A stretch of DNA of 62,950 nt, filler included, from Reticulomyxa filosa (lineage: Eukaryota; Protista; Foraminifera): assembly GCA_000512085.1 (NCBI GenBank). It is 20 parts of 20 records of this genome, joined end to end, with 100 filler letters (N's around TTAATTAATTAA, not from the genome) between each part and the next. Parts side by side here need not be neighbours in the genome. Positions count along the whole stretch, not along the records: positions 22,052 to 23,951 come from ASPP01033577.1; 19 more parts are not named here. The stretch is one strand, 5' to 3'. A model generated the notes under the pieces. It made no database searches, was not told where the DNA came from, and was given only the letters and a program-made list of their open reading frames with translations. Of this stretch, positions 1 to 62,950 are shown piece by piece. How positions within the stretch are numbered: position 1 is the stretch's first letter; the number at the start of each line of letters is the position of its first letter. The position numbers were made by a program, and so were the translations under genes.

Positions 1-1210
1 GTTGGACACTGGCCAGAAATCAAAAATCATATCAATAACTTCTTTCCCAACGTCTTCTAAAATGCAAACTTGTTTGTCAGGACAGATGGGATCCTTTCGC
101 AACACTCTTCCCAGTTGCTGAACAAATACAATTTCGGATGATGTGATTCTTGACATCACAATACAGTCTACTGAAGGCAGATCAAAGCATTCGTTGATAA
201 TATTAACATTGACCAGTACTTGCAAGTGTCCATTCATAAATGCATCAATTGTATCCTGATACTTATCTGGAGATATAAGATAATGTACTGCTCCTGCATG
301 CAATCCATTGGTTGTACACAACTCTGCAATATCAGAAGCGGCTCTAAAGTAGCATAAAAAAAAAAATATATATATATGTACATATTGCATACATATTTAC
401 ATAACTCTGCATTTTGTGCAAAAATGATAATTTTTTTTTTGGCAGATTGGCCATAGCATATATACAAGCATTTAGATAGGCAATCAATGTATCGACGACG
501 TATTGTGGATTTAGTGCCTTTTTCACTTCAATTGTTGACTTCATTTTCAAACCCTTATTTTTTTTCCAATGTGTATGTAAATTTTAAAATATAAAGCAGG
601 AACGTATACATTAATGTTATATACGTACCTTGATGGACCTATCCAACTTGAGCAAAAATTGTGTTAATGACCGAGTTTTCTTCCACAAAGCGGAAGAAGA
701 ACGAGACTCGAAGGATTGGAAGGACATTTTAAAAATGTGTGCATACGTGGGCATATCTTGTCCAAACTTTAATGTTGGCAAAGCTTCCAAGTATTCAACA
801 AATGGAAAAAAAATACCATAGCTTTGGCAACCCTCCAACCAAAATCAATGTACATAACATTTTGAAAAATGGATTTGAGTTAGATTCCATTGGGGTCACT
901 TCGATGAGACAACGTAGCTGTCATTCCAAGTACGTACTGCAACGAGTGTCCATCATGATCATTATTGTCACTCTTGCCTTGTCCAAACAAAAGTGTTTTA
1001 TACACATTGGCCCACGTTTCGGCAAGCAAATGATGTACTTCATCAATAATCACGTGCGTGATACTTGCCAACAGACGAGGCTTGCTTAGCAGATTATCAA
1101 ACGACTGAAACAAGCAAAAACAAAAACTTACCACGATTCCGACACTGATGATTCCACTTTCACAAATGCATTTGATGGTAATTGTGGATAAATACTTTGA
1201 AAATGCTTTT
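1..1210 (-). pseudogene. SF2 DExH helicase of ResIII/IRC3 (bacterial-like) type; intron-containing, disrupted, partial
   Basis: Motif II VIIDEVHH and motif III LGMTATL lie in ORF 880-1134. Manual translation of ~345-1 gives the helicase-C segment QVLVNVNIINECFDLPSVDCIVMSRITSSEIVFVQQLGRVLRK. In-frame TAA at 880-882, further frameshifts, and GT-AG introns near 627-555 and 402-345. Confidence 0.75.
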
Positions 1211-1275
1211 ATTATTATTATATAATCTTTTAAAAAAATTTATTTTTGTTTAAAACTCTTAAAAATTTGCAAAAA

Positions 1276-1375
1276 NNNNNNNNNNNNNNNNNNNNNNNNN
1301 NNNNNNNNNNNNNNNNNNNTTAATTAATTAANNNNNNNNNNNNNNNNNNNNNNNNNNNNNNNNNNNNNNNNNNNN
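1276..1375. other. Artificial contig linker N44-TTAATTAATTAA-N44 (first of 19)
   Basis: The same 100-bp spacer, with stops in all six frames, starts at 1276, 3356, 8133, 11420, 12579, 21952, 23952, 26539, 28034, 30050, 32100, 33822, 34981, 37322, 38556, 52336, 53682, 60183 and 61736. Confidence 0.99.
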
Positions 1376-1455
1376 TATATTAAAAAAAAAAAAAAATTTA
1401 TTAAGCGCAAGTAATAAAGATTATTATTGGGAGAAGAAAAAAAAAAAAAAAAGAA

Positions 1456-2706
1456 ATGGAGGAAATTCCTTTAGCAGATCCAGATAATGTCAGCAGTGGA
1501 CACCTGACGGACGTGACAGATGAAGTAAGAGACGTGGCGCACGGGGACGACGTGAAAGTAGTACAAGGAAGAGAAGAGGAGAGCAAAGCGTCAGTGCCGT
1601 CAAAGACGTTATCATCATCGTCATCGAGCAACAAGAGTGGAGTGAAGATAAAAATTGTCGGGGCGGAGGAGCGGAAAAGCGCGCTGGGGAAGCACACGGT
1701 GTATGTGATCGAGTGTGAGCCTCGGCTGCCAGTGATCAACGTGCCACGAAGATATAACGACTTCAAATGGCTTCGCAAGAACCTGTGTACGTTATTTCCA
1801 GGCGTGTGGATGCCGCCACTGCCACCAGCGCAGGTATTGGGACGATTTGAAGATCAGTTTGTGTTGGAGCGAAGAGATGGGTTGGAGCGTTTTCTGAATA
1901 AGATCCAAGAGATGACATTGATTAGCGAGCACTATGTGTTTCAAGTGTTTTTGTCACGACCACAAGAGACGTGGGGAGAGGCTATCAAAGATATCGAAGA
2001 CAAATTCGCCACGCAAAATTGGACGGAACACAAGCAGTTGATATCGCATTTGCATTCATTCAACCCTTGTTTGCGAGACTTGGATTTGCCTGCGTGCGTC
2101 CACAAGCAAGACATTCCATCGCTGCGACAGTTCTTGCTGGCAATGGAAAACGAATTGAAAGCCATTCTTCAACTGGCGGATAAGGCGTCCCATCATTTGG
2201 CCGATATGTGCATCAGCATGAAAGACTGGCAGAAATCTCTGGAAAATTTGACGTCGCGTGAAAATGAATATTCCTTTCGTCCCAACAATATGACACGTGT
2301 CAATTTGCAACCTCAAATGCTTCAATGGTGCAAGTTCTTACACGACCAAAACCAAGGCTATGAACTGTTTGTTCGACAATTGAAATATGAAATGTATGAC
2401 ATTTCTGCCTTTCTCGAGCTGTTCGATCAACGCGATCATATCGTCGCCGACTTGGAACGCATCGAAAACAAAATCAACAAAACCAAACCCGAGGCCAAAA
2501 CCGACGATATGGAAACCCAAAAACGCAACTTGGAACTCTTGCTCAAAATGGTCACCGCCAACATGCTCAAGTACCAAATCGACTCTTTATGGAAAGAAAA
2601 AATTGAACACTTTCGCAATGCCGCCTACTTGTGGGGCACCAAGCAACTACAAGCCACTCAGGATATGATTCATGTGTGGTCACAAGAGAAAACTCCTTTA
2701 AAATGA
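1456..2706 (+). CDS. PX-BAR sorting nexin
   Basis: PX signature RRYNDFKWLR...PPLPP...ERRDGLERFL, followed by a long helical BAR-like C-terminus; single 416-aa ORF. Confidence 0.88.
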   Translation: MEEIPLADPDNVSSGHLTDVTDEVRDVAHGDDVKVVQGREEESKASVPSKTLSSSSSSNKSGVKIKIVGAEERKSALGKHTVYVIECEPRLPVINVPRRYNDFKWLRKNLCTLFPGVWMPPLPPAQVLGRFEDQFVLERRDGLERFLNKIQEMTLISEHYVFQVFLSRPQETWGEAIKDIEDKFATQNWTEHKQLISHLHSFNPCLRDLDLPACVHKQDIPSLRQFLLAMENELKAILQLADKASHHLADMCISMKDWQKSLENLTSRENEYSFRPNNMTRVNLQPQMLQWCKFLHDQNQGYELFVRQLKYEMYDISAFLELFDQRDHIVADLERIENKINKTKPEAKTDDMETQKRNLELLLKMVTANMLKYQIDSLWKEKIEHFRNAAYLWGTKQLQATQDMIHVWSQEKTPLK

Positions 2707-4664
2707 CCTCCTTTTTTTTTTTATTTTTATTACAATTTTTTTTCCCCCCCCCCCTCCCCACACTTTCTTCCTTGTGTGCCTTTTTTTTTTTATAATTAAT
2801 TTTCTAATTTTGTCAACCTTGAAAGATTGTACTTGTTTCCTTGACTTAAAGTCAAATTATTGATTAAATATTACACACTCAAACTTTTCATCTCTTAGGA
2901 TTTTTTTTGTTTTGGCTAACTTCCGCTGGGCGAAAAAAAAGCTTACAGCTTTCCTATATATTTTGTTACCACATAAACCGCTTTGCTCGTTTTCTCGGGC
3001 TAAAAAATTATAACACGTGCAACAGCTAATGCCTTTATTGTTTGCTGGGTCTATTCTTGCTCACAAAAAGAGTTTGACAAATATAAAATACTGCGTAACG
3101 GGTTTAAAATACTGATTTTTTTTTTATACATAATTATATAGATAATGCCCAATTTGTAATATTCGCGTCAAATGGCAGCGAAAGAGAAACATTCTGGATC
3201 ATCGGCTCCTTGCCATGCAAGTTGCAGTGCTTCATCCATATCGTCATCTTCAAACAAACACTCCAAAGTGAGTTTTGTAAAGAATATGGCAAGCGAAACG
3301 TTTGATAAATGAAGGAAAAACAAAAAAACAACAAAAAAAAAAAAAAAAAAAAAAANNNNNNNNNNNNNNNNNNNNNNNNNNNNNNNNNNNNNNNNNNNNT
3401 TAATTAATTAANNNNNNNNNNNNNNNNNNNNNNNNNNNNNNNNNNNNNNNNNNNNTATAGTAATAATCTTTCGTAACAAAGCTATACGGAACATACTTTT
3501 ACTGATGATCGGTATTGACATACACCACAATATTGTCACATATTTCGCAATTTATTTAATTTTTCATTTATTTCTTGCAACACTTCATCAAGATCCAGAT
3601 ATTTTAATATAATTCTTAATTATAATTTTATTTTATTTTAATTTTAAAATTACGTTATATTATCTTGATGCTTTTATTGAAAAATAATATGTGTACAAAC
3701 TTGCTCATATAATCAAATTTTTTAAACAGTTTTTTTTTTTGAAATATGCTATTTCCACATTTTCAAACAATTATCTTATTTTATAAAATAGATTATATTC
3801 AATGAAAAGGCAAGTATTTACGAAAGATAATTCATGTAAACTATGGAGATCTATCATTTGGTATTTTGACTTTATCATTAGAGATTGTGTTCACAATTAG
3901 GCAACTGTTGGAAAAAACGCAGCAATTGCAGACAAATAAAAAAAATGGACTCAAGATTTTTTGACAAAATTTCTGGTAACAATTGTCGCAAATGTATTCG
4001 TACATATATTGAAATTTTTTGTCCATTTGATTGGTTTTACAATATTATTGCATTTGTGGCCGATATTTTCTTCAAAAAATGGAGGAATGAGTGTGCAAAA
4101 CTTATGCTGTTGTTGGAAGGTTGAAACTTCTCAAAACTATAATCATGGTTTCAATTTTATTTCACACAAAGAAAATATTTTTTTCTTGTTTGAATGTTGG
4201 CCTGTATTCCTTCCACTGAGGGAAATCTCCTCTGATTCAACAACAAAGAAAGCAAATACTTATACAGTAAGGTTCTAATCAAACATATTGCGTTCATTAT
4301 CATATTTGTGAGTTGTTTTGAATGTGGAATTGACCACGTATTTTTTATTGATCCAACGTCACAGAACATATATTAAACTTGATATCAGTAAGTGCATTGC
4401 AATGTAAAAGATCTATTTGTCAATGTTGAGAGAAAGAGTTTAATAGCTTGCATTGAAATCAGGGTACATGAACAATTTTTTCGCTTTACAGACATATGTA
4501 TCATATTATGTGTAGAGCATTATTAAAAGAAAAAAGAGTTATTGAAAAATAAGGACAGGCAACACAAACAAGTAGACAATAGTTTTCAAAAAAAAAAGTA
4601 AAACCAAAAAAGAGTATATTGACACAACATTTGTTCTCAAATAGCATTATTGTCAGATCAAATT

Positions 4665-6104
4665 TCACACCACAGTTCCACTTATCTCAAATTCCCTTTC
4701 TCGAACAACTGTCGGTAGCAGGCTGATGTCAATGGGTTTTAGAGTTTTTTTGTCCTGATCATGTGAAGTAAATCGACAATAGGCATCATCCCACAATGTC
4801 AAGTCTCGAACATAATATCGTGGCTTTAACATGTCTTGCGAATATTTGTATCCAGGGTTTCGATATTTATTTTGTTTCCAATTTCTGTGCAAATATCGCC
4901 ACAAACTTGGCGTTTTAATCCACAATTGCATATCTTCCCTTTCTTTTTGACAATTGCAAAAAAAGTCGCCAAATCTACCCGAATTAAGATGGAGCATTAA
5001 CTCCATGACCAAGTCGTGAGTAAACTCAAAGGCCCATGAATACTGACACATGATTTGATACACGCAATCTAAAAAACTGAAGAAAGACAGGAGATCGTTC
5101 TTTTTCTGCATGTGGAATCAGGTCTATGCCGAGATTTCCATTTCGGTCAGAAAACTTGTGTCCAAACCAAAGCCATTCCTTGCGAATCAGAACTTCGAAT
5201 CCTTTGAACGTCCGATAAAAGGGGTCCAACAACAACTCGGCCAAAGCACACACTTGAGCAGTGCGATCCCAGCCATCACTACAATGGACAAGTACACTGT
5301 ATTTGTCCTTGTTGCACATGTGCGCCACTCTGCGTGCGCATTGCAAGATTTTGCTCAAATGTTGGACCCATTTGGTTTCGTTCAAGTTTAAATACCAATT
5401 GCTGTCCAGTTGATTTTCACAGCATTTTTTCAGCAAAGCCAAAGAATGTCTCATTTTGTGGATGTTTTCGATATCAAAAAACATCAAATGACTTTGCGCG
5501 TAGGAGTCCCCTTCAAACCCCTTTCCTTGAATTTTGTTAGCCATGGCATTGGCCCTCGGCCGACAATCGCAAATGACAAATGAGTTGCTGCATGTATTGA
5601 TTTTGTTGATCAACGCAAGCAAGTCTTCGTCCTCAGTGTTGCGACGATTTACCATTCCCGACGTCGGTTGGCTGCAGCGAGATAAAGTGACGCCTTGAGC
5701 ATTGGCCCAAGTGATAACAGGCAGACGATTTCTGCTGCGATAACTGGCGGCAGCAGTCAGGAGATCGTCTTTGGCACCCTGTGGCACAAGCAGCAGTGTC
5801 GGATACGTATCACACAGTTCGTAGTTCACATTTAATTTGGAAACGCGAAATGGACACATGGGGTCCCCATCTTTCCATCCCAAGCGTCGGTACTCCTCCT
5901 CCATCATTTTCTCGTCGTAACTTTTGTGGAACCTCGTGCGGTCGAGTTTGCATTCGTAAAAGAACTTTTTTCTCCATTTCCACGGTCAATGGTTTGTCAA
6001 TGAGTGGAGATGAGGAGAGTGTGGACGTAGTGGCCTGCAAGGAAGGATCTGAAGTATTTGAAAAACGAAATAATATTTGGATTTTTGTATATTTAAATGT
6101 TGGT

Positions 6105-6135
<31 letters not shown>

Positions 6136-7096
6136 TTTTTTTTGTGTGTGTGTGTTTTTTTTTTTTTTTTTTTTTTTGTACGTTCAGATATTTTTGACTT
6201 TGCGTATGTGTGTCCGCAGCATCGGAAGTCCTGGATAAAGGGGTATGCTTTGGCTGCAAATTGAACCAGTCTGTGAATGCAAAGATATCGCAGATATCAA
6301 AAGGCACGACATACTGCTTCACTACTTTAATGAACTGCTGTCGCAATGAAGAATCGGCAAAGGTGGAAAAGTCGAGCTGGATTGTCCTCAGGTCTTTGGT
6401 ATGCAGTGTCACAATATCTTGGACACAGTCCATTGACAACACGCACATGTGAATAACCTCCAATGCTGGGATCACTTCCGTCCCGTTTTGCAATTGGCTC
6501 TGCGTCATCTCTTGTCCATACGTTTCAATCACCACGGTACGATAGTTAGTTATGGCTATCACTTTTCCTGTATACTCGTTCCACTTTGTTTCGTCACCGC
6601 GTTCCCGTCGTCTTCGGATTGTCGCTTTTGATATAAAAAAACGCTTCGACTCATTTGGAACAAACTTAAATACTTCCACTGTATATTTCGACTCGTCCTT
6701 CGACTTTTGCTTATGCTTATCACTGTCTATCCTTTTTCGCAACTCTTCAAAAAATTCATTCTTCTCCTCCGGTGTCGAAAACTTAAACTGTCTCGACTTG
6801 TTCTTCTTTTTATCTTCCCACAATATCTTGTCTTCTGCGTTCTCCACGTTCTGCAACGCTTGCAATGGGTCGCTTATCACTGCGTCCAAATGACTTGTCT
6901 TCACATCTCGCAGACGTACACTCCCATCGCGCATTATTTCCAGGTACTTGGTACTCTTCCCCACCGCAAACTTTGCCCTATCTTTTGTCACCAAAAACCT
7001 CTTAAACACATCTGCGTCTGCATCTGCATTCGCCAATGACTTCCGTCCACGAGGCGACTCTTCATCTATTTGCCCAATATCTTGTTCTTCTGCCAT
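4665..7096 (-). CDS. Myotubularin-family phosphoinositide 3-phosphatase with N-terminal PH/GRAM-like region
   Basis: Active-site VHCSDGWDRT, plus NYELCDTYP, RSRNRLP, WFGHKF and ERSPVFLQF. Spans ORFs 6122-7096, 5810-6040, 5026-5907 and 4665-5111, joined by one intron (~6180-6050) and probable homopolymer frameshifts near 5925 and 5072. Confidence 0.93.
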
Positions 7097-7322
7097 ATGT
7101 ATATATTAATGAACTTCTACTCCCAAGTTTTGTGGTCTCATGATGAAGCGTTTGACGAAAAAACCTTTACATACATTTCTCAAAGACAAGAGCGCTAAGT
7201 GCATAAAAAATAAAGCAAAAGGATGAAAGTAAGGCTATAAAACCCAAATTTTTATTGCCATATGAAAAGTCCAGTTCTACGAGTTTTTTTTTAACAAATG
7301 AAAATCCCGTCTGATTAATAAT

Positions 7323-8132
7323 ATGAAGCAACAAGACGAAGTGTTGAGTGTTAGTGCTTCCAGTAGGAAGGTGCCTCCAGCTCCAGCACGCGCATCAAAA
7401 ACAAATCTAGTGCCCTCTTCAAACATATCAAAACGTATTGTTTTTTAGATTTGCAACTGCGCAAAAAAAAAAAAGGTGTGGGGAAAGAAAATAGAACAAC
7501 ACAACAAAAAAACATCCCATGCAGAAGCACAGACAGATCCTCGCATGCTTTTGGAAATGCGACGCAAATATAAGCCATCAGGGATTAGGCCACCTCCACC
7601 AGCAAAACGAGCAGCATTTCAACAAAACAAAAACAAGCAAGAGTCAAATACGCCAACAAAATCAAATTTGGACGCTACGTCAAACCCGCCATTAGACTTG
7701 TTCCCAAAAAGCCAAGGTAAAAAAAAAAATGTACATATATGTGTACATTGTGATCAGATCTGCAAGAGGGGAGGGGGGGGGAGGGGGGGAGGGAAGGAGA
7801 GAACAAAAGGAAATTTAAATTTCGTTTGCTTGTGAACTTATTACTCAAAAGAAGAATGATTGTTGTTGTGACTGTTTGTATATTGGAATCACCAAATTGC
7901 TTATGATTACAGTGACTGTTGTCAACAGTGATCGGTCAAACTTGACATGGCGAAAATATAAACTTGTGTCGACTGACTCACAGGGAATGTGTGTTGTGAT
8001 CGGAGACGACGGTAAGCAAGTTACCTTTCCACGAACAGCCGTCAAACCTAAAGTTGAGGAAATGCTGCATTTTATATCTAAGACTTGTCATCTGTCAGCC
8101 TTTTTATTAAATGAATGTAAAAACAAGGGGGG
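7323..8132 (+). CDS. Hypothetical Pro-rich multi-exon protein, 3' truncated, divergent from myotubularin
   Basis: ATG at 7323 (MKQQDEVLSVSASSRKVPPAP) and coding-like exons near 7495-7716 and 7912-8060, separated by GT-AG introns. Confidence 0.5.
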
Positions 8133-8272
8133 NNNNNNNNNNNNNNNNNNNNNNNNNNNNNNNNNNNNNNNNNNNNTTAATTAATTAANNNNNNNNNNNN
8201 NNNNNNNNNNNNNNNNNNNNNNNNNNNNNNNNAAAAAAAGGAAAGAGAAAAAAAGGAAAGAGAAAAAAAAAG

Positions 8273-9354
8273 ATGTTGTTGGATGCTCAAAAATTGGGTT
8301 TCCATTCGCAAATGGGCCTAGTGATTGTCCTTATAGCTAATTTTGTTTGCGCCTTGTATAGTCTTTGGCTGTTATATGTGGTTTGGCGTAACTTGTGGAC
8401 AATAACAAGAGCAAGAGTGGGCAGCGACGCTACTCAAGAAATTCAGCTATCCACACAGAAAAGTACAATCGAAACGAGTGTAAGCGTAACCGCATCAGAA
8501 AAGGATATGAAGAGACCAGTAGTAATTGATAGTCGAATTAAATGGATTGTGACTTTGTATGTGTTTGGTTGTGCATTTAATTGTGCTGGGACTGTAGTTG
8601 AGCCTCTAAGTTATGCATTAGTAGATTCCCCAGGACAAGCATGTCCACATGGGTTATACGTAGCATATTCATACATATTCATCCAAGGAGCGTTTTATTC
8701 GTTTTACTTGATCCGAGCTGTAGTCATTCTTCAAGGGACTGTCTTTGCTGTACCCAAATGCCGTCGATATTTCCTTGCCATTGCTCCTGTCATCACGTTT
8801 GGTTGTATTTTCATTGTTCACAATGTACGCGAGCAATTCAACCATTGTAATGAAACTGGACCCATAGAATCCTTGCTTAATGCATCATTCATAATTTCCA
8901 AGATATTTTGGGATATCACTTTATTTGCCTTTTTGGGTTATCATATTTACAAAGTTATACATAATAATAAATAAACAAATATATATATGTATACGTTGTT
9001 TTGTTATTGTGTGTGTGTTTTTTTTTTCCTTTGGTATTTTGGGGTGAGTGATATGTACACAATAAAAAGATCTCACGTTTAAAAAAAAAAAAAAAAAAGG
9101 TAGCAAACTTGACGTCGATGTCAAACAATCAATGCCAAAAGGACTTGAAAGATTACCTGAAAAAGTTATTACGGTTATCTTTGGTCTCCGAATGCTCTGG
9201 ACTTCCTTTATATGTGGTATTTGCCATGCCGAGTTGGAGTGAAGCCCTTTGGACAGTGGTCAACATCGACCTTTGTATCAATTGTTCCACCATATTGCTG
9301 TCTTTCGCCTTTGCGAAGCCCTTTTTTAATCGACTTTGTTTGTGTTCGTGGTAA
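8273..9354 (+). CDS. Seven-transmembrane GPCR-like protein (2 exons)
   Basis: Five hydrophobic segments in 8273-8953 and two more in 9100-9354. The phase-0 intron 8954-9099 (GTTATA...AAAG) keeps the frame. Cys at the start of TM3 and in the following extracellular loop; C-terminal CLC. Confidence 0.7.
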
Positions 9355-11222
9355 TTTTTTTTTTTTTGTAAATAGCGAAAGGGGGGAGGAAGATTATTGA
9401 TAGAAAAAAGAAGTTTCTGGAATTGATTTTTTTTTGATTTTAAATTTTTTCCTTTTTTTTTATGGTAAGTTTTTCCTTATTTTGCGAGCACTTTTTTATG
9501 TGAAACTATTCACTCACATTTTCTTTTTTTTGGGGTAGAAAAAAAAGAGTACTGAATTCGTGGTATTACATTATCAAAGTTTTGTCTAATTCCTTCAATT
9601 CATATATGTACATCAAAAAAGTTTTTGTGATTTTAAAAACAAAAAATATTAACATTATTTTTAATTTTTAATACCCATTCACTATTATTACTATTTGTTA
9701 TCTAATTGCAAAAAAATTTTCGTCAATTCCAATTTTCTTCAAGAATGAAAACAACAATGTACCTTTTTTTTCTAATTAATAATCGAATATGTTAACTTTA
9801 CTTTCAATTGAAGTACTTTTTGCGTTCTCTTAATTGAGATTTAAAAGAATCTTTAATCCCAGAGTGTGACAAGTTTGTACAGATCCTGATCCTTGGCCAC
9901 TTTGGAAGAGATGTCAGTTGCAAAGCGTTAGCACTTGCAGGAATAGCTTTTTTTTTGTAGTTGAACTGTCTTTCAAGGTAACTGATTTAATAAAAAGAAA
10001 TTTTTTAAGTTTTAGCTTCGTTACCATAACATCCAAAAGAAAGCCAAGTTGAATTGCGGTGTGGAACAATGCAAATGTAAGGATAAAAAATGAAATTGTT
10101 AACAACAAGCAAAAATATAGCATTATGAAAACATTGACAAACAAGATCATTACATTTATTTATGATTTTTCGAAAATTTGAATTTTTTTTGTTTGTTGAA
10201 TATATGCATTTAAACGATCAAGTTTATGTTGAACATAACGATAAATATAAAATATAAAGCAATATAGTATAATTAAGTCAATACTAAATAATGGCGACTA
10301 TCTATATTTGCTTGAAAACAATCGGATTATTGTCAATTTGATCAAAAAGATTGACTATGTTTGATATAAAAACACGTATATGTATATTTGTGTCAGAAAC
10401 TTCGTAAGAAACAAGCAAACACAAAATTAATATTCGTACATACAAACATACATTTTTGTTATCGATAAGATGCCAGATGCTTTTTTTATGTTGATAAAAA
10501 ATTTAAAGACTAATGATTTAGTCGATGTATAAATTGATAAATTAAATTTAAGTTATTAAAAAATTTAAAGTATTTGTTTGTTTTTAAATAGTCACATGAA
10601 AATTTGATATGAAAATGACTGTTTGAACTGTTCGTTGAGTTCAACCTCCAATGGACAACTACGATACAATATTAAAAGTATTAATTTTTTTTTAAAAAAA
10701 GGTGGCATGTTGTTTGTGTTTTTATCTTTGCAACAAAAAAAAAAAAAAAGAAAAAGATATTTCAAGTGACAAAGAGTGCCCCAACATTGGCAATGTTCGA
10801 ATATAATAATAGTACAAACTCCATGAGCAACAAAGAAAGTGGATCAATACTGTCGTCACAAAGATAAGGTCATTCTGTCAAATCTTTTACTTCAAAAGAA
10901 ATTTGGATCATTCAATCTTGACAAGATTTTTATTTAAAGTGGAACGATTTCAATTTGTTAGATACTTTATTATTTTGGAGAAATAAACATTAAAAGCGCG
11001 CTCACAATATATACATTTTTTCAATTGTTAATGTGCACATATTGAAGTTTTTAAAAAGGCACAAAAGATGCACCTAATAGAGAATACAAAGTATTTAAAC
11101 ATCAATTAGACCATTGCTCCTCCAATTTATAAAAGAAATAATTGAAAAATAATAAGCAAAACAAACTTTTATTTATATTTTTTCATTGACAAAAATTATA
11201 ATAAAAATTGATTGATATGTGT

Positions 11223-11419
11223 TTATCCCCAAACACGAATGGGACCAATTGCTGAGCCATAATATAAACTAAGATCATAATTATCATTTGTTTTTTTATT
11301 GTCTTTTTCTTTCTTTTTTAAAGCTAAAAATTTGAGACATAATATTCCAGCATCATCGTCATCTCCTTTAATCAAATACAATTCATTCTTATTCGATCGG
11401 ATATCCCAAAAACGAATTG
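11223..11419 (-). CDS. C-terminal fragment of a WD40-repeat protein (not in the ORF track)
   Basis: Manual translation IRFWDIRSNKNELYLIKGDDDDAGILCLKFLALKKKEK...LYYGSAIGPIRVWG*. Resembles, from memory, the C-terminus of the expanded Reticulomyxa WD40 family. Confidence 0.8.
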
Positions 11420-11576
11420 NNNNNNNNNNNNNNNNNNNNNNNNNNNNNNNNNNNNNNNNNNNNTTAATTAATTAANNNNNNNNNNNNNNNNNNNNNNNNN
11501 NNNNNNNNNNNNNNNNNNNAAGTTATAAATGACAATGACAATAACGATGATGATGATGATGATGATGATGCAATAG

Positions 11577-12509
11577 GCACGTGCATTGTCAAACGGCGTA
11601 CACATGGTGGTGGCGACCCCAGGACGCTTGAAGGACAGCTTGGAGAAGAAGAAGTTAAACTTTTACATGTTGAAATACTGGTGTTTGGACGAAGCGGACA
11701 GACTGATGGATGTCGGCTTCGAGGACGACATTCGTGATATTTTGTCGTTTGTGACGGGACAAGTGCAAAAGGTGTTTTTCAGCGCGACGATGCCACAGAA
11801 AGTGCGCGACTTGGCGAGTCGAAGCATGGTGCAGCCGATCGTGGTGAACGTCGGACGTGCAGGGGCGGCCAACTTGGACGTGATTCAGGAAGTGGAGTAC
11901 GTGAAAGACGAGGCACGTATTGTGTATTTATTGGAGTGTCTGAAAAAGACGCCCCCGCCTGTATTGATCTTTTGTAGCAATCAAAGCGACGTCGACGATG
12001 TCACCGAGTATCTGCTTTTGAAAGGCGTAGAGGCTGCAAGCATTCACGGAGGCAAGGAACAAAAGGAACGCAAAGACGCTGTCAAGTCGTTCAAACAAGG
12101 ACTCAAAGATGTCTTAGTGGCCACCGACGTCGCGAGCAAAGGTCTCGACTTTCCTGACATTCGACATGTTATCAACTTTGACATGCCCAAAGAAATTGAG
12201 GATTACATCCATCGCATTGGCAGAACTGGTCGTTGCGGCAAAACAGGAGTTGCCACCACCTTCATCAACATCAACGTGCCCGAAATTACTTTGTTGGATT
12301 TAAAAGGATTGCTTTTAGAGGCCAAACAAAAAATCCCGCCCATCCTCATGAGCTTAGGTGGAGAGTACGATGAAATCAACGGCATGATTGGATGTGCCTA
12401 CTGCGGTGGCTTGGGACACAGGGTCACCGAATGTGCAAAGTTAGCTGCACACAGAAGAGGAAAAAATCAAGGCTTTGTTGATGATCGCATGATGCTTTCT
12501 GGATTTTGA
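11577..12509 (+). CDS. DDX41: DEAD-box RNA helicase DDX41/Abstrakt, last exon
   Basis: [47 protein letters not shown] and the C-terminal zinc knuckle [14 protein letters not shown]; AG acceptor at 11575-11576. Confidence 0.93.
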
Positions 12510-12678
12510 TACCCCGATTGTTGTCACGCTTTTTTTATTACAAATGACACATTTTTTATTTTTTTTGTTCGTTTAATANNNNNNNNNNNNNNNNNNNNNN
12601 NNNNNNNNNNNNNNNNNNNNNNTTAATTAATTAANNNNNNNNNNNNNNNNNNNNNNNNNNNNNNNNNNNNNNNNNNNN

Positions 12679-13385
12679 TTATTATTATTGTTATTGTTAT
12701 TATCATTATTATTGCCATTATTGCTACCATTGTGATTATTGTGAGATCCGAGTTGAATTGTGAATGATGTTGGATTGGAATTTCTTGACTTATTTTCGAG
12801 TAAAGTGTGACCATTAGATTGTGTCCGAATGGACTTTTGTCCATCTTCATCCCCATTTCTGTTCGCGCTCTCTCTTGGATTTGATGTCGTCTGTTTGGTA
12901 TTCACCAAACATAAAAGGGGCACAAACAAACCAAAAAATTGTCGGATTGCATATTTGATCGAACTTACTCCCCTTTTGCTTTACTTCTGTTCAGACGACG
13001 AGACATATCGTGCAAACAAAATGCAAAAAAAAAAAGATAGACTAACATGTACAGTAGCAAGTTGCTGCAATGTGTTTGAAGAAGAAATGGAATTCGAAGC
13101 AGGTCTATCAATTCAAATAAATTGCAAAAATATTGTTCTTTAATACTTTTTGTGCTTGAATGAACCAAAAATATCGACACGGAAAAAAAAAATTGATGGA
13201 ACAATCAATAAATCATTTAAACCCACGCACACGCAATTGGCTTTGTTTCGTGCCTGTCTGCTGGCCAATTCTCGAATTACTGTGCGAAGTCGCTCAATTT
13301 CTGTTGACGAAGAACGAACAAATTCCAACTTCGAACGTTTCAATCTCGCTAGTTCCTCTTGTAATCCAGTTATGTCTTCAGACAT
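12679..13385 (-). CDS. Hypothetical protein with N-terminal coiled coil and Asn-rich tail; multi-exon, 3' truncated
   Basis: MSEDITGLQEELARLKRSKLEFVRSSSTEIERLRTVIRELA, then exons running into poly-Asn at the contig end. Confidence 0.55.
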
Positions 13386-13980
13386 GATTGGAAGAGCGGG
13401 GTAATGGATGCGGACAAATTGGAATTCTTTCAAGGGAAAATAAGCTATATTTTTGAATTCAATATTTTAAAAAAATTTAATCCGAACAATTTTGTGCATT
13501 TTTTTTATGAAAAGGAATATTTAATTGTTGATCTTGTCTTGCTGTAAATGAATTGACAGCTAATTATATAAGTTTATATTAATTGAACACTGATGCCCAT
13601 CTTTTAAATGTTAGATAAATATCCCTGCGTCAGAATTGAGGCTTTTTTATGTGATTAAAGGAAAATTGAAGAATGAAACAGTTAATTTTCATAAGGCTCA
13701 TTAGAGCCAATTTGTGTATTTCTACCTCCAACTAAATGGATAAACCTTTTCAAAACTTGTGTTTATTTTATTTTTTGAAAACAAAATCGTGAAGAACATA
13801 AAAGTTGTAAAAAAGACTGAACGAGTTCGCAAAGCAAAACAAAAGGCATTTTTGAATGAGATATTTTATTGTATCTATTTGTTTCCCCATCTGGACTTTT
13901 TCATTCTTTTTGAAGGTGGTGGCAATCCGTCATATTCTTCAACTTTGTCTGACATTTCAGTACCCTATTCAAGAAAAAAG

Positions 13981-16121
13981 TTAAGTATAAAAAAGTTTGT
14001 AAAACATATACGTGTATATGCTTGTAGAATGAAGTTTAACTGTGTTGAAATGCTTCGTTTTGAGATCTCCCAAAGAAAGAGAAGAGGAAGGAGTATTAGA
14101 AACTTTTTGACTTTCGCAATGGTTGACAATAGCAGTGGTATTTGGAGTGACAGGACTGAATTTAAGCGAGCTGTCAGCAGGATGACTGTCAATACTATTT
14201 GCAGTGGTAATGTTGCGAGGAGTCGGCGGCAAGGGGACAGAGATACCAGCATTGGGTCTATTAAGGAACGGCGGTGGCATTTGTAAAGAGACCGAAGGAT
14301 GTTGTTGGGTTTGTGCAAGTTGTTTCTGAATCATTTGAAACCTTTGCACGACCCATTGTTTTTTAGCAGGCTGTTGCAAAAATGGAAACAAAAAGGCTGC
14401 CGAAGGGAGCGCCGACTGTTGTGATAATGACGCCTGGATATCCGCCAATGTGCTTGTTTTCCACCCATTTCCATTGGCAACTCCGAGTTGTGTTAAAAGT
14501 CCATCCGGCTGTTTATCACGATTCATAAGATGGAACGGATACGAACTCATTGATGCCGCAAAGGCATTTGCCGCTGCTTTTGCTGCTGCCGCTGCTGCTG
14601 CTGCAGACGCGGAGGATGTCGATGCTGTTGTCGTCGTTGAATTCGGAAAAGACAAGGGAAAAGAAACTGAGGCAGGAGCAGAGCCAGAAGCAGATATGTG
14701 AGCAGCACTGCAATTAATACTCGAAGTGGACGCATGTGTTGGGGGAAGTTTCCGAACTGTGTGAATCTATTGTTCAATTTCATCAAATAACACACATCAT
14801 CTATTTGTTTTAACATTTTTTTTTTTGACAAAACAAATGGCAATCAATTGTTTCATTTTTTTAATTTAGTAAAAGGAAAAAAAATGATTGCACGTCGATT
14901 TAGAATTTGTTCATTGTTTTAATGCTTATCGTTTGAGTTAAAGCATTTTGGTGTCAACTCAAGTCACTTTGATTACTTTGTTGCCTCCTTTCCAAAAAAG
15001 AAAAAAGGACAGACCTTGGGTTACGAGGGGCAATATATGCACTGCTGGAGACAAGCTACAATGTTTTATGCACAATGTCATTTTTTTTTTTTGCAACTTT
15101 TTTTGAAAAAAAAGGGGCATAGGAAGTTGGGAAAGGGAATTTAAGGCCATGCGTTTTAAAAACAAAAAGTGTCTCCTGGAATGAATCAACGAAGGGATTT
15201 CTTTTTTTTAATTAAAAAAAAAAAGAAAAAATCGCATCTTTTTTTATTAATCAAAGAAAATGTATGTATGTTTGGAAATGATATATGATAACTGATTGAC
15301 CACGTTCATCACAATGAATACACCAACAACTTTGATATCTCGCACCACAACCAATATCTGTCGTCTTGATGGCCACTTTCAACTCTTTGCATTCGTGCAG
15401 CAAGCCTCCCATTTTTTCTTCCGAAAACCATTTCAATCCTGATGAGTATTGATTACGTGATGATATTCCGTATTTTTCCTTTTTTTTTTATAAAAATATT
15501 GGCAATTTTTTCCCCCCTCCTTTGCCCCCTTGAAAATCCAGTCTGCTCGCAATATCGCTCTTTTTTTTCTTCCTCCCCCTCTCAAAAAAAACGTAGCAAA
15601 GAATTACAAACCTGATGGTCTGATTCAAAAGTGGCATTGAGAAAAGCGTCGCTATGGACAAACATGTCAAAGTACGATCGCTGCTGTGATAACTTTTTCT
15701 CTTGAATTGCAATTAAGTGAAGTTCCAACATTTCGTTCAATATGTCTTCATCCTCAATTGCCAATTCATTTGTGTGACTATAGTTGTCATTGTGATTGTT
15801 ATTGTGACTATTATTATTATTTTCATTGTTATTATTATTGTTATTGTTATTGTTATTGTTGTTATCATTGCTGTGGTGGTCCGTATGCAAACCATTCATT
15901 TGTGTATTGGTATATTTGAAAGGATTGCTATCACTTGAAACTCGAGGCGATACTGTCGCATTTGAATCGTCGCGTTTTTTCGCTTTTTTATCCATGTGAA
16001 TACTGTCGTTCGTCGTTGGGCTCCCCAAAAGGGCACTGACATTTAAATGGTCAGCGTTATCATTGTCGCTGTTGCCTTTAGCAAACACTGGAACGTGAAC
16101 TGGGGGAATAATTGTGGTCAT
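13981..16121 (-). CDS. Low-complexity (poly-N, poly-A, Q/P/S-rich) multi-exon protein, possible zinc-finger regulator
   Basis: ORFs 15582-16169, 15251-15436 and 13981-14655 are collinear on one strand with intron-like spacers. Cys/His clusters CWCIHC and, after a 1-nt correction, CIYCP..PRFTQFGNFPQHMR. Confidence 0.5.
15785..15870. repeat. AAT/AAC trinucleotide tract encoding poly-Asn
   Basis: Run of ttattg/ttatta on the + strand; N-run in ORF 15582-16169. Confidence 0.85.
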
Positions 16122-17153
16122 TTTGCAAAAATACAAAAAAAAGAAAAACAAAGAAAAAATGAATATCACTTATGAGCTCTTTGTTTTATGCGCGCTTTGG
16201 ACAACAAGATGTCAAGCCAAATTTTTTGATAATGGTTTTCTTTTTTTTTCTTTCAAAATGCCGTTTGAAAAATATTGTTTTTAAAAAAAAACTAAGTTTT
16301 TGTTTTGACCCCTTAGCGTTTCTAGAAATCCTACTGACTGCTAAAAGGCTTTTACAGTTGCTCACGTTAATTCCTTTAAAAAATCTACGCATAATATGTA
16401 ATAAATATTCAAAATATGTCTTTATCCTATCCATTTTTTATGTTTTTTATTTTCGAATATAAGTTGTGTTATTGAATAACTTTTTTACTGGTATTTAAAT
16501 CTTTTATGTGCTCCACCAGCAATATTTAACTTTTTTATAATTCTTTTTACAGGTTTTTAATTTTGAGATCATTTATTAAAATTTTTGATATCCTCACAAC
16601 TTTAAGTTGCTTTTTTTTTGTTTGAAAAAAAGAGTCTTCTTCTAGCTCAAAAAATCGTGTGTCGGCCAACTTACTATTCCGAAAGCTACATTGTTGCAAA
16701 AAAATAGAGTAAAGGTAAAAAAGTTAATGATGTTTTGGAATTGTAAGCTGACACGGTATAACTCTTGCATACTTGTGTATGAGTTTGTACTACCATTTTT
16801 TCAAAAAAAAATTTTTTTTGTATGTATTCGGACGAATTGCAGATTATAATATAACGCTTCACAGCTTGTAATTCTTTTTTTTTAGATGGTGACATACGTA
16901 AGACTCTTTTTCTCCCTTCCCCTCTTAACTAAGGTACCTAATATTGAACAAGCAGATTGCCCACTTGTAAAATTTTATTGACAGTCTTTTCAAAAAAAAT
17001 AAAACAGCGAGCTGGAGAAAATATACGTTATCATCAGCACAAGATTTACAGATAAGAGTATAGTGATTGTTTCGATCCCACAATAAGATAGTAGAAAAAA
17101 AGTAAGTTTATTTCAGGGATAACAATAAACTGTAAATCATAAAGAAAAAAAGG

Positions 17154-18836
17154 TTAAGAAATGTGCTTGGCAAAGTCTTCAGTTTTGAAAATGCAAACGC
17201 CATCGGCAGGAGAGGTTTCGAACATGGCATCCAAGGGTACGGAAGGAAAGTTTGCATAAAAGTGTTTTTGGACGTGTTCTTTAAAGTCTTGCAACTTGTT
17301 GCACTTGACAATGCCAATGACGCATCCCCCCCATCCCGCGCCAGTGAGACGACATGCTGAGGCTCCTCCTTCCAAGCACACATTACGAAGCAGTTCAAGT
17401 TGTTCAGCGCTGCAGTCGTACTGTTCTTTGCAGCTGAGATGGGATTTGTTCATCAAGTCGCTCATATGAGCGACCACATTGTCATTGTGTGACTCAAGAT
17501 GCTGTTCGCAGAGTTTCCTAAACTGCACCACACGCAAGGCCTCGCTGTATACGTGTAAGGCCCTTTGTTGCAGCAACAGTTTGAACTTGTGTTGACGAAT
17601 TTTGGCGACCACGTCATCAGCACGTTTGAGACCGGCTAAAAAGAGCTGGGACAATTTCGCATCCAACTTGGCGTCGTCCTGTTTTTCTTCTTTATCATTG
17701 GCATTATCATTATCATTATCGTTATCGAACAGTTCTTGTTCAATTTGTTCCAAAGTGTAAGGTTCACTGTCCAATAGGTTCATGCATTTGAACAGCAAGC
17801 CACTCAACTGTGAGCACATTTCTTCATTGCTGATATCATGATTGTGATTGCAGTTCTTGTGACCTGCTTGGAACAATCGATCTTGTACGTCTCGCAATGT
17901 TTGCACCGTGCTCCAGTCTTTGAGCTTAAGGGCTTTGGCCAGCACGACGGCGGCGAGACGACATTCAATGACGCGCATGTTATAATTGCGCGTGCCCAGA
18001 TCGTCAGTCAACTGGTGTTCAGCCAGACTGTTGCAGATGACGAATACGTAGGGCTCGTTTTTGCTCTGCGGCAACAGCACGTCGGCGGTATCCAAATGTG
18101 GCACAAAGGATACGTATTTGGCAAAGTTGCGTCTTCCCGTCATCACAATGCTTTGGTCCATTCCTCCTGTGTTCACCCCAACATAGCGTTCGCATTCCAT
18201 GCACAGCTTCGCAATATCGGTGCGTGTCAAGTTTTTCAACTGGTCCAATACGTATAATAACAACACCACGCTCCCACAGATCAGTGCTGCACTGCTGCTC
18301 AGACCCGCCCCTTTTGCTAATACGCCGTGTACCAAGACGTTCAAATCGGTGGTTGCAAAAAATTCTGTCATGCTGTCATCTTGGGCTCGTTTTGATACAA
18401 TATCAATCACTCCAACGCAAGCTGCGATCACATACTTTGACCAATGCTTTTCTGTCAACAGCTTGGCTCGGTCCATCTTGCATAGCTCTTGCCAATTCAA
18501 TGTTATGTCTTCAAATGCCTTATCTTTATTGCTCAAACGAAACACGCCTCCGTTTTGCTTCTTTGCTGTCTCTCCTGTCACTCGCTGCAATGACACTGCA
18601 AACATTATATCTTTGTTAATTGCCATTGGAAACACCGAGTATCCACAGTAGTCTATGTGCTCTCCGATTATATTCACGCGTCCTGGGCTTCGCACCATAA
18701 ATTCCGGCTTCGAACCCTCAAACTTCTTCCCAAACATCCTCACTATCTCTTGCATGCGCTTCACGTCACACATTTGCTTCGTCCAACCTTCTTGAACCAA
18801 TACATTGTCGTCCTTCTTCACCTTTCTTCGGACCAT
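17154..18836 (-). CDS. Galactokinase / N-acetylgalactosamine kinase (GALK2/GAL1-type GHMP kinase)
   Basis: SPGRVNIIGEHIDYCGYSVFPMAI, GAGLSSSAA, GGMDQS, NYNMRVIECRLAA, RALHVYSEALRV and RLTGAGWGGC. Confidence 0.93.
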   Translation of the reverse strand: MVRRKVKKDDNVLVQEGWTKQMCDVKRMQEIVRMFGKKFEGSKPEFMVRSPGRVNIIGEHIDYCGYSVFPMAINKDIMFAVSLQRVTGETAKKQNGGVFRLSNKDKAFEDITLNWQELCKMDRAKLLTEKHWSKYVIAACVGVIDIVSKRAQDDSMTEFFATTDLNVLVHGVLAKGAGLSSSAALICGSVVLLLYVLDQLKNLTRTDIAKLCMECERYVGVNTGGMDQSIVMTGRRNFAKYVSFVPHLDTADVLLPQSKNEPYVFVICNSLAEHQLTDDLGTRNYNMRVIECRLAAVVLAKALKLKDWSTVQTLRDVQDRLFQAGHKNCNHNHDISNEEMCSQLSGLLFKCMNLLDSEPYTLEQIEQELFDNDNDNDNANDKEEKQDDAKLDAKLSQLFLAGLKRADDVVAKIRQHKFKLLLQQRALHVYSEALRVVQFRKLCEQHLESHNDNVVAHMSDLMNKSHLSCKEQYDCSAEQLELLRNVCLEGGASACRLTGAGWGGCVIGIVKCNKLQDFKEHVQKHFYANFPSVPLDAMFETSPADGVCIFKTEDFAKHIS

Positions 18837-19757
18837 TTAAACCTTTGGAAACAAAGACCCAGGTTATTGTCAATATTACACACACCACAGTCACCACCAA
18901 GGCAATTATATTTCTATCCCAATCTAGCATAGCTTGATATAAGTTTTTATTATGATTATTATTTTTTTTTAATATAGCGCAATTTACTGCTCGGTCTTTT
19001 CCCTCCCTTTTGCTGTTTAAACGATTGTGCTTTGATTGGCCGTTCTTCGCAATTTGGATTAAAAATATTATGAATTTTAATATATTGCAATGCATCATCA
19101 CTTGTATTTAGAGACGCCAGTTAGTACCTGGCTTCTTGTAAAGTCGTTTTTGCCTTGTTTTATGTGCGGTTTAAGCGTACTGATCGGGTTAAAATACCAA
19201 AAGAGCAAAAAAAAATTTTGTTACTTTACAATTGGCTAGTCACATACTTTTTGTTTATTAAAAAGATTTTTGAAAGGAAGACATGTTCCCAAATTTGTCA
19301 TTGCTATTGTGGGGAGATCAACAAAGATTACTCCCCCAATTTGTTTCGATTTCACATTATTCGACTTGAGCGACTGTCTTGAAATTTGCTGAGCATTTTA
19401 AGTGAAACAACGCTGAAAATATTTGAAAATATTTTTAAAACTTGAATTAATAGATAGTTCAACTGGATTTGTTTTCTCAAAATATAAATACAAATATTTC
19501 TTTAAGTCCTCTTATCACGATGTATAAAATTATAATCAACTACTCTCGGGCGAAAAATTTTTAAGAGAAAAAACTTAATCTAATGAAATGTAATTTGAAA
19601 ATAGACAAGACCAGTATAAAAATTGCCTTTTTTTTTAAACACCAAATTCTGAGAAAAGCCTCTGCCTTGAAAAAAGGCCAACTCCAAATTAAGTACTCAT
19701 TGCCCGCTTTTAGTGATAGCTGTGACAGTGTTAAAAACAGACCAAAACAAAAGACAG

Positions 19758-21217
19758 CTAAACGGAGCCTGCAGGAATTGTAGTAACAATTCCGCCAGAT
19801 TGTTTTTGTTGATGCATTTTGACAACTCCGTCGACGAGGTGTTGTGAGAGAGATGGGAGGCCTTTGAGCAACTCTATAGGCAATGGGAAGAGAATGGTTG
19901 AATTTTTTTCAGCTGCAATTTCGGTCAAAGTGCTCAAGTATCGCAACTGCAATGCGCCTGGAGCAACAGCAATGGTATTTGCAGCTTCAGCCAGCGAAGT
20001 TGCAGCCTCTCTTTCTCCTCGAGCACTAATTACCTTGGCCCTCCTTTCTCGTTCTGCCTCCGCCTCCCTGGACAACATTACACATTGGAAAAAGTATATT
20101 TATAAGTATCAACTTAGTGCAAAAAAAAGTCATAACGCCGCCATTGAGCGTTGCATCGATGCAGGTAATTTGACATTTTGAATTTCGACAGCAGAAACGG
20201 TGACACCCCAACTGCTTGTTTCAATTTCGATAATATGTCTCAAGCGCTTGTTAATCTTTTCTCGGTTGCTCAAAAGTTCCTGCAAAAGGGACGACCCAAC
20301 TACCGATCTTTTACGGCACCGTACATAAAAAAAAAAAATACACGTGTGATTGTTTGACACAACTTTGACACATTTTTGTTTGATTTGGTTTGGTTATATT
20401 TCTTTTTACACAGCTTTAATGCCATTCTTTTTGGAGAAAAGTGCATGTACAGATATACTTATGTATATAACCCCCTTCCTTCTCTTCCTTTAATAGCCCT
20501 GTCTCAAGTCTCCGCGAAAACTTGAAAGCAAACCTTAAAGTCGTCGCAGCATAGTTGCTAAATGCGCGTTTGTAATCGTCCACCTCCAGCACTGCATTCA
20601 ACGGATTTTCAACTTTCAGATAGCAAAGTGCATCTACAACCACCGTTACTGAATCTTTCGTTATCATATCTTTTTTTTTGTGGTTGATTTAAGGTTATAC
20701 GTCTTTATTTAAATAATTTTATTTTTCAAATATCTTACCTTGGGGTGGCAAGTCATGTAATACAGTCCTGAGATCCAATACTCTTATTTCGTCAAGGAGA
20801 GGGTTGATGAAAAAGACACCCGGACCTTTCGGACCACCGCTAATTTTGCCCAATCGGAAGATGACCGCTCTTTGGTACGAATTGACTGTGCGCACGATGC
20901 TGAACCAAAAGATTGGTACTATCAGCACGACTAACCAGCCTAAAATCAGCAATACGTATTCGCAACAGGTCCACGTTACTGGATCTCCTTCTTTCCACAT
21001 TGGAACTGCTGATATAACATCATGCATTCGTCGGCGTTCACCCACGGCTGGAATACAAAGTTTTGTATGGGAGTTTTTTAACAAAAAAAACATATACAGT
21101 GCCCCAGATTAAAAAAAATTTATGTTTCTTTCGCACACCTAGCGACACTAAGGGGTCGGTTGATTCTATTTCTACTTCTTCCTTTGATTCGACCGTTAGT
21201 ATTCTCTCCACTGACAT
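19758..21217 (-). CDS. Stomatin / band-7 (SPFH) protein, 5 exons
   Basis: [58 protein letters not shown] and [27 protein letters not shown]. Introns 21138-21048 and 20738-20670 checked and preserve the frame. Confidence 0.93.
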
Positions 21218-22051
21218 TTCTTGCAATAACAATATACTCAAATGCGATATGTGTGAAAATATATTCACAAAAATGCAAGGGAGACTTTCTTCAGCGTCTT
21301 CCTGCTACAACAGGTTGATCATTTTGAGCGTAGTCCTACAACAAAAAAAAGTAAAGACAGAGATAATATCTAACTTACGAAAATCTTAATTTTCCCCACA
21401 AAAAACAAATATTACTTTTTAAAAAATTTACAAGAGTTGGCGTTTTCAAATCACTTTCATAAATCTTCTTATGCAAAGCTTCAAAATCTAGTTGATTGAG
21501 AAATGCAACAGTGTATTGAGAAGCACATGAATTAAATCAAAGAAATTTCGCACTATCAAATACCAAAGGACGTCGAACTAAATCTTCAAACATTCTCAAA
21601 ACTGCAAAAAAAGTTGTTTTAAAGTATTAGCGCCAAGTAAGTGAACTTTTATTCTTTTAACACAATTTTTGATATCTCGTGTAACTTGATTGTTCAGCGA
21701 ATAAATGCAACAAGCAACAATTGGAAGTAATGTATCAGAAATAACACATTTTTGAATACTGGTGACACAGACCAAGACCAAATATTTAGGAAAGAAATCT
21801 TTATGTTTCATTTTTTCTTTCAGATTTTTGATATTAAATATGTTATTTTACTTTTGGTTTTTAGTGATGAAACGCGCAAATATTGTTTTATTGATTACTT
21901 TGTACTAAAAAAAAATTAGATGGAAAGTGGATGATTGATAGCTTATTATCANNNNNNNNNNNNNNNNNNNNNNNNNNNNNNNNNNNNNNNNNNNNTTAAT
22001 TAATTAANNNNNNNNNNNNNNNNNNNNNNNNNNNNNNNNNNNNNNNNNNNN

Positions 22052-22984
22052 AGCTCTTTGGAAGCTTATCAAATTTTTTACCTTTTCTTTCGTACCACAT
22101 CTTTTTAAGGAAAATTACAGCACTTTTGCAGATAGTCGGTAACTCCCTGATACATTTCACCTGTTTTTTATTTTATATATTTACGTATACAAACAGTACA
22201 AAAAATCTAGTTTAAACAATGTACGTACTGATAAAATTGAATTCCAATTGCTCAAGTTGACTTGGAACAATTTTTTGGTTGTCAAATCCGATGTATCGAT
22301 ACGATTCATGATTTCACAGTAAGTTTGTTGAGATTTTGGTTCGTTCAATTGCTTGGTAATCTCGTCAATATTGTTTTCCCAAATCTTAATGTCCCATAAT
22401 GTTAATTGCGATGATATACAATGGAACGCAACCAAGACATCAAATTGGATATTTTTCCATACAATTGAAATGTAAGCCGTTTTGCCTTGTGTATACTCAC
22501 GTTCGACAATGTATCCTCCTCCGGGGATATCCTGTGCTGTCTGTTTGATCAACGTAGCCAAGCGCGAAAAAAATGGACGATATACTATTTCTTCAATAAT
22601 GCCATGATGTGCTGTTCTAAGCACACTTTGTGGAATATTCAGCAAAAACACTAAATCTCCATCGTATGAATCGGCAATTGCTGTTCCTTTTTGAACACTT
22701 CCTCCCAACACCGCCCCAAAAAATTTCGCACCTGACCAATCTTCTTTTTCCTTGCCAAATATACTAAATACATTTTTCTCGCTCATTTCATTATATAAAT
22801 TTCGCGCAGCCTCCACCACTGCTCGGGTTTGATAATCACGTATTTTGTAACGCCTCACGGCATTTTTTACGTTTGAAAAAGCGCTCAAGTTTGAGGACGT
22901 TTCCTCGTTCTCGTCATCTTGTTCCTTTTCGTGTTGCTCATGGATGTCAATAAAGTTTATTTTATCAATAGGTTTGCCATCCAT
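22052..22984 (-). CDS. 2'-5'-oligoadenylate synthetase (OAS)/CD-NTase-like nucleotidyltransferase, 3' truncated
   Basis: VLGGSVQKGTAIADSYDGDLVFLL and IQFDVLVAF give the GS motif plus three Asp. A 68-nt intron (22228-22161) joins in frame to VKCIRELPTICKSAVIFLKKMWYERKGKKFDKLPKS, matching the OAS C-terminal lobe start. Confidence 0.82.
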
Positions 22985-23575
22985 TGGAAAATTCAATCTT
23001 TCACACAATCTAGTCAAAAGAAACTTTAAAAAGAAAAAAACAAGTTGTTGGCGTTGCCTTTTTTAGTTTTCACTTTGAACTACTTGTTAACTTTTCGGTC
23101 AACTCTATAAAAAAGAGTGGAGAATATCCAATGCATAATTGATTGTTTCGTGTTCTTTGCAATTACTTTATAAAATTACAAACATTTATCACGGTCCACT
23201 AATAAATATATTTGGATACAATGAAATTTGTAATATCTTTCTCGTTGTAATCGAGTAATGCATAATACTTTTGGTAATGCAAGATTTGTTATTTGAAGGA
23301 CTGCATCGTCAGTGTTATACTCATTCGAAATAGATGGATTAGAAACAGAAAAAAACTAAATGAAAAATATGTAGCATAATGTAATATTTTTGAAGACATT
23401 CAACAATAAAGACACATTTCACTGTTTTATATTTAATTTTAAAATTGAGCATTAAATAAAAATGTGTAAATGTGCACTTATATTAATATTTATTTCAAAC
23501 TTTTTGATTATGTTTAGTGATCAAGTTAAAGCAAAATGGAATATATTTGCGCTGAAAAAGAAAAAAGTTTGAGAT

Positions 23576-23951
23576 TTATGAAAAAGTAGCATTTGCTAAA
23601 GATGTACAAGTCAAAGGACCTTTAGAAGTCATAAAACGAATTCCGTTAAAACAAGCTTCACAACGATCATTAGTTTTTAAAAAAGGAACAACATCATCCC
23701 ATGGAGTCGGTCCTTTCTTTTTTTTTGGTTTTAAATCAATTTCAGAATCAGGAGTATATCTAGTTAAATCATCATTTTCAAGAATAATACGTTCACCTAT
23801 TGAACAATCTTTAGGAGGACGAATTAATTCAATTTTAGATTTGTCAGAATTACTTGCTGCAAATATCATACCATTTGACATTACACCTCTTAAATCTGTT
23901 GGTTTTAAATTTTTAAATACAATAACAAGTGAATCTCGCACTTCATTTATT
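23576..23951 (-). CDS. EMAPII/Arc1p-like tRNA-binding OB domain, C-terminal fragment
   Basis: NLKPTDLRGVMSNGMIFAAS...IELIRPP..SIGERI; 5' end cut by a linker. Confidence 0.85.
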
Positions 23952-24309
23952 NNNNNNNNNNNNNNNNNNNNNNNNNNNNNNNNNNNNNNNNNNNNTTAAT
24001 TAATTAANNNNNNNNNNNNNNNNNNNNNNNNNNNNNNNNNNNNNNNNNNNNCTCAGAATCTGAAAGTAATATAATTATGAACAATTTCAAAGAGTGGTTT
24101 GAAGCTAAATCGCAACATACTGAAACAAGATAAGATAATACCAACAATTGTTGCCCTTTGTGAAAATAGAATTGATAGCTTTTTGCTATTTGGTCTAACG
24201 ACATTGACACGTGACTTTTGTTTTGCTGCGAGTAACATTTTTCAAGAATGAGCATTATTGAGAACAAATACTTATTTTTTACAAGCAAATAGCAATAATA
24301 AAAAAAATA

Positions 24310-26538
24310 TCAAAATGTTCCACCACGTTGTTTTACAAGCAATTTTTGTTGAGGTGTTAAACCTTTTGTATCTTTCCAAATACTACTTTTCATTGACAAA
24401 CCAACTTGATTGCCCACTTTCCAAATATAGTCTACTGAACTCCTTTCAGTTACGTCAATAATTTTACCATTATCACTGCCCCATAATCGAATTGTTTTAT
24501 CCGTTGAAGATGAAATTAATTTTGAACCATCAGATGATATGTCAATGCTGCGAATAGCCCCATTATGTCCTTCCAATAATTGAATCTGCTTTCCTGAAGA
24601 TGCATCCCATATTCGAATAGTCTTGTCTTCCGAACGCGAAAAAATTTTAGAACCATCTGGGGATAATTTTATTCCGAATACCCAATCTGAATGTCCTTCT
24701 AGTATTTGAATCTGTTTCCCAGTGAATATATCCCAAATTCGAATTGTATTATCTGCTGAGCAAGATACAATTTTAGTATTATCTGGAAAAAATTGTGCAT
24801 CTAGTACAAATTGTTGATGTCCTTTTAACAATAAAATTTGATTTCCAGATGATGTGTCCCATATTCGAATCGTTTTATCATCTGAACATGATATGATTTT
24901 AGTACCATCTGGAGAAAAAGATGCATTACGCACCCTTTTTATATGCCCTTTTAATGATAAAATTTGGTTTCCAGATGATATATTCCATACTCGAATTGTT
25001 CTATCATCTGAACATGATACAATCTTAGATCCATCGGGCGAAATTTTTACTCTTTTTACACCATCAGCATGTCCTCTAAATAATTGGATCTGTCTTCCTG
25101 ATGATATATTCCATATTCGAATTGTTGTATCACCTGAGCATGACACAAGCCCGGAATTATCTGATAAAAATTGTATATCGTATATCAACCCAGAATGTCC
25201 TTTTAATAGTTGGAGCTGTTTTCCTGATAGTATATCCCATATTCGAATCGTTTTATCACTTGAATATGATATGACTTTGGAGCCATCTAATGAAAATAAC
25301 GCTCCACTACCTTCAAACACTTGAATTTGTCTTCCTGATTGTACATCCCATAATCGAATAGTTTTATCGTTAGAACGTGACACAATTTTAGAACCATTAG
25401 GAGAAAATTTTGTGTCCATTATGATACCTAAATCTCCTCCTGTTAACTGAATCTTTTTTTCTAAGGCTATATCCCATATACGAATAGTGTTGTCAAGTGA
25501 ACATGACAAAATTTTGTGGTCATTTGAAAAAAATCCCACACCAGTTATTGTACTTGAATGCCCTTCTAATACTTGAATTTGTTTTCCAGATGACACATCC
25601 CATAGTCTGATTGTATGATCATTCGAGCCTGATACAATTTTAGAACCATCAGATGAAAATCGTGCTATCGCTACCAGGTTCGTGTGTCCTTCTAACACTT
25701 GAATTTGTTTTCCAGACAACAGATTCCATAATCGAAGAGTATTATCATCGGAATATGATAATATTTTTGAACCATCTGGTGAAAATTGAATTCCATTTAT
25801 ATTCTCAGTATGTCCTTCTAATATTTGAATTTGCTGACCTGATACTACATCCCATCTTCGAATAGTTTTATCTTTTGAATATGATATAATATTTAATCCA
25901 TCGGGTGTAAAGTGTACACCAACTACATCATTTGAATGTCCTTCTAATAATTGAAGTTGTGTTCCAGATGATGCATCCCATATCCGTATGCCTTCATCTT
26001 CTGAACATGATACGATTTTGGAATAATCTGGTGAAAATTGCACTGTATTCACAGAATTTGAATGTCCTTCTAATAACTTAACTTGTTTTCCAGACGACAC
26101 ATCCCATATTCTAATAGTGTTGTCCAATGAACTTGACACAATCTTAGAACAATCTAATGAAAATTGTGCAGCACTTACAGTGAATGCATGTCCTTCTAAA
26201 ATTTGAATGTTTTGACCTGATAGTACATCCCATATTCTAACAGTTTTATCCCGTGAACATGACACAATTTTAGATCCATCATGTGAAAACTGTACTCCAC
26301 GTATTCCATCAGAATGTCCTTTCAATACACAAAGTTGATTACTTGACGCTGTGTCCCATATTCGAATAGTCGTATCACGTGAATAGGATGCTACTTTAGT
26401 TCTATCTGGTGAAAATTGAATTCCTAATACTAAATCTGAATGTCCTTCCAAATTTGCATATTCTCCAAAGTAAATACCATTCATTGACGCATTTGTGAAA
26501 TTGACTTTGGTTAAACAAGTTTGATAAAAACGCACATG
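24310..26538 (-). CDS. Highly repetitive WD40 protein (16 repeats) preceded by a pentapeptide-like segment; probable C-terminus of an NTPase-WD40 protein
   Basis: Sixteen ~42-aa GH...FSPDGSKIVSxSxDxTIRIWD units. N-terminal CLTKVNFTNASMNGIYFG and C-terminal GLSMKSSIWKDTKGLTPQQKLLVKQRGG. Intronless and 5' truncated. Confidence 0.92.
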   Translation of the reverse strand, partial: HVRFYQTCLTKVNFTNASMNGIYFGEYANLEGHSDLVLGIQFSPDRTKVASYSRDTTIRIWDTASSNQLCVLKGHSDGIRGVQFSHDGSKIVSCSRDKTVRIWDVLSGQNIQILEGHAFTVSAAQFSLDCSKIVSSSLDNTIRIWDVSSGKQVKLLEGHSNSVNTVQFSPDYSKIVSCSEDEGIRIWDASSGTQLQLLEGHSNDVVGVHFTPDGLNIISYSKDKTIRRWDVVSGQQIQILEGHTENINGIQFSPDGSKILSYSDDNTLRLWNLLSGKQIQVLEGHTNLVAIARFSSDGSKIVSGSNDHTIRLWDVSSGKQIQVLEGHSSTITGVGFFSNDHKILSCSLDNTIRIWDIALEKKIQLTGGDLGIIMDTKFSPNGSKIVSRSNDKTIRLWDVQSGRQIQVFEGSGALFSLDGSKVISYSSDKTIRIWDILSGKQLQLLKGHSGLIYDIQFLSDNSGLVSCSGDTTIRIWNISSGRQIQLFRGHADGVKRVKISPDGSKIVSCSDDRTIRVWNISSGNQILSLKGHIKRVRNASFSPDGTKIISCSDDKTIRIWDTSSGNQILLLKGHQQFVLDAQFFPDNTKIVSCSADNTIRIWDIFTGKQIQILEGHSDWVFGIKLSPDGSKIFSRSEDKTIRIWDASSGKQIQLLEGHNGAIRSIDISSDGSKLISSSTDKTIRLWGSDNGKIIDVTERSSVDYIWKVGNQVGLSMKSSIWKDTKGLTPQQKLLVKQRGGTF

Positions 26539-26638
26539 NNNNNNNNNNNNNNNNNNNNNNNNNNNNNNNNNNNNNNNNNNNNTTAATTAATTAANNNNNN
26601 NNNNNNNNNNNNNNNNNNNNNNNNNNNNNNNNNNNNNN

Positions 26639-27199
26639 TTTTTTTTTTTTTTTTTTTTTTTGCACATACCAAACAGCAATTTCGAATCTCAACCAATAAA
26701 ATAAAAAATGAAGGAAATTGTCTCGACGGTATGGCATTGTTGATGACAAGTCCAACGGATGAATGTTATCTTCCTTGTGATGCATTACAACGTGGTGGTT
26801 CTTGTAGCAGCCACACGGAATGCCCATCATTGGAGATAATACGTATTCTAATAATATGTTGTTCAGCCACACCGGTTGGATTATTGGCACGTGCGTTGAA
26901 AAGTGCAACGCCAAGATGAATCGACCTCCGAACATCGCGATACGTATTCCTGATATTATTGCCAAGACATACCACGGGGAGGTGTACAGCCAGGGCAACA
27001 ACAAGAAATTGAGTAATCCCAGTACAAGCACATTGAAATGACAGTAAAACAATGGCAAGTCTTTTGTCTTCACTTGCAACATGTCACTCAACCATTTTGG
27101 GGCTTCAAAAAAATATTCATTGCGAGTAGCTTTGGCGTCCTTTGCTGCTAACTGAAAAGCTAGTTGCTCATAACGCTTGTTTTTGGGGGTTGTTGACAT
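26639..27199 (-). CDS. Membrane fatty-acid-desaturase-superfamily protein, 3' truncated
   Basis: His boxes LHFSTH and HHVVMHH, TM segments, and DLSSTMPYRRDNFLHF. Confidence 0.75.
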
Positions 27200-27785
27200 G
27201 ATGTTATTAACACTTGAGAGTTCAGCTGGTTCTACATTTTGGAACTCTGTTTTATAAAGAATAAACACGAAAATATACCAAATTTGAAGACAGATACGGT
27301 TGATTTTAAAAAATGTTTGACTACATGCTAATTTTTTATGAGAAGCTAAATACTTTGGTGCTTTACCTGTCAACTTTTTTTTGTGTTCTACAATATACTG
27401 TAGAATATTTGTTTATTGATTTTGATGCTTGAAGTATGCCATGGAAAGTTAAAAAGTTGATTTGAGACTTTGAGAAACCTTCAAAAGATCTTTAGAAAAA
27501 ATCTTGGTGAAAAAAAGAAACACAGACTACAGGTTCGAAAACGCTTGTAATTGTAACCCCTTTTTTTTTGTGTGGTGTTTGTTTGCTTTTTCTGCAAAAA
27601 CTTGTTTTGGATTGTGCTGATTTTTTTATAACAAGCTTGGTGTTTATTTAATTTGTTTCTCTGTTATCCTCGCTGACATATGTTTAACCTTTTTGTTGTT
27701 GACAACTACTTCCTTTTTTTTTTTTTTTTTAATTATTTACAAAAACTGTTTTTGGATGTGACAGATTATCCCTTCAATCGAAACA

Positions 27786-28033
27786 ATGTCTTCACGAAGT
27801 GTATGTATTGAAGAATCGCAGATGGTATTAACCCAAGCGCCTTGCCCAGCGAAGATGATAACGACAACGACAAGCAACCCAAGCGATAATATCCTGTGCA
27901 GCTTATCCGAGTATTCAGAAAACAGTATGATTGACGAACACCTGTTGCCAGTATTGATGAGCGATGTATCGACATCCCCAACGATGACTAGCAGAAAATA
28001 CAATAACAATAACAATAACAATAACAATAACAA
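27786..28033 (+). CDS. Hypothetical protein, N-terminal fragment ending in poly-Asn
   Basis: ATG-initiated, coding-like ORF open to the contig end. Confidence 0.4.
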
Positions 28034-28133
28034 NNNNNNNNNNNNNNNNNNNNNNNNNNNNNNNNNNNNNNNNNNNNTTAATTAATTAANNNNNNNNNNN
28101 NNNNNNNNNNNNNNNNNNNNNNNNNNNNNNNNN

Positions 28134-29003
28134 TATTATTATTATTATTGCTATGACTATCTTCAACAGACATGACTTTGATGGGACACATGACGGTGAT
28201 CATCACATCAGTGGGTCGACTCCAACATAGGATTGCCTCTGACAATGGTTTTTGGAGTGCCTCTTTTTTGGGGGACTGCGTCTTCTCCTCCCCCTCCATG
28301 TTTTGTCCTTGCACATTTTCTTGCTTCGAAGATAACAGCGCCCATTCGATTCGCCACAAAAGGATGTACCCTTTAACATCGCCGGTGGCTAGAGTGAACG
28401 ACACATCGTCGATGCCAACCACACACAAAGCATTGATTGCAAATAAATGTCCGCTTTGTTGCACATTGTCTTGGGTCTCCTTCCAATTCTTTTTCGAAAG
28501 CAATGGTTTGCTTTTGTTCACGTCCGACAATGAATGTGCCGATGCATACAAGGATAACATACAATTGTTACTTTCCCATATTTTTATGCAGTTGTCGACA
28601 GACACGGTTATCAAGTACTCTCCCTCCGTTTCGTGCTTTATGTATTGCACGCTTGTTATGCGCTCTTCATGTCCGTGCAATTCGCCCAAAAACAAATGGT
28701 CGTTCTTAATTCCACCTTTTTTTATTAATCAAAAAAAAAAAAAAAATTAACGCTTTTTGTTCAGATATTTTCAAAAATAAGGACCACTCTTTTTTAACTT
28801 TGCGTGTTGCAAGGAGGATTGGTGTGCAGCAAAACTATCCAACGCGACGAACCAAACGCGAGGACCCCGTCTGAAGAACAATCTGCTATTCGAGGGAGAT
28901 ACCAGTTGGGTGCGCTTGAGAACATTCGAAATAGTGACAATGTATCATTTTGATTTCGACGTTGATAACCTGTCATGTCAAAATGAGATTTATTTGAGCG
29001 CAT
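28134..29003 (-). CDS. Gemin5-like WD40 protein, N-terminal part
   Basis: SSAPNWYLPRIADCSSDGVLAFGSSRWIVLL resembles the Gemin5 SPNWY N-terminus. Second exon has WD40 units (GHEERITSV...SVDNCIKIW; ATGDVKGYILLW). Confidence 0.65.
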
Positions 29004-29314
29004 GAAATGTGACGTCCCCTTTGTTTAGTGTGCGCACGGCAATATTCGTGCAGATATGCTATGTTTATGTGTGTCTGTCAACACTTTTTTGCAACTATTT
29101 CAAGAGGCTCAATCCGGGTTCCTTCAAAAGTTTGTTTAAATATTTTACAACAATTTAATTTGATTAACTTTTTGAAAATTTGTCTCACGCAACCATATGA
29201 AATTTCAAAAATTTTTTTGTCCAGAGGATTACAAACTTTTGCTGCCAAACGAAAACCGCAACTTTAAAAGCAAAACAGTTTTTTGCAATAAAGTTTTTCT
29301 CCTTCAAAAAAAAA

Positions 29315-30049
29315 ATGAACAGAGATAATAAAGAAGGACGACGTTTGTCCACCACGGGTCCGGTGACAAGTAGTTCTGTTCAAGACAGCAATCAAGGATA
29401 TGATCCGACAGGTGCTAATTCAACAAGCATTCTTTATTCGTTATTATGCATAATAGCAGTGCTGGCGGTGTCTTTCAATGAACCTGCGGATGCGAAAAAG
29501 ATACACTCGATTCAGTACATTAGTTTGTTGATCGTGACCTTTGCATTTTTGTACTTTGCTTACGGCCTGAATCAGCCAACGCAAGAGGAAGAGCAAGAAA
29601 AGCAGCAAGAATTGCAACAAGCGATACCTTTGGCAGGTGACATTGTGCTGGCGCTTACCAAATAAAGCCACATCTTTATTTATTTATTTTTTTTTTTTGG
29701 TAAGCATTTAAAAAAAAAAAAAAAAATGAATGTGTAATACGATTGGAACAAATAAGGTGAAACTGGTGTAACGCAAGAGTGGTACGACCAAATGGGAATT
29801 CTATTGAACAAGATAGCAACAATAGCAGTGGCGGCATTAGTGGTGTGGTTACTGGACAGTATACGTATTTCCTCGCCGTTGTCCGTGTGGCAGTATATGG
29901 CACAAAACGCTGAAAATGCATGGTTGTACGTGCTTAGCACATATAGTCATAAAGTTAAGACCCCCCCCCCCCCCCCCCCCCCCCCCCCAAACAAAAAAAA
30001 AAAAAAAAAAAAAAAAAAGGGACATTTGTGTAGAAGCCAAAATTGGAGT
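29315..30049 (+). CDS. Hypothetical multi-pass membrane protein, multi-exon, 3' truncated
   Basis: ORFs 29315-29665 and 29792 onward with hydrophobic segments; divergent from the Gemin5-like gene. Confidence 0.55.
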
Positions 30050-32199
30050 NNNNNNNNNNNNNNNNNNNNNNNNNNNNNNNNNNNNNNNNNNNNTTAATTA
30101 ATTAANNNNNNNNNNNNNNNNNNNNNNNNNNNNNNNNNNNNNNNNNNNNATGCATTATCCATTTGCATGGAACCAAGACTATTCGCAATTGGCTCAAGAA
30201 GCAAAGTCAATCTTCGATATGGATTCCACAATTTTTTTCTCTGGCATGCAATGAGATTATTGAAATTTTTCTTTATTTTTTGGTGAATTGACTATTGTAG
30301 CTCAAAATGTAACACACAGAAGCATGCCTTGATTAAGAAGCTTAAAAATAAAGAAGGTTAAATCTAAATGAATAAAAGTAAACAAGGAGGAAAAAGATGT
30401 TAACACTATCTAATTCCATTCCTGTTTTATCAACAACAAGACAAAAATAATTAAGGCAAAATCAATGTGATTATTCTCAGATAATGTAGTAGTGTATGCT
30501 TCAAACAATTGGACAGAATACACCATAAAATCATATTATATTAACTTTTACTTTTGTACAAAATGTCACTGTCTGTTAATTATGGTCTAAAATTTCGCAA
30601 TTTTTGAGTAACACCTGGCCAAAGTTGAGTTAAAAGGGCTTTCATTTAAAACTGTCGTACAACTATAGCAACAGAAAATGGTTTTGCAGACTGATTGGAA
30701 TAAAATGGTTTTGAAGAATATATCGATACAATTATTGAATGAAGAGGGATTATTGACAAGAAAGGCTTGAAGGTGGATTTTGATGAAATCTGCGAAATGC
30801 TTCTTCTATTCAATGAATAGAAAGATAAATTCAAAAGACGAATTGGATAACATTGGTAAAGCAGTCGGAATGAAATTAAGGTACTTGCGCAAATTTAAAA
30901 CTGTGGTTTTAAAGCAACAATAAAAGATCAAATTACTATTTTGATTTTCTTTGAGCAAGTTCCTGAAACGATTTTTGTATCTCCATGTAATACAGCAATG
31001 GTATCAGAGCAATGACTTTGGAAAATATAGTTCAAGGCGCTATGGGAGACATGAAAACGCAAAGTTCTGATGAACGTGACTTCTGTTTGAGCGTATGTTG
31101 CAAACAGTGAAAGTAGATTTATCCATATTTGCTGATGAACAAAAGCGAGGTCAAATCCATAAACATGCAATTGGATTTTATAATGATAAGTTTATTGCAT
31201 TCAAATTGCAACAGTTCATATCCAAAGTCCAAGACAGTACGTTGGCATTTAAATCGGTGGTGAATTCGGGAGCATAAAAAGCAGATTGGAGAAGTGCAAT
31301 CAAAAGCACAAGAAATGCAGAATTCTGAAATATTTGTCTACAAATACACTTGACATTTTCATTTAGTGATTTCACTACATCATATTCGAAATCAAACAAT
31401 TTAGAGTTGAAACAAGCGATGCAAAAAGAGTAATGAATTTGATATTCGTGGAAAGGAAGAAGAATTGGTATTTACATACAGATTGGCCAACAATGAAATT
31501 CTGATTCCTTGCCAGTAGACAAAGAAACCAGCAAAGAGAGAAACATACAGTGATAAATACAAAAATGCAAGCAAACAAGATATGTAGAGTGAACAATAGA
31601 GTCATTAAAATTTTTTTGTCCTCAAAACAAACAACTTATTCATGTATATAAATGGAATGAACGAATTGCAGATGCAAATGAAAGCAAATCACCATCATTG
31701 ATTGTACAATTTCAATGCAAATTACTAGAGCCTCTGGGGGAGATTTTGTATTACTTCACAATGGTGAAAATGATCAAGCACGTTATGCACGTTGCACTAC
31801 AAACAGTAATTTTGTTGAATGTATTAAATTTGGAGGCTATGATGCACTAATCAACTCGTTATCTGTATTTAATGCATCCATTCAAATTGTACTATATTTA
31901 AATGTGGAAATCGTTTTGATCAAGATATTGCCAAAATGTTTGAGAGATTCCAAAATGGAGTCCAGTTTTTACGTGGTGACAATGGCAAATTGTTCAGAGG
32001 CTGTTTGCTCATTGTCGTCAAAGATATCCCTCCGGCAGACACCAAATAATCCTATCAGAATTTTCAAAAAAAATTGCATCCTTTTGTCATGACAACACAN
32101 NNNNNNNNNNNNNNNNNNNNNNNNNNNNNNNNNNNNNNNNNNNTTAATTAATTAANNNNNNNNNNNNNNNNNNNNNNNNNNNNNNNNNNNNNNNNNNNN

Positions 32200-32381
32200 C
32201 GGCGCCCGCCACCGACCTCGTCTTCCGCGTCTTCGCCGGGCCGACCGTGATCGTCACCGGCAAGAGCCCGATCCTGAACGTCAAGGAACAGAAGACCTAC
32301 GACTTCCGCTGGGTGTGCGTGTACGTGACGGCGCAGGATGGGTGGCAGCTGGCGGTGAGCCAGGCGACGCGGCTCGTCTGA
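32200..32381 (+). CDS. Bacterial NTF2-like/DUF4440 protein, C-terminal fragment (not in the ORF track)
   Basis: High GC3; manual translation APATDLVFRVFAGPTVIVTGKSPILNVKEQKTYDFRWVCVYVTAQDGWQLAVSQATRLV*. Confidence 0.7.
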
Positions 32382-32477
32382 ATGCGCTCAATCGTCAAAG
32401 GCCTTTAACAACTAATCAATTGCCTACTTTGCCCGTCTTCCGCTCGATCATGAGTACGTTGTCGCGCGGCACCGATC

Positions 32478-32838
32478 TCAACTACCGTTGGCTGCGACCA
32501 CTTTCCTGAACTCATTGATCCAAAGCGCGTTTCTATCGTGCTCAGTTCGGCCAAGCCGCGTCGCAAGTTTAAAAAATCCCGGGCCCGGCATCGGATCTGA
32601 CTTATAAACGACCAAGACTGAAATCATTCCACGTCCGGCGGCATCCTCATCCTCCGACAACTGCCCTAGTAGTTCATGAAAAAACGTGGTCGTTGGCTTC
32701 GAATCTGATTGAAGCGATCTGCGCTGCTAGATCTGAATACGCAATAGTCTGCTCTCGACGCGCTTTCTTCTGAAGTATCTCCAACACTTCGTGCTTTGCC
32801 GCGTCCCACTGAGATTGCGGATATCCGAAAGATGACAT
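32478..32838 (-). CDS. Bacterial ~119-aa wHTH-like hypothetical protein with a 1-nt frameshift
   Basis: GGAGG Shine-Dalgarno just upstream of ATG 32838. Removing one base from the A6 run at 32679-32684 joins MSSFGYPQ...TIAYSDLA to GRGMISVLVVYKSDPMPGPGFF...*. Confidence 0.72.
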
Positions 32839-33163
32839 TCAACCTCCCCCAAGCATTACGGCCAACTGCACCCACGTGTCTTCGAATATTGCGGAGACCG
32901 CCGCTTGGCAGTTGTTCTATTCGATAGTCAGCGAGCCAATTGCCTTCGCAAGTTTGTCTCTAGGATCGTCAGCCATGCCAAAGCCTTCCCCCAAGAAGCC
33001 GTTTCCCCTAAGGGGCGAGTTTGCACTCGATGCCTAGGAGCGGTTCGAGTCGCTGATCCGGGTCGGCGGCCAAGATGGGCCACCAGCTGCATAACTCGAC
33101 TCCGCAGCACCCAAGACTGCGGTCAGGAAGAAGGCGACAAAGAAGGCACGGCGAGGCGATTAG

Positions 33164-33514
33164 CTACTTAATCTTGTTTCTAATGAGGAAGCCAACTAGA
33201 GCGCCACTCAGGAACTTGAAGCAATCCACTATCTGGCGCTTTAGCTCTGCATCCGAGCTGAATAGAAGCGCAACCCCCATCACGACCACAACAAAAGCCA
33301 GCAGGATGAAGACCAAATTCACCCTGCTGCCCGCCCCCCAGCCCAACACGCGCCCGAACAAGCCCGCGCGGGCTTTTTCTTGCTCCCACGCACTAAGTCT
33401 AGCGTCGTCAGTAACGGCTTGGATGTTCCGTGAATCTTGTTGAATCTCGGCGGGCGCTGCCGCCGGTTTCTTCCGGGCCGCTTTTGCAATCGTCTTCTCG
33501 GATCGCGGCGTCAC
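33164..33514 (-). CDS. Bacterial 116-aa two-TM membrane protein, putative toxin partner of the Panacea gene
   Basis: GTG start directly follows the upstream TAG. Two C-terminal hydrophobic helices (VNLVFILLAFVVVVMGVALLF; FKFLSGALVGFLI). Confidence 0.7.
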   Translation of the reverse strand: MTPRSEKTIAKAARKKPAAAPAEIQQDSRNIQAVTDDARLSAWEQEKARAGLFGRVLGWGAGSRVNLVFILLAFVVVVMGVALLFSSDAELKRQIVDCFKFLSGALVGFLIRNKIK

Positions 33515-33821
33515 CTAGAAATCGTCCTGCGAGTCCTTGTCCGCATCATCGGCGAGATCATCAAACCACTCTTTGATGCTAATGCGATTTATGCGCCCGT
33601 TCCGCTCCGGCTGATTGCCGTGATAGACGTTGAACCACGGCGACCCGGACTTATGAGTCAGGTTAATCAACTCCGGGCCGCTCCAATCGGAGTACCCATC
33701 CCAAACCTCTTGAATGACGCGCTCTTGCGAAGGCGTGAAATCGCCTCTTGCCAGCTCGATTTCTCCGTCAACAACCTCGCCCAATCGGGCGGTGATGGGA
33801 CGAGCACCGTACCCTCGCAGA
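33515..33821 (-). CDS. Panacea/SocA/GepA (DUF4065) antitoxin, 5' truncated
   Basis: VIQEVWDGYSDWSGPELINLTHKSGSPW...ISIKEWF matches the DUF4065 C-terminal pattern Y...S...L...TH....PW; frame open to the contig edge. Confidence 0.8.
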
Positions 33822-33921
33822 NNNNNNNNNNNNNNNNNNNNNNNNNNNNNNNNNNNNNNNNNNNNTTAATTAATTAANNNNNNNNNNNNNNNNNNNNNNN
33901 NNNNNNNNNNNNNNNNNNNNN

Positions 33922-34980
33922 AAAAATCCTTAAGTAAATCCTTAAGTAATTTGTTAAAAAATATCGTATGCCACGATCAAGTTGATTGTGGCACTTACCG
34001 GGGTGTTCAGTACTTTGAAGAAGAATTGCAAGTGGCTGCCGATGAAAACTTTCCCCTTAATAAAAGTTTTTATGTGAAAAGTGAAGAAAGCAGTTGGTGG
34101 CGAAACGTATTCGGAATGCCGATGATTGCCGAACAAACCGAGTCAAGGCAGTCAAAAATGCCATTGAAAAAATACCAACAAAACGCAAGCACACAATACA
34201 GACCATACACCAACCTCAAGCTAAACAAGATGACCCAAAGGTGACTTTAAAAACAACGTCATCAAATGAGACAGCGGGCACAACATCGTGGAAAAGATTA
34301 ATCATTGGAGGATTCTTTCGATGGAACAACCAATGATTGCGCCCGACGTATACGTGAGCCGGACGAAGTAAATTTTTTGCGCATAAGAAAAGATATTACG
34401 TCACCATCCGATTACCACAAATTATCCACTCTCTCTCGCCGCATGGAAGAAGCAGCAAACGAGCATATAATGCGTTCACACTCGGAGAATTTATTCCCCA
34501 ATCGTTCAAAAGAGGACCAGCACGTAAAATATTGGATCAACAGGCTGAACACACATCGATATTGGAGCGATTTTGGACCACGACACCAGACAGTAATGCA
34601 GAAGAAAAAGAAGACGAGCAAGGTAGAGTAAGGAAAGATTATATCATCTAGCGAGGACCGTTCCAGTGACAGCAAAGAACCAAGGAACCAAGAAACCAGC
34701 ATATCGATTTCATTGAGTATCCCCTCCAGCCAATCAAAATTCGCGATTTGGACTATGAACCTGTTGCCACCACAACACAACCGTATATAGAGAATGAGAT
34801 ACAAACATCCAAAGCAGAGAATACCGTAATCAAAAACACGATAAATCCACTGGCAATTGGAGGAACAATGCAAACGCACGACCATACTGATATGTAAAGA
34901 ATGATGTCATTCGGAACAGATATTATTCAACCACATTCGATTTCTGGAACCAATAAAACCCACGTAATAGAGGCGGCACC
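33922..34980 (+). pseudogene. Fragmented, intronless coding-like sequence of unknown family
   Basis: Chain of overlapping + strand ORFs (33951, 34094, 34305) broken by stops and frameshifts; no recognisable motif. Confidence 0.3.
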
Positions 34981-35157
34981 NNNNNNNNNNNNNNNNNNNN
35001 NNNNNNNNNNNNNNNNNNNNNNNNTTAATTAATTAANNNNNNNNNNNNNNNNNNNNNNNNNNNNNNNNNNNNNNNNNNNNGTTTTTAATGTGGAAATTGT
35101 CAATGTTCGTTTTTATACGACTTTTTACTTTATTCAAAAAAAAAAAATGGTGTACAG

Positions 35158-35908
35158 CTTTTGATCGATAGTAATGGATATCTTCTTATTACCGATTTTG
35201 GATTTGCAAAGAAAAGAAATGTGTAATGATTTGTACTCTTTTTTTTTTTAAAGATACTTTCTTCACAATTGACAGTTTCACTTTTTTTTTGTTTGCGTGT
35301 TAGAACCACAACACTGTGTGGGACGCCACAATACTTGGCTCCAGAATTGATCCACAATTGGGTTCAAGGTTTTGCTGTGGATTGGTGGGCATTGGGAATT
35401 TTACTGTTTGAAATGGTTGTGGGTCATCCTCCATTTGAAGATGATGAACATATCAAAATGTATGAAAAAATTCTCGATTACGACCCCGAATTTCCAGACA
35501 ACGTTTCTGCTGAGTGTCGAGATGTAATTCAACATTTACTTGAAAAAAATAGTTATCAGAGACTAGGGTCTGCCCAAGGAGCTCCTGAAATCCAAAGACA
35601 ACCCTTTTTTGCAGTTACTCTTACATAAATTCAAATAAATTACGTTTAAGTGCTTTCAGATATTTACAATACATATTTCGAAATTCCACTTGAAATAGAT
35701 CTTAAATTGGGAAAAGATGGCGGCACGGGAAATTCCTGCCCCTTACGTCCCAGATGAAAACTTGGAACTTAGTCTAGGTCAATCTCCTCAAGTTGCATCT
35801 ATACAAGATGATGGAGACGAAACAGATGAAGAAGTAAGTGACGAAGAGCATAAAGAAAAAGAAGATGATTGTGATTCCTATTTAATAGATTGGGACAATG
35901 AATTTTGA
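35158..35908 (+). CDS. AGC kinase (PKA catalytic subunit-like), 3' exons
   Basis: LLIDSNGYLLITDFGFAK | TTTLCGTPQYLAPE, VDWWALGILLFEM, RLGS, PAPYVP; ends WDNEF. Confidence 0.88.
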
Positions 35909-36653
35909 TGTTTGCGATTGTCATTCCATTGTTTATTTCTTTGTTTTTTACTCCGCCATTTTTTTATTGTTTTTACTTTTTGGTTGTTTTTCTCTTCCAA
36001 AATTGCATTCAAAAAACACACATGAAAATCCACAGTTTTAAGACTCGTTTTTTCTATTGTTCTAAAACTTTTTATGTAAAGTCATCAATCTCTTTCATGC
36101 GACTTAGAAAAGGTTAACCCCCGTTCAATCAATATTTTGTAGAAAAATTGGTGATTTAAACTAAATGGATTAGGGATGGAATAATGAAAACATTATTATA
36201 GCAAGTTGAATCAATACTTTTTGGCTTGTTATTGTAAAATTACAAATAACAAGCTTTGTAGTTAAATTTTACGATGCAAAAGCATTTAAGTAACTAAGAA
36301 TTACAACAAATTGCTATTTGATCAACAAACTGTCAAACCAAAATAAATTGACAGCCTTTTTTTTTTTGAAAAAGGTGTTTTTGAATTTGTTTTTTTGATT
36401 TTTTGAATGGCATTCTTTATGAAAAAATTCAAAATTTTTAAGAATATCAAAGGCCGCTACAATTTGCCGTGATAAGAAATAAGAAAAATGTTTTTTAAAA
36501 ATTAGCCAAATGCTAGCTTTTTTGTTTTGTGATTAAAAAGTGAACTTTTTAAAAAGTAACTAGCTCACAAAATCGAACAAAATGTGGAAATTTGGAGAAA
36601 TCAAACAATTTTCAAATATAACATTTTTTCAATGAAGGGAAAAAAAAAAAGAG

Positions 36654-37321
36654 TTACTTTGCATCAGTTGGCTTTTCAATTGAGTAATCATAATCGAGAG
36701 AGACTTCCTTTTCAATGCACTTGCCGTCAGCAGTAGTAATGAGCGTGGTGACTCGTAAAGTAGTATTACCAAAATAGAAGCGGTTGGAAACCTTAAACTT
36801 GTTGGATTGCAATTCGCGAGGCAATCGAACATGTAACGTTGCCAATGGTTTAAGTCCGGAGACAACAAGAGGGTTCTTTTCGTCACTGGAATAAATGGTC
36901 GTTGTATCAACGTAGTCAAACGACGAATCCCACCATTCGCCTTTTGAACTTCCAAATTCATGTTCCACAATCTTTTTTTTTTTTTAATATACCGTAGAGC
37001 AAAAAGGAGATTGCAAGGAAAAAAAAAAAATATATATTGGAGCCAGTTAACTTGATCAACCTTGATTTCTTCCCCTTTCTGGACGAAGACATCAAAGCAA
37101 CTATTGACAAATTCTTGACCGTCTGAAGTGGTAAACTTATGATTTTGGATGTGATCTGCAGAGACTCCGGAATCGATGGCCTCCACCATATGGATGGCGC
37201 AACTGACTCCGTATGTCTTATTGACAATCCTGGACTTGACAAAGTTGGATATTTTGCCGACTCTCGCGGCGCCATCAACGACAGACAGAATGGGATACCT
37301 TGGAATGAAGATGTGATAATG
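36654..37321 (-). CDS. HSPA12-like atypical Hsp70, C-terminal part
   Basis: IFIPRYPILSVVDGAA...VKSRIVNKTYGV, FDVFVQKGEEI, IYSSDEKNP and FYFGNTTLRV; one intron ~37050-36972. Confidence 0.72.
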
Positions 37322-38655
37322 NNNNNNNNNNNNNNNNNNNNNNNNNNNNNNNNNNNNNNNNNNNNTTAATTAATTAANNNNNNNNNNNNNNNNNNNNNNN
37401 NNNNNNNNNNNNNNNNNNNNNAAGACCACTATTTGATGCAGTATTCTGCATCACAAGAGTCGTCGATACCATCCAGTCCTGCAAGCAATATAGAGATAGT
37501 CCACGGATGTGGACGATTCGAGATGACGACTCCAAGACGCGCACATCTTATGGACAGCCATGTGGCTTGTGCCATTTGATAGTTGCGCGCATTAGGGATG
37601 CTTTGCATCCCCACGTAAAGTGGTCTCAGTAGGATTGTGGCAAGCAAGCACATGAGAATGTGTCGTTGCTTTGCTTACAATCCTCACAACAAGTGGCCAG
37701 TGCAACACTGGAGGAACACGACCGTCAAAGCGTGTTTCTACGCGTTCCCAAGTTTAGTATCCATTTTCACATGCTTGTATTAATACTATATACACTTTGC
37801 TTTAATAATATATTATCATACTTTGCAATGATGTATTTGTTTGGTAATAGTTTGGGAAATTAAATAATTCGAAAGATGCCTGTTGTCATTATGGTTTATT
37901 TTTATTGTTTTTTTTTATTTAAGTGTTATTATTAATTTTTTGATTATTTTAATTAATTTTAATTTTAATTTTAATTTTAATAAATAATATTAATAATTAA
38001 TAATGAATATAACTTTATATTCAATATATTTTCTTCAAATTAAATTATTCGATGTTGCCGTTACAATCCAATAATCTTTTTCCAAAAGTCTAACATATAA
38101 TAAATATATTTGATATTTTCATTACAATAAAATCAATGTTGTGTATTTTCAAATATTTTACTTAGATCAATGAACAAATATACACACCAAGTCCCAAAGC
38201 TCGATCTTGGCATTCAAAGAGTAATGTCTTGCCATAATCATAATTATAGTTTTGATTGTCATACCGATATGATGGGCAGTTAGTCGACTCTGCAAAGATG
38301 ATGTAGTCCACATATTGACTCATTCTTAATAAGTTACAACTTCATGGCAGGTTGCGTGTTTCTATCTTGCAATTCTGCCGTTCGCAGCCACAATAGTGCA
38401 CATCCACTATATCATTATCATAGTCACTACCATTGCCATTGCTGTCCATACGTTCACAGCAAATGATTTCAGAAATTGATACTCTTTGTTTTGCACATTC
38501 AATGTGTCACCAATCGCCATCTTTTTTTTTTATTATTGTTTTCCAAATGTATGTANNNNNNNNNNNNNNNNNNNNNNNNNNNNNNNNNNNNNNNNNNNNT
38601 TAATTAATTAANNNNNNNNNNNNNNNNNNNNNNNNNNNNNNNNNNNNNNNNNNNN

Positions 38656-41172
38656 TAAATGGTTATGAGACAGCACCCGTCAGATCACAAGACATTAGTG
38701 ACTTCCCCCCGACTACTCAAGACGGCTTCATTCAAAATCCACATGTTTGTTTGATTTTTTTTTTTAAAAATTTATATAAAAAAAAAAAAAAAGGGAAAGT
38801 TTATACGTATTTCATGATTTATGTTGATTTGTTTCTTTGTTCACCTTTTTGCAATGAGTGAGACTGTTACAAAAAAAAAAAGGGGCTGTGTGCTCATGTA
38901 AAAAATGTATACGTGCAACGAATAGGAAGAAATAGTCCGTTTGAACAATTTGATAGAATTAGGCAAACAAAAATTGGCATTGCAAACAGAGGTTAAAAAA
39001 AAAAATAATAATAACAATCTTTTTTTTTTGAGTTGTCGTTGGCACATTCCATTGAGTATTAAAAGAGAAAGTAGCCAAAGGAATATGTGTCATATAGACA
39101 CACATATACATATACATGCATATACACATATGTCGCATATAATCAATGTACTGAATTTACATTTTAAATGAACACAGCAAATCGAACAATTGTCACGTGA
39201 AAACAAGTCATTGCACGACGACATCCACCAACTGTACTCGACACTGAAAGATAAAGGACTGGCGAAACCCTATCGCATGAATACAATGACAAATTGGAAA
39301 GAGGAGGATTTGGAAGAGCTCGAAGCAGAAATGTCCAGAAAAGGAGCCGAACTGCGAAAGGAAGACTTGAAGCGACAGTTTGAACGACAAGAGGAGATGT
39401 ATTGGCAATCGCAAGGCATTCCCGAAGACGCAGAGACCCAAAACAATGACAGTAAGAATGACAACGTACCAAACGCGTATCGTGCACAGACGATAATCCA
39501 CCATGGAGACGAGGACGAGCCGGCAAAAGAGGCAACAGACAATCGAGAGCACGACGCCGAAGACGAAGCGGCCAAAAAGTCTCACATCATTCGCAGCGCA
39601 ACAGAAACGGGCTTTTGGACCGAAAATGATTGGCAAGCGGTCAAAGATGATATGATGACCGAAATTAAAAAAATTAAGAATCAACAAATTGCACAAATGG
39701 TGGAAAAGCAAGACGCTCTGCGGATGCAAAAAACCAATCCCAGTGAAATCGGTGATACGCAGGTTTTTTTTTTTTTTTTTTTTTTTTTGACTTGTGGGTG
39801 TTGAAATGAAAGTACACGGTCATAAAATCATACACATTTCATACGCTAGGAATTGGAAGAGTTTTCTCCAGTTAAGGAAGCAACGTCCACAATTGCACCC
39901 AACAACAATACTGAATCTGCTCCGGCAGATGATCAAGTGGGCCAATTACGCAATGAAATAATGGCTGAAATGCATCGACTGCATTTGCAATCGATGCAAG
40001 AAATGTTCGAAAGAGAAGAAAAATTGCGTTGGAATGTTAAGACACTTTTTTAAATATTGTTTATATAAATATAAAGTCCAAAAAAAAAAACACCATCTGC
40101 AAATAAACAGCCTCAAAATGAAAAACACAACTTGATGACTGAAGAAACGGCGAATGCTACCAAAGCCAATGATTTGGAAAAAATGCAAGAGGAAATGATG
40201 GGTCAATTGCGAGAGATGACGAGACAAGAATTAACCAATATGTTCGAAAAGCAATTTCGACTTCGAGAAAACCAAGTTTTGCTGTTCTTTACACAATTGA
40301 GGAAAACAGAAATCTAATTATGGTAGAGCGAGGGGGTAAAATGGAAACAGACGATTGACATAACAGTGAGCACCTCTTTTTTTTTCTCCCCCAATACTTT
40401 TATGTTTGCAGCCAATCAATTCGGCCGATGGCTATAGTCCAAATGCAAGCGTCAATACCAATATCAATGCCAATGTCAATGTGAATGCAAACGCAAACAA
40501 CAGTGGAGGCAACAGAAGTGGCCCTCACAACCTGGTTCATCCAAAAACATCACTAGCTGATGACGAGTTGGAAAAATTAAGACAAGAGATGTTGGAAGAT
40601 TTGAACAGTAAGCAAAGAGTAGGATTGACTGCAATGTTTGAACAGCAAACGAAGAATCTTTGGACAGGCTATGAGTCCAGCCCAGCAAATGCCGACACCA
40701 CAAATAAAATTGAAAGCAACACAGATAAAGAGAAAGGAAAAGAGAAAGAAACAACGCCAAAAATAGATCAACAATTGAATGAAAAAAAAGGAATTGGAAG
40801 ATAAAGTTTCTCAATTGACTCGACAACTAGAGGATGAACGCAATCGACAAAATGGTTTGCAGACAAGAATCGAAGACTTGGTTACCAATTATGAAAATAG
40901 ATTGACAGAAGCAAACAAATTAAGAAATGGTTTACAAGATGAAATTGTAAGGCTTACTGATTCCAAAGTTACCTTGGTTAAAACTACTGCTTGGCAATTG
41001 GATAATCTCAGGTCAAAAACAATCACAAACAAATTTTCTTTTATTTATTTCTTTATTTGAACATGGTTATGTGTTGTACAGACGAGTAATTAACGCTTTG
41101 TTGCAAATTGAATCTTGCAAAAAAATTACCAAAATGTTGCTTGACGATTCTTTACGCTATGGAGCAAAGTAA
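38656..41172 (+). CDS. Multi-exon coiled-coil protein with four ~30-aa helical repeats, 5' truncated
   Basis: Collinear ORFs at 39190, 39853, 40132, 40406 and 40779. The last intron (~41012-41081) restores the frame to RVINALLQIESCKK...YGAK*. Confidence 0.65.
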
Positions 41173-41505
41173 AATAACACTTATTGATAAAACCGTTCTT
41201 TGTTGGGCTTTTTTTTGTAGATTTGGTTTTATTTTGAAAACACTTGAATTGAATGAAAAGTTTCTTTATGTTTCTGTTGATATTGGTCAAGATATTTTTT
41301 TCCTTTCTCAATTTTTACACATTGGTTTTCTATTAACTCAAAATGTTGTGTAAAAATAAATGAAAAACTCCTATGATATATAATGATCGTGATTATTCAA
41401 TTATTGTATTGAATACAAAAAAACCGAGAACAAGGACTTAAAAAAAATTAGTAAAAAAGCGACAAAATTTGAAAATAATGGCCGTGTGCTTCACAAAACA
41501 AGAAA

Positions 41506-43898
41506 TTAAAGTTTGACTAAGAGAACACCATCGTCACTGTCACTATCTGTGTCCAAGTTATGAACAATTTGGTCTGATTTTTGTTGATTTTTGTCATTGC
41601 TATTAGTGATCAGTTTTTCATTTTCTGTTGTACTTTTATCTTGACCTTGATTTTCTTTATTAGCGGTTAGAGGCACGGGAGGACTTTGAATGGAAGTAGA
41701 GGGTTTGTGCAAGTCTTGCTGTTGTTGGTAAAACTGCCAAACTGTATTTTTTCGAATGCATTGCTGAAGTGCTTGTAACTCTTGGCGAACCAAAGATCGA
41801 TATTGAAAGGCATCACCAGACTGAAGAAGAAGAGAGAGTTCAAAATGTTTAGCCCACAGAAGAGGATCAGGAGGAGAAGAAGTAGATAGATTCTTAAAAT
41901 AATCCGCAAGTTTGACAGCAAAAGTATCGACAGCAATAATCCGTGTTTTAAAATATAAATCCTTGACATTTGTTGTGTATTCTGTTTCGAACAATTTTTG
42001 ATGACAAGGATGGGATGGATTGGTTAAATCTTGCTGTAAAGATAATTGTCGATGATGTTCAGTATCGTGTTTATTTTCTTTGTTTTTTTCATTTTCTTTA
42101 TTTTCTGCTTGTTGCATTACAGATAATGCAGTTTGAAAATCAAGTTGGCTAATATCGGGAATGGAAGGGTGTGACTGTGAAGACGAATGAGAGTCTAACA
42201 AACGAATTTGATCTTGAGTGGTCATGGGTTTGGGATTAAAAGCATCAAGGGAAGGATAGTTATCATAATCAGTGTAATCGCAACCATTATAATTTTCATC
42301 ATTATTACAATCATCGTTATCATCGAAAAGATCGGCAAAAGAGAATTTAGTTCGATGATGGTCATTATCATGATCAAAATTGCGATAGCGACTAGCATTG
42401 GAAACAAATTGTTTGACAGTGTCAGGGGAATTACAAAATTGACAGCACTTTGGATTAGGTGGTCTCGCTCTCGTGTCACCAAGATAATGAAGGAAAAATT
42501 CGCGATGACATGACAAAGTTTGACAAAGTTGCTGGCATTGGCGAAATAAAGAAAGCGAGTGCTGATATTTCGGACACAATTTAGCTTTTTGGCAAGCATC
42601 AGAATAAGTTAAAAGAGGATCTTTTCGCAAAAAGGATTGAACAACTTGTTGAAATAGAAAAGATTCTCGAGAATAGATATCCGATTTGGAAAATAGCAAT
42701 AAGCAAGTAGCAGGCTGACCATCTCTGGAAGCTCTTCCTGTTTCTTGATAAAAATCTTCAATGGATTTGGGTAGATTGGTATGAATAATGAAACGAACAT
42801 CTGATTTATCAATTCCCATACCAAAAGCACAAGTGGCAACAATAATTTTGATGGTACTTTGTTGCCACAAATTTTGAATGGACTGTCTCGTTTTGCAATT
42901 TAACCCTGCGTGATAAGAAGAGATGGAAAAGACATGTTTTAAATTACTTGCAATAAAATCAGCATCTTTTCTTCGAAAGCAATAAATAATGCCAGTGTGA
43001 TCTTTGGAAAAATTTGTTAATATAAAAGTTTGAATTTCATATAGCATTTGTTGTAAATGCAGTGTTTGAAAGTAATGTATTTGATAACAGATATTCGATC
43101 GATCAAAATTACCGGTCAATTGAATGTGGTCATCTTGCAAATGTAATTGATTGCAAATATCAATACGTATCTTTGGGGTGGCCGTTGCTGTTAAAGCAAT
43201 AACTGGAATATTTGGATAGTCCTTTTTCAATAATTGCAATTGACGATAACTGGGTCGAAATTCATGTCCCCATGTGCTTATGCAATGACATTCATCAATT
43301 GCAAATAAACATAATCCGTTTTCTTTGTGCAATTGTTTCAATATTTGTTTTAATGTTTCATTACTGTTTAATGTCTCTGGCGTTGTATACAATAGCTCGA
43401 TTTTTTTTTCTTTTAATTCGATTAGTATTTGTTTTTTGGTCTTTTCTTTTACGCTGCTATTTAATATCCTTGCTTTTATCTTGTATTGCTGTTTCATTTT
43501 TTCTACTTGGTCTTCCATTAATGCTATTAATGGACTTATCACTATTCCTAGGTTTTTTTCTATTAATGGCGGCAATTGATAACATAAACTTTTACCACCT
43601 CCTGTTGGCATCAGTAATCTGTATACATTTATGTTATATTTGTATTGTTTTTTTGTACTCAAAACACTTATCTCTCATCTACACCACTTAACAATACATC
43701 TTTCTTGTTTAATACCGCTTCAATTGCTTCTCTTTGCAATTCTCGGAATTCTTTCAATCCAAATCTCTTTTCCAGCACCGTTAAATATTTACACTTTCCC
43801 TCTTCTTGTCTTTCTTCTTCTTTATTTTCCACTTTTTTGCTGGATTCTATATCCTCTTCCATCTCTGCTCTTTTTCTTTTTACTAGATATTTCAACAT
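41506..43898 (-). CDS. RecQ-family DNA helicase (RECQL5-like)
   Basis: FGLKEFRELQREAI | MPTGGGKSLCYQLP, IDECHCISTWGHEFRPSY, LTATAT, ATCAFGMGIDK, YQETGRASRDG and the Zn site CHRE...CCQFC; one intron near 43692-43619. Confidence 0.93.
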
Positions 43899-44523
43899 TA
43901 TTATTTCACAAAATGTTCCCTTTCTATTCTTTTTTTCTTTTTTTCCCTTTTTTTTCTTTTTTGGTTGCTCCCCTTTTTAAAAATCATCTTTTTGTGGAGT
44001 AAATTATTGAGTGAATATAAAGTCAAAAAATGCACAGAACATAATTGTCAAGTCTGAATAACAATTGAGAAAAAATACACTTATATTAAACTTTATGCTT
44101 GATGGACACTGTCCATAGTGAAGTGGATCGGATGGGAGTACGTTGATGCGTGAGGATATGTTGTGATTGAAAGCTGCAAGCAAATATTTTTAAATTTTTC
44201 TTTGTATTTTACTTTTTTATTTTTTATGGAATTGTTCGACTTCCCTGTGATGGAGCAATTGACAATCCAAATGCATATAACTTACAGTTAGCGATTCCAA
44301 TAGATCTAGCATCGACATTATGTGCGCACCACAAACGGTTACAACGCAGGAAACGCGACAAATCTTGCTCTGTAAACTTTCTTTTTCACTATTACTGAAA
44401 CTTTTTTTCCTTTGGAAATTATTTTCTTTTAGTTTATTTAATTTTAGCGAAAACTTAGTACGTGAAAGACTTGCGTTAAACCAAAAAAAAGACTAAATAG
44501 CGAACAACCCACCACCTGACACA

Positions 44524-46904
44524 ATGGAACTATTAACAGGTGATCCAATTCAACAACGAAGCGAGTCGCCTTTTCCAGACATTCGCTCCGGTTTGAGCAC
44601 AGTGATGTTGCAATCTCCGGTACTGCATGGACCAGCACCATCGACGCCGTTGTTGAACGGATCGATGTACAATAGCAACACACAGCTGTTGCGAACAGAA
44701 AGCGAGTTTTTGAGCACAGTGGACCAGCTATGCATCAGCATCGAAGACGAAATCGAGCTATTGGAGTACTATTTTCATCGAAACGAAGTGCAGATCAAGC
44801 ATTGGGACAGCGACGAGCACGTGCTGCAAATCGAGTACTACCTCTATCAAGGACTGTGTACCATCGCCATTGACATCTATGTGCCATCCTGCTATTCGTC
44901 GCACCTTTTGTTGCCGCTCAAGGACAGTGTCGACAGTGGACACAAAAGGACATTGCCACAACCTCGGGACACTCCAGTGAGAGAGACGTTGCCGGGAAGT
45001 GTCAAGTCAGGTCGTTGCGTGTCGTCCGAGACAAAGGAGATTGTGAAGATAACACAAATGAAATGGAGGAAGATTACGAAGTGAAAGACAAAGACAAAGA
45101 CAAAGAGAAAGAAGAGAAAGAAAAAGAGGATCAAACGAATGAAAAAGACAAAACAACGAAAACAAGTAAGAAAAAAAGGGAAAAATGGGAACAGCTGGAA
45201 TTGGAATTGCAGGATTGCAAGACCATTTTGAATCAAGTGAGTTTGGAATGTTTTCATAGAAAATGCAATTCTGTTATTAAAATGCTTATGAAATTTGATC
45301 AATGGATTTATTCTTCCAACAATTGCTTTTTGGCTTTTTTGAAAAAAAAGAAACATCAATTTGGCACTTTTGCGTACGATGCTTCTTCATCCTCCTCTTC
45401 TTCGTCATCATCATCTTCTTCTTCTTCTTCATCATCATCTTCATCATCATCATCTTCATCATCTTCTTCATCATCTTCATCATCATCTTCTTCTTCTTCT
45501 TCTTCCTCTTCCTCTCCTCCCTCACCAATCACTGCCTCTTCGTGGATTGTGCACAATCGATGCTGCAACAATATTTCGAACGACGAATACCAACACGTGA
45601 TTCACTCGGATAAATCGAAATTGGACTTGTCTCCGCTGTTCGGCTCGACGTCGAAGACGCAAGTGAAAAGCACAGATAAAAAAGACACTCACAAAAGTGT
45701 CATTTCGCCGCCTCGTTGCATCGCAAGATTTAGCTCTTGTCAGAATCGCATTTTCGTGGCCTGTCGCTCCATGTCCCCGGTCATCACATCCGCGATGGAC
45801 AATTCCCAAGCCAATCTTTTTTTATTTGAAACCGAAACGACAGCTTCTCACGTCGAGACGAACGACAAGCACTCTTGGGATGAACGCACGATTCATTGTG
45901 ACGACGACAACGACGACGGCAATGACAATGACAATGACAATGACAATGATGACGATGACAATGACGAGAACAACAATATAAAAATCCGAAGCAAAGAATA
46001 TATGCAATTTTTGGAGGCGTCTCACCATTCGAATGACACTTTTTCCGATGACTTTGTTGCCAAGTTTGCACTATTCAATAATAACTCCAACAGTAACATC
46101 CCTCGTGATCGCAAACATACCCATGATCCCGACCCGCTTCCTCAGTACAATCTCCATCATCTTCATCATCAAGAGAATCGTGACTCGGATGTCATGGGCA
46201 AATCCAACAAGCAAGTCAAAAGGGCTATGATTCCAATCCATGTTGGTTGGTGTGCCATGCATCGTGTTCGCTCCAACGAGTCGCATCCCAATCCTTGTGC
46301 GTCAAAAAAACACTCTGTGTATGTAATACATAAAGTTGGACGACTGATTTGGCGAGAGACTTTTTCGTGGAAATTGGTTGTCGCCTATCATATGACTGGT
46401 GACAACGTCGTCAACGTCTTGTCCAAAAACTCGGTCATTGCCAAGGAATACCGACGACATGTCACCGGTGACGTTTTTCAAATTCTTGCCCATTTCTTAA
46501 ATGCCAATCCTGGTGGAAATGCAGTTGCCCTTCACCAGGGCAATTCTATCGCCCAAAATATCAACTGTTTGTTTCGAGGCACTCATTACGCTGTCATTTC
46601 TGTGTGGGAGTTGATGCAAACCTTATGGGAAGGTTGTGATTTCCAATCGTTGGCTGTCATCTTTTATTTGTGTTCTTTGAGTCCTCTTTTAACTCACGAA
46701 ATATTACACAGAGGCAACGCCTTTTTCACCAATTCTTTTATTCTTCATTGTGTCACACAATACTTGAAATGCCTCATTGTCAAATATCACGACAGGCACT
46801 TTTTTGCAAATCAACATACTACTGTCAAAAAATTGCTTCAAGTCATCCAACTGTTCCAACGCTTTATTGTTACTTACAAAATGCTTAATGCTTCCACTTT
46901 GTGA
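44524..46904 (+). CDS. Divergent WDR59/SEA3(Mtc5)-like protein: RWD-like domain plus helical C-terminal region, with a poly-Ser insert
   Basis: RWD-like EIELL...IDIYVPSCYS, then PPRCIARFS, Y..TGDNVVNVLSKNSVIA and CDFQSLAVI, which resemble WDR59 motifs. Frameshift between ORFs 44524 and 45015. Confidence 0.45.
45382..45516 (+). repeat. TCA/TCT trinucleotide tract encoding ~45 Ser
   Basis: Read directly from the sequence. Confidence 0.95.
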
Positions 46905-47406
46905 CCAACTTGCTCTTGTTTTTTCGTTATCTGTTATATTTGCTATTGTTATTCTTCCCCTCTGTCTTGATCATTTAGGCTATTGTTCGTCATTTAATTG
47001 TTCTAATTTTCGAAATACTGATCTTTGCGCATTCTTTTGTGGTCTTTTTTGTTGAGAAATTGGCAATGTGATATGGCAAGCAAGATCTCATACCACGTCC
47101 CTTTAAGGTTACATTCAATATATGATATAACCGTTTTGTTTCTTTGTTTTATTTTGTATGTACGAATTTCTCTTTTTGTGTCATGAGAACTATAGCTTGA
47201 ATTTATTGTTTGTAATTTCTACGTTAACATTTTTCAATGGCCGTTTAGAGTTTTCAGAACTATTGAACGCTATTGCAATATTGCAAAGTTCTTTAAAAAA
47301 AAGGAAAAAGCGTGACAAAAAAAATTGAAATGACTTTTACTTGCATTTCAGTTAAATGTAATGATTTCTTTAATTTTTTAAAATGAAAATTGTTGACCTT
47401 TTCACT

Positions 47407-48151
47407 TTAAGTCGATGCACGAAGTGTTGTAAGTTCTTTTTCGGCCAGGGTAAGTTTTTCCTTAAACTCATCCCTGGCACGGTTTGAGCCTTGCAGTTGT
47501 GACTCAAGGTTTTCTTTTTTGTTATTCAATTCTTCTTTTTTGCTGGGCCTTTTTTGTCTCCCAACAATGATTGGGCATAATTGCCAGCGCTCAGTGCTTG
47601 TTTCGTCAATGCCTCGTTTGTTTTTTGCAACGAAAAACACTCAAACATCAAGCTGCCATGGACTCGTAGTATCACAAGAATCAACAGCGAAGCAAATGCC
47701 AATACTGCATCTCGTTGCAGTTCTGCTTTCAATATTTTGTCTATATAAGCAACAAGTGTTCTTTTATTACATATATTTGGTTGGCTATTTGTTTGTCTCT
47801 CTTTTCAAGTTCAACCTGCCAGTTCCGACGATGGAACATTCAAAGTTTGAGTGATCGTTTGCTGCTCATACACCGTTGCTGTTTGTTTTATGAATTTACC
47901 TTGCTTTGAGGGGATATCTTGTTGTTACTCTGAATTACAGACAGGTGGTTGGAAATAAAGAATACTCAACAAGCAAACACAAATAAAATAAAGGCCGAAA
48001 TTATCCATACTAAAAACTGACATCTGGTAAACGCTGGTTGCAATTTTATGATTATGGATTTTTTAACTTCAAATGCACATGGAATAAATAAAAATCCAAG
48101 AGCTCCCAGTATACAAGAAAATACGGGTAGCAAGAAGATATCCACGCGCAT
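47407..48151 (-). CDS. BAP31/BAP29-like ER membrane protein (introns, frameshift)
   Basis: Three TM segments, LQRDAVLAFASLLILVILR (cf. AQRN..), EALTKQA, then a coiled coil. Confidence 0.6.
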
Positions 48152-48538
48152 GATTTTTCAGAAATAAAATATGGTTCCAAATTCAGGTTCCCTTTTTTCA
48201 AACACGGTTAACAGTTTCTGCACACTTTAGTTGAGATTTTACTTCAGTAAGACTATTTTATTTATAAACCAAATTAATCGGCGTGCAGCAGCTATATATT
48301 CATTCAAATAGTATTTAATAAGACATACCTCAAACATATAAGTTACAGTTTAGATTGAATCAAAAAAGTTAGGTAACAAAAATGTCTAATACTCCTTTTC
48401 CTTTTGAACATTTGAATATGTCTTAAAAAGATTCGTGACGGGGGCTTTTAAAATTACTGGATCTTTTAATGGAAATGCATTGATTTTTGAACTTGTAATT
48501 ATCATAAAGATCGAAGTGGCAAATCAGAATTAGATAAG

Positions 48539-49980
48539 ATGGGCTTTAGTGTGCCTATACTTTCAACATTTAAAGGTTTTTCCTTATTTATACAGTTGAC
48601 ACCAGGTCTCTTTTTTGTTGTTTATCACAACAGAAATGTTTTTAGTGATCGGTCTCACCTCGGAGTTGGGCATGGCAGTGTCTTATTTGATAGCAGGAGT
48701 GTGGGCATTGAGTACATTGAAAAAAGTTGAACAAATAACTTCTATTTGTATTTTTGTGACGGGCTATGCTGAAACACAACTCACAATCCTTCTATTATAG
48801 CAAACCGAAATCAGGTGGCATCCTAATTGGTTACCATTGGCTATAATGCTATTGGGCGTATTAATTGGTGTTTTTGCCATCCTTATTGTCTGCGGCTATT
48901 ATTTCTTATTTGTATACATGCATACCTTACGCCTTGTCTTTAGACTACGCGATAGGCATGGGCCTTGGTTTGGCGGTGTTTCAACTATATGTTCATTGGG
49001 GAAAAATGCAATTTTTACACAAAATTTGAAATTGATCTCGACGATAATTTATCTTTTTAAAGTTTCAAAAAAGTGAATTTTTTAAATCTAAGCTTACAGC
49101 AAAACTTGCGTTTACTGTTTTGAGAATGTATTGGTATTTATTGCTGTTTGTTCTTTTTTTTTGTCAAAATTAAAACAGATTTTACGAATCATCAATAGAA
49201 GACTTGACAATTGGTTTTTGTACCTTAATCATTAAGTTGTGCCCATGTGCTTTTAAGAGATTTTGTTGCATGTTGAGATTGACTCACGAATAATCTTGAA
49301 AATACTAAAACTCTCTACATAAAGTTGCTTGTATTTGGACGACGTTTTCGTTTTTGTGAAAAGCGTAATAAAGATTTGTCTGATTTTCATTTGAATTGGA
49401 TCATTATTCCTGATTCCACAAACTTTCTTTTCTTGCCATTACATCCACAATTTTATCGAAGGTGGGCAAGTCTATGTGAAGGAAGATATTTTATAATATC
49501 TCTATGTCCGAAAATATGTTCAAAGATACTAACCAAAGCCGGCATCCAGTGGTTCCACGCTGTACTCGTCAATACTTTGGTTACTGTTTATGTAGCCAAC
49601 AACGCTAATATAAACATTATGGTATTGAACTGGTTTTGCCTTGCGAATAGTTACTTTATATCCGTTACTGGAACTGATGATCATTGTTTGTTGCTTTTTT
49701 GTCATTAAAAAACATAAGGCTTGTCTGCTCAAAAAATACAAACAAACAACTCAACATCTTGAAACACAAGTTTGCCACAAATTTGGACTTTTTGGGCAAT
49801 GTGATGACGGATTGTTGAGGCTTTCACAAGGGGAATTGCTTCAGTGATTATAGTCGCTGACATCCTAAAAATTGTTGACGAAATCCTTTTAGCTCGGCAC
49901 GTTCTGTACTTGAGCAAAAGGCTAACAGTTGAACGACACGCGCGTAAGCTTTCCAAATTTTTAAAACTCACACAGTTTGC
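48539..49980 (+). pseudogene. Decayed multi-pass membrane protein gene
   Basis: Collinear hydrophobic ORF fragments (48615, 48837, 49641) interrupted by stops. Confidence 0.3.
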
Positions 49981-51417
49981 AAATTTTTTAGGTTTCTCTG
50001 AAACTTAAAAAAATTAAACGAGTAGAAGCAGAAATAAAGCATTAACAGCAACAAAGCCGATATTTGAAAACTTGTGTGCAAATTGACATACTCATCAATA
50101 AAATGCTCATTAATCTTGAACACAATATCTTCATAAAACTTTGTCACAACTTTCATTTTCTTATTTTATTCTTTTACCATTCTTTTTTAACTTTTGTTTT
50201 GTGTCAAGACAGAGTTATATACTTACTAGAAAAACAAACATAAACAATACAGTTGAGAATTTATCCAAAAAAATTGAATAGGAAATATGAACCCCGAAAT
50301 ACGAATCTGCATTTGTCTCATTATACAAAAGACGACAGAATTACTCTAAAAGCATACAAAAATCGTCAAGCTTACCTTTGATTTTATTTTGTTGCATCTC
50401 TTAAGTACTTGGAGTCAAAAGTGATCAATACTCAAATTTTCTTTGCTTCCTTGTGTCTTTTTTCACATGTATATCTGTTTTTAGCGTAAAATATTAGTTC
50501 TTTAAACGCAACAAGCTACGTTACATGGGCTGTGAAAAAAATTATTGCATGGTACACAGTTTTTGGAAACATGCTATGTCCAGACGATTTTATACGACCG
50601 TAATGAAATCAATGGCTATATCTAGTTACAAGAGTCTGTTTATTAAAGCTTGAATAAAATTATTCTTTTTGGTCCCTTTTTTTGAAATAAATATTTTAAA
50701 GCTTAATATATAATTTGAGCAGGCTGAAGGAGACTGTATGAATTCATTTTCTTATAATCACGGTAAAACGTGCAACAAGTTGGAAAATTTAATTATCCGA
50801 AGTAAGAACGAAACTGTAAGTAACGACATAGATAATTTAGCTGAATTACAGAAATATCTGAGGCACATATCCTAAAACATGATGCAAATATGGAAATGCG
50901 TGATAACTGCATTGACAACATTGATTGTTTTCAACGTTCGGACAAATGATAAGTTCTGGAAGCAATTTTTAAACATTGTTGACAGACTGATTAATAATTT
51001 TTGATAACAAAATATTCAACAACTAAATACACAAATAATCATTCAATATAACTTTGAGTTGATAGACAAACGATTTTAATTTAGATAAGAGTTAAAAAAT
51101 GCAAAATAATGTTATCAAATTATTGTACTTCCATCAGATTAGACTGTAACTAGGTACAATAGAATGCAAAGTAAAGTTGACACCTAAAATGACACCTTGT
51201 AGAGATGATTGATTTTCTACATGAAAAAACAACTTAATTTTTTTTAAAAATATCTACAAATCGTGTAATTTTTAAAATCATTTTGGTTTTTTATTACATC
51301 TTTCATAACTGTTTAAAAAAATTGAATATTTTATTTATTTTTGGAGAAAAAGTTGACAATCGTGCCTACGTCATAACCATGAAACTTGCCAACTTTTTTA
51401 AAGATTTACAATAATAT

Positions 51418-51570
51418 CACAACTTGGATAACAATGAAATTGGTCTGTAATTCTTGCAAATGGTGTGAATATAATCTGGTTTTGGCATTGTAACAATATT
51501 TGCACGTTTCCACAATAGTGGAATATATCAAATCTTGAAACCTAATTAAATAATACGATCAATGAATCAT
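51418..51570 (-). mobile_element. Non-LTR (LINE) retrotransposon reverse-transcriptase remnant
   Basis: Manual translation FKI*YIPLLWKRANIVTMPKPDYIHTICKNYRPISLLSKL* matches the P..WK.A.I..IPKP.....YRPISLL motif of non-LTR RTs. Confidence 0.82.
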
Positions 51571-53781
51571 TTGTGCTTTGGGATGAAATATATTTCACAT
51601 CGATTACTTTTTCTTTCGTGATGTCCATCTATGATATTTATTCATAATGAATAATCTTGTATTTATTCTTTCAATAATTCGATACTAATTCAATAATATC
51701 ATAAATATGCATTTTAATCCACAATTACAATAGACTAAGTGATATTTCTTGCTTATTTAATTTTATTTTTAAACTGTTTAATTTCATCTTTCTGATTTCT
51801 ATTTCTGTATTGTAATAAATAAAAAAAAATTAATATTTACCAACTTCATCATTAATATTAACTTTTCTTAAAAAGTAGTATTTTGAAAGAGATTGCAGTT
51901 GGAAGTGTCAAGATACTTCGACGTCTCTTAAGTTTTGAAGGAGATTTTAAAAGTCAAGTAAGGATTTCAAACGTCGTCTAGTAAAAGAAAATTCCGGACC
52001 AATAAAGAAACAAAGAAAATTCTAACTAGAAAATTTTTTTAACTGTAAAAAATTTTTTTATAGTAGTTGGATTTTGTGAGATTGTGGTTGGAGTGTGACT
52101 TTAAACTTTTTTGTTACCTTTTGGCAACGTTTTTTTGTTGCAGTTTACTTTTTGGAGTTTCGTCGTCGGTTCAGCATCTTTTGTGTGACTGTGAGAGGTG
52201 GAAGTGCTTTAAAACATATAGCGTATATTGACATCAGCTACTTTAAGTGTGAACTCCGAGGATTGGGTAATTTCTACTGGACATCGGGCAAAAAACCAGA
52301 TGGCATCATTGATACACATATAAGCAATGCATGTCNNNNNNNNNNNNNNNNNNNNNNNNNNNNNNNNNNNNNNNNNNNNTTAATTAATTAANNNNNNNNN
52401 NNNNNNNNNNNNNNNNNNNNNNNNNNNNNNNNNNNAAAAAGCAACAGAAGCACACAAGTTCAAAGCATTGCTATCCTAACAATGTTTTATCTATAATACT
52501 TGAATTATTACTCTTCAGTCAAATTAGTTAATGAAAAAGCGTTATTTTTATTACATGAATTACTTGAAGACAATCGTTTAAATCGTGTTTGTTCTGATTT
52601 ACGAGGTGAATTATGTATTGAATCCGAATCTGAGGAACAGCCTGATAATATCACAGCTCTTAAATGTTTCTCGTTTGTTTCAGCGACATCGATTATACCA
52701 TGTTTTACGCTTGAACTAGATATGCAAGTGCAGATAGACCTTTATAGGTACGCACTTGTTCCAAATGAAAGTTTTTATAAAATGAGAAAATTCTTCAGTA
52801 GCCAAAATCTGCTTTATTCTGAATTTTTGATTAATGAAAGAAAATATCACATACTTGTAAGAGAACAAATGTTTTATTAATTTATGACGCTATTTGTTTG
52901 CTCTAGATATCATCTATTTGGATCTTCACAACACTTAAAAATATAGACTGTTTTTGCATTGAATTATGTGAATCATTAATATGCTTTTTGCTATGAGACC
53001 AATGAGCATGTCCATAAAAAGGAGAACGCAAGTGCGAACCAAATTTTCGAAAGAAGGATACAAGTTTGCTGGTGTTATCATTTTCGATATGTTGTGTTGT
53101 ATTATAAAGTTGCTTTTTCATATTACACACAACATTCTCTTTCAATCAAAAGGATTTTTACATTCCTTTTTTTATAACATAAATCATTCATACATTGTTG
53201 TATTATTCAAAACAACAATTTCTTCAATAATTTTTTTTTAAATGGTCACAAAGGAATCAGCAGGTTATATGATTTCTATAAATTTTTTAAAATAATGTTA
53301 CAATGGCCACATTAGAGTATATTCGCATTCACCTTATTTGTAGACATATTTTAAAAAAAATTATCATCTAATCTCTTCTACAATTTGAGATAATTGCGTT
53401 TATTTACTGTTAAATTCCATTAACATTGGATTAGGAGCTTGAATCTTTATTCAAGATTGGCCATTTTAAGCGATCACATAAATGTTGCTTCAGTGAGCAA
53501 AAAGAACTGGAATTGATAGCTGATATCATTTTTTGACCTCCTGTGCAAACAGATGGATGACTGTTTGTAGTGAAGTTGATGTAGTAGTTCGCAAGTAATC
53601 ATTTGGTTCTAGCTAATGGTATCTATTTTTATTTTCTATTTCAAAGATGTAGGATGAGATTAAGCGAAGTTCCAAGTGAACNNNNNNNNNNNNNNNNNNN
53701 NNNNNNNNNNNNNNNNNNNNNNNNNTTAATTAATTAANNNNNNNNNNNNNNNNNNNNNNNNNNNNNNNNNNNNNNNNNNNN

Positions 53782-54415
53782 ACAGCAACAGCAACAACAA
53801 CAACAGCAAAAAGAAGACTTGACAGAATTGAACAAAGTGATCCACAATTACGAAATGGTCGAAAAAGATAGACAGTTTGGTGACATGCTCCGGGATGTCA
53901 ATGCAGTGAACATGGTACTGGAAGAAAACATTGTCGAACAAATGGGGGACGACCATGACGATAATCGTGGAACTAATGGTCGCGATAATGAGATGCTTCC
54001 ACACAACCAAAATCAAGATCGAGATCGAGATGCCATTGTCAGAAATAATAAAAGGGGAGAACATTCCATCGATTTGGGGAAGTTATCACAAGACAACATG
54101 TCCGAAGGGAAACTCATTCGGCTTTTGTCTGATGACATCCTTCCTCCATCGCAACCGCAATCATTGTCAATATCTCAAGTACATCTGCTACCTCCTCGAC
54201 AGGACGAAAAACAACCCGAAACTTCTGGAAATGATGAACGTGACCAACAGCGAGTCATTCAGCAAATCAACAAAATGGAAAGGGACGAAAAGGATAGTCA
54301 TTTTGGGGCTTTGCTTCAAGACTTTGCTGTCGCTCACGACCTCGTTGAAGAGGATGTCATTGACGAAATTGCGGAACAGGTCAATGGTGGTGAGGTCAAA
54401 CAAACTATTGCTTAA
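53782..54415 (+). CDS. Hypothetical protein C-terminus with a duplicated ~42-aa motif
   Basis: EKDRQFGDMLRDVNAVNMVLEENIVEQM versus EKDSHFGALLQDFAVAHDLVEEDVIDEI. Confidence 0.65.
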
Positions 54416-54966
54416 CATCCCCCCCTTTTTTTTTACTTTGAAAACAAGTACATACATATGTACGATTATACATATATATACATGTGTTCCTTATTATTAT
54501 CATTAATTCATTTTTTTTTTTTTTGTCGTGTATTTGTTTTGGCAGCTTCTAATTCTGTTCGAACATTTGCATAAGTGTTTCAATGCTGTTTGTAAAGCCA
54601 ACTTCTACAAGAGTATGGCCAGTAAATATTTTGTTCCCTTTTTTTTTCCTTTTTTTTATCATTTTCATCTTAATTGACATGTACTAACAAAATTATTGCG
54701 TCCCTTCTTATCATAAACCGAGCTACGTCATGTGTTTTATTTTAACTGCTTCTGAGAGACTATCTCCTGAAACGTATTGCTACAAGTTTTAAGGTCAAGC
54801 ATAGTCAATTTTCACTAAAAACAAAACAAAGTGACGGATTTTACTTTTTCTTCATTTAACCAATGTCTCACACAAAAAAAAGGAATGGTATATGGCGTGA
54901 CGTCCGAACGTTCTCACCACCAAAAAAAAAAAATATTTGTAAAATTGATCATATTATTAAAAGAAT

Positions 54967-57900
54967 ATGGGCTGTGGAAGCTCGAAATCAACTTCAACAG
55001 TGCCAATTTCCTCTGAAAACGTTGAAGATGATTTGCTTAGAACTGAACCAAGCAAAGTTGAAGTTGCACCCCCCTTGCAACCTGTGGACTCTAATCAGTC
55101 CAATTCTCAACGGAGTGCAATTATCCCCTTGCCAAATATTGTAGTTTCAAACGAGAAAACACAAAAAAACAAGCCAGAAGAAACACAACCAAGCAGTGCT
55201 CAATCAACATCTAATTATATTTATATTGTTTATGAATCGTAATTACAAACACAATTTTTATAAATATATCCTCAATTGTTTCAAAGAAGCACAATTGACA
55301 AAATATTCCCCTTTTTGGTGTGAATGATGACGGTGGGGGATTTGGACTTTGGACGACATAGATGAACTGGAAAAATATAATCAATTCATTCAACGACAAA
55401 AAAAAATCGAAATGGAGCTCTTAGAGACGTATAACAATTACAAGACAACTCAAAATGCATTATCACAATTTTGTGAGTCACAAAAACACAACGAAATGGC
55501 AGAAGTCAATTGCAACGGCCGAGTGATACAGCCATTTCTGTCAAGTACATTTCGAGACTTCTTTGCAGAAAGAGAGTCACTGACAAATAAGTGCTTTCCT
55601 TTGACTCAAAAGCTATGCAACAGCAAAGGTCTGTTCTTCGCACCAGTTGACCTACGATGGGGTGTGACAAGCGACCAGAGTGGGTCAGGACAAGTCATCA
55701 AAATTTGTCTGGACGAAATTGATCGGTGTAGACCCTGGTTCTTGGGTTTTTTAGGATTTCGCAATGGTTGGTCGTTGCTAAACAATGACGAACATTTTGT
55801 AGATCATTTATTAGAAGAAACATTTCATTTGGCAAGTAAAGATTTTCCATGGATTAATCAATATCGAGATAGATCCGTCACTGAGTTAGAAATTATTCAC
55901 GGTGCACTGGGCTACGACCAGCACTCAACCACTCGAAATAAGAAAAGCAAATGCGTTTTTTATTTTCGTGGTGTTAAAACTCTTGAAAAAATTGACAAAA
56001 ATGAATTGAAAACGTATATCGACCTCGGAAAAGCAGAGGCCAAATTGATCGCTTTGAAGAAAAAAATTGTCACTAGTGGCTACAAGTTTGGTGTGACTCC
56101 ATCTCTCAGCTCTTTTTTCTCCCTCCTTTTTATATACATATACACATTTAATTTTTTTTTGTGAGAATTTTATCGCTTTGTTTGGAGTGTGCATTCTGTG
56201 TAACTAAACAAAAGACCAAAAAAAAATTAAATGAATAAATAATAGAGTTCAATGGTTTTACGGTGTAGACGAATTGGTAGAAATGGTCGAAAAAGATTTG
56301 ATTGAAATGATTGAAAATGACTATCCACAAAAAGATACTGATCCATTGCAACATGAACTTTTGGCACATGAAGTTACCTTTGAAATAACATGAACAAGTT
56401 TTTTTTAAAAAAAGAGAAAAAAAGAGTGACATTGAATAACACAGGCGTTTCGGAGCGTGTGCAGCCGTATTTATGTTGATATTAACCAAAACATGAACAA
56501 AATTGAAGAGTTTATTCAATATGGTGGAAAACCTTTGATGGTGACAGGAGAGTCAGGGATTGGAAAAACAACACTACTAGCCAACTTTGATTATAAAATG
56601 CAAAAAACGGAAAAGTTATGGATCATCGCTCGATACATTGGAGTCACCCCGGTCACATTAAATATTACGTCATGTTTTAAAAGTATCTTATATGAAATCA
56701 AAAGAAAAGTGACCAATTTTCATTTACAAGTTTGTATGTTATGTTTACTTTATCTTTTTCGTAACAAACGATATTAATGATAATGATTAAGTGAACTCTT
56801 CTGTTAAAACTTTCTTGTCCCTTTCTTACAAGAACCAAAAAAAGGATTAAATTTTATGAAACAAAGGCTTATTTTCTTTTCCAAAAACAAGAGCTGAGAA
56901 TTTACAGTACAATTATTGATATTTATAGATTCCCAATGACAGTCAAGATGTGATTGATCATACAATGACATGGCTGACAGAAATATGTGAAATGTATTAC
57001 AGCGAAGGATTACTTGTATTATTATTGGATGGTGTTGACCAATGGAGTAAGAGTGATCAATTGACATTGGTCAATTTAATTCCAACCTCACTTCATCCTC
57101 GCATGCGGATAATATTATCGTGCAATGAAGACAACTCTCATATTGGAATTGCTAGGAAACACTCTGGCTTAAAAAAAAAATTTCAATGGTTGAATTTAGC
57201 TCCAATGAAACCACACGTGGTAATGGAACTAACTGTCAAATGCCTTGCACAGTATGGCAAAGTTTTTGATGAAAAGCAAGTAATTAACATTGACATATTG
57301 GATTTATACTTCATCATATTTTTTTTTTGGCAACCCCCCCAGACACAAGCCACAAATGATAACATATAGAAATCCATTGTCAGTGAATGTAAACTGACAT
57401 CACTGCCATTGTTCTTAATGACCTTTTTGGACGAAATAAAATCATTTGGATCCTTTGAAAAGTTAAACGACTACATGACATCCTGTTTGTCAGTACAAAG
57501 CACAACCGAGTTGTTCATCAAAATTTTCAAACGAATCAATGATCAATTTGTCCGCCAGTATCCACGATTAGTTCCAGCCACACTCGGTTTGCTGTATTGC
57601 TCCAGACAAGGGCTTCTGCCAAGTGAACTTCAAGTTGTGCAAACTGTACAATCGCACAAATCATTACCTTTTTGAACATTTTTGGTTTAAATTTATTTAA
57701 ATAGAAACAAAAAAAAAATTGAAGGGATGTTTAGAAGAAATATTACACCTTTCGGTGTTAGAGCGAACATTTCCGACTTTGGAGTTAACATCATTGCTAC
57801 ATCAGCTACAATTTTGTGTTCACCAAGTGTCGGGAATGCATCAATTGAACCACAAGTATGCAAAAGATGCCATTGGACTATTTATTTCTCAAGAAGATAT

Positions 57901-60182
57901 TGCAGTGACCATTGAATCTATTTTACTGTCTTTGTGTCACTATTTTTGCAAATTGGACAACAGCGTTAATTTTACAAGGAAACTAACAGAATTACCAGCA
58001 TGTTTGTATCAATTAATTGAAAAACTTGATCACAAGTTCAGTGTTCCATTCATTGTTTCCCCTTTTTTTTTTAACATGAAAGAAATGAATGATGCAACAT
58101 GACAATAATAACAAAATGGAACAAATAGAGAAGCAAAAGAGATGTTGCAAGATTTTTTAATAGACACCAATATCTTCCAATACTTAACCTCACCAGAGCA
58201 CATATTTGAGTTTCACTCGTACTGGCAAATCCTTGAAAAGCAAAATCAGCAACGTGCTGGTGAATGTTACGGTATGCTAAACTCTGAACCTTTACTAGCC
58301 TTTTCGAAATTGTTTTTGTGGCACTTTTTCAAAAACTGTCTTCTTACCTCTTCAAACAATACGTACGAACACCCCATCTACTTTTGGTTGCTTTGTTTGA
58401 AAAGCTGTGAAAATGAAAACTTTAACAAACTCTGGCTTGCAGCCACAGTTGTTGTTAAATTTCTTCCGTCACATTGGTCTGTTTCTGATCGATACTGGAA
58501 GATATTTTAATGCAGAATGGTTTTTACTTGTTATGTTTTTTTTTGTTTGCAATGCTTGCTAACGTGCATATGTTGGCATAAAGCATGTGAAAACTTTTCT
58601 TTCTTCCAATGCTGCAAATAGGAAGCTCTTCAATGTTGTGAAAAAATAAAACAAGTGGAGGCCACCAAAGAACTGGAGCTTGACACCGAGCAAATAATGT
58701 TTGAATTAGCCAAACTATACGATAAACAAGTTTGTAACGAAAGAAAGTTGGGAGGCCAACTTAAAAAAAATAAAGGGGGGGCTTTTACATGATTTCCATA
58801 CTCTTTCTTTTTTTATTTATTTTGGATTGGGGATTTTGTTACAGGGCAAATATCATGAGGCTATGGCGTATTACAAAGACTGTATCAGAAATCTTGAGTC
58901 GCATGACCTCCCCAGACCACACGAAGTGGAGTTGAAAATATTGGTGCGACAATCGGCATTGGCAGGCATCCTGAAGGAAATGGGTTGTTGGAAGGAGTCA
59001 CTAGCCCTTTACAAAAAGTGCATAGAAGACAAGAGTGTGTTATTGGGGAAGAATAGTCCCTTATTGGGTATCGATATGAATAATATTGCGGCATTGTATC
59101 TTACCTGGGAAGAGCAAAAGCAATCTGACAATAATAATAATAATAACAATAGCAACTATAAAAACACTACCAATAGCCAAGAAGAGCATCCAGACTCCTC
59201 CTTTTTGAACGAGGCTAAGCTCTACGTAGAAACTGCAAAAGATATTTTCGAAAGACATTTCGGAAAGGACTCATTGCAAGTGGCTACATGTTTTTCATTA
59301 CTTGGCTCCATCTTTGCCCAGCAATCCAATCATCACAAAGCCATCACTCTGTTTCTCCAATCTCTTCAAATCAAAGAGGCCGTTCTCGGAAAGGACCACG
59401 TGGACTTGGCCACTTTATATAACAACCTGGCCGTCAGTTACCAACGCTGCAATGACGTTACCAAATCCCAACAATGTCTTGAAAAGACCTATCAATTGTT
59501 GCAAAATCATGCCGGTTTGCATTTTTTTTAAAAGGGTGGGAAAAAAAATAAAAAATGTTCAGAAAACTACGTACCATTGATTTTTTTTTTTTTTGTGTGC
59601 TACAAAACGTATACGTATCTGTATTTGTATACGTATACTCATGCGTATACGTACATATATGAAAGGCAGCAAGAGCTTACAAATGATATCAGTGTATTGC
59701 AACCTCGGCATAGCGAATGAACGTCAAGAAAATTCTGTGAAAGCTTTGGAGTGCTACATGGAAACGTACAAAATGTTGAGTGAGATATGCCATAGCGAGA
59801 AAGATATTGGAATGGCGATGAGACAGCGAGAGCAAAGCTATTTTGTTCAGTCAATGATAGGCCTGGCGACCATCTACTTAAGCCATTTGGAAGACTTGGA
59901 TCAATCGAAGAAGTATTGGAACGAGGCACTCCAAATTTGCGACTGCAATCCTTTGCTGAAACACAACAAGCCTCTAATTTATCGTGGTTTGGCCCATGTC
60001 TCCGCGTCGGAGTCCAATTACGAATTGGCCTTGCACTATTTGAATCAAGAGCTCCAACTCAGGGAGCAAGTCAATGACTCACAAAGTTTGGAGTATGCAC
60101 GTGTATGTCATGATAAAGGTAACTCTTTTTTTTTTTTTTTTTTTTTTTTTTTGGGTTTAAAAAAAAAAAAAAAAAAAAAAAA
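54967..60182 (+). CDS. Myristoylated DUF4062-NACHT/AAA-TPR protein (nephrocystin-3/TEP1/NWD-like), multi-exon, 3' truncated
   Basis: MGCGSSKS N-terminus; FLSSTFRDFFAER...VDLRWGV...CLDEIDRCRPWFLG...SVTELEI; Walker A GESGIGKTT; Walker B LLLDGVDQ; PLFL..FLDE; TPRs such as LGKDHVDLATLYNNLA. Confidence 0.85.
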
Positions 60183-60349
60183 NNNNNNNNNNNNNNNNNN
60201 NNNNNNNNNNNNNNNNNNNNNNNNNNTTAATTAATTAANNNNNNNNNNNNNNNNNNNNNNNNNNNNNNNNNNNNNNNNNNNNATGATCACAATGTGATTT
60301 ATGTGTTAATGATAGATAGTTACTACCATGATGGCGATAAAAAAAAGAA

Positions 60350-61735
60350 ATGAGCCAATCAGACACAGCGTCTGGACAAGACCAAGAACAAAAGTATGGA
60401 ATCAAAAAGAAGGAAGGGAAAGAGACCAAGAACAGCGAAAAGACCTCGTTGCTTCAAGTGGTATGTGACTTTTTGGAATGCATTACCGTCTCAGGTCGAA
60501 GCGTCCCTAAATATACGACCACTTTGCACATTGTCGGAACGCGTCGAAACAAACAAAAAGCTGAGTCGAAGTGTCGTCTTCACTGGAGTCGTCTTTCAAA
60601 CACATGAACAGAAACGACTAAGCCAAATTCACTGTCCAAAGCAAAGACTCTAAATCTTTGCAACTCAACGATATCATGGACTCATTGCTCCATCTTTTCG
60701 ACATGTCACCGACCCAGTCATGAAGAAGCCTTTGTCGCATACTGGGTAAGCCTCTTTTTTTTTTTTTTGAACCTTTTTAAAAAGTTCATATGTTTAAACC
60801 TCTAATCTTTTTCCAACTTTTAAAAAATATATAATATAAATATGTTCGGTTAAGTCAGCAGTTTATATTACAAAAAAAAGATATATGCATCATTGGTGTC
60901 GTAAACGAGCCCATTTATGAAACGTTGCCATCAAAAACACTGGAAAGTGGAGGGTCTCATGTCGCGCTGTTTACGTTGAATGAATATTACGTGGATTTGA
61001 CGGCTGCCGTTGCTACTACAACTAGAAAAGTCGCTCGGATGGTTACACACGTTGTTTCATGAAATTGGACATTGCTTTGGGATGGATCATTGTCCTTTTT
61101 ATAGCTATATCACAGTCACAGTTGCAAGGACAAAAAATGACAAGGATGCCATCAACTGTGGTAACTACAACTCCCGTAAACAGCAACGGTCAATGCGAAG
61201 AAAAAAACTGTCAATAACAAAGGCGAAACGGCAGTATGAGAAAAGTGGGCAAAGTGCAAGGTTTCGACGACGACCCAGCTGTGGAAACACCAGACGCGAT
61301 TTATCGACTTGAACAAAAGTGGCAAAGACATAACCGCGAAAGCAGGAGTGATTCAACGCACGGATTGGTTCAAGTTGTATCTACTCAAAAGTGAGGTCGA
61401 GCCTTGGGTAATGAAGCTCGTTGTGGCATTGAAATCACAGAATTGGAAAGGCTTATCAAAGACTGTGGTTATCACAACCGATATTACCATGTCTATGTTC
61501 GCTTTTCTCAATACTTACGCAAACAATTTCCAAAACAGCGTTTGTATATCACTCCCAAAGAAGATGAGTCTACCAATCAAGTCAATTACTTTGTCTCCTT
61601 GTTCCCTCCCAAATACGAAACCACAGTGCAACTGGAAAAGGCCAATTGCGTTCCGAGAAAGTCCCCGGAACAGGTTCGTCGGCAGTTACTGGGATGATGC
61701 ACAGATTGCAAAGCAACGACCTGTCTGGGTAGACA
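60350..61735 (+). pseudogene. Archaemetzincin (peptidase M54)-like gene, apparently disrupted
   Basis: Metzincin motif HEIGHCFGMDHC near 61058-61093 with following Cys; surrounding frames are broken. Confidence 0.55.
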
Positions 61736-61835
61736 NNNNNNNNNNNNNNNNNNNNNNNNNNNNNNNNNNNNNNNNNNNNTTAATTAATTAANNNNNNNNN
61801 NNNNNNNNNNNNNNNNNNNNNNNNNNNNNNNNNNN

Positions 61836-62162
61836 CGCGGCCGCATCGACGGCGGGGAAGTGGAACGCCGCCGGCGATCGGGAGGCGTAGACCGGGTAGC
61901 CCAGCCGCTGCAATTGCACGTACAGGTCGCGGTGATTGTGCACCACGTCGTCCAGCCGCTCGGCCAGCGTGGCGATATCGGGCGAAGTGCTCATCACCTC
62001 CCGGATCAGTCCGAGCTTGTCGCGCAGGTCGTCGGCATCCTGTTCGGCAAAGTGCCGGTCCATCATCACGCCGACCAGCACGCCCAGCCCGGCCAGCAGC
62101 AGCACGGAAACCAGCGCGTAGAGCAGGGTCAGTCGTGCCGTCAGGGAAAGGCGCTGCCTCAT
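61836..62162 (-). CDS. Heavy-metal sensor histidine kinase (CusS/CopS/IrlS family), N-terminal fragment
   Basis: [23 protein letters not shown]...L..K; ATGA overlap with the regulator stop. Confidence 0.88.
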
Positions 62163-62845
62163 GCGTCCGGCTCCGGCACTTCCAGCACGTAGCCCATGCC
62201 GCGCACGGTGTGGATGAGCTTGGGTTCGAAGTCGTCGTCGACCTTGGCGCGCAGGCGGCGCATGGCCACGTCGATTACATTGGTGTCGCTATCGAAGTTC
62301 ATGTCCCATACCTGCGAGGCAATCAGCGAACGCGGCAGCACCTCGCCCTGGCGGCGCATCAGCAGCTCCAGCAGACCAAATTCCTTGGCGGTCAGTGTGA
62401 TACGTCTTCCATCACGACTAACACGGCGGCGTAACAGATCCAACTCTAAGTCGGCGACCTGCAAGGTTGTAACCTCCGCCGTTCCTCGTCCGCGGCGCAA
62501 GATAATACGTACCCGAGCCAACAGCTCGGCAAAGGAGAACGGTTTGACCAGGTAGTCATCTGCTCCCAGCTCCAGTCCCTTCACCCTATCTTCAACTTGA
62601 TCGCGCGCAGTTAGGAATAGCACCGGCATGGTTTTCTGCTGCCGGCGCAGTTGGGTAAGAACCTGCCAGCCATCCATGCTGGGTAGCATCACGTCCAAGA
62701 TCAATAGGTCATGGTTGCCTTCCATCGCGAGGTGCAGTCCATCCAGCCCATCGTGGGCCAAGTCCGCGGTAAAGCCCGCCTCACTCAATCCAAGACGCAG
62801 GTATTCACCTGTCTTAACTTCATCTTCAACGATCAAAATTTTCAT
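62159..62845 (-). CDS. Heavy-metal response regulator (CusR/CopR/IrlR, OmpR family)
   Basis: [67 protein letters not shown] and [10 protein letters not shown]. Likely start at 62845, after GAAGGAG. Confidence 0.95.
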
Positions 62846-62900
62846 GACGCACACTCCTTCTGCACCCTTGTAGTTTGCCATCGCCAGCCTCGTTATGCGG

Positions 62901-62922
62901 CAGATGACAGATTTGTAATCTG
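62901..62922. promoter_or_regulatory. cop/cus box (CusR/CopR operator)
   Basis: Imperfect palindrome CAGATGACAGATTTGTAATCTG about 55 bp upstream of the regulator; matches the TGACA-N4-TGTAA/TGTCA pattern. Confidence 0.78.
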
Positions 62923-62950
62923 CACGTCAGCTTTCTGTTTGCTTTGTTCA

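What the first reader, a model, noticed from the sequence alone, without database searches (positions are those of the whole stretch)
22052..22984. Intron-containing OAS/CD-NTase-like enzyme in a protist: candidate nucleotide second-messenger immune sensor
Seen: GGSVQKGTAIADSYDGDLVF and FDVLVAF keep the GS motif and all three metal-binding Asp. A short GT-AG intron missed by the ORF track links in frame to RELPTICKSAVIFLKKMWY...KLPKS. Known: animal OAS has GGS..KGT.L...SDADLV, FDVLPAF and RPTKLKSLIRLVKHWY...LPP, and OAS, cGAS and CBASS CD-NTases make antiviral 2'-5' or cyclic oligonucleotides. Inference: a genuine nuclear OAS-like synthase in a probable rhizarian, a group where I know of no characterised example. 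Its effector is unknown, and it has a ~90-aa N-terminal extension with an acidic patch.
Basis: partly seen in the sequence, partly recalled or inferred. Interest (0 to 1): 0.85.

Follow-up and report, generated by a model that had tools for sequence, protein, structure and literature searches.

The report
Foraminiferan OAS-like enzyme, already catalogued
This is a real gene of the single-celled foraminiferan Reticulomyxa filosa for a relative of the animal antiviral enzyme OAS; the same protein already sits in a 2023 published family tree, its activity is untested, and what is new here is a corrected gene structure and a hint that the locus exists as strongly diverged working and broken versions.

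Summary
The piece is R. filosa contig ASPP01033577.1 (RFI_34063). Exon 1 (22984-22229) carries GGSVQKGT, D108/D110 and D182. A 68-nt phase-0 GT-AG intron (22228-22161), at the same site in a 39%-identical paralogue, leads to exon 2, which the contig end cuts. Each exon alone has an animal OAS as best PDB hit, in collinear order (weak E-values); the ESM Atlas ranks OAS above SMODS, DZF and CCA enzymes. It is not new: this exact protein (EukProt P006249) is in Culbertson and Levin 2023, who score R. filosa OAS-positive, STING-negative, and find OAS in 8 of 12 eukaryote supergroups. The '90-aa extension' is mostly the normal OAS spine helix; about 30 aa are extra. Added here: the public model misses the intron and C-lobe; the genome holds nine related sequences, several dead; two sister contigs are identical in the flank yet up to 26% divergent beyond it and carry stops, suggesting divergent open and null alleles. 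Activator, product, effector and expression are untested. Interest 0.3.

The parts
22229..22984 (-). Exon 1, 252 codons from ATG 22984: acidic tail, spine helix and nucleotidyltransferase lobe
   Evidence: ORF; same ATG in L002 and L005; best PDB hit OAS2 391-456, E 0.27; PADLOC oligonucleotide cyclase E 6e-4; Atlas OAS3 0.94
22895..22984 (-). True N-terminal extension, about 30 aa, net charge -8, predicted disordered; most variable coding part between copies (81% nt identity)
22778..22894 (-). Predicted long N-terminal helix (residues 31-69, net charge +4), equivalent to the OAS/cGAS spine helix
22682..22705 (-). GGSVQKGT motif (G94-T101): GS turn and the Lys equivalent to OAS1 K66
   Evidence: aligned to OAS2 GGSTAKGT; OAS1 numbering from my knowledge, role of K66 from PMC11359028
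22646..22669 (-). SYDGDLVF: first two metal-binding Asp (D108, D110)
22424..22447 (-). QFDVLVAF: third Asp (D182)
   Evidence: aligned column in the published alignment
22161..22228 (-). 68-nt phase-0 GT-AG intron, missed by the NCBI model RFI_34063
   Evidence: same site in NCBI model P0005
22052..22160 (-). Exon 2, first 36 codons: start of the OAS1_C-type helical lobe; cut by the contig end
   Evidence: only PDB hit human OAS1 4ig8 198-228, E 1.4; paralogue P0005 matches OAS1_C 30-82, E 0.037 and OAS2 544-597
22052..23362 (-). Divergent block: 2-26 differences per 100 bp against sister contigs L002 and L005, highest around the 5' end of the gene
23363..23951 (-). Flank identical to L002 (and to L005 but for one base in an A run): 3' part of a tRNA-binding-domain gene (23951-23576) plus about 210 bp non-coding

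Best explanation
A nuclear gene for an OAS-superfamily nucleotidyltransferase (about 0.93 for family membership), probably the open version of a polymorphic locus. Shown in sequence: two-lobe OAS architecture in order, GS turn, Lys99 and three catalytic Asp. Inferred from OAS1: D108, D110 and D182 hold two Mg2+; the enzyme rests in an off state; binding of a nucleic acid, most likely double-stranded RNA, along the spine helix and first C-lobe helix closes the site (Lys99 to the Glu of the PKSYSLE motif, seen in sister copies); it then joins ATP into short 2'-5' oligoadenylates that act as an infection signal. The receptor cannot be true RNase L or STING and is unknown. Frequent duplication, loss of catalysis and divergence between copies fit a defence gene under pathogen pressure. 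Odds: gene expressed and catalytically active 0.7; nucleic-acid-activated, linear 2'-5' product 0.55 of that; defence role likely but unshown.
For: Exon-wise PDB hits to OAS2 and OAS1 in collinear order; OAS1_C on paralogue; Atlas features 0.94-0.95 and structure TM 0.68 to OAS versus 0.58 SMODS, 0.52 DZF and CCA; published tree and catalogue. OAS1 K199 equivalent is Arg, K66 equivalent kept, E233 equivalent kept in L005, L001 and L004; these residues matter for dsRNA activation. Exon 1 open while both sister copies have 2 stops and 3-5 one-base deletions; no polarised amino-acid change on the window branch between codons 78 and 169; dN/dS 0.34-0.45. RNase L proper is limited to jawed vertebrates (PMC10400998); R. 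filosa scored STING-negative.
Against: Every direct sequence hit is weak (E 0.04-1.4). My two AlphaFold models are poor (pLDDT 46-47) and do not separate OAS from DncV, poly(A) polymerase or TUTases. The OAS1 R195 equivalent is Val/Ile (position by ungapped extension). No RNA run listed. About half of the C-lobe lies beyond the contig. dN/dS between the two broken copies is also low (0.26, 6 vs 6 changes), so the selection test does not discriminate. Silent-site GC 0.39 versus 0.04 in the neighbour gene suggests low expression.
Confidence: 0.5

Rival explanations
1. Same family, other chemistry: it works like the bacterial clade C CD-NTases next to the OAS branch, making a cyclic or otherwise non-2-5A oligonucleotide, or is switched on by a protein partner rather than dsRNA, or has a non-immune role.
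For: OAS superfamily nests in clade C, whose members make cyclic tri-adenylate; R195 equivalent absent; PADLOC cyclase hit; best VIA hit of the exon-1 model is DncV, Z 8.7; sister copies carry a coiled-coil tail and two paralogues an extra N-terminal domain, which could be partner-binding parts; the 2023 authors warn that function cannot be read from homology.
Against: Sequence and Atlas hits favour animal OAS over SMODS families; no close bacterial or viral relative found.
Confidence: 0.25
2. The window copy is a young pseudogene or decaying copy whose lesions lie beyond the contig end; the working enzymes are the three distant paralogues.
For: Of six close copies, two have stops, one has frameshifts, two have lost catalytic Asp; no RNA evidence; selection test not discriminating.
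Against: 252 open codons, intact triad and splice sites; window branch 7 synonymous to 9 non-synonymous changes against 3.7:1 expected the other way (p 0.036), none in the catalytic core.
Confidence: 0.2
3. A different Pol-beta-family enzyme (DZF/ILF2, NRAP, poly(A) polymerase, TUTase, archaeal-type CCA enzyme) with convergent motifs.
For: Foldseek top hit of the weak model is yeast poly(A) polymerase; DZF and Nrap score 0.88-0.91 in the Atlas.
Against: Those hits have TM below 0.3 and rest on a pLDDT-46 model; OAS-specific motifs in both lobes; published phylogeny.
Confidence: 0.04
4. Contaminant (bacterial CBASS gene or animal prey) in the assembly.
For: Short contig; no close relative in any other organism.
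Against: Spliceosomal intron shared with paralogues on other contigs; nine related sequences in the assembly; AT-rich flank and silent-site GC within the range of neighbouring genes; no match in 185,579 prokaryote genomes.
Confidence: 0.01

Closest known systems
Eukaryotic OAS superfamily of CD-NTases, Culbertson and Levin 2023 (PMC10732462), R. filosa clade
   Same: The identical protein record (EP00480 P006249 = RFI_34063 = ETO03347.1) is in their set; five R. filosa sequences form a clade with support 100, beside a Tetrabaena and a dinoflagellate group.
   Different: They used the mis-spliced model lacking the C-lobe and with doubtful 5' exons; they do not discuss R. filosa in the text and miss four further copies found here.
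Vertebrate OAS1/OAS2/OAS3 (2'-5' oligoadenylate synthetases)
   Same: GGS..KGT, DxD, third Asp in FDVL.AF, C-lobe helices, P..Y.LE and I.DP motifs in the same order; K66, K199 and E233 equivalents kept.
   Different: About 16% structural identity; R195 equivalent not kept; an insertion before the C-lobe; acidic 30-aa tail; coiled-coil C-terminal tail in sister copies; no RNase L partner outside jawed vertebrates.
Bacterial CBASS CD-NTases of clade C (CdnC type; SMODS domain)
   Same: Same fold and catalytic triad; sister group of the OAS superfamily in the published tree; PADLOC cyclase profile hits residues 81-116.
   Different: Intron-bearing nuclear gene, no operon, no adjacent effector; lower Atlas scores; no close bacterial relative.
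Chlamydomonas reinhardtii OAS-domain gene cluster (bioRxiv 10.64898/2026.06.19.733452)
   Same: Uncharacterised, duplicated protist OAS-like genes with a selection signal.
   Different: There a species-wide sweep from population data; here divergent copies in one assembly, with no population data.

Membership tests
Pol-beta nucleotidyltransferase superfamily | GS turn followed by DxD, third Asp on a later strand, alpha/beta palm | tested here: met
OAS superfamily (clade plus OAS1_C domain) | OAS1_C helical lobe after the NTase lobe | tested here: inconclusive
   Below Pfam cut-off: E 0.037, 14 bits vs 19.9 on P0005; none on the 36-aa exon 2; but exon 2's only PDB hit is OAS1 198-228 and Atlas structure TM 0.68 over 257 residues of P0005
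OAS superfamily (clade plus OAS1_C domain) | Phylogenetic placement in the OAS clade | not tested
   No tree built by me (no distant homologues retrieved as sequences). Published result: species scored OAS 1, cGLR 0, eSMODS 0; tree neighbours read; the other three published trees not traced
OAS superfamily (clade plus OAS1_C domain) | Closer to OAS than to SMODS, Mab-21/cGAS, DZF, NRAP, CCA | tested here: met
   Atlas features and structure; PDB sequence hits. My own low-confidence folds were not discriminating
Vertebrate-type 2-5A synthetase | dsRNA switch residues K66, R195, K199, E233 | tested here: inconclusive
   K66 met, K199 met as Arg, R195 not met (Val), E233 beyond the contig but present in sister copies
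Vertebrate-type 2-5A synthetase | dsRNA-dependent synthesis of 2'-5' oligoadenylate | not testable with these tools
   needs an enzyme assay
OAS-RNase L pathway | RNase L partner in the same genome | not tested
cGAS-like receptors (cGLR) | Mab-21 domain | tested here: not met
   No Mab-21 Pfam hit; Atlas rank below OAS; scored 0
CBASS CD-NTase | Prokaryotic operon with adjacent effector; SMODS domain | tested here: not met
   Intron; neighbour is a tRNA-binding gene; no SMODS Pfam hit; no prokaryotic locus
Expressed protein-coding gene | Spliced transcript with complete open frame | not testable with these tools
   No RNA run listed; contig ends in exon 2

The most novel reading that the evidence does not exclude
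The window, L002 and L005 are three alleles of one locus: flanks identical, the OAS-like gene strongly diverged, one allele open and two null. That would be an immune-type balanced polymorphism at a protist OAS, and the open allele would make a nucleotide signal read by an effector that is neither RNase L nor STING, giving a handle on what OAS did before the vertebrate pathway arose.
Probability: 0.25. Interest if true: 0.65.

Novelty: already known. Interest (0 to 1): 0.3.

Why it matters
Protist OAS-like proteins are known from surveys but none has a known activator, product or receptor, and RNase L arose only in jawed vertebrates. The corrected model matters in a small practical way: anyone testing the public protein RFI_34063 would express a half enzyme. 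The copy pattern (duplication, dead paralogues, sharply bounded divergence with null versions) is modest independent support for a defence role. R. filosa is a poor experimental system, so algal or amoebal OAS genes are better places to settle the open question.

Tried and rejected
Pfam on exon 1 gave only a weak NTP_transf_2 hit; NCBIfam nothing. Homologue searches returned only R. filosa proteins; scans of metagenome, prokaryote and viral contigs found nothing; these reach only close relatives. A profile of the five paralogues lost the OAS hit in PDB. Two AlphaFold jobs on 5-row alignments gave pLDDT 46-47, good only for the superfamily. The N-terminal domain of two paralogues looked SAM-like by eye, but Pfam and PDB gave no SAM hit: left unassigned; the PDB hits there are noise. 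NCBI's 5' exons of RFI_34063 were rejected: no likeness to paralogue N-termini, and the region has 36 gap columns against the sister copies. Horizontal transfer was not supported by silent-site GC. Synteny in two metagenome relatives of the neighbour gene could not be read, contigs too short. The R. filosa genome paper is not held. The label 'G95*' for L002 is a script artefact; the codon is Trp.

Full report
Identity. The 1,900-base piece is the whole of contig ASPP01033577.1 of the Reticulomyxa filosa assembly GCA_000512085.1. The gene lies on the minus strand and is annotated as hypothetical protein RFI_34063; the same record is ETO03347.1 and EukProt EP00480 P006249. The assembly is fragmented, N50 3.6 kb (PMC13746701).

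Anatomy. Exon 1 runs from ATG 22984 to 22229, 252 codons. It has an acidic tail of about 30 residues, a long predicted helix (31-69), then GGSVQKGT (94-101), D108 and D110, and D182. A 68-nt GT-AG intron (22228-22161, phase 0) follows. Seven GT-AG pairs could join the frames (the script checked candidate junctions for stops in memory only and saved nothing). This one has the same context in three related copies and matches the junction NCBI chose in the 39%-identical paralogue P0005. Exon 2 gives 36 codons before the contig ends. The public model reads through the intron to a stop and adds 5' exons with no support. No RNA run was listed, so splicing is inferred.

Family. Exon 1's best PDB hit is human OAS2 391-456 (E 0.27); exon 2's only hit is human OAS1 198-228 (E 1.4); P0005's only hit is OAS2 544-597 (E 0.088), and it touches Pfam OAS1_C below cut-off. 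Each is weak, but they are independent and collinear. The ESM Atlas ranks OAS first by features (0.94, 0.95) and by structure (TM 0.68 over 257 residues of P0005, against 0.58 SMODS and 0.52 DZF and CCA). PADLOC's cyclase profile hits residues 81-116. My AlphaFold models were poor and show only the superfamily.

Prior knowledge. Culbertson and Levin 2023 (PMC10732462) include this very protein and four other R. filosa proteins in their CD-NTase alignments and trees. The five form a clade with support 100 among eukaryotic sequences next to bacterial clade C, and the catalogue scores the species OAS 1, cGLR 0, eSMODS 0, STING 0, viperin 0. OAS homologues are reported in 8 of 12 supergroups. So the class and the member are known, though never discussed or tested. 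RNase L proper is confined to jawed vertebrates (PMC10400998).

Copies. Six close copies exist in the assembly plus three distant ones in the paper. L002 and L005 share two stops and two one-base deletions. The plus copy on L001 keeps the triad but has frameshifts; the minus copy on L001 has Asn for both first Asp; P0005 has lost two of three. The three distant proteins keep the motifs. P0005 and the L001 minus copy start with a shared domain of about 75 aa, 28% identical, which I could not assign. L002, L005 and the L001 plus copy end in a heptad-repeat tail; the window copy probably does too, but that part is missing.

A bubble around the gene. The window, L002 and L005 are identical from 23951 to 23363 (bar one base in an A run), including 210 non-coding bases, then differ by up to 26 bases per 100 around the 5' end of the gene and 2-10 per 100 inside it. 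L002 and L005 are identical for their first 1,200 and near-identical for their last 340 bases and differ by up to about 18% only across the gene's 3' half. The simplest reading is divergent alleles of one locus, one open and two null. Recent duplicates with homogenised flanks, or flanks copied by the assembler, are not excluded, three alleles need more than diploidy or a mixed culture, and I have no genome-wide control. Balanced polymorphism is known for mammalian OAS1 (PMC4458282), and a Chlamydomonas OAS cluster shows a sweep.

Is this copy alive? For: open frame, intact triad and splice sites; dN/dS 0.34-0.45 to other copies; no polarised amino-acid change in codons 78-169 on its branch. 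Against: the two broken copies also show a low ratio to each other (0.26), the 3' end is unseen, and silent-site GC of 0.39 against 0.04 in the neighbour suggests low expression. I put it at 0.7.

Mechanism. Shown: the catalytic residues and the two-lobe order. Inferred from OAS1: two-metal catalysis, and activation by nucleic acid through a Lys-Glu switch. The K66 and K199 equivalents are kept (the second as Arg), the E233 equivalent is kept in sister copies, the R195 equivalent is Val. Most likely it makes short 2'-5' oligoadenylates on binding double-stranded RNA, as an infection signal to an unknown receptor; the main rivals are a clade-C-like cyclic product or other activator, and a young pseudogene.

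Verdict. Observation confirmed, family assignment supported, novelty low: already catalogued, uncharacterised. Interest 0.3, carried by the corrected model, the open question of the protist OAS effector and the possible allelic divergence.

Noticed in passing
window 23576-23951 (-); L002 1-564: 3' part of a tRNA-binding (OB-fold, EMAP II/Arc1p-like) gene, PF01588 E 7e-11, not annotated on this contig; silent-site GC only 0.04, suggesting high expression; identical in three contigs.
   Followed up: partly
window 22052-23362 versus L002 and L005: Sharp switch from 100% identity to 74-98% at 23362; L002 and L005 re-converge after the gene. Looks like divergent haplotypes centred on the OAS-like gene.
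   Followed up: partly
window about 23033-23088; L002 1034-1090; L005 1033-1089: A 57-base stretch upstream of the gene also matches the sister contigs in reverse orientation (88%), pointing to a short inverted repeat in the 5' region; a weaker one lies near 23413-23474.
   Followed up: no
L001 1-1082 and 2142-3204: Two OAS-like copies as a head-to-head inverted duplication, 78% identical, with dN/dS about 1.15 between them; one has lost catalytic Asp, the other has frameshifts.
   Followed up: partly
L004 5438-5698; L001 1094-1327 (-): Shared N-terminal domain of about 75 aa on the two catalytically dead paralogues; SAM-like by eye, no Pfam or PDB support; absent upstream of the window copy.
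   Followed up: partly
L002 2590-2892; L005 about 2620-2850; L001 about 3840-4030: Heptad-repeat coiled-coil tail of 60-90 aa after the OAS C-lobe, annotated as part of a separate gene in L002 and L005.
   Followed up: partly
L006 411-863 (JGI 3300030743): Metagenome contig with a 79%-identical tRNA-binding protein, probably from an unsampled relative of Reticulomyxa.
   Followed up: partly
L004 1117-1593 and 2869-3262: WD40-repeat gene with internal and inverted repeats upstream of the P0005 paralogue.
   Followed up: no
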